Below, piece by piece: positions 1 through 29,566 of a DNA stretch of 29,566 nucleotides. A program made the position numbers and the translations under genes. The DNA comes from an uncultured Candidatus Peribacteria bacterium (lineage in GTDB: Bacteria; Patescibacteriota; Gracilibacteria; UBA1369; LOWO2-01-FULL-3), in the NCBI GenBank assembly GCA_964531125.1, contig CAZHDA010000002.1, forward strand, positions 1 to 29,566, in the 5' to 3' direction. The notes beneath the pieces were generated by a model. The model was not told the origin of the DNA, searched no databases, and saw nothing but the letters and a program-made list of their open reading frames with translations. Numbering within the stretch: position 1 is the first letter of the stretch; every line of letters begins with the position of its first letter.

Positions 1-892
1 CGAAGCCGTGATTTTGGCTTGTGATATAGCAGCGGCCGGTTTCGGTGTCGATGCATGGTTGGTTTTGGGAGCGGTGACCGAATTTGAGTTTATAGGTTTT
101 GGCGCCGGAGGCGAGGGCAAGGATTTGATTGCCAAGACAGATTCCAAAAATCGGTTTTTTGATTTTCATGGCTTTGCGAATGATGTCGTGGAGTGGCGTG
201 AGCACGGCGGGGTCGCCCGGGCCGTTTGAGATGAAGATGCCGTCAAATTTGAGGCCGGCTTCGATAAAATCGTAATTCCATGGGACGCGGATGACGGTGA
301 GGTTGCGGGCGAGTAGGTTTCGTATGATGTTGTTTTTCATGCCGCAGTCGATGCATATGATGGTCTTTTTTCCGCCTTTATAAGTCTTTGGTTTTTTGAT
401 GGAAACTTTGTCCATGAGTGTTTTGTCGAGGTCCGGATTGTAAAAATCCGGCGGTGTGGAATTTTCAATTACGATTTTTCCAAGCATTGTGCCGGTTTCG
501 CGGAGTTTCTGGGTGAGAGCGCGTGTGTCGATGCCGGTGATGGCCGGAATTTTGTTTTCAACGAGCCATTTGGAGAGAGATTTTTTTGCGTCCCAGTGGC
601 TGAAATTTTCCGAATACTCGCTGACGATGAGGCCTTTTATGTGAATCCGACCGCTTTCAAAGCGTTTTTCGATGTGATCTTTGTCAAATTCGTCGGCTCC
701 GACACCGTAATTTCCTATGAGAGGATAGGTTAGAGTGATGATCTGACCTTCGTAGGAAGGATCCGTGAAACTTTCCGGATAGCCGACCATGGACGTGTTG
801 AAAACGACCTCGCCTGCGGAGCTTATAGGTGCTCCGAAGGAGGTTCCTGTGAGTCGGGTCCCGTCCGCAAGGACGAGGGTGGCTTTTGTCAT
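1..892 (-). CDS. carA: Carbamoyl-phosphate synthase small subunit (3' end lies beyond the window edge; absent from the ORF track)
   Basis: Manual translation from ATG 892 gives MTKATLVLADGTRLTG...GEVVFNTSMVGYPESFTDPSYEGQI...SNGPGDP...PIFGICLGNQ...KFGHRSQNQP...TSQNHGF, which are the CPSase small-chain and class I glutamine amidotransferase motifs. An alternative ATG at 901 overlaps the predicted -10 box. Confidence 0.97.
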   Translation of the reverse strand, partial: MTKATLVLADGTRLTGTSFGAPISSAGEVVFNTSMVGYPESFTDPSYEGQIITLTYPLIGNYGVGADEFDKDHIEKRFESGRIHIKGLIVSEYSENFSHWDAKKSLSKWLVENKIPAITGIDTRALTQKLRETGTMLGKIVIENSTPPDFYNPDLDKTLMDKVSIKKPKTYKGGKKTIICIDCGMKNNIIRNLLARNLTVIRVPWNYDFIEAGLKFDGIFISNGPGDPAVLTPLHDIIRKAMKIKKPIFGICLGNQILALASGAKTYKLKFGHRSQNQPCIDTETGRCYITSQNHGF

Positions 893-899
893 CGGAGGC

Positions 900-928
900 A
901 TTTTAGGGATTTGGTAATAGGATTGCAA
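900..928 (-). promoter_or_regulatory. Sigma70-type promoter for carA, probably leaderless
   Basis: Minus strand reads TTGCAA (928-923), 17 nt, TAAAAT (905-900), 7 nt, ATG (892). Confidence 0.7.
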
Positions 929-951
929 GAAGGTATTTTTTGGCGTAGATT
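923..951 (+). promoter_or_regulatory. Sigma70-type promoter for the pyrB operon
   Basis: TTGCAA (923-928), 17 nt, TAGATT (946-951), ending 21 nt upstream of the pyrB ATG. Confidence 0.6.
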
Positions 952-972
952 TCTTTCGGCTAACAAGCATGT

Positions 973-1905
973 ATGAACTTCAAAGGTCAGCACATTCTTT
1001 CTACGAGACAGTTTGATCGGGAAAGTTTAATGGCTCTTTTTGAGCTGGCGGATAAGATGCAGGTGATTTTAGAGAAGGCGAAGAAAGGTAAGCAGGATAT
1101 GACTATGGAAGGGCGTCTTATGGCGACGCTTTTTTTTGAGCCTTCCACTAGGACTAGATTCTCTTTTGAAACAGCGATGCAGAGACTTGGCGGACGGGTG
1201 ATTTCGAATGCGGATATGATGGGAACTTCTTCATGGAAAAAACATGAAACTCTGGAGGATACCGGAAAAGTGGTGTCGCAAATGGCTGATGTCATCGTGA
1301 TGCGGCATCCGGAGGCCGGTTCCGTAAAGAGGCTTGCAAGTGCCAGTGATTCGCCGGTTTTAAATGCCGGAGATGGTCCGGCAGAGCATCCTTCGCAGGC
1401 GCTTTTGGATGTTTATACAATTTGGAAAAATAAAGGAAAACTGGATGGGCTGACGATAGGGATGAGTGGGGATTCCAAGTACGGGCGGGTTCCTCATTCG
1501 CAATGCGATTTGCTGAAACATTTTGATTGTAAATTTATTTTTGTGTCGCCGGAGGCATTGAAAATGCCGGAGGCGATTGTGAAAGCCTTGAAAGAAAGTG
1601 GTCATGAGATAAGGGAAACTGAAAATCTTGGCGAATCGATCGGGGAAATGGATGTAATAGCCTGTACACGAATTCAGGAGGAAAGATTTACGAGCGAAGC
1701 AGAGTATAAAAAATACGCCGGAGTTTATGTTTTGGACAATACTTTAATGCGGAAAGCAAAAAAAGATGCGATTGTCCTGCATCCGCTTCCAAGAGTGAAC
1801 GAAATCTCTCCGGAGGTGGACAAGGATCCGCGGGTTAAATACTTTGAGCAGGTTAAAAATGGTGTGGCCATAAGAATGGCTTTACTCGTTTCAGTCTTAG
1901 GGTAA
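973..1905 (+). CDS. pyrB: Aspartate carbamoyltransferase catalytic subunit
   Basis: Motifs FFEPSTRTRFSFE, VMRHP, NAGDG...HPSQALLD, HPLPRVNEI and RMALL; 310 aa. Confidence 0.98.
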   Translation: MNFKGQHILSTRQFDRESLMALFELADKMQVILEKAKKGKQDMTMEGRLMATLFFEPSTRTRFSFETAMQRLGGRVISNADMMGTSSWKKHETLEDTGKVVSQMADVIVMRHPEAGSVKRLASASDSPVLNAGDGPAEHPSQALLDVYTIWKNKGKLDGLTIGMSGDSKYGRVPHSQCDLLKHFDCKFIFVSPEALKMPEAIVKALKESGHEIRETENLGESIGEMDVIACTRIQEERFTSEAEYKKYAGVYVLDNTLMRKAKKDAIVLHPLPRVNEISPEVDKDPRVKYFEQVKNGVAIRMALLVSVLG

Positions 1906-1909
1906 AATT

Positions 1910-3226
1910 GTGTGGATGAAGAAAGAAAAAATCCTCTTAAAGGGCGGGACGCTGGTGAGTTCAGAGGGCTCGTTTCAAAAAGATTTGTTGATTGAAAATG
2001 GGAAAATTTCTGGCGGCCGGAGTGATGGGGCCGAGGTTATTGATTGTCGTGGAAAGGTGATTTTGCCGGGACTTATCGATGTGCATGTGCATTTTCGCGA
2101 GCCAGGGGCTTCATATAAGGAAGACTGGACAACCGGTTCGAGCGCGGCGGTGGCAGGTGGCGTGACGACTGTCTGTGATATGCCAAACAATAAACCTGCC
2201 ATAGTCAGCGTGGATGAACTGGAGAAAAAAAGAGCGCTGATCAAAGGCAGGAGTTATTGTAATTATGGTCTTTATATAGGCTATGACGGAAAAAATTTGG
2301 AGGAGATTAAAAAAGCGAAAAATGTGGCTGGTGTAAAAGTCTATGTGGCCAATTCAACGGGAAATATGGGCGTTGATAACGCGGCTTTGGAAAAACTTTT
2401 CAAGGAATTTGACGGAAGAATTGTGACCCATGCCGAGGATGAAGGTATCATTGAAAAAAATTCCAAAGAGTTTTTAGCTGAATTTGATGGCAGGGAAGTT
2501 GATCCCGCGGTTCATTCAAAAATTCGTAGCGTGGAAGCAGCGGAGAGCGCGGTGAAGCTGGTTTGTAAACTGGCAAAAAACAGCAAGGCAAAGCTGCATG
2601 TGGCTCATGTTTCCTGCGATGCGGAGATTGAGGTGATCGCTGAATATAAGAAATTTGGAATTACTTGTGAAGTTGCGCCGCATCATTTGCTTCTTTCCGA
2701 TGATGATTATGAAATCTGGAAAAATTTTATCAAAGTGAATCCGCCGGTGAGGAGTCGGCTGGATGTGTTCTCGATGTGGAAAAATCTGAAATTTGGAGTG
2801 ATAGACATGATCGCCACCGATCACGCGCCGCATACGATAGAGGAAAAGGAGCAGTCATATGAAAAAGCTCCGTCGGGCGTGCCGGAGCTGGATACTCTGT
2901 TGCCGATTTTTTTGAATACGGTAAATGACGAGGGGATGACGATCGAGGAATTGGTTGGATATTTGTGTGAAAAGCCGGCGCAGATTTTTGGAATAAAAAA
3001 TAAAGGCTTTTTGAAGGATGGATTTGACGCGGATATCGTGGTTGTGGACATGGATTTGGAGAGGAAAGTGGAAAGGGCAAATTTGAGGACAAAATGCGGC
3101 TGGTCGCCATATGAGGGTAGCAATTTTAAGGGCTGGCCGGTGATGACTTTTGTGGGAGGGGAGCTGGTTTTTGAGGCGGGAAAAATTGTTGGGAAAAAAG
3201 CCGGGAAAGAGGTAAAGTTTGAATGA
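1910..3226 (+). CDS. pyrC: Dihydroorotase (start may be ATG 1916)
   Basis: PGLIDVHVHFREPG (HxH), GGVTTVCDMPN, THAEDE, LHVAHVS, KVNPPVR and ATDHAPH, in pyr operon context. Confidence 0.96.
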   Translation: MWMKKEKILLKGGTLVSSEGSFQKDLLIENGKISGGRSDGAEVIDCRGKVILPGLIDVHVHFREPGASYKEDWTTGSSAAVAGGVTTVCDMPNNKPAIVSVDELEKKRALIKGRSYCNYGLYIGYDGKNLEEIKKAKNVAGVKVYVANSTGNMGVDNAALEKLFKEFDGRIVTHAEDEGIIEKNSKEFLAEFDGREVDPAVHSKIRSVEAAESAVKLVCKLAKNSKAKLHVAHVSCDAEIEVIAEYKKFGITCEVAPHHLLLSDDDYEIWKNFIKVNPPVRSRLDVFSMWKNLKFGVIDMIATDHAPHTIEEKEQSYEKAPSGVPELDTLLPIFLNTVNDEGMTIEELVGYLCEKPAQIFGIKNKGFLKDGFDADIVVVDMDLERKVERANLRTKCGWSPYEGSNFKGWPVMTFVGGELVFEAGKIVGKKAGKEVKFE

Positions 3227-3236
3227 TAAAAATTTT

Positions 3237-4157
3237 ATGGCAAACCTTTCGGTAAATTTCTGCGGAGTGGAGTTCAAAAATCCGACTGTGCTGGCTTCGG
3301 GTGTGCTTGGAGTGACCGCCAGCAGTTTGAAGAACGCGGTGCGATGCGGGGCGGGAGGGGTGACCACGAAGTCGATTTGGGTCGGTGGAAATCAGGGGCA
3401 CAGAAATCCGACAATGTTTGGGACGGAGCATTATTTTATGAATGCGGTGGGGCTTTCGGACGCGGGGATGGAAAAAGCCGCGGAGGAAACTTTTCCGGAA
3501 TATTTGAAAAACAAGCCTGCGCCGATAATTGGAAATGTGGTGGCGGCGAGTGTGGGGGATTTTGCGGCGGTGGTGGCAAAAATCGACAAATGCGGGCCGG
3601 ATATAATTGAAGTAAATATTTCTTGTCCGAATGTGGAAGATCAGTTTGGGAAGCCGTTTGCGTGCAGTGCAGCGAGTGCGGCGGAGGTGACGAAGATTGT
3701 GCGAAGAAGGACTAAAAAACCGCTTATCATAAAGCTGTCGCCGAATGTGGATAATATCGGAGAGATCGCAAAGGCGTGTGCGGCGGAGGGGGCGGACGGG
3801 TTTTGCGCGGTGAATACTTTTGGGCCTGGGATGGGGATAGATATTGATTTGAGGCGGCCGATTTTGGCAAATAAAGTGGGCGGAGTTTCCGGTCCGGGGA
3901 TGAAACCGCTGGCGCTGAAGTGCGTGTATGATGTTTATAAGGCGACGGGTTTGCCGATTATCGGGACAGGAGGAGTGATGACCGGAGCTGATGTGATAGA
4001 GATGATGATGGCCGGAGCGCGGCTCGTTGGGATCGGGACGATGGTTTACTACAGAGGAGTTGAGGGATTTGGGGAGATCGTAAAAGAGATGATGGAGTGG
4101 TGTGAAAGAAATGGCGTGAAAAAAATTGAGGAGATTATTGGGAGTGTAAAAATGTAA
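3237..4157 (+). CDS. pyrD: Dihydroorotate dehydrogenase family 1B catalytic subunit (ORF track starts at TTG 3219; ATG 3237 preferred)
   Basis: KNPTVLASG, TTKS, MNAVGL, EVNISCPN (catalytic Cys), IKLSPN, GGVSG and IIGTGG; adjacent to pyrK. Confidence 0.97.
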   Translation: MANLSVNFCGVEFKNPTVLASGVLGVTASSLKNAVRCGAGGVTTKSIWVGGNQGHRNPTMFGTEHYFMNAVGLSDAGMEKAAEETFPEYLKNKPAPIIGNVVAASVGDFAAVVAKIDKCGPDIIEVNISCPNVEDQFGKPFACSAASAAEVTKIVRRRTKKPLIIKLSPNVDNIGEIAKACAAEGADGFCAVNTFGPGMGIDIDLRRPILANKVGGVSGPGMKPLALKCVYDVYKATGLPIIGTGGVMTGADVIEMMMAGARLVGIGTMVYYRGVEGFGEIVKEMMEWCERNGVKKIEEIIGSVKM

Positions 4158-4159
4158 TT

Positions 4160-4984
4160 ATGGATTTAAAAAAATTTGATTCGCGGCCGGTGGCGCTGGC
4201 GATTCAAAAAATCATCAAGGAAAATGAAAATACGAATACGTATATTTTCAAGTATCCTCTGGGCAGCAAGCCCGGGCAATTTGTGATGATGTGGATTCCC
4301 GGAGTGGATGAGAAGCCCTTTTCGGTGGCATATGATGATGGCAAAGAATTTTGGCTGACGATATGCAATGTGGGCGGGGCGACGGCAAAGCTTTTTGAGC
4401 TGAAGGTTGGTGACAAAGTGGGAATTCGTGGGCCGATGGGGACGAGTTATGAATTCAAAAAAGGTGAGAGGATCGCGACTGTGGCCGGAGGGTATGGCGC
4501 GGCGCCGATGTATTTTGTGGCGCGGACGGCAAAGAGTTGCAAGGTGGATTTTATCGTCGGGGCGAGAAATAAAAAATTATTGCTTTTTATTGATCGCGTG
4601 AAAAAACTTAAAAATGTGAAGGTGCATGTGGCGACGGACGACGGATCGGCGGGCGTAAAGGGCTACAATACGGTTGTTTTGGATGAAATTCTAAGCAAGA
4701 AAAAAATCGATCGTGTGTTTGCCTGCGGTCCGGAAGTGATGGAATACGCGGTGGGAAAAGTGGTGGACAAACATTCCAAAAAGAAAAAAATAAACTGCGC
4801 GGTGTCGGTGGAAAAATATATGAAATGCGGGATCGGCGTGTGCGGTCAGTGTGCGATCGACGATACAGGCGAATTGGCTTGTATAAAGGGGCCTGTGATG
4901 GATTGGAATTATCTAAAAAAGTTGCCGGAATTCGGGCAGTATCATCGTGACGCGCAAGGGAAGAAACATTATTTTCGAAAATAA
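4160..4984 (+). CDS. pyrK: Dihydroorotate dehydrogenase electron-transfer subunit (FAD, 2Fe-2S)
   Basis: PGQFVM, EKPFSV, GIRGPMG, VAGGYG, TDDGS, ACGP and the cluster motif EKYMKCGIGVCGQC...C. Confidence 0.96.
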   Translation: MDLKKFDSRPVALAIQKIIKENENTNTYIFKYPLGSKPGQFVMMWIPGVDEKPFSVAYDDGKEFWLTICNVGGATAKLFELKVGDKVGIRGPMGTSYEFKKGERIATVAGGYGAAPMYFVARTAKSCKVDFIVGARNKKLLLFIDRVKKLKNVKVHVATDDGSAGVKGYNTVVLDEILSKKKIDRVFACGPEVMEYAVGKVVDKHSKKKKINCAVSVEKYMKCGIGVCGQCAIDDTGELACIKGPVMDWNYLKKLPEFGQYHRDAQGKKHYFRK

Positions 4985-4998
4985 TTTAACCTAAAAAT

Positions 4999-5652
4999 AT
5001 GAAACAGTATAAGAAAGATTTTATCGAATTTCTGGTGAGGGCTGACGCACTGAAATTTGGCGAGTTTACGCTGAAAATCGGGCGCAAGGCTCCATATTTT
5101 TTGAATGTCGGGAGTTTTTATACGGGAGAGTTTGTGCATGAGTTGGGGAAATATTATGCGGCGGCTTTGATGGATACCGGTGTGGAGTGCGATGTGGTTT
5201 TTGGTCCGGCGTATAAGGGAATTCCACTGGCTGTACTGACTGTTGAAGCGCTTTACGATCAACATAAGAAGAATTTTGCCTATTCATTTAACAGGAAGGA
5301 AGCAAAAGATCATGGTGAAGGAAAGATGCTTGTTGGGGCGCCTTTGAATGAAAATACGAAAGTGTTTTTGATAGATGATGTGGTGACCGCCGGGACGGCT
5401 GTTCGCGAGACCGTGGAAATTTTAAAAGCGAATGGAAATCCGAGGATTGTAGGTGTGCTGATCGCGATGAACAGAATGGAAAAGAACAACGAGGGTAAAA
5501 ATGCGATTGCGGAGCTGGAGGAGATGCTTGATGCGAAAGTCTATTCGATTGTTGATTTAGATGATGTGGTTGAGGTTTTGAAAGACACTTTGGGCGAGGA
5601 AAAAATGGCTGCGATAAGAGAATACAGGGAGGAATATGGGATCAAAGCTTGA
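4999..5652 (+). CDS. pyrE: Orotate phosphoribosyltransferase
   Basis: LKFGEFTLK, FGPAYKGIP, flexible loop FNRKEAKDHGEG and PRPP motif LIDDVVTAGT. Confidence 0.97.
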   Translation: MKQYKKDFIEFLVRADALKFGEFTLKIGRKAPYFLNVGSFYTGEFVHELGKYYAAALMDTGVECDVVFGPAYKGIPLAVLTVEALYDQHKKNFAYSFNRKEAKDHGEGKMLVGAPLNENTKVFLIDDVVTAGTAVRETVEILKANGNPRIVGVLIAMNRMEKNNEGKNAIAELEEMLDAKVYSIVDLDDVVEVLKDTLGEEKMAAIREYREEYGIKA

Positions 5653-5692
5653 CGCTGTATACGGCATGGGATTATACTGTATACGGTATAAT
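5649..5692 (+). promoter_or_regulatory. Internal promoter with palindromic operator for the TA pair (and possibly pyrF)
   Basis: TTGACG (5649-5654, overlapping the pyrE stop), 18 nt, TATACT (5673-5678); a second TATAAT lies at 5687-5692. CTGTATACGG occurs at 5655-5664 and 5677-5686, the second inside the near-perfect 20-bp palindrome TTATACTGTATACGGTATAA (5672-5691). Confidence 0.7.
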
Positions 5693-5705
5693 TTAAATTG
5701 CCTGT

Positions 5706-5957
5706 ATGGTACGGACACAACTGTATTTGCCGGATGATATGTATAAAGCTTTGAAGGCTCAAGCAAAAGCGCAAAATATGACTTTTGCTTCTTATGTCAG
5801 GGTGTATTTGGAGAAAGAGGCGATGAAGGATAAAAATCAAAAGTCTCTAAATGAGGCTTATCCGTTTATGAAGGTGGCCGAAGATATGAGAAAGGCTGGA
5901 TTTTCCCTTTCCAATCTTACCAATGAAGATATTGATAACGCTGTTTATGGGTTCTAA
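5706..5957 (+). CDS. VapB-like antitoxin with ribbon-helix-helix/CopG-type N-terminus
   Basis: 83 aa. The N-terminus MVRTQLYLPDDMYKALKAQAKAQNMTFASYVRVYL fits the RHH beta-alpha-alpha pattern, the tail is acidic, and it overlaps the downstream PIN gene. Confidence 0.85.
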   Translation: MVRTQLYLPDDMYKALKAQAKAQNMTFASYVRVYLEKEAMKDKNQKSLNEAYPFMKVAEDMRKAGFSLSNLTNEDIDNAVYGF

Positions 5958-6363
5958 AAAAATATTTGTGGATAGTGGAGGTTTTTTGGCTTTATTAGAC
6001 GATAATGTGCTTTTGCGAAATAAGGTTGTGGATATCCTAAATCAATCGAGGCAAACAGGTGTTCAGTTAGTGACTACGGATTCCGTGATTGGGGAGGTTT
6101 TGACTCTTTTGAGATGTAGGGAAAAAATTCCAACGAAATTGGTGCTCGATTTTATCCAAGGCGCTTTGTTTGCGGAGATTGAGCTGGTCGGTATTTCAAG
6201 GGCACTTTTTGGTGAAGCGTTGGCGATGATGCAAAAATATGCCGATCAGTATTTCAGCTTTACGGATTGTGTGAGCTTCAAAGTGATGAAGGATATGAAA
6301 ATCAAGGATGTAATTACAATAGACAAACATTTTACTATTGCCGGATTTAATGTTTTAATTTGA
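5947..6363 (+). CDS. vapC: VapC-family PIN-domain toxin (ATG 5947 preferred over 5923)
   Basis: All four acidic PIN residues are present: IFVDSG, SVIGEVLT, FSFTDCVSF, ITIDKHF..AGF. It overlaps the antitoxin stop by 11 nt. Confidence 0.9.
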   Translation: MGSKKIFVDSGGFLALLDDNVLLRNKVVDILNQSRQTGVQLVTTDSVIGEVLTLLRCREKIPTKLVLDFIQGALFAEIELVGISRALFGEALAMMQKYADQYFSFTDCVSFKVMKDMKIKDVITIDKHFTIAGFNVLI

Positions 6364-6366
6364 GCG

Positions 6367-7311
6367 ATGGCAAATAATTTCGCGGACAGATTGATGGCGG
6401 CGATCAAAGAAAAGGGGACGCCGATTTGCGTAGGATTGGATCCGAGATTGGAGCAGATCCCGGATTTTCTAAAAAAGAAAGCTTTGGCCGAGACCGAGGG
6501 GGGTCCGATGCGTGCGGCGGCAGAAGCTATTTTAGTTTTTAATAAAGGCATAATTGACGCTGTATATGAGATTGTCCCGGTCGTAAAACCGCAGATCGCT
6601 TTTTATGAAATGTTTGGGGCGGACGGGGTTTGGGCTTATGAAGAGACTTTGAAATATGCAAAATCGAAGGGATTACTCACGATTGCAGATGCAAAAAGAA
6701 ACGATATCGGGTCGACGGCGGAGGGCTACAGTAAGGCATTTTTGGGCGAGGTGGTTGTTTTTGGCGGCGAGGATGAGGTGATCATGCCGGTTTTCGATGC
6801 GGACGCGATTACTATAAATGCGTATCTGGGCTGGGATGGAGTGAAGCCTTTTTTGGAAGAGGCGAAAAAATATGGCAAGGGTGTGTTTATTTTGGCTAAA
6901 ACTTCAAACAAAAGCAGTGGCGATTTGCAGGATTTGGAACTAAAAAATGGCAAGACGGTTTATGAAATTATGGGGCATTTAATTGACAGCTGGGGTGCGG
7001 ATGAGATTGGTGAAAGCGGTTATAGCTCTGTTGGTGCAGTGGTTGGAGCGACTTATCCGGAGCAGGCGGCGAAATTGAGGGCGATTATGCCAAATGCTGT
7101 GTTTTTGGTTCCCGGATACGGGGCGCAGGGTGGTGGAGCGAAAGATGTGTTACCTTGTTTTGGAAAAGATGGAATGGGTGCGATAGTGAACAATAGTCGT
7201 GGAATTATTTTTGCGTATGAAAAGATGCCGGAATTCGGGCCGGAAAAATACGATGAGGCTGCCAAAAAAGCCGTGTTGGATATGAAGAGGGATCTTGCAA
7301 GCGTGCTCTAG
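6367..7311 (+). CDS. pyrF: Orotidine-5'-phosphate decarboxylase (long, subfamily-2 type)
   Basis: ICVGLDP, VKPQIAFYE, DAKRNDIGST (DxKxxD), GAVVGAT, LVPGYGAQGG and VNNSRGI. Confidence 0.97.
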   Translation: MANNFADRLMAAIKEKGTPICVGLDPRLEQIPDFLKKKALAETEGGPMRAAAEAILVFNKGIIDAVYEIVPVVKPQIAFYEMFGADGVWAYEETLKYAKSKGLLTIADAKRNDIGSTAEGYSKAFLGEVVVFGGEDEVIMPVFDADAITINAYLGWDGVKPFLEEAKKYGKGVFILAKTSNKSSGDLQDLELKNGKTVYEIMGHLIDSWGADEIGESGYSSVGAVVGATYPEQAAKLRAIMPNAVFLVPGYGAQGGGAKDVLPCFGKDGMGAIVNNSRGIIFAYEKMPEFGPEKYDEAAKKAVLDMKRDLASVL

Positions 7312-8090
7312 TTTCTCGAAATTATTTTCCAATCTTTTATCGATAAGTCTTCGGGTCTCAAGTTTGGATTTATTTCCGGCGTGAGATTTTTGAAAGTGTG
7401 TGAAAGCTTTTTGCGCTTGTGGGTGAAGGCGAGTTTTGCGAGAGAGAGAATTTTTTGCGCTTCGTCGTCGGAGATTGGATCTTTGAGTGGTGTTATTTGG
7501 AGAATGGCAGACTCGACTTTTGGAGCGGGGAAAAAGTTGCCGGCCGGGACGCGTTTTATAAGTTTGGCGTTTGCGAATAGCGCTACCTGAAGAGACAGAA
7601 TGGAGTGTTTTGGTTTCTTGGAATGAAAAGGCTGAGTGATTTTATCGGCGACTTCTTTTTGAACCAAAATGGTCATTGAAACCGGTTTGTTTTTTGAATG
7701 TAAGAAGTGTGTCAGAAGTGGGGAAGTGATGTTGTAAGGAATGTTTGCGACTATCTTGTACTCAGTTTTCGGTGGAGTAAATTTGAGCGCATCCATGTGA
7801 ATGAGTTCAAAATTTTTCTGATTTGAAAAGCGTTCTTTGAGAATCGGGACGAGGTGATTGTCCAATTCGATCGAGGTGACTTTTTTGGCTTTCTTCAGCA
7901 GCTCTTCCGTGAGGACGCCGAGGCCAGGGCCTATTTCAATTATGTGATCGGTGGATTTGATATCCGCTGCGTTAATTATACTCGCGAGAATTCCGGTGTT
8001 TATTAAAAAATTTTGTCCAAATCTTTTTTTTGTAAATAAGCCTTGTGATTGTAGAAATTCAACGAGAGTTTTTTTGTCAGTAAGATTCAT
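7308..8090 (-). CDS. rsmA: 16S rRNA m6,2A1518/1519 dimethyltransferase KsgA/RsmA
   Basis: KKRFGQNFL, IEIGPGLG, IELD, VANIPYNIT, VQKEVA and FFPAPKVES. Confidence 0.97.
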   Translation of the reverse strand: MNLTDKKTLVEFLQSQGLFTKKRFGQNFLINTGILASIINAADIKSTDHIIEIGPGLGVLTEELLKKAKKVTSIELDNHLVPILKERFSNQKNFELIHMDALKFTPPKTEYKIVANIPYNITSPLLTHFLHSKNKPVSMTILVQKEVADKITQPFHSKKPKHSILSLQVALFANAKLIKRVPAGNFFPAPKVESAILQITPLKDPISDDEAQKILSLAKLAFTHKRKKLSHTFKNLTPEINPNLRPEDLSIKDWKIISRN

Positions 8091-8334
8091 CTTTTATTTT
8101 AACTAATTTTATTCGATCGGTTTTTCCTGCAATTATTGAAATCCGCTCAGTGCTTATCCCCAGTTCTTTCCCTAAAAACTTTGTCAGTTCCGTGTTTGCT
8201 TTCCCATGTTCCGGGACCGCTTTTACACGGATTTTAATGGTTCCGTCATCAAGAATTTCAACAGTCTCTGTTTTGGCTGATTTTGGAATTACTTTGATTC
8301 TGAGATAATTATTTCGCGGAATTTGAATGGTCAT
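8077..8334 (-). CDS. DUF167/YggU-family protein
   Basis: IKVIPKS...IKIRVKAVPEHGKANTELTKFL...ISIIAGKTDRIK matches the DUF167 pattern; 85 aa. Confidence 0.9.
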   Translation of the reverse strand: MTIQIPRNNYLRIKVIPKSAKTETVEILDDGTIKIRVKAVPEHGKANTELTKFLGKELGISTERISIIAGKTDRIKLVKIKDESY

Positions 8335-10102
8335 TTCGACGCTTGAGGTAACGCAATATTTCAGTTGCTATGATGATTAGGCCTATCACGAACAATCCTA
8401 TTTCCCAATCTATGAGAGATATCGTGCTTAAGCCAATGTAGTCGCTGATTATCGGAAATCCTGTGAGCAGATATATTACCAAAAATATGATAATTGCAGT
8501 AAGAGGCAGATATGGGTTTGAAGACATCTTTTTTCGGAATATGGATTTTTTGTGACTGCGAATACTATAGGCCGTGAGGATTTGCATCATTGCCAAAACG
8601 AGCAAATTAACCGTAGCTATTTTTTGTATGACACCATCGGCGATTGGCGTTTCGTTGCCAAAGATCCATCCATAGCGATATAGATTGAAAAAATAAATCA
8701 ATGTAAAGATTAGTCCGTAAAAAATTCCGTAGCGTAATATCCGGTCGGATTCAATTTTAGTATTGATTTTTTCGTATACCTGCCGCACAACTTTTTGTCC
8801 TACTTTATCCCACTTAAGCGATAATTCCAGGCTTAGGTTTATTACTAAATCAACTATCAAAAGACTTACGATCGTGAAGGGGAGGGGTGCTCCAACGACG
8901 ATGGAGGTTGCTATGCATATAAGTGCGATGATCTTGCCGATGAGCGAATGTGAGATGTATTTTTTTGCATTTAACTTGTGAGCCCTTTCTTTGATTATGC
9001 CTTGAAGTACATGTTTTAGCCCATTTCCGATTTCTTTGTTTGCTATCGCCACCGTTTCTCCGTTTTGGCGGAAATTTTCCATGATTTTGATTTTGTCCTG
9101 CTCTGAAATTTCGGCAAAAACGAAATCTTTTTCTTTGTTGGAGATTACTTTGTTGAGACGCTTTTCAGGATTTTGTTCGAGCTCTGATCCAATTATACTC
9201 TCAAAATAATTTTGGTTGATGATTCCCAGCTCCAGTCCTGCCGAGGTGGCTTGTTTTTCTTTTGCCGCTGTCGTGATATAGATTTTTACCCCTATTTCTT
9301 TCGCCAATTCAATGCTTGGCTTCAGGTCGGTATTAACCGGATTGCTTAGACCGATTATCCCCAAAAATATGAGATCATTTTCAGTGAAATTTTCAGAATA
9401 GTGATCCAGTCGTTTTAGCGGCAGGCCTTTATACGCAAACCCTATCATTTTTTGTCCGTCCCGTTCCATGTTCTTTATGAGTTTGCGAATTTTTGCTTTT
9501 TCGGCCGGATCCATCTCCATTTTTTTTCCTGAAATCGAAAACCGTGTGCATTTTTCAATCAAGCTTGATGGGTGACCTTTGGAAAAGGCAAAAATTTCCT
9601 TTGTGTCGTTTTTTATCGCCACTATTGTAGATATTTTTTTTTCCGGATCTGACGGGATTTTTTCAATAACTTCGTAGTCGGCTTCGATTTTGTGTTTGCC
9701 AAAGCCACATTCCAGGAAAAACTTGTTGATGATTTTTTCAAGTTCTGCGACTTTTTGGTAAGAGCACAGATTTCCGCAAATCGCCATGAATTCTGCATTT
9801 TTTCTGTTTTTGAGTTCCGATTTCTCCAGACGGACAGTTTCTTTTGTGTCACGATTTTCAAATTCGAAAAGTTTTTTTGTAATATCTATTTTTATGTATT
9901 CGTTTATGAGTTCGACGCTTTTTACATTGAGATCATCGCGCGTAAGTGTGCCGGTCAGATCACTGCAAATAATTGTTGTGTTGGCCAGATGTGGATCATG
10001 TGTCCCAAAGATATTTCCAAAATAACGAATAAGTATCAGGCTTATTGGCGTGCCTGCAAACAGAATTATCAGTAATGTATTGATGATGTTTATTTCCGTC
10101 AT
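8309..10102 (-). CDS. Truncated, catalytically degenerate type II P-type ATPase homolog (TM4 + P/N domains + TM5-10; no actuator domain)
   Basis: TTIICSDLTGTLT in place of DKTGT, FSKGHP, LIFLGIIGLSNP in place of DPPR, ITTAAK in place of TGDN, GDGxND segment deleted, C-terminal hydrophobic helices retained; uninterrupted 597-aa ORF. Confidence 0.85.
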   Translation of the reverse strand: MTEINIINTLLIILFAGTPISLILIRYFGNIFGTHDPHLANTTIICSDLTGTLTRDDLNVKSVELINEYIKIDITKKLFEFENRDTKETVRLEKSELKNRKNAEFMAICGNLCSYQKVAELEKIINKFFLECGFGKHKIEADYEVIEKIPSDPEKKISTIVAIKNDTKEIFAFSKGHPSSLIEKCTRFSISGKKMEMDPAEKAKIRKLIKNMERDGQKMIGFAYKGLPLKRLDHYSENFTENDLIFLGIIGLSNPVNTDLKPSIELAKEIGVKIYITTAAKEKQATSAGLELGIINQNYFESIIGSELEQNPEKRLNKVISNKEKDFVFAEISEQDKIKIMENFRQNGETVAIANKEIGNGLKHVLQGIIKERAHKLNAKKYISHSLIGKIIALICIATSIVVGAPLPFTIVSLLIVDLVINLSLELSLKWDKVGQKVVRQVYEKINTKIESDRILRYGIFYGLIFTLIYFFNLYRYGWIFGNETPIADGVIQKIATVNLLVLAMMQILTAYSIRSHKKSIFRKKMSSNPYLPLTAIIIFLVIYLLTGFPIISDYIGLSTISLIDWEIGLFVIGLIIIATEILRYLKRRNDHSNSAK

Positions 10103-10106
10103 GTGG

Positions 10107-10754
10107 TTATTTTAGTTTGGAGTTACGCCATTTTTCGATTTTTTCGTGATGTCCGGAGAGTAGAATTTCCGGGACTGATTTGCCTTTAAAAACGGCTGGG
10201 CGTGTGTAGTGCGGGTATTCTTTTTTTCTCTTTAGTGATTTTGAAAATGAATCTTCAAGGTGTGACGCTTTTTTCCCAAGAACTCCAGGGATGAGGCGAG
10301 AGACACTATCTACCAATATCATCGCAGGAAGCTCACCACCGGTTAAAACATATTCTCCGATCGAAATTTCTTCATCAACCATCAAATCGCAAATTCGTTG
10401 ATCAATTCCTTCATAACGACCACAGATCAAAATAATTCCCTTTGGTTTTTTTGCCAGTTTCTCAACTTTGATTTGTGTCAATGTTTTGCCCTGAGGCGTG
10501 AGATAAATCACCGGTCCTTTGTTTAGTTTTTTTACGGCTTTGATAGAATCGTATAGTGGCTGCGGGGTCATGACCATTCCGGCGCCACCTCCAAATGGGA
10601 CATCATCAACCTTACGATGTTTGTCTTTGGAATATTTGCGAATATCGTGAATTACAACGCTAATCAGCTTCTTCGAGATAGCGCGTTTTATAATGCTCTC
10701 TTTCAGATATGAGTCAAAAATTTCCGGAAAAATGGTGAGAATATCAAAGCGCAT
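10107..10754 (-). CDS. trmD: tRNA (guanine37-N1)-methyltransferase
   Basis: MRFDILTIFPE, VDDVPFGGGAGMVM, ICGRYEGIDQR, ISIGEYVLTGGE, EYPHYTRP and VPEILLSGHH. Confidence 0.99.
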   Translation of the reverse strand: MRFDILTIFPEIFDSYLKESIIKRAISKKLISVVIHDIRKYSKDKHRKVDDVPFGGGAGMVMTPQPLYDSIKAVKKLNKGPVIYLTPQGKTLTQIKVEKLAKKPKGIILICGRYEGIDQRICDLMVDEEISIGEYVLTGGELPAMILVDSVSRLIPGVLGKKASHLEDSFSKSLKRKKEYPHYTRPAVFKGKSVPEILLSGHHEKIEKWRNSKLK

Positions 10755-13282
10755 TATTGAACGAATTTATTTATGATGTTTTTAATTCCCGGGACGAGAA
10801 ATGCCGTGGAGGCAAGCAAGAGTAAAACAATCCACTCATATGGGTCAAGCGGTGTTGTTTCGAAAATTTTCTGCATGAATGGAGTGTACACCATTATTAA
10901 TTGAAGTATCAGGGAAATAATTACCGCAAGGACCAGTGAATGATTTGTGAAAATCGTTTTGAAATTAAGCTTTTTTTCGCTTTGGCAAACAAATGCAAAG
11001 AGAAGTTCAAATAGCACGATTTCCGTAAAAACCATTGTTCTTGCGTGTTCGATGTCATGGAAAGTGAGGCCATAAAAATAACTTATTGATGTTGCGATGG
11101 TTGTTACCACTATTGTTGAAATAATAAAGCCTTTGAATTTTTTTATTATATTTTCTTCTTTTGGTCGCGGTTTTTCAGTCATGCTTCCTGTTTCGCCCGG
11201 AGAGTTTCCTAGCGCGAGTGCCGGTAAAGCGTCGGTCGCAATATTGATCCAGAGTATTTGAAGTGGGATTAACGGCATTGGATGACCAAAAATAGTTAAA
11301 AGGCCGACGATGACGATCGTGTCGAAATTTACCGAAATCATATATTTTATGAACGCCAGAATATTTTTGTAAATGCGTCTTCCTTCTTCAATTGTCGCTA
11401 CAATCGTGGAAAAATTGTCATCTTTTAAAACGATGTCAGCGACTTCTTTTGTGGCTTCCGTGCCTTTTATGCCCATGGCTATTCCAACATCAGCGTGTCT
11501 GAGCGCTGGAGCGTCATTTACTCCATCTCCCGTGACGGCTACTATTTCTTTATTCCTTTTTAAGATATTGACTATGCGGTATTTGTGTATAGGTGATGTG
11601 CGTGCGAAGACATCGGTTTCGTAAATGCGTTTTTTTAGTTCCGAATCTGACATTTTATCTATTTCCTCTCCTGTGGTGACGCGGACCGTTTTTAGCCCTA
11701 TTTTTTCGGCTATGGCACGGGCAGTGAACGGATTGTCTCCGGTTATGATCTTTATCATGATACCGGCTTCTATTGCGATTCTAATTGATTCCGCCACTGT
11801 GTCACGGGGAGGGTCCAGCATGGCCACCAGTCCGACAAAAACCAATTTTTCTTCATCAAAAATGCCGGTCCAATCCTTGAAGGCTATGGCTAAAACGCGC
11901 AACGCGTCGGTTGCATAATTTTTGTTTTGAGCTGCAAGTTTTTTTCTGTCCAGCGTTGTAATTTTTCTGATTTTCCCATTGATCATGATTCGATCACACC
12001 TCTTTATTATTTCTTCAAAGGCTCCTTTTGCGAAAATCTCTTTTTTACCTTCTACGCTATGAAGAGTGCTCATCATTTTTCTTTCAGAACTGAATGTTTG
12101 TTCGTCCAGTTTTTTGTGGCTAGCTGTTTTTCCGCTTTTTAGAGCCAAAATTTTGAGTGCGATTTCAGTGGGATCGCCGAGCGGATTTTTTTCCACGAAG
12201 GCATTGTTGCAATTCTCGGCGATCTCAATAAGTCGTTTTTCGTTGAGATTTCTGATTTGAAATTTTTCTGTCGCGTTATATCCGACTCCTTCAATTTTCC
12301 TATCTTCAAAATTCGTGTAGATTCCCGTCACCGTCATTTCGTTCAGAGTTAGTGTGCCGGTTTTGTCGCTGCAAATTACGGTTGTGGCTCCTAAAGTTTC
12401 GATGGAATTCATTTTTCTGACTATGGCATTTTTTGCAGATAAGATTTGAACGCCCATGGCCAAAGTCAAAGTCACTATTATTGGCATTCCTTCCGGAATA
12501 GCGGAAACACCCAAAGCCACAGAAGTCATGAACATTTCAACGACTGAAATCTCTCTTATAAATCCTATAATGAAAATTATAAGTGAAATTGAAACAATTA
12601 GGATCGCCAGTTTTTTGCCAAGATTGTTTAGCTGAAGATTGAGAGGGGAGTCCGACTTCTCGGCTTTTGATACAAGTTTTACTATTTTGTCGAATGAAGT
12701 GTTTTTGCCCGTGGCCGTGACTTTGGCGGCGCAGCGCCCGGATGTTATGATTGTCCCTTTAAATAAAAGGTTCTCTTTGTTTTTCCCTTTGGCAGATTTT
12801 TGTGTAGTCGCTGATTCGCCGGTAAGCGCGGATTCGTCAACTTGGAGCGAAAAGCTTTCTATGATTTCCATATCGGCCGGAATTTTGTCTCCTTCCGAGA
12901 GTAAAACAATGTCATCAGGTACAAGTTCCCTGGACGGAATTTCGGTCTTTTTTCCGTCGCGCAGGACGATTGTTCTTGAGATAACCATCTTTTTTAGAGA
13001 TGCAACTGCGTTTTCCGCTTTATACTCCTGAATAAATCCAATCAATGCATTTATCAGAACCACGCCAAAAATCGCCATGCTATTCGTATATTCCTTTAGA
13101 AAAATCGATATGATGCCCGTAATTATAAGGATCACGATCAATAGTGATCCAAATTGCGAAGCCAGAATTTTAAGCCACTGGAAGTGTTTTTTGATTATGA
13201 TTTCATTGTAGCCGAATTTGGCCAAACGGCTTTTTACTTCAGCAGTCGAAAGACCCTTTTCTAAGTATAAGGAACTTTTCAT
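10754..13282 (-). CDS. Type II (Ca2+-ATPase-like) cation-transporting P-type ATPase
   Basis: All catalytic motifs are intact: LTGES, PEGMP, CSDKTGTLT, KGAFE, DPPR, ITGDN, TGDGVNDAP, TM6 WINIATD; 842 aa. The transported ion is inferred. Confidence 0.96.
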   Translation of the reverse strand: MKSSLYLEKGLSTAEVKSRLAKFGYNEIIIKKHFQWLKILASQFGSLLIVILIITGIISIFLKEYTNSMAIFGVVLINALIGFIQEYKAENAVASLKKMVISRTIVLRDGKKTEIPSRELVPDDIVLLSEGDKIPADMEIIESFSLQVDESALTGESATTQKSAKGKNKENLLFKGTIITSGRCAAKVTATGKNTSFDKIVKLVSKAEKSDSPLNLQLNNLGKKLAILIVSISLIIFIIGFIREISVVEMFMTSVALGVSAIPEGMPIIVTLTLAMGVQILSAKNAIVRKMNSIETLGATTVICSDKTGTLTLNEMTVTGIYTNFEDRKIEGVGYNATEKFQIRNLNEKRLIEIAENCNNAFVEKNPLGDPTEIALKILALKSGKTASHKKLDEQTFSSERKMMSTLHSVEGKKEIFAKGAFEEIIKRCDRIMINGKIRKITTLDRKKLAAQNKNYATDALRVLAIAFKDWTGIFDEEKLVFVGLVAMLDPPRDTVAESIRIAIEAGIMIKIITGDNPFTARAIAEKIGLKTVRVTTGEEIDKMSDSELKKRIYETDVFARTSPIHKYRIVNILKRNKEIVAVTGDGVNDAPALRHADVGIAMGIKGTEATKEVADIVLKDDNFSTIVATIEEGRRIYKNILAFIKYMISVNFDTIVIVGLLTIFGHPMPLIPLQILWINIATDALPALALGNSPGETGSMTEKPRPKEENIIKKFKGFIISTIVVTTIATSISYFYGLTFHDIEHARTMVFTEIVLFELLFAFVCQSEKKLNFKTIFTNHSLVLAVIISLILQLIMVYTPFMQKIFETTPLDPYEWIVLLLLASTAFLVPGIKNIINKFVQ

Positions 13283-13289
13283 CAGGTTG

Positions 13290-13318
13290 ATTCTACCAGA
13301 TTTCTAACGCTTGCTGAA
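13290..13318 (-). promoter_or_regulatory. Candidate extended -10, leaderless promoter for the ATPase-trmD cluster
   Basis: TGgTAGAAT (13298-13290) lies exactly 7 nt before ATG 13282, with a weak -35 TTCAGC at 17-nt spacing. Confidence 0.4.
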
Positions 13319-13774
13319 TTGTGGAGCACGACGGGCACGGTGTAGACCGAACTTCTTGCGCTCTTTGATGCGTGAGTCACGAGTAAGCATGCCTACGCGC
13401 TTTAGAGTAGGTTTCGAAAGTGGATCCGCTTCGATTAGTGCTTTTGAAACTCCATGGCATACCGCGTCGGCTTGTGAACTGATGCCTCCGCCTATAACTT
13501 TTGCGCTGATATCGTACTTATTTTCCACGCCTGTTAGTTTGAGAGGGGATCTGACAACGCCAACCAATGTTTTGATCGGAAAATATTCATTTACCGGGCG
13601 GCCGTTGATCTTTATCTCCCCGCTGCCTTTTGAAAGGTAAACTTTAGCTATAGATGTTTTTCTTTTGCCTTTAGCGTAAAAATACTTGCCACTGATTCTT
13701 GTCGGAGTATCAATTTGCGGCTCTGATTTTACTTTTGCTGATTTTTTTGTGGCGGTAGCTTTTTTTGTAGGCAT
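13304..13774 (-). CDS. rpsI: 30S ribosomal protein S9 with Lys-rich N-terminal extension
   Basis: GKRKTSIAKV, GGGISSQADA, LTRDSRIKERKKFGL and RAPQFSKR. Confidence 0.99.
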   Translation of the reverse strand: MPTKKATATKKSAKVKSEPQIDTPTRISGKYFYAKGKRKTSIAKVYLSKGSGEIKINGRPVNEYFPIKTLVGVVRSPLKLTGVENKYDISAKVIGGGISSQADAVCHGVSKALIEADPLSKPTLKRVGMLTRDSRIKERKKFGLHRARRAPQFSKR

Positions 13775-13783
13775 TTTTTAAAA

Positions 13784-14209
13784 TTAAATTTCCAATTTAA
13801 CAGGTTTCTGAGATTCATGCGGGTGTGATTCGCCGGCGTAAATGAAAAGTTTTTCCATGAAACGCGGACGAAGTTTGTTTTTTGGTAGCATGCCGTATAC
13901 GGCCAATTTAAGAGGTTTATCCGGGGTCTTTGCTTTTAATTCGGAATAAGATGTTTCGCTGATGTGTCCCAAAAAACCTGTGTGGGTGTAGTATTTCTTG
14001 TCCAAGTCTTTTTTCCCTGTTACTCGGATTTTATCTGCGTTGATTACGATAATGAAATCTCCACAATCGATATGCGGCGTGAAGATTGGTTTGTCTTTTC
14101 CGCGCAATTTATTTGCGATAGTCGGAGCAAGACGGCCCAAAACTTTGTCCGTGGCGTCGATCAAGTACCATTTCTTTTCGTCGGTTTTTTTAGCAATAGT
14201 TGTTTTCAT
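13784..14209 (-). CDS. rplM: 50S ribosomal protein L13
   Basis: WYLIDAT..LGRLA, LRGKDKPIFTPHIDCGD and VYGMLPKN. Confidence 0.99.
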   Translation of the reverse strand: MKTTIAKKTDEKKWYLIDATDKVLGRLAPTIANKLRGKDKPIFTPHIDCGDFIIVINADKIRVTGKKDLDKKYYTHTGFLGHISETSYSELKAKTPDKPLKLAVYGMLPKNKLRPRFMEKLFIYAGESHPHESQKPVKLEI

Positions 14210-14216
14210 TTGAATG

Positions 14217-14573
14217 TTAGATCAATTCGAGTTGAACTACCGGAGCGTTGTCGCCGCTGCGATAGCCAAGCTTTGTAATACGTGTGTAGCCTGAAGTCTT
14301 GTCTTTGTATTTATCAACCAAAACTTCAAGAATCTTTTTTGAACTGTTTGGATGTTGAATCAACTTCTCGAGCTCGCGAATTGCCGACCTCTTGTCCTTT
14401 TTGCTCTTTGCGATGTTTATAAGGCGTTCAACGAATGGCTGAACGGCTTTTGCCTTTGCTTCAGTCGTCTTTATTTTATCGTATATAATCACGGACATGG
14501 CCAGATTTCGCATTAATGAAGTGCGATGATCTTTGTCTATACCAATCCGGATTTTTTTAACGCGATGTCTCAT
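14217..14573 (-). CDS. rplQ: 50S ribosomal protein L17
   Basis: MRHR...HRTSLMRNLA, IKTTEAKAK and GYTRITKLGYRSGDNA. Confidence 0.99.
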   Translation of the reverse strand: MRHRVKKIRIGIDKDHRTSLMRNLAMSVIIYDKIKTTEAKAKAVQPFVERLINIAKSKKDKRSAIRELEKLIQHPNSSKKILEVLVDKYKDKTSGYTRITKLGYRSGDNAPVVQLELI

Positions 14574-14606
14574 AATTGATTTTGGGCGCCTATATTAGTG
14601 ATTAAT

Positions 14607-15581
14607 TTATTCTTCCGCAAGTGAATGTCCTTTCTTTTCCAAAGCTGTTCTTACTTCGGTCAAAGCTTTCTTTCCGAAACCGCGGAGGTTTGCCAATTTA
14701 CTCTCTGTGCATTTGGAAAGTTGTTCTATAGATCCTATTCCGCCGTTTATCAAAGCATTCAAAGTGCGCGGAGAGAAGCCCAGAATTTCGATAGGAGTGT
14801 AGGATTCCTGATTTGGGCGGCTGGACTGAGCGGCCTGCTCTTTTTCCATAATGGTCTTTATATCGGACATGAATTCCTTTTCAACCATGACGTTTTCCAT
14901 GTTGAAAAGATTGAAATAAGACTGAAGAACGTTTGAGGAAAATTTCAGAGCGTCCTCAGGGCTGATTGCGCCATTGGTTTTGATTTCCAAGGTCAGCTTG
15001 TCGAGATTTGTCATCTGGCCCACACGGGTTGCCTCCACATCAAAACGGACTTTTTCAACCGGAGTGTAGATGGCGTCAATAAGGATAACATTTACTTCTG
15101 TTTCGTCTCTTTCACGAACACTTACCGGAACATAGCCCACGCCTTTCTCAACCCTCATTTCAATTTTTACCTTAGTGCCTTTTTCCGCTGTCAAAATATG
15201 TTGTTCAGGATTCAAGATTTCCACATCAGAAGGGCAGCTTATGTCTTTCGCGGTAATTTCTCCGCCTTTTGAGGTTTCCAAAGTAATGGTGGAAACATCT
15301 TTGGTGGTTTTTCTGATGTTTACGAGTTTGAGATTCAAAATTACATCGAGAACGCTTTCTTTTACGCCCTTTATCGTGGAATATTCGTGGTTAATCCCGG
15401 GAATTTTGATAGCCGTGATACATGCTCCCGGCAATGAAGAAAGAAGAACTCTGCGGGAGGCGTTTCCAAGGGTAACTCCGTAGCCGGTAGGCAAAGGACT
15501 GATCGTGAAGATTGCATGATCATCAGCAATCTTATCAGTTTTAATTTTCGGAATACCGATTTCTTCTTGGATTTGATGCAT
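14607..15581 (-). CDS. rpoA: RNA polymerase alpha subunit
   Basis: PLPTGYGVTLGNASRRVLLSSLPG, HEYSTIKGVKE, IDAIYTPV and the alphaCTD SPRTLNAL...LRGFGKK. Confidence 0.99.
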   Translation of the reverse strand: MHQIQEEIGIPKIKTDKIADDHAIFTISPLPTGYGVTLGNASRRVLLSSLPGACITAIKIPGINHEYSTIKGVKESVLDVILNLKLVNIRKTTKDVSTITLETSKGGEITAKDISCPSDVEILNPEQHILTAEKGTKVKIEMRVEKGVGYVPVSVRERDETEVNVILIDAIYTPVEKVRFDVEATRVGQMTNLDKLTLEIKTNGAISPEDALKFSSNVLQSYFNLFNMENVMVEKEFMSDIKTIMEKEQAAQSSRPNQESYTPIEILGFSPRTLNALINGGIGSIEQLSKCTESKLANLRGFGKKALTEVRTALEKKGHSLAEE

Positions 15582-15611
15582 TTTGATGCGGTTTATGTGG
15601 TAAGAGGGGTT

Positions 15612-16220
15612 TTATTTTGAATAGAACTCTACGATCATCTTGCTGTCAATACCTTGCTCGACATCAGTTTCATCGGGCATACCGACAACTTCGATGGAAG
15701 GGTTCTTGTAGTCAACTTTAAGCCACTTTGGCGGATTGAATTTCTTTTCGGCCAAAGCGCTAAATAGAGGGCTCTTTTGAGAACGATCTTTGATTTTAAT
15801 CTTGATTCCCTCTTTAACCGCGAATGACGGTACTGTGACGCGACGATCGGCAATTTTGAAATGACCGTGGCCAACCATTTGGCGGGCCTGACGCCTTGTC
15901 TCGGCAAAACCGGAACGATAGACGACATTGTCCAAACGGGTTTCGAGCAATTGCAACATCATAAAACCTGTAACACCCTTGGTTTTTTCAGCGATCTTAT
16001 AATACTTGTGAAATTGTCTTTCCGTAATTCCGAAAATTCTCTTTGCTTTCTGCTTTTCACGAAGCTGTTTTCCATATTCAGAAAGTTTTCCCATTGATGA
16101 GGAGTTTCCGTGAACGCCCGGTTTGTAATTCCTGCGCAACAGAGCACACTTTTTTGAGCCGCAGATGGAGACTCCTTCGCGACGACATAATTTACAAGCT
16201 GATCCTGTGTATCTAGACAT
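15612..16220 (-). CDS. rpsD: 30S ribosomal protein S4 (zinc-binding C+ form)
   Basis: CKLCRREG...C...C, QLREKQK, LETRLDNVVYR and ARQMVGHGH. Confidence 0.99.
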   Translation of the reverse strand: MSRYTGSACKLCRREGVSICGSKKCALLRRNYKPGVHGNSSSMGKLSEYGKQLREKQKAKRIFGITERQFHKYYKIAEKTKGVTGFMMLQLLETRLDNVVYRSGFAETRRQARQMVGHGHFKIADRRVTVPSFAVKEGIKIKIKDRSQKSPLFSALAEKKFNPPKWLKVDYKNPSIEVVGMPDETDVEQGIDSKMIVEFYSK

Positions 16221-16231
16221 AGTTTAGTTAT

Positions 16232-16699
16232 TTATATACGACGGGCTTTTCTGTGACGGCAGCCATTGTGGGGGATAGGTGTCACATCTGTGATTGAAAT
16301 AATATCCAAGCCTCCGGCTGTAAGGCCACGGATGGCTTGCTCGCGGCCGTTACCGACTCCGCTTATGTAAATAGTAACCTTTTCAAGACCGAAAACCTTG
16401 CCTTTTTCCGCCGCTTTTTCGGCTGCAACCTGTGCGGCGTACGGAGTGGATTTTCTTGTTCCTTTGAATCCGCTTGAGCCGGCGCTGGACCATGCTATTA
16501 CATTTCCGTTTGGTTCGGTCAGCGTGACAATAGTGTTGTTGTATGAAGCTTGAATATAAGCATTTCCCTGAGGAACATGTCGGCGTTTTCCTTTTTTTGC
16601 AGGCTTAGCCGCCGGTTTTTTGTCCGTGGATTCGGTTTTTGCTTTTTCCGCTTTTTCTTGCGGTTTCGCGGCCTTTTTTTTAGCTTTTTCCTCGGTCAT
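16232..16699 (-). CDS. rpsK: 30S ribosomal protein S11 with Lys/Ala-rich N-terminal extension
   Basis: [28 protein letters not shown] and [11 protein letters not shown]. Confidence 0.99.
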
Positions 16700-16705
16700 T
16701 ATAAT

Positions 16706-17080
16706 TTATTTAGTGACTACCTTCTTGTTTGCAACAGTCTTTTTCTTTCCCTTTCTGGTGCGGGCGTTTTTTCTGGTGCGTTGGCCACGGACCGGAAGGC
16801 CCTTTTTGTGGCGGACACCGCGATAGCAACCTATTTCCTGCAGGCGCTTTATGTCCAGCTGGACGCGGCGACGCAGGTCACCTTCGTTTGGTATTTTTCC
16901 TATAATATCACGAAGGATTGTTTCTTCATTTTGTGAAAGGTCTTTAACCTTCTTGTTTTTGTCTATACGGGCCTCGTCAAGAATTTTCGCGCTTGTGTTT
17001 CGACCGATGCCATAAATGGCGGTCAAAGCAGCTTCAATTCGTTTTTCGTTGGGCAGATTTACTCCCGCGATACGCGTCAT
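16706..17080 (-). CDS. rpsM: 30S ribosomal protein S13
   Basis: [13 protein letters not shown] and [26 protein letters not shown]. Confidence 0.99.
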
Positions 17081-17093
17081 ATTGCTAATTAAG

Positions 17094-17140
17094 TTTTAAG
17101 CAGTCAGTATTCTTGGGGGATGAATAATGACTGCTTAAAA
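17094..17140 (-). promoter_or_regulatory. Long stem-loop in the rpmJ-rpsM spacer
   Basis: Perfect 13-bp arms TTTTAAGCAGTCA (17094-17106) and TGACTGCTTAAAA (17128-17140), plus an inner 5-bp stem TATTC/GAATA and a 9-nt loop. There is no U-tract after the stem, and the function is unknown. Confidence 0.65.
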
Positions 17141-17145
17141 TCCAA

Positions 17146-17259
17146 CTAGCCCTGTCGTTGTTTGTGTTTTTTTGTTGAGCAGATCACTCGAATCACGCCT
17201 TTGCGGCGGATCAATTGGCATTTCTGGCAGATTTTTTTTACGGATGATCTAACTTTCAT
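17146..17259 (-). CDS. rpmJ: 50S ribosomal protein L36 (C+ form; absent from the ORF track)
   Basis: Manual translation: [37 protein letters not shown]. It has an ATGA overlap with the infA stop. Confidence 0.99.
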
Positions 17260-17492
17260 GGTCTTTTTGGTTTGTCCAGGTGTCGATAAGTGATGCGGCC
17301 TTTTGTAAGATCGTATAGACTAAGCTCGATGGTCACCTTATCACCGGGTAGAATGCGGATGTAGTTCATGCGCATTTTTCCTGATAAATGAGCCTTAATT
17401 ATTCTCTTGTCCTCCAATTCAACTTTGAACTCGGTATTGGGCAGAGACTCGATCACAATTCCTTGGACTACGATAGGCTCTTCTTTTCCCAT
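17256..17492 (-). CDS. infA: Translation initiation factor IF-1
   Basis: [32 protein letters not shown] and [11 protein letters not shown]. Confidence 0.99.
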
Positions 17493-17536
17493 GTATATGC
17501 CTTTTTTTAAGGGTTAGCCGTGTGAAAAGCGAGTGG

Positions 17537-17565
17537 ATTTTACATGAGAAGTTCTGTGTATGCAA
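17537..17565 (-). promoter_or_regulatory. Internal sigma70 promoter for infA-rpmJ-alpha operon
   Basis: TTGCAT (17565-17560), 17 nt ending in TG, TAAAAT (17542-17537), in the only long spacer (91 nt) of the superoperon. Confidence 0.75.
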
Positions 17566-17583
17566 GGGAAAATTGAGCAAAAA

Positions 17584-18342
17584 TCAGGCGGTCAATATTT
17601 CGCAGCCATTTTGGGTAACCAAAACCGTGTTTTCGACTTGTATGGCGCAGGAACCGTCGGTCGTTTGAATAGTCCAGTGGTCGGAGAGGGTTTTGATTTT
17701 TGAGCTGGAGATCGAGAAAATCGGCTCGATGGCGATGGTCATGCCGGCTTTGAGCACAGGGCCGGGGGAGCCGTCGTAATAATTTAAAATAGTGGGTTCT
17801 TCATGAAGCGAGCGGCCGAGGCCGTGCCCGGTGAGGTCGTAGATGACTTTGAAGCCGGCGCGTTCGATGGTGTCCTGGATGGCACGGCCGAGGGCGCCGA
17901 CATGGAGACCTTCGTGAACCATGGAAATTGCTTTTTCCAAAGCCATGTTTGCTGTTTTGATCAGGCGTTGTTTTTGATTATCCACTTGTCCTATCGGTAA
18001 ACTGCGGGCGGCATCCGTGTAAAAACCTTTGTATAAGACTCCGCAATCGATGGTGAGCAGGTCGCCTTCTTTTAAAATCTCGTCTTTTCTAGGGATTCCG
18101 TGGACGACGACTTCGTTTATGGCTGTGCAGAGAGTTGCTGGAAATCCGTGATAACCTTTGAAAGCGGGCTTGGCTCCGCGGTCGCGGATGAATTTTTCAG
18201 CAAAATCATCCAGTTCTTTTGTGGAAACACCTGCTTTTGCAAGCTTTGAAGTTTCGGCTAAAACATCGGCCAAAATCTTTCCGCCGAAGCGCATAATTTC
18301 TATTTCTTCGGGAGTCTTTATTGAAATTTCAGATGATTTCAT
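17584..18342 (-). CDS. map: Methionine aminopeptidase type I
   Basis: FPATLCTAINEVVVHGIP, IDCG...DAAR, TGHGLG..LHEEP, AIEP and QVENTV. Confidence 0.99.
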   Translation of the reverse strand: MKSSEISIKTPEEIEIMRFGGKILADVLAETSKLAKAGVSTKELDDFAEKFIRDRGAKPAFKGYHGFPATLCTAINEVVVHGIPRKDEILKEGDLLTIDCGVLYKGFYTDAARSLPIGQVDNQKQRLIKTANMALEKAISMVHEGLHVGALGRAIQDTIERAGFKVIYDLTGHGLGRSLHEEPTILNYYDGSPGPVLKAGMTIAIEPIFSISSSKIKTLSDHWTIQTTDGSCAIQVENTVLVTQNGCEILTA

Positions 18343-18971
18343 GCCTTCATTATCGGGTCTAGAGCCTGAAAAGCAAGTTTTTGAACTTCTTCGATGTGTG
18401 GTTCACCGTCGATCGTGATCATTCCATTCCTATAAAGTTCCATAGCCGGAAGTGTTTCTTTTTCAAAAGCTTCGAGGCGGGTTTTGATGGCTTCAGGATT
18501 GTCATCTGAGCGGGTGATGAGTTCGCCTCCGCAGGTGCATTTTTCACCTTTGTAATCCGCAGGAAAAACTGTTTTGCAGACCTTGCAGACGCGGCGCGTG
18601 GTGAGACGCATGAGGGCTGTTTCTTTTTTAATATTCAAAAGGACAGCTTTGTATACGCGATTGCTTTTTGAAAGAAGAGCATTCAAAGAGTTTGCCTGCT
18701 CAAGTTGGCGGGGGATACCGTCGAAGAGAACATTCGTATTTGGTGCGAGGTGGTTGATAAAATTTTCCACGATTTCCATGACCACTTCGTTTGAAACGAG
18801 ATGGCCGGCTTCGATAATGGATTTTACTTTGCGACCGAGATCGGAATCTTCAGAGGAAAGTTTGCGGAGTTCGCCGCCGGTTTCAAAAATTTGCATGCCG
18901 TAACGCGCGGCTACGGATTTGCCGAGAGTGCCTTTGCCGGAGCCCTGCATGCCAAAAAAAATGAGGTCCAT
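18339..18971 (-). CDS. adk: Adenylate kinase with a short Cys-containing LID
   Basis: P-loop GMQGSGKGT, GGELR, GHLVS, LFDGIPR, RRVCKVC...CTCG and RSDD; located between secY and map. Confidence 0.97.
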   Translation of the reverse strand: MDLIFFGMQGSGKGTLGKSVAARYGMQIFETGGELRKLSSEDSDLGRKVKSIIEAGHLVSNEVVMEIVENFINHLAPNTNVLFDGIPRQLEQANSLNALLSKSNRVYKAVLLNIKKETALMRLTTRRVCKVCKTVFPADYKGEKCTCGGELITRSDDNPEAIKTRLEAFEKETLPAMELYRNGMITIDGEPHIEEVQKLAFQALDPIMKA

Positions 18972-18972
18972 T

Positions 18973-20271
18973 TTAGTAGAACTTGTTGTAGTCGTGCATC
19001 ACAAGCTGGGCGTTGACCTGGTTTATGAGGTCGATGACTACGCCGACGATGATGATGATACCGGCGCCGGAAATAAGCAGAGGGACGGCACCGACGGCGC
19101 TGACGGTGAAGAAAAATTGAAGCATGAGTGGAAGAACTGCGATGAAACCCATGAAGAGGGCGCCGAACAAAGTGAGGCGCGTAGAGATCTCGTGGAGATA
19201 CTCGGAGGTTTGTTTTCCCGGACGGATGCCAGGAACATAGCCACCGCGTTTTTGAATATTGTCAGCCACTTCTTCCGGTTGGAATGTGATCGAGACATAG
19301 AAGAAAGTGAAGGCAATGATTAATAAAAAGTAGGTGACCAGATAAAAAGTCGTGTTTGGTTGGAAAAGCGCTGTCATTTTGACTGCGAGATCGCGGAGCC
19401 ATGTGGAAGTGGCGTTTTGCAGGAATTGCGCGATAATGCCCGGGAAATTGACGAGGGCCGCGGCGAAAATGATCGGGATCATGCCGGCCTGATTGATGCG
19501 GATTGGAAGAAAGGATTGGTCGTTTTTGCTGCGAATGCCGCGGCCCGCATAAGTTATTGGGACGCGACGATGGCCTTCGTTAATCAATATTACTATTGTT
19601 ATGAGAACGATGGTCAATATCGTGACGATAACAAAAGGAATCATTTTGCTTTCATCCTGATTTACCAAGAATAACGATTGTCCGACAATCTGCGGAATAT
19701 TTGAGATAATACTTGCAAAAATGAGGAGGGAAATTCCGTTTCCTATGCCTCTTTCGGAGATTTGTTCGCCGAGCCAGACAAGTAGTAGTGTGCCTGCAGT
19801 GATCGTGAGCATTATCGGTAGTATCACCGTTGCGCTGCCGATATTATCCACGATAGGAATTTGCGATTGCGAATTCAAAAGCAGTATCATTCCGTAAGAT
19901 TGTAAAAAGGCTAGTGGCAGAGTGAGCCAGCGAGTATAGGAATTTAGCTTGCGTCGGCCTTGTTCACCTTCTTTTGATAGCGATTCAAGTTTTGGGACGA
20001 TTACTGTCAAAAGCTGAATAATAACCGAAGCATTGATGTAAGGGGATATTCCCATCAGAACGATCGAAAAATTTTCCGTACTGCCTCCCGTTAAAAGACT
20101 AAATATTTGCAAAAGCTGACTCTGATTCGATGCCGCTACAAGAGCTTCTGAGTTTGCTCCCGGTACAGTGACATGGGCCAGCAGTCGGTAGATTACGATA
20201 ATACCCAGCGTAAAGAGGATCTTTTTGCGCAGGTCCTTCGAGTTCCAGATCTGTGCAAGATATTTAAACAT
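18973..20271 (-). CDS. secY: Preprotein translocase subunit SecY
   Basis: FSIVLMGISPYINASVIIQLL, GIGNGISLLI, NQAGMIPIIFA and GGYVPGIRPGK. Confidence 0.99.
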   Translation of the reverse strand: MFKYLAQIWNSKDLRKKILFTLGIIVIYRLLAHVTVPGANSEALVAASNQSQLLQIFSLLTGGSTENFSIVLMGISPYINASVIIQLLTVIVPKLESLSKEGEQGRRKLNSYTRWLTLPLAFLQSYGMILLLNSQSQIPIVDNIGSATVILPIMLTITAGTLLLVWLGEQISERGIGNGISLLIFASIISNIPQIVGQSLFLVNQDESKMIPFVIVTILTIVLITIVILINEGHRRVPITYAGRGIRSKNDQSFLPIRINQAGMIPIIFAAALVNFPGIIAQFLQNATSTWLRDLAVKMTALFQPNTTFYLVTYFLLIIAFTFFYVSITFQPEEVADNIQKRGGYVPGIRPGKQTSEYLHEISTRLTLFGALFMGFIAVLPLMLQFFFTVSAVGAVPLLISGAGIIIIVGVVIDLINQVNAQLVMHDYNKFY

Positions 20272-20272
20272 T

Positions 20273-20719
20273 TTAGATGAGGTTTACTTTTCCTTTTTTA
20301 GATTCGACTTTGGTGACAGCGCTCTTACTGGCTTTGTTTACGGTGATGTTCAATGATTTCGTAAGTTCTCCGTCGCCGAGCAATTTTACCGGTACGGTCT
20401 TTTTACTTACCAAACCTTTGGCTTTCAATGTTTCCAAATTTACCTCGCCATTATCGTCGAAGACGTTTAAATCGCCAACATTAACGACTTGATAAGTGAT
20501 TTGATTTGGGTTCTTGAAACCATGCAGTTTTGGCATTTTTCGGAAAAATGGAGTCTGACCTCCTGCGAATCCCGGTCGACGAGTGCCTCCGGTGCGCGCT
20601 GTTTGACCTTTTCCTCCACGAGTCGAGAAGGTTCCGTGTCCGGAAGCGTTTCCACGACCAACGGTTTTTCTAAGTTTGTGGCTACGGCCCGCTTTGCTTT
20701 TTAGATTGTGTAGAGACAT
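20273..20719 (-). CDS. rplO: 50S ribosomal protein L15
   Basis: VGRGNASGHG..STRGGKGQTAR, GFAGGQTP and VKLLGDG. Confidence 0.99.
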   Translation of the reverse strand: MSLHNLKSKAGRSHKLRKTVGRGNASGHGTFSTRGGKGQTARTGGTRRPGFAGGQTPFFRKMPKLHGFKNPNQITYQVVNVGDLNVFDDNGEVNLETLKAKGLVSKKTVPVKLLGDGELTKSLNITVNKASKSAVTKVESKKGKVNLI

Positions 20720-20721
20720 AA

Positions 20722-21303
20722 TTATTTCTTAGGTTGATTTTCCTTTTCTTCTTTTTGAACCGGTTTGGAAGCCGGCTTTGATTCTTTGGTCTTTATAAGA
20801 GCCGCTGCTTTTCTGACCATAAACGGTGTTTCTCGCAGAGCTCTCAAGGCTTCAAAGGCGCCTTTTGTGTTGTTTACTTTATTGCTGGTGCCGAGTGATT
20901 TACTCAAAACATCTTTTACTCCGACCAATTCCAAAACTTTTCGTATACTTGAGCCTGCTATAAGACCTGTACCAGGAGCCGCAGGAATCAATAAAACGCG
21001 GGATGATTTGTATTTGATTCGAACATCGTGGGGGATAGTTGTTCCATCCAATTTGATCGTTAATAGATTCTTTTTAGCTTTGGCTATAGCCTTTTGAATG
21101 GCACCGGTAACCTCGTTTGATTTTCCGATACCCATTCCGACTTTGCCTTTTCTATTTCCTATCACGACTGTAGCGCGGAAGCGCATTTTGCGTCCTCCTT
21201 TTACAACTTTAGTGACACGATCAATTTCGATTACTTCCTCTTCGAATTCTTTCGCCTCTCTCTTCTGAATGAATTTTCCCCTCCCGGGGCCACCTCTTTG
21301 CAT
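20722..21303 (-). CDS. rpsE: 30S ribosomal protein S5
   Basis: RVTKVVKGGRKMRF, VVIGNRKG and PAAPGTGLIAG. It sits 2 nt from rplO, so there is no rpmD between them. Confidence 0.99.
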   Translation of the reverse strand: MQRGGPGRGKFIQKREAKEFEEEVIEIDRVTKVVKGGRKMRFRATVVIGNRKGKVGMGIGKSNEVTGAIQKAIAKAKKNLLTIKLDGTTIPHDVRIKYKSSRVLLIPAAPGTGLIAGSSIRKVLELVGVKDVLSKSLGTSNKVNNTKGAFEALRALRETPFMVRKAAALIKTKESKPASKPVQKEEKENQPKK

Positions 21304-21321
21304 AATAAATTATTTAATTTT

Positions 21322-21669
21322 TTAAAATTTTAATCCGCCTTCGCGGGCGCCTTCGGCTACCGCTTTTACACGACCGTGATATTGATATCCGTTTCGATCG
21401 AAAACAACAGCTTCCACTTTGTTTTCTTTTGCCTTTGCGGCAACATCGATTCCAACCTGCTTTGCTCTTTCGCTTTTATTTCCTTTCTTTGTCTTTACAT
21501 CCGAAGCGCTGGCGATAACTTTATTTTTTTCATCGTCAATTACTTGAGCGTATGTATATTTTAAGCTTCGAAACACTATCAATCGCGGACGGGCGGAAGT
21601 GCCCTGAACTTTTGCGCGAATTCTTCGATGACGGATCTGTCTTGCTACTTTTTTAGTTGGTTTTTTCAT
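21322..21669 (-). CDS. rplR: 50S ribosomal protein L18
   Basis: RPRLIVFRS, YAQVIDD and VVFDRNGYQYHGRVKAVAEGAREGGL. Confidence 0.99.
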   Translation of the reverse strand: MKKPTKKVARQIRHRRIRAKVQGTSARPRLIVFRSLKYTYAQVIDDEKNKVIASASDVKTKKGNKSERAKQVGIDVAAKAKENKVEAVVFDRNGYQYHGRVKAVAEGAREGGLKF

Positions 21670-21681
21670 AATGGATTAAAA

Positions 21682-22245
21682 TTATTTTGCTCCACCGCCT
21701 GTTGACGCGGCTGTCTTACCGGCTTTCTTTGGTACATATTCACCTTGGTAGCGAATACCTTTTCCTTTGTATGGTTCAGGTTTTCGGAATGATCGAATTT
21801 TTGCGGCCACTTCTCCAAGCATTTCGTTGTCGATACCTGTAATGGTGATAATGTTTTTTTCGTCAGGATTCATTTTGAATTCGATTCCTTCCGGAGCCTT
21901 GTATTCTACAGGATGTGAAAAACCCAAGGTCATGTTTATTTTGTTGCCGGAGGCCTGGGCGCGATAACCGACTCCGATGATTTCCAATTTTTTCACGAAA
22001 CCTTTTGTTACGCCGGTGATCATGTTTACAGTCAGATTGCGATACAATCCATGCAGGGCTCTGGACTTGTTGTCGTTGCCCTTGCGTGCAAATGTTACTT
22101 TGTTGTCTTCAACTTTGCAGTCGATTTCAGGGCGAATCGCTTTTTTCAGTTCGCCTTTCGGTCCTTTTACCGTGATCATGCCGTCGGCTACGGTTACGGT
22201 TACTCCGCTTGGAATTTGTACTGGTTGTTTACCTATTCGAGACAT
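21682..22245 (-). CDS. rplF: 50S ribosomal protein L6
   Basis: MSRIGKQP, VKGPKGEL, GVGYRA and RKPEPYKGKGIRY. Confidence 0.99.
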   Translation of the reverse strand: MSRIGKQPVQIPSGVTVTVADGMITVKGPKGELKKAIRPEIDCKVEDNKVTFARKGNDNKSRALHGLYRNLTVNMITGVTKGFVKKLEIIGVGYRAQASGNKINMTLGFSHPVEYKAPEGIEFKMNPDEKNIITITGIDNEMLGEVAAKIRSFRKPEPYKGKGIRYQGEYVPKKAGKTAASTGGGAK

Positions 22246-22263
22246 TGTAATTGAGTTGATTGA

Positions 22264-22647
22264 TTAAAATACTTCGCAGATCAGTTCGCCGCCGAGTTTT
22301 TGTTTCCTGGCTTCGAGTCCGGACATCACACCTTTTGAGGTGGAGATCACAGTGATACCAAGGCCGCTTTTTATAGGTCGGAGGTCGCTGAATTTTACAT
22401 AGATGCGTTGGCCTGGTTTGCTGACGCGTCTGATAGAAAGATTAGGACGGTCTTCTTTCAAAGTGATACGGATGTCTTTCTTTGCGCCTTCGCCTTCAAC
22501 TTCGTAATTTTCAATAAAACCTTTCTCTTTAAGAACTTTCAAAATGTTTTCCTTTAAATTGGAATGGCCGATCGTCACCTCTTCGTGGTTGGCTATTCCG
22601 GCGTTGCGGATTCTTGTCAGTAAGTCAGCTATTGGATCTGTGAACAT
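22264..22647 (-). CDS. rpsH: 30S ribosomal protein S8
   Basis: TDPIADLLTRIRNA, RVSKPGQRIY and ISTSKGVM. Confidence 0.99.
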   Translation of the reverse strand: MFTDPIADLLTRIRNAGIANHEEVTIGHSNLKENILKVLKEKGFIENYEVEGEGAKKDIRITLKEDRPNLSIRRVSKPGQRIYVKFSDLRPIKSGLGITVISTSKGVMSGLEARKQKLGGELICEVF

Positions 22648-22670
22648 AATAATTGATTATTCTTTTTAAA

Positions 22671-22895
22671 TTACCAGGATGATTTTTTTACTCCCATGAT
22701 TTTGCCCTGGCTGGCCAGCTCGCGGAAACAGATACCGCAGATATCGAAACGGCGCATAAAGCGATGAATACGACCACATTGCGTGCAACGATGATACAGA
22801 CGCGTGGACTTCGTGATCTTTTTGCCAGCGGCGTATTCTTTGTTCGCACGGGCGCGCATCTTTGCGAGTTTGATTTTTAGTGCTTTTCGAGCCAT
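22671..22895 (-). CDS. rpsN: 30S ribosomal protein S14 (four-Cys form, 74 aa)
   Basis: RCTQCGR...[10 protein letters not shown]...GVKKSSW; located between rplE and rpsH. Confidence 0.98.
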
Positions 22896-22908
22896 TTGAT
22901 AAGATAAG

Positions 22909-23457
22909 TTATTTTATTGGGAATCCCACTGCCTTCAATAAAGCGAGGCCTTGCTCGCGATTTTTGGCGGTGGTGGTGATACAAACCTGAAGTCCATGGA
23001 TCTTGCTGATTTCGTCCGGACTGATTTCCGGGAAAACAACATGCTCCTTGAAACCGATTGAGAAATTGCCGTTTTTGTCCACGCTTTTAGCTGAAAGTCC
23101 ACGGAAGTCGCGAACGCGCGGGAATACGATATTTACCAGTTTATTCAAAAAATCATACATTCTTGTTCCGCGGACGGTTACCATGGTTCCAACAACTTCG
23201 TTCTGGCGGAGTTTGAAATTTGAAATCGCTTTTTTTGCTTTTGTGACGACGGCTTTTTGTCCGCTGATCTTGTTTAAATTTTCAACGATGTTTGAATAAT
23301 CTTTGTTGTGTGATTTGATATAGGTTCCCATTCCGACATTTAAAGTTATCTTGCTGAATCTTGGCACGGAACTGATGTTCTTTATGCCCAATTCTTTTTG
23401 CAGAGCCGGCAAAATTTCTTTGTGGAATCTGGTTTTTAGATCTACAGCTTTAGTCAT
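22909..23457 (-). CDS. rplE: 50S ribosomal protein L5
   Basis: [19 protein letters not shown] and PRVRDFRG. Confidence 0.99.
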
Positions 23458-23459
23458 AA

Positions 23460-23786
23460 TTATTTAATTTTTCTGGATATATCTAGTGATTCTTTACATT
23501 TTTTGCAAATGCGGTCTTTCTTTCCGTTGGCCAATTTTTTATATCCGACACGGGCCAACTTTTTGCAATTTGGACAGACGATCATGACATTGGAGACATT
23601 GATCGGAGCTTCAAATTGAATTTTTTCTCCCGGTTTTGTCTGGGTCTTTTTGATGTGCTTTGTGCGGATATTCAGTTTCTCCACAATTACCGTGTTTTTC
23701 TTCACGGAAACTTTCATAACTTTCCCGGACTTTCCTTTGTCCTTGCCTGCTATTACCTGTACTTTGTCGTTAAGTTTAATTTTCAT
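23460..23786 (-). CDS. rplX: 50S ribosomal protein L24
   Basis: [12 protein letters not shown] (KOW) and EAPINVSNV; carries CPNC...CKKC. Confidence 0.99.
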
Positions 23787-24151
23787 AATACTTCTGGGGC
23801 TTGTGAAATAATTTTTTGGAAACCGCGTTCACGCAGTTCACGGGCGATTGGGCCGAAGACACGAGTGCCTTTTGGCATGCCGTCTTTATCGATGATGACC
23901 ACAGCGTTGTCGTCGAAACGAATTACTGTGCCGTCCGCACGCGGATAGTCACGAACCTGACGGACGATGACTGCGCGTTCAACTGATTTCTTTTTTACCA
24001 CGCCTTTTGGGCTGGCGTCTTTAATCGAGACAACGATGGTGTCTCCTATGTAGGAATATCGGCGGCTTGATCCACCAAGCACCTTGATGCATTGGGCGAT
24101 TTTCGCTCCGGTATTATCCGCTACATTTAACATTGTTCTTAACTGAATCAT
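23783..24151 (-). CDS. rplN: 50S ribosomal protein L14
   Basis: [18 protein letters not shown] and [13 protein letters not shown]. Confidence 0.99.
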
Positions 24152-24384
24152 GATTTGGTTGGTTTAACGATTGTCCATTTTTTCAGCTTGCTGATAGGGC
24201 GGGTCTCGTAGAATGTGATTTCGGCGCCAATTTCAAACTTCTGATTTTCGGGATTGTGGACATGATATTTTTTTGATACGCGGTAACGCTTCAGATATTT
24301 TGGATGATTCTTGTAGCTGTGCACAGTGACGATGATCGTCTTGTCTTGTTTTGTAGAGGTGATTATACCTTTTTTTGATCTCAT
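24148..24384 (-). CDS. rpsQ: 30S ribosomal protein S17
   Basis: [18 protein letters not shown] and ETRPISKLK. Confidence 0.98.
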
Positions 24385-24593
24385 GATTGGACTGGATTAG
24401 ATGGCTGATTATGGATAACGGTTTTAATCTGAGCGATATATTTTTTGTAATTCTTTATCATGTGGGAATTTTTTGATTCACTGTTGCGAACCTTGAATTT
24501 TGTCTCGAACAGAGCTTTATAGGCGTTTTGCAATTCAGCTTCTAATTTGGCGGCTGACATTTTCTTTAATTCTACGAGTTCCAGTGTTTTCAT
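24381..24593 (-). CDS. rpmC: 50S ribosomal protein L29
   Basis: 70 aa between rplP and rpsQ, with ELKKMS..L..EL and IAQIKTV. Confidence 0.93.
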
Positions 24594-25009
24594 TTTTCAG
24601 TTGTGTTAACAAATCGGCATTTTACGGGAAGCTTGTAGGCTGAAAGCAACATAGCTTCTTTTGCATCTTTCGCAGGGATACCATCCATTTCAAACAGGAC
24701 GCGACCCGGACGGACCTGACAGACGAAGAATTCAGGGGCACCTTTACCGCTTCCCATCGGGACTTCGGACGCTTTTCTGGTGATCGGTTTGTGTGGAAAA
24801 ATATTTATCCAGATGCGGCCTCCGCGTTTGATGTAGCGGGTCAGGACACGACGGGCTGCTTCGATTTGACGGGAGGTTATTTCACCATCGGTAATTGCTT
24901 TTAAGCCATATTTACCGAAGCTGACGCGACTTCCACGCAGGTCCACACCCTTCCACTCGGAACGGTTTCTAAATTCTCGTCGATGTTTTTGCTTTTTTGG
25001 TTGTAACAT
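24590..25009 (-). CDS. rplP: 50S ribosomal protein L16
   Basis: [21 protein letters not shown] and MGSGKG. Confidence 0.99.
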
Positions 25010-25022
25010 AATTACTTAAATT

Positions 25023-25703
25023 TTAGGCCTGTTTGATTTCTTCTATTTCCTGTTGCATGCGGACATCCAAATCTTTTTTGAAGATTTCGCCGCGATAGAT
25101 CCAGACTTTAACGCCGATTTTGCCGTAAGTGGTGTTTGCCGCAGTGCAGCAGAAATCGATATCGGCTCGGAAAGTATGTAAAGGAATTTTTCCTTTGGAA
25201 AAGAATTCGCCTCGCGAGATTTCAACTCCGTTGAGACGGCCGCCGCAATAAATCTTTGCTCCGATGGCTCCGGCTTCAATGATTTTCTCGATGGCCATCT
25301 TTGACGCACGGCGATAGGAAATGCGTTTTTCGATCTGTCGGGCGATGGATTCGCCTACGATCTGAGCGTCCAGCATAGGTTTTTTCACTTCTTTAATGTT
25401 GATAGCGAAAGTTTCTTTGAATTGTTTCGTGAGTTCGTCTTTGAGCTTTTCGATGATTTCACCTCCACGCCCGATGATCAGACCCGGTTTGGAAGTATAG
25501 ATGTTTATAATAACTTTGCCCTGAGTTCGCATGATTTCGATTTTCGCCAAACCTTCCCGTTCGATCTTGGAATTTAGCATCTTTGTGATGGCCAGATCCT
25601 GATGGAACATCTTCTTATAATTGTGTTTGTCAGCATACCACTTGGAGTCCCAGTCGCGGATGATGCCGATGCGCATTAATTTTGGATTTACTTTCTGTCC
25701 CAT
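25023..25703 (-). CDS. rpsC: 30S ribosomal protein S3
   Basis: MGQKVNP..MRIG, KPGLIIGRGG, GRLNG..I.R and IPLHTFRADID. Confidence 0.99.
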   Translation of the reverse strand: MGQKVNPKLMRIGIIRDWDSKWYADKHNYKKMFHQDLAITKMLNSKIEREGLAKIEIMRTQGKVIINIYTSKPGLIIGRGGEIIEKLKDELTKQFKETFAINIKEVKKPMLDAQIVGESIARQIEKRISYRRASKMAIEKIIEAGAIGAKIYCGGRLNGVEISRGEFFSKGKIPLHTFRADIDFCCTAANTTYGKIGVKVWIYRGEIFKKDLDVRMQQEIEEIKQA

Positions 25704-25705
25704 GA

Positions 25706-26107
25706 TTATTTCTTAGTTTTTTTAGGTTTAACGGTAGTGGTTTCTACTTTTGCAGCTTTAGGGGCCGGAAGAGTCGCGGCTTCGTGCAAAGCCAGCTTTA
25801 CAGTGATGTGAGATGTGCGTTTCATGATCGGATGGCTGCGGCCACGCGATACCGGCATGGATCTCTTGTAAGTTGTTCCTTCGGTTACAATAATTTCTTT
25901 GATAAACAGGTCATTTACATTCTGTTTGAAATTGCTTTTTGCGTTTGCCATGGCTGATTCGATAACTTTTTTCAAAATCTTGGCACCGCGTTTTGGCGTG
26001 AATTTGAGAATCTGGACAGCTTCAACGGCTTTGTGATTGCGGGCCAATTCGGCTACGAGATTAGCTTTCTTTGGCGCGATTCTGATTTGTCTTAGTATTG
26101 CTTTCAT
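25706..26107 (-). CDS. rplV: 50S ribosomal protein L22 with C-terminal extension
   Basis: RIAPKKA, SAMANA, RGR...IMKRTSHITV. Confidence 0.99.
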   Translation of the reverse strand: MKAILRQIRIAPKKANLVAELARNHKAVEAVQILKFTPKRGAKILKKVIESAMANAKSNFKQNVNDLFIKEIIVTEGTTYKRSMPVSRGRSHPIMKRTSHITVKLALHEAATLPAPKAAKVETTTVKPKKTKK

Positions 26108-26114
26108 AATTTAA

Positions 26115-26468
26115 TTAAGCTTTAGCTGCAGGCGCAGGTGCTGCCGCAGGAGCCGATGGGGCTCCCGGAGTAGCTGCTCCTCCGGAATCTGTTCCGGTGG
26201 CGCGGGCCAACTTACCTCCATGTCCACGGAACTTGCGTCCCGGTGCGAATTCTCCAAGTTTGTGTCCCACCATATTTTCAGTGACGAAAATAGGGAGGAA
26301 CTGGTTTCCATTGTGAACCGCGAAGGTGTGACCTACGAATTCCGGAGCTATGTCAGAGCGGCGTGCCCAAGTTTTGATAGGTTTTTTCTGGCCGGACTGG
26401 TTTAGTCGATCCAGCTTCTTGATCAGCTTCGGGTCTACAAATGGTCCTTTACTTGAACTTCTGGACAT
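26115..26468 (-). CDS. rpsS: 30S ribosomal protein S19 with Ala/Pro-rich C-terminal tail
   Basis: [19 protein letters not shown] and [11 protein letters not shown]. Confidence 0.99.
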
Positions 26469-26470
26469 GA

Positions 26471-27325
26471 TTATTGATTAGTTAGGGTATTTGATTTGCG
26501 GCGGCGATCACTAACGATCATGCGATCGGTGTAGTGACGACGACGGGTTTTGTGTCCGAGCGCAGGGAGACCCCATGGCGTTTTCGGATGTTTAAGACCA
26601 ATCGGGCTTTTGCCTTCACCACCTCCGTGCGGATGATCCACAGGGTTCATAACCGAGCCGCGAACAGTAGGACGACGGCCACGGTGACGATTGCGACCAG
26701 CTTTGCCGTAAGAGATATTGTTGTGATCCAAATTGCTGACTGTGCCGATGGAAGCGTAACAATCTTTTTCCACCAGTCGGACTTCGCCTGATGGCATTTG
26801 GATTTGGGCTTTATCACTTTCCAAAGAGACGAGACGGATGATAGCGCCAGCGCTTCTACCCATCTGGCCGCCATTTCCCTTGATCATTTCAACATTGTGA
26901 ATGGCATACCCAACCGGAATATTTCTGATTTTCATGCGATTGCCGACTTTTACCTTTGCCTTCGGATTCGTCATGATTTTCGTGCCGACTTTGATCCCGT
27001 CAGGAGCCAAATGATAGCGTTTGACGCCATCTTTGTATTGAACAAGAATGATATAAGCCGTGCGATTTGGATCATACTCAACTGCCTTTACCGTACCTTC
27101 GATATTTATACGATCAATTTGTTTGAAATCGACCATACGATAAAGTTTTCGAGCTCCACCTCCGCGATGACGGCAGGTGATGCGACCCGTGTTGTTTCGA
27201 CCTGCGTTGCGTTTGATGCGAACGAGCAGGCTTTTTTCCGGATAATCCTTGGTTATCTCTTCGAATGTGGCGACGCTCATCTGGCGTCGTCCCGGAGTCG
27301 TTGGTTTGTAAGTTTTTACCGGCAT
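26471..27325 (-). CDS. rplB: 50S ribosomal protein L2
   Basis: EYDPNR, GKAGR and [18 protein letters not shown]. Confidence 0.99.
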
Positions 27326-27326
27326 A

Positions 27327-27629
27327 TTATTTCTTTTTTTCAGTTAATTTGTGCGGGTCGATAGTTTGCTTGCCTTTCAGAGTGACTATGACTTTTTTCA
27401 TGATGTTGCGCTTCGTGAGAAGGCGACGGGCGCCGACGAGGCGCGTTTTTCTTGGGCTTATCATCGCTTTTACATTCTTTACTTCGGCGCCATAGATAGC
27501 TTTGATCGCGTTTTTGACATCGATTTTTGTGCTATCACGGCGGACAAAGAAAGCATACTGGCCTTTGCCCTGCTGAGTTGAGCTTTTTTCAGACATAACA
27601 GGTTTCAAAATGTGAGAGTAGATATTCAT
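27327..27629 (-). CDS. rplW: 50S ribosomal protein L23
   Basis: PVMSEKS, YAFFV, KIDVKNAI and KKVIVTL. Confidence 0.97.
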   Translation of the reverse strand: MNIYSHILKPVMSEKSSTQQGKGQYAFFVRRDSTKIDVKNAIKAIYGAEVKNVKAMISPRKTRLVGARRLLTKRNIMKKVIVTLKGKQTIDPHKLTEKKK

Positions 27630-28264
27630 TTTTCAGTTTTAGCCAGAAATAATTCTTTCATCTTTGCCACCGCATCTTTGAAAATAAGTACTTTTTCGAA
27701 TCTTTGAAGATCGTGAATATTTACAAAGTTTGCGATGATAGTTTTTGAATGCGCAATGTTGCGACTGGATTTCTGCACTTTTTCATCTCTTGCAGGCAGA
27801 ACGATCAAAACATCTTTTTCGATAGGCAACTTCTTGATCAGGGCGGCAAAATCTCTCGTCTTTGGTTTTGAAATTTTAAACTCTTCCAAGGCGATAATCT
27901 GATTTTTGCGTGCTTTTTCGGACAATGCGCAGAAAAGCGCTTTGCGGCGTTGTTTTTTTGGCATGGCCACGACAAAATTCCTGGTGTTACGCGGACCAAA
28001 AGAGACGCCGCCTCCAGGCATATGCGGATTTCTGAGATTACCCTGACGGGCGTGCCCTGTTCCTTTTTGACGGAAAGGCTTTTTGCCCGAACCGCGAACC
28101 TCTGCTTTATTCAAAGTGTGAGCTATAGGTTTGCGACGGTTGCCAAGCTGCATTTCCAAAGCTTGATGAACGAGATCTTTATTGAATGGGATTTCGAATA
28201 TCTCTTTTGGCAGTTCAAGCGTGCCGGATTTCTCGCCTGATTGTTTGTATAAGTCTACTTTCAT
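27626..28264 (-). CDS. rplD: 50S ribosomal protein L4 (true start ATG 28264, in ATGA overlap with rplC; ORF track over-extends to 28324)
   Basis: EVRGSGKKPFRQKGTGHARQG and GGGVSFGP. Confidence 0.98.
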   Translation of the reverse strand: MKVDLYKQSGEKSGTLELPKEIFEIPFNKDLVHQALEMQLGNRRKPIAHTLNKAEVRGSGKKPFRQKGTGHARQGNLRNPHMPGGGVSFGPRNTRNFVVAMPKKQRRKALFCALSEKARKNQIIALEEFKISKPKTRDFAALIKKLPIEKDVLIVLPARDEKVQKSSRNIAHSKTIIANFVNIHDLQRFEKVLIFKDAVAKMKELFLAKTEK

Positions 28265-28851
28265 AATGCTGTATTGATAGTCAGGATGGCGCCGGTCGGA
28301 CCTGGGAGGGCACCCTTCAAACAAATAATATTTTTAGTTGTATCGATTTGAACCACCTTTACCTTACTCAGAGTGATTTGCTCATTTCCCATGCGACGAG
28401 CCATTCTTTTTCCCTTGTGGATGCGTCCCGGTTTTGCGCGGCAACCTACTGAACCCGGTTCTCGCATGAAGTGTGAGCCGTGACTGCGCGGACCTCCGCG
28501 GAAATGAAACAGTTTCATGACACCCTGAAAGCCTTTTCCTATTGAAGTTCCGGCAACCTTTACTACTTCGGCATCCTTGAAACTTTCCAATGTAACCATG
28601 TCGCCCTTCTTAAAATTGGCAACCTGATCCTCCGCGACGCGGAATTCTTTTACGAACCTAAATTTTCTCGTTTTGCTAGGATGTTTCAGTTTTGAAAATC
28701 CAAGGACTAGCGCCGGATATCCATCTTTGTCTACCGTCTTGACCTGCGCGATTTCGTTTGGATCGCACTGGACAACGGTGATCGGGATCACGCGGCCATC
28801 GTCTTTCAGAAGACGGGTCATTCCCAGTTTTTTGCCGAGTATACCTGGCAT
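28261..28851 (-). CDS. rplC: 50S ribosomal protein L3
   Basis: GILGKKLGMT, DGYPAL, GKGFQG, HGS...REPGS and KGALPGP. Confidence 0.99.
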   Translation of the reverse strand: MPGILGKKLGMTRLLKDDGRVIPITVVQCDPNEIAQVKTVDKDGYPALVLGFSKLKHPSKTRKFRFVKEFRVAEDQVANFKKGDMVTLESFKDAEVVKVAGTSIGKGFQGVMKLFHFRGGPRSHGSHFMREPGSVGCRAKPGRIHKGKRMARRMGNEQITLSKVKVVQIDTTKNIICLKGALPGPTGAILTINTAL

Positions 28852-28957
28852 AATAATGTTTGTTAGTAGAGGTTAACACCCTTTGACAGGGATTGGCTTG
28901 AAAAGATTTTCGGCAAACCCTTTCTAAAGCGCTAATTAACTTGCATAGCCAAATTGC
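28852..28957 (-). promoter_or_regulatory. Structured 5' leader of the rplC-headed ribosomal operon
   Basis: UUGGCU/AGCCAA pairing (28952-28947 with 28898-28893) encloses the hairpin GAAAGGGUUU-GCCGA-AAAUCUUUUC (28924-28900), which has G-U pairs on the mRNA strand. A small CCCU-GUCAA-AGGG hairpin follows. Confidence 0.45.
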
Positions 28958-28963
28958 TGGGGA

Positions 28964-28992
28964 AATATACAGAGGGGGTGTGTGAGAGTCAA
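28964..28992 (-). promoter_or_regulatory. Sigma70 promoter of the ribosomal superoperon
   Basis: TTGACT (28992-28987), 17 nt ending in TG, TATATT (28969-28964). Confidence 0.8.
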
Positions 28993-29009
28993 GGGATTTT
29001 TGAGACATT

Positions 29010-29566
29010 TTAAAACAGCATTTCAAACGCGGCTCTCGGGATGCCTCTGATTTTTGTGACAATCGAGTTTCCGAGGATTTTTCCGATGTTTTCCGGAAGC
29101 TTTGCTGATGGATCGCGATTGTACTGACTTCTAAAATCACGGAGGATGTTTATGGCTTGTTTTGGCGATATTTTGCGCATCGCGGTGGAAATTTCCATGA
29201 GATTTTCGACGGTCAATCCATAAGTGTCCTTTATCAAATACATTTGATCGAGCAGGCATTCTCTTTCCAAAATGTCCTTTATCTCAAATAAAGAACTGCA
29301 GGAGAGATCTTTGTCCGTAAAATTCGGACTTTGACGCATCTCGTCTCTGATTGTTTCCATATTGTCCGAAATAATTTCGTCGCACTGCGCGATGGCTCCT
29401 TCGTGGTCCGAACGGCTGTCCAAGATTTTGATCGTAAATTTGTCCGAGAGATTGTAACGGCGGACTATTTCGACCGACCGCTGTCTTTCATAAAGGCGAT
29501 TTACGAAAGTTATTATTTCTTCAGGCTTAAAATCCTTCGCCAAAATTTCGGCATCACCTTCTTCTA
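29010..29566 (-). CDS. Hypothetical, probably alpha-helical protein; 5' end beyond the window edge
   Basis: The frame is open from the edge (..EEGDAEILAKDFKPEE...) to TAA 29010. The ORF-track start at 29543 is an internal TTG. No recognisable motif. Confidence 0.65.
   Translation of the reverse strand, partial: EEGDAEILAKDFKPEEIITFVNRLYERQRSVEIVRRYNLSDKFTIKILDSRSDHEGAIAQCDEIISDNMETIRDEMRQSPNFTDKDLSCSSLFEIKDILERECLLDQMYLIKDTYGLTVENLMEISTAMRKISPKQAINILRDFRSQYNRDPSAKLPENIGKILGNSIVTKIRGIPRAAFEMLF

Follow-up and report, generated by a model that had tools for sequence, protein, structure and literature searches.

A truncated P2-type ATPase relic kept under purifying selection between trmD and DUF167 in a family of Peribacteria

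The locus and the losses in the 597-residue protein

The window analyzed here is a stretch of 29,566 nucleotides from an uncultured Candidatus Peribacteria bacterium (contig CAZHDA010000002.1), in which a gene for a degenerate P-type ATPase, hereafter referred to as the relic, lies close to a gene for an intact cation pump (Table 1). The open reading frames and junctions proposed by an earlier reading of the letters alone (the sequence-only reading) were reproduced: 4 nt separate the trmD stop codon from the start of the relic, whose 3′ end shares 26 nt with the DUF167 gene. The gap between trmD and the relic is 0–4 nt in most of the loci compared, and the overlap with DUF167 is conserved in the relic loci and in the ancestral loci alike. 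The latter carry a full-length P2-type ATPase of 895–963 aa (about 930 aa), referred to as X, whose place between trmD and DUF167 is the same across the order. Synteny gives the gene order rplM-rpsI-trmD-X-DUF167-ksgA across the whole order and rpsI-pump-trmD-relic-DUF167-ksgA in the family of the window. A misassembly at the trmD junction, which the sequence-only reading had named as a threat to its claim, is ruled out by the recurrence of the identical junction in more than 40 independent assemblies. An alternative genetic code, a possibility raised by the label Gracilibacteria on some relatives, is likewise ruled out, every gene in the window being intact under table 11. It was also observed that the relic lies among RNA-methyltransferase genes.

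Table 1. Genes of the conserved block and parts of the relic in the window (residue numbers are those of the relic)
Feature	Position	Strand	Basis and remarks
ksgA/rsmA, 16S rRNA dimethyltransferase	7308..8090	-	Pfam PF00398 and synteny; closes the conserved block
DUF167/YggU gene	8077..8334	-	Pfam PF02594
Pseudo-ATPase gene (relic, P0001), 597 aa	8309..10102	-	ORF; TM4, degenerate P domain, N domain, TM5-TM10
Stalk and TM5-TM10, residues 361-597	8312..9022	-	alignments and AlphaFold2 model
P domain, second half, residues 251-360	9023..9352	-	without DPPR, TGD and GDGxND; about 32 residues deleted
N (nucleotide-binding) domain, residues 59-250	9353..9928	-	conservation in 65 sequences
Degenerate phosphorylation motif CSDLTGTLT, residues 46-54	9941..9967	-	sequence and family alignment
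TM4 remnant, residues 5-33	10004..10090	-	kink at invariant P19; Glu of PEGxP deleted; helices 6-17 and 20-32
trmD, tRNA m1G37 methyltransferase	10107..10754	-	Pfam PF01746; directly upstream of the relic
Intact P2A-like cation pump (P0002), 842 aa	10754..13282	-	full set of Pfam domains; inserted between rpsI and trmD
rpsI, last ribosomal-protein gene ahead of the pump insertion site	13304..13774	-	synteny

In the Pfam scan, the 597-residue protein had just two matches, one to PF13246, an N-domain model (27.7 bits; cut-off, 21.7), and one to Cation_ATPase_C, PF00689 (81.9 bits; cut-off, 27.3). No match was found there for E1-E2_ATPase (PF00122) or Cation_ATPase_N (PF00690), and the Hydrolase model stayed below its threshold (17.8 versus 26.4). 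TIGR01494 (NCBIfam; cut-off, 62.3 bits), which scores 305.7 bits on the pump and 330 bits on X, was not among the relic matches at E ≤ 1e-10. The maximal open frame of the relic begins at TM4. Thus, as had been noticed from the letters and as the domain models and the alignment bear out, TM1-3 and the A domain with its TGES motif are missing; the TGES position is a gap in 26 of 26 relic orthologues. The alignment also agrees with the motif changes noticed previously, namely DKTGT to DLTGT (with CTG as the Leu codon), the PEGMP region, of which a single Pro is left beside a 6-residue deletion, TFSSERK to PSDPEKK, DPPR to NPVN, TGDN to TAAK, and NIATD to DLVIN in TM6. The loss of GDGxND corresponds to 32 deleted alignment columns in all 26 orthologues, and both this deletion and the truncation point are identical in every family member. 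One of the earlier statements needs amendment. The phospho-Asp had been regarded as kept; it is present in the window copy (D48) but is not conserved in the family, where the column contains N in 10, P in 5, and D in 3 of the 26 orthologues, in addition to other residues. The Lys of DKTGT is replaced by I, L, or V across the orthologues.

By these sequence characteristics, the relic fails as a functional P-type (E1-E2) ATPase of the HAD-IC subfamily and is predicted to be catalytically dead. A split pump, whose A domain and TM1-3 are encoded elsewhere, was ruled out by a genome-wide A-domain search: no orphan A-domain gene was found in the genome (90% complete), and the only two A-domain matches both lie within full-length genes. 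The labels that such genes now bear, "cation transporting ATPase" and "Ca2+-/Mg2+-transporting ATPase", are wrong with respect to function.

Descent from the resident ATPase and selection on the relic

The relic proved to be one member of a conserved family of proteins of 550–612 aa, which falls into about 60 clusters when grouped at the 50% level and occurs across dozens of genera. In the similarity search, 22 orthologues with 33–78% identity were followed by a score gap down to the full-length pumps. The truncated form is confined to the window's own family, within Peregrinibacteria/Peribacteria; the profile matches 48 of the 51 sampled genomes, 5 of the 48 bearing the full-length X. Two orthologues appear to be disrupted, one by a deletion of the TM5 region together with a frameshift (L040) and another by an in-frame TGA (G097). 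A third candidate, an apparently split relic (L039), was rejected; the break is a run of N rather than a frameshift.

In the phylogenetic tree, the relic clade (support 100) is nested within X (100), its sister group being the X proteins of genera of the same family (96–97). The 842-residue pump belongs to a separate clade, whose sister group is formed by the f5 and f7 family ATPases, and all motifs of the pump are intact in 24 orthologues. Synteny and phylogeny together identify the relic as a truncated and presumably catalytically dead positional orthologue of X, and the 842-residue neighbor as another paralogue, whose insertion site between rpsI and trmD lies upstream of trmD. The earlier view that the relic is unlikely to be a recent duplicate of its neighbor therefore holds. 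X and the relic share the trmD/DUF167 slot, KGxP, FAYK, the RYGW loop between TM7 and TM8, and the TM8 Gln; however, X has an intact N-terminus, TM1-3, A domain with TGES, PEGLP, DKTGT, DPPR, TGD, and GDGxND (for example, L013:7702-10458 and L045:3912-6740). The sequence-only reading had correctly noted that the RYGW loop has no counterpart in the pump, but this loop is not new, being inherited from X. Full-length ATPases are thus indeed present at this locus in relatives, a finding that had been expected to count against a selected pseudoenzyme; it accounts for where the relic came from and leaves the case for selection unrefuted.

The structural data are in line with this descent. The AlphaFold2 model of the relic (pLDDT 90.9) contains 7 TM helices, and its best Foldseek matches are P2 pumps in the E2 state (TM-score 0.73–0.78; E 1e-28 to P2 pumps). 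Among solved structures, the closest sequence match is Listeria LMCA1 (6zhf/6zhh; E 1.9e-22). Domain models, Foldseek matches, and the nesting in X all place the relic in the P2-type ATPase superfamily by descent. The fold of the P/N domain and TM4-10 is common to the relic, the P2A Ca2+-ATPases (LMCA1, SPCA1, SERCA), and the Na,K- and H,K-ATPases, with TM-scores of 0.71–0.78 to E2-type states. Unlike the P2A Ca2+-ATPases, the relic lacks the A domain, TM1-3, a conserved phospho-Asp, and the Mg2+-binding GDGxND, and has 7 TM helices instead of 10.

The dN/dS of the relic is 0.04–0.14, far from the value near 1 that would have indicated decay, and is equal to those of neighboring genes (the pump, 0.05–0.10; trmD, 0.02–0.15; ksgA, 0.04–0.19); these values were obtained by the Nei-Gojobori method and are approximate, because dS is near saturation in most pairs. 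The purifying selection that keeps the relic intact equals in strength that on its housekeeping neighbors, as the idea of a selected pseudoenzyme had anticipated. With its catalytic motifs lost, purifying selection acting on it, and more than 40 intact orthologues, it can be classed as a pseudoenzyme. The opposite reading, that the gene is a decaying pseudogene or an open frame retained as a spacer for the translational coupling of DUF167 and ksgA, may appeal to the loss of every catalytic motif and to the two apparently disrupted orthologues. Nevertheless, frames of 550–612 aa stay open at pairwise identities down to about 25–33% in over 40 genomes, which are about 1 Mb in size, and the structural model is confident. 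Together with the dN/dS values, by which this reading is already refuted, these facts reduce its probability almost to nil.

Unequal conservation along the fold

When the divergence of the relic was divided by that of the pump in the 21 genomes sharing both, a clear contrast was seen between the parts of the protein: the ratio is 9.7 for the phosphorylation segment, 4.7 for TM6, and 2.7 for TM5, but only 1.17 for residues 141–250 of the N domain. Relative to the active pump, constraint drops 2.4–4.7-fold in TM4, TM5, TM6, and TM8. Residues 141–250 (nt 9353–9682), the C-terminal half of the N domain, are the best conserved stretch of the relic, with an identity of 0.51 as compared with 0.58 in the active pump. 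K175, G176, G216, and K218 do not vary among 65 relic sequences, and conservation reaches 90% or more at E122, K155, and K156; four of the seven residues that are invariant in these sequences belong to the KG and G-x-K motifs of the pocket. The column of K156 contains K in 25 of 26 orthologues, and K218 represents an R-to-K change relative to R462 of the pump. At the position of the adenine-stacking Phe (F397 of the pump), the alignment shows a variable S, T, or E. We take the Glu of DPTE, F397, K402, K419-G420, and R462 of the pump to be equivalent to E442, F487, K492, K515, and R560 of SERCA, respectively.

Several polar residues of the membrane part are conserved beyond the needs of a pure anchor (K390, D/E418, N422, and Q507). 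K390 in TM5 replaces an Asn of the ion site (K in 23 and K or R in 25 of 26 orthologues). TM6 bears D418, N422, and E426, with D or E at position 418 in 25 and N422 in 22 of 26, and Q507 in TM8 is kept in 24 of 26. A TM5 Lys in the place of an ion-coordinating residue is also found in P2C pumps, namely the gastric and non-gastric H,K-ATPases (K791/K794) and the Artemia Na,K-ATPase alpha2KK (PDB 8k1l); such a Lys is expected to serve as a built-in cation. Those pumps are, however, working enzymes with an altered stoichiometry, whereas in the relic the whole catalytic apparatus is gone.

Relation to the pump and possible role

The sequence-only reading had proposed that the relic serves the co-encoded 842-residue pump as a regulatory or hetero-oligomeric subunit. 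This proposal fits the tightly packed block in which the two genes lie in most genomes of the family, and the tree places the truncation of X in the same region as the acquisition of the pump. However, the pump is absent while the relic is intact in a genus of 6 genomes (g4) and in four further genomes (G129, G142, G043, and G089). These pump-less lineages occupy five separate, nested positions in the relic tree, which indicates that the pump was lost independently at least five times. In G129, a 62-aa fragment of the pump remains beside the intact relic, and no P2-type pump was found when G089 (99% complete) was searched. The relic of the pump-less genus is equally constrained (dN/dS 0.095–0.115), with no relic-specific increase in rate, and families f5 and f7 run related pumps without any relic. 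Neither the strict co-occurrence nor the pump-dependent constraint expected of a dedicated subunit is thus seen: the relic is maintained regardless of the presence of the pump, an obligate partnership is largely refuted, and the subunit proposal as a whole has become improbable. Membrane proteins that do pair with P-type pumps in the proposed manner (Na,K-ATPase beta/FXYD, sarcolipin/phospholamban, Cdc50, and KdpF) are small, non-homologous to pumps, and useless without a pump, whereas the relic persists without one.

Few membrane enzymes are as well understood as the P-type ATPases, and the host bacteria, with genomes of about 1 Mb, discard useless DNA. A dead pump of 1.8 kb that is kept across dozens of genera in such genomes therefore points to a new, non-pumping function that is worth finding. 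The explanation that we prefer, with a probability of roughly 0.45 as a whole, is that X was retired from pumping and now serves as a nucleotide-binding module. The historical steps of this explanation are established. One clean deletion of about 310 codons, in an ancestor shared by most genera of the family, took away TM1-3 and the A domain together with the N-terminus. Phosphorylation chemistry was also lost, with the Asp becoming variable, the Lys changing to I, L, or V, DPPR and TGD disappearing, and 32 residues with GDGxND being deleted, and a second P2A-like pump, kin to those of the sister families, entered between rpsI and trmD. The active ancestor survives at the same locus in sister genera, so that the steps of such a retirement are directly readable.

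As for the present role, the conservation pattern leads us to suggest, tentatively, that the relic is a membrane-anchored, non-hydrolyzing nucleotide-binding module. The seven helices TM4-TM10 would mainly serve as an anchor, in which the built-in Lys of TM5 stands in for a bound cation. The N domain may continue to bind ATP, ADP, or a related phosphorylated ligand through E122, K155/K156, K175-G176, and K218, and the binding could be reported or used through a partner other than the pump. This pattern is consistent with the "nucleotide sensor" that the sequence-only reading had listed as an alternative. Several facts speak against the preferred explanation: the adenine-stacking Phe is replaced by S, T, or E, neither an output domain nor a partner was identified in the analysis of the relic, the polar membrane residues are better conserved than a mere anchor requires, and two orthologues may be disrupted. 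The more specific claim, that the retired pump has become a signaling or scaffolding protein which acts independently of any pump with an ATP/ADP-binding N domain on TM4-TM10, is possible but doubtful.

The same conservation pattern would be expected if the relic were a protein-docking scaffold without any nucleotide, in which the membrane part is the anchor and partners, for example envelope or episymbiosis machinery, bind to a face of the N domain (KGxP...GQK...FAYKGLPxKR...Y) and to the RYGW loop. The loss of the stacking Phe suits this reading, as does the external TM7-8 loop inherited from X, whose G478 and W479 are invariant in 22 sequences. It is nevertheless rather unlikely: the invariant residues are the phosphate- and adenine-contacting Lys and Gly of P-type N domains and do not form a new surface, and no co-varying partner gene was found in the loci examined. 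Another reading assigns the relic to an ion sensor, channel, or leak, in which the remodeled site in TM5, TM6, and TM8 (K390, D418, N422, E426, and Q507) handles a cation or proton without coupling to ATP. The conserved polar residues within the membrane favor it, and without TM1-3 the TM4/5/6 site would be laterally open. However, the leak pathway, which had also been listed among the early alternatives, is disfavored because the helices of the ion path are the most relaxed part of the protein. Moreover, the equivalent of E771 is Ala in the window copy, and a Lys that substitutes for the TM5 Asn should occupy the site rather than open it, presumably as K791 of the H,K-ATPase and the Lys of the Artemia Na,K-ATPase alpha2KK do. 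The ion reading is hence improbable. Still less credible, and at best a very slight chance, is a bolder version of the preferred reading in which the relic is tied to ribosome or tRNA maturation or to the energy state of the cell.

Literature searches found no described conserved bacterial pseudo-ATPase of P-type descent, and those on ATPases of Peribacteria returned nothing relevant. If the retired-pump reading is true, the relic would be the first bacterial P2-type pseudo-ATPase to be described. The relic family also offers a natural experiment, in which TM4-TM10 and the N domain can be stable and selectable without TM1-3, the A domain, and the phosphorylation chemistry. A predicted complex of the relic with the DUF167 protein (682 residues) received a score of 0.00, which counts neither for nor against binding. 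Finally, the basic character of the cytoplasmic domains had hinted at nucleic-acid binding; this candidate was ruled out, as the active pump encoded in these genomes is just as basic.

A P-type ATPase homologue stripped of its catalytic motifs between trmD and DUF167

The 597-aa ORF P0001 (referred to, together with its orthologues, as the relic) and the 842-aa P2A-like ATPase P0002 (likewise, the pump) lie in one minus-strand gene block. The positions read from the sequence alone were borne out: the relic starts 4 nt past the trmD stop codon, and its end overlaps DUF167 by 26 nt. An ORF check found no possible upstream extension of its reading frame. Under the standard code, every gene in the window is intact.

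Features of the relic locus
Feature	Position	Strand	Place in the block
rplM and rpsI	rpsI 13304-13774	-	first in the minus-strand block
P0002 (pump, 842 aa)	10754-13282	-	after rpsI
trmD	10107-10754	-	between pump and relic
P0001 (relic, 597 aa)	8309-10102	-	after trmD
DUF167	8077-8334	-	after the relic
ksgA	7308-8090	-	after DUF167
pyrF		+	strand opposite to trmD, relic and ksgA
146-aa ORF	5923-6363	+	between pyrE-like and pyrF genes

The 146-aa ORF has no Pfam match and is missing at the equivalent position in most related loci. The G+C content is 0.42-0.51 at window positions 1-8000 and 0.37-0.46 at 8000-29566. Over the pyrimidine-biosynthesis genes on the plus strand of the former, GC skew runs from +0.25 to +0.43; over the ribosomal block on the minus strand of the latter, it is close to zero and not negative. 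A coding-strand effect alone is insufficient for this pattern, because it would predict opposite signs.

In Pfam, P0001 matched the N-domain model and Cation_ATPase_C only, without A-domain models, while P0002 matched every P-type domain; the two are 26% identical, and the alignment is restricted to the P and N domains. The motif changes listed in the sequence-only reading are each present in the alignment and in the sequence itself. They extend to the family: the A domain with TGES, the PEGxP glutamate, the DKTGT lysine, DPPR, TGD and GDGxND are absent from all 26 aligned relics. Since the phospho-Asp is kept in just 3 of these 26, the window copy included, the Asp of that copy is no sign of residual chemistry. 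The relic also fails the NCBIfam general P-type model, along with the other sequence criteria that define a working member of the family. It is a P2-type ATPase by descent, and its motif losses predict that it cannot run the P-type cycle. No separate A-domain fragment able to complement it was found in the window's genome (0.89 Mb, 90% complete). The sole further P-type ATPase there is a 768-aa ORF without Cation_ATPase_C (G000:C14:6172-6729, L009), presumably a P1B heavy-metal pump; relatives carry similar genes of 757-786 aa.

Distribution and origin

A word-indexed search recovered 22 relic orthologues (562-612 aa, 33-78% identity), with a score cliff from 295 to 106 bits where the first full-length pumps begin. 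An exhaustive search of 50%-identity representatives gave about 60 relic clusters, which belong to Candidatus Peregrinibacteria/Peribacteria. A sample of 201 genomes from the order showed the truncated form, defined as an open frame of about 557-619 aa that the relic profile matches along its full length, in the window's own family alone; 48 of 51 other genomes of that family matched the profile, five of them with a full-length version. Elsewhere in the order, the profile aligns in two parts inside ORFs of 850-1000 aa. A split relic at locus L039 is only apparent, being caused by a run of N.

The order-wide arrangement is rplM-rpsI-trmD-X-DUF167-ksgA-pyrF(-), in which X is a resident full-length P2-type ATPase of 895-963 aa (loci L045-L051, L054-L056 and L013-L016, the last from three genera that belong to the family of the window). 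The rest of this family shows rpsI-pump(about 855 aa)-trmD-relic(about 585 aa)-DUF167-ksgA; by gene order, therefore, the relic occupies exactly the slot of X. In maximum-likelihood trees of 71 and 86 rows, the relics form one clade (support 100) nested in the X clade (100) and sister to same-family X (96-97), on a stem of 1.1-1.2 substitutions per site. The pumps group on their own (99-100), with the ATPases of two other families, f5 and f7, as sister group. Given this separation and the relic's slot and nesting in X, the neighbouring pump is not the parent of the relic, in agreement with the earlier view that the ORF is not its recent duplicate; the pump is a second paralogue, inserted upstream of trmD. 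The relic starts agree within a few residues and a 32-column deletion is common to all relics, which points to a single truncation event.

The trmD-[P2 ATPase]-DUF167-ksgA block is kept across the order, including other families (L045-L056, L062-L064), and DUF167 usually begins before the ATPase gene ends. A cation pump is permanently lodged there between tRNA and rRNA methyltransferase genes. In one lineage, an extra 307-aa Mem_trans gene (PF03547, auxin-efflux-carrier family) lies between pump and trmD (L004/L005 6426-7349).

Selection on the relic and its independence of the pump

Nei-Gojobori estimates of dN/dS from ten related genome pairs were 0.04-0.14 for the relic, 0.05-0.10 for the pump, 0.02-0.15 for trmD and 0.04-0.19 for ksgA, values that are rough because dS is high (0.7-2); the least saturated pair put the relic at 0.13. 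Sequence identity within one clade is higher for the relic (85-91%) than for the pump (78-86%). The relic is thus under selection at the protein level, as the sequence-only reading had supposed, with dN/dS on a par with its neighbours and not near 1. That reading had held that a full-length ATPase at this locus in relatives would speak against such selection; X is indeed seen there, L013-L016 included, but the selection stands.

The proposal that the relic is a partner or subunit of the co-encoded pump is not supported: five pump-less lineages keep an intact, equally constrained relic. One is genus g4 (six genomes, 98-100% complete; rpsI-trmD-relic-DUF167-ksgA), which encodes just one further P2 pump, elsewhere and with 31-34% identity, and whose relic dN/dS (0.095-0.115) equals that of trmD and ksgA. 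In genome G129, the pump is gone upstream of an intact relic, and a 62-aa ORF between rpsI and trmD (L067, G129:C2 6766-6954), matching the pump A domain (PF00122 positions 10-60, E 1e-12), is the remnant of its deletion. G142 (genus g12; L068, G142:C9 7517-10065) has neither pump nor DUF167 at the locus, and its intact relic directly overlaps ksgA. The relic is also intact in G043, which lacks a P0002-type pump, and in G089 (99% complete), where no P2-type pump was found at all. In the relic tree, these lineages are nested at five separate positions among pump-bearing relatives; the pump losses are therefore independent. In relative-rate comparisons, the relic sped up no more than its neighbour genes after the pump was lost. 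Families f5 and f7 have pump-type ATPases and no relic. The relic is thereby shown not to depend on the pump.

Sites of constraint and possible function

Divergence of the relic relative to that of the active pump, across 21 genomes with both genes, is greatest in the phosphorylation segment (9.7x) and TM6 (4.7x), followed by TM5 (2.7x), TM4 (2.5x) and TM8 (2.4x); N-domain residues 141-250 (1.17x) are the relic's best conserved stretch. Among 65 sequences, K175, G176, G216, K218, P228, K230 and Y235 are invariant, and conservation reaches at least 90% at E122, K155 and K156. The conserved residues match the P-type N-domain KGx, the xLR Arg (Lys in the relic), (R/K)K and the DPTE glutamate, which are the ATP contacts K515, R560, K492 and E442 of SERCA; the Phe that stacks on adenine is gone. 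Within the membrane part, Lys or Arg replaces the TM5 ion-site Asn in 25 of 26 relics, the TM6 Asn/Asp pair is swapped (D418/N422), E426 is new and the TM8 Gln is retained. The relic owes its RYGW loop, FAYK and KGxP to X.

Because selection is now concentrated in the N-domain half that holds the nucleotide pocket, and the ion path is relaxed, we tentatively favour, from sequence comparison, a membrane-anchored nucleotide-binding module that would not hydrolyse its ligand (probability about 0.35-0.4). Conserved intramembrane polar residues and an invariant external Gly-Trp are left unexplained by the anchor idea. A pure protein-docking scaffold is a less likely candidate. An ion sensor or leak is improbable, the path being relaxed, and a facultative regulator of the pump is equally so. 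Two orthologues look damaged, as a decaying pseudogene would: one at L040 (5971-7588) has the TM5 region deleted and is frameshifted (361 + 145 aa pieces), and one in G097 (C6:8455-10167) has a single in-frame TGA. Decay limited to those lineages, or faulty assembly, could account for them, and protein-level selection makes decay of the relic itself hardly credible. No published bacterial precedent was found in the literature searched.

AlphaFold2 with the family alignment gave a confident relic model (pLDDT 90.9, pTM 0.83), which has P-like and N-like domains besides seven TM helices and is kinked at P19. In Foldseek, it fitted P2 pumps in E2-type states best (TM-score 0.73-0.78) and E1-ATP states less well (0.53-0.57). 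The closest solved structure by sequence is Listeria LMCA1.
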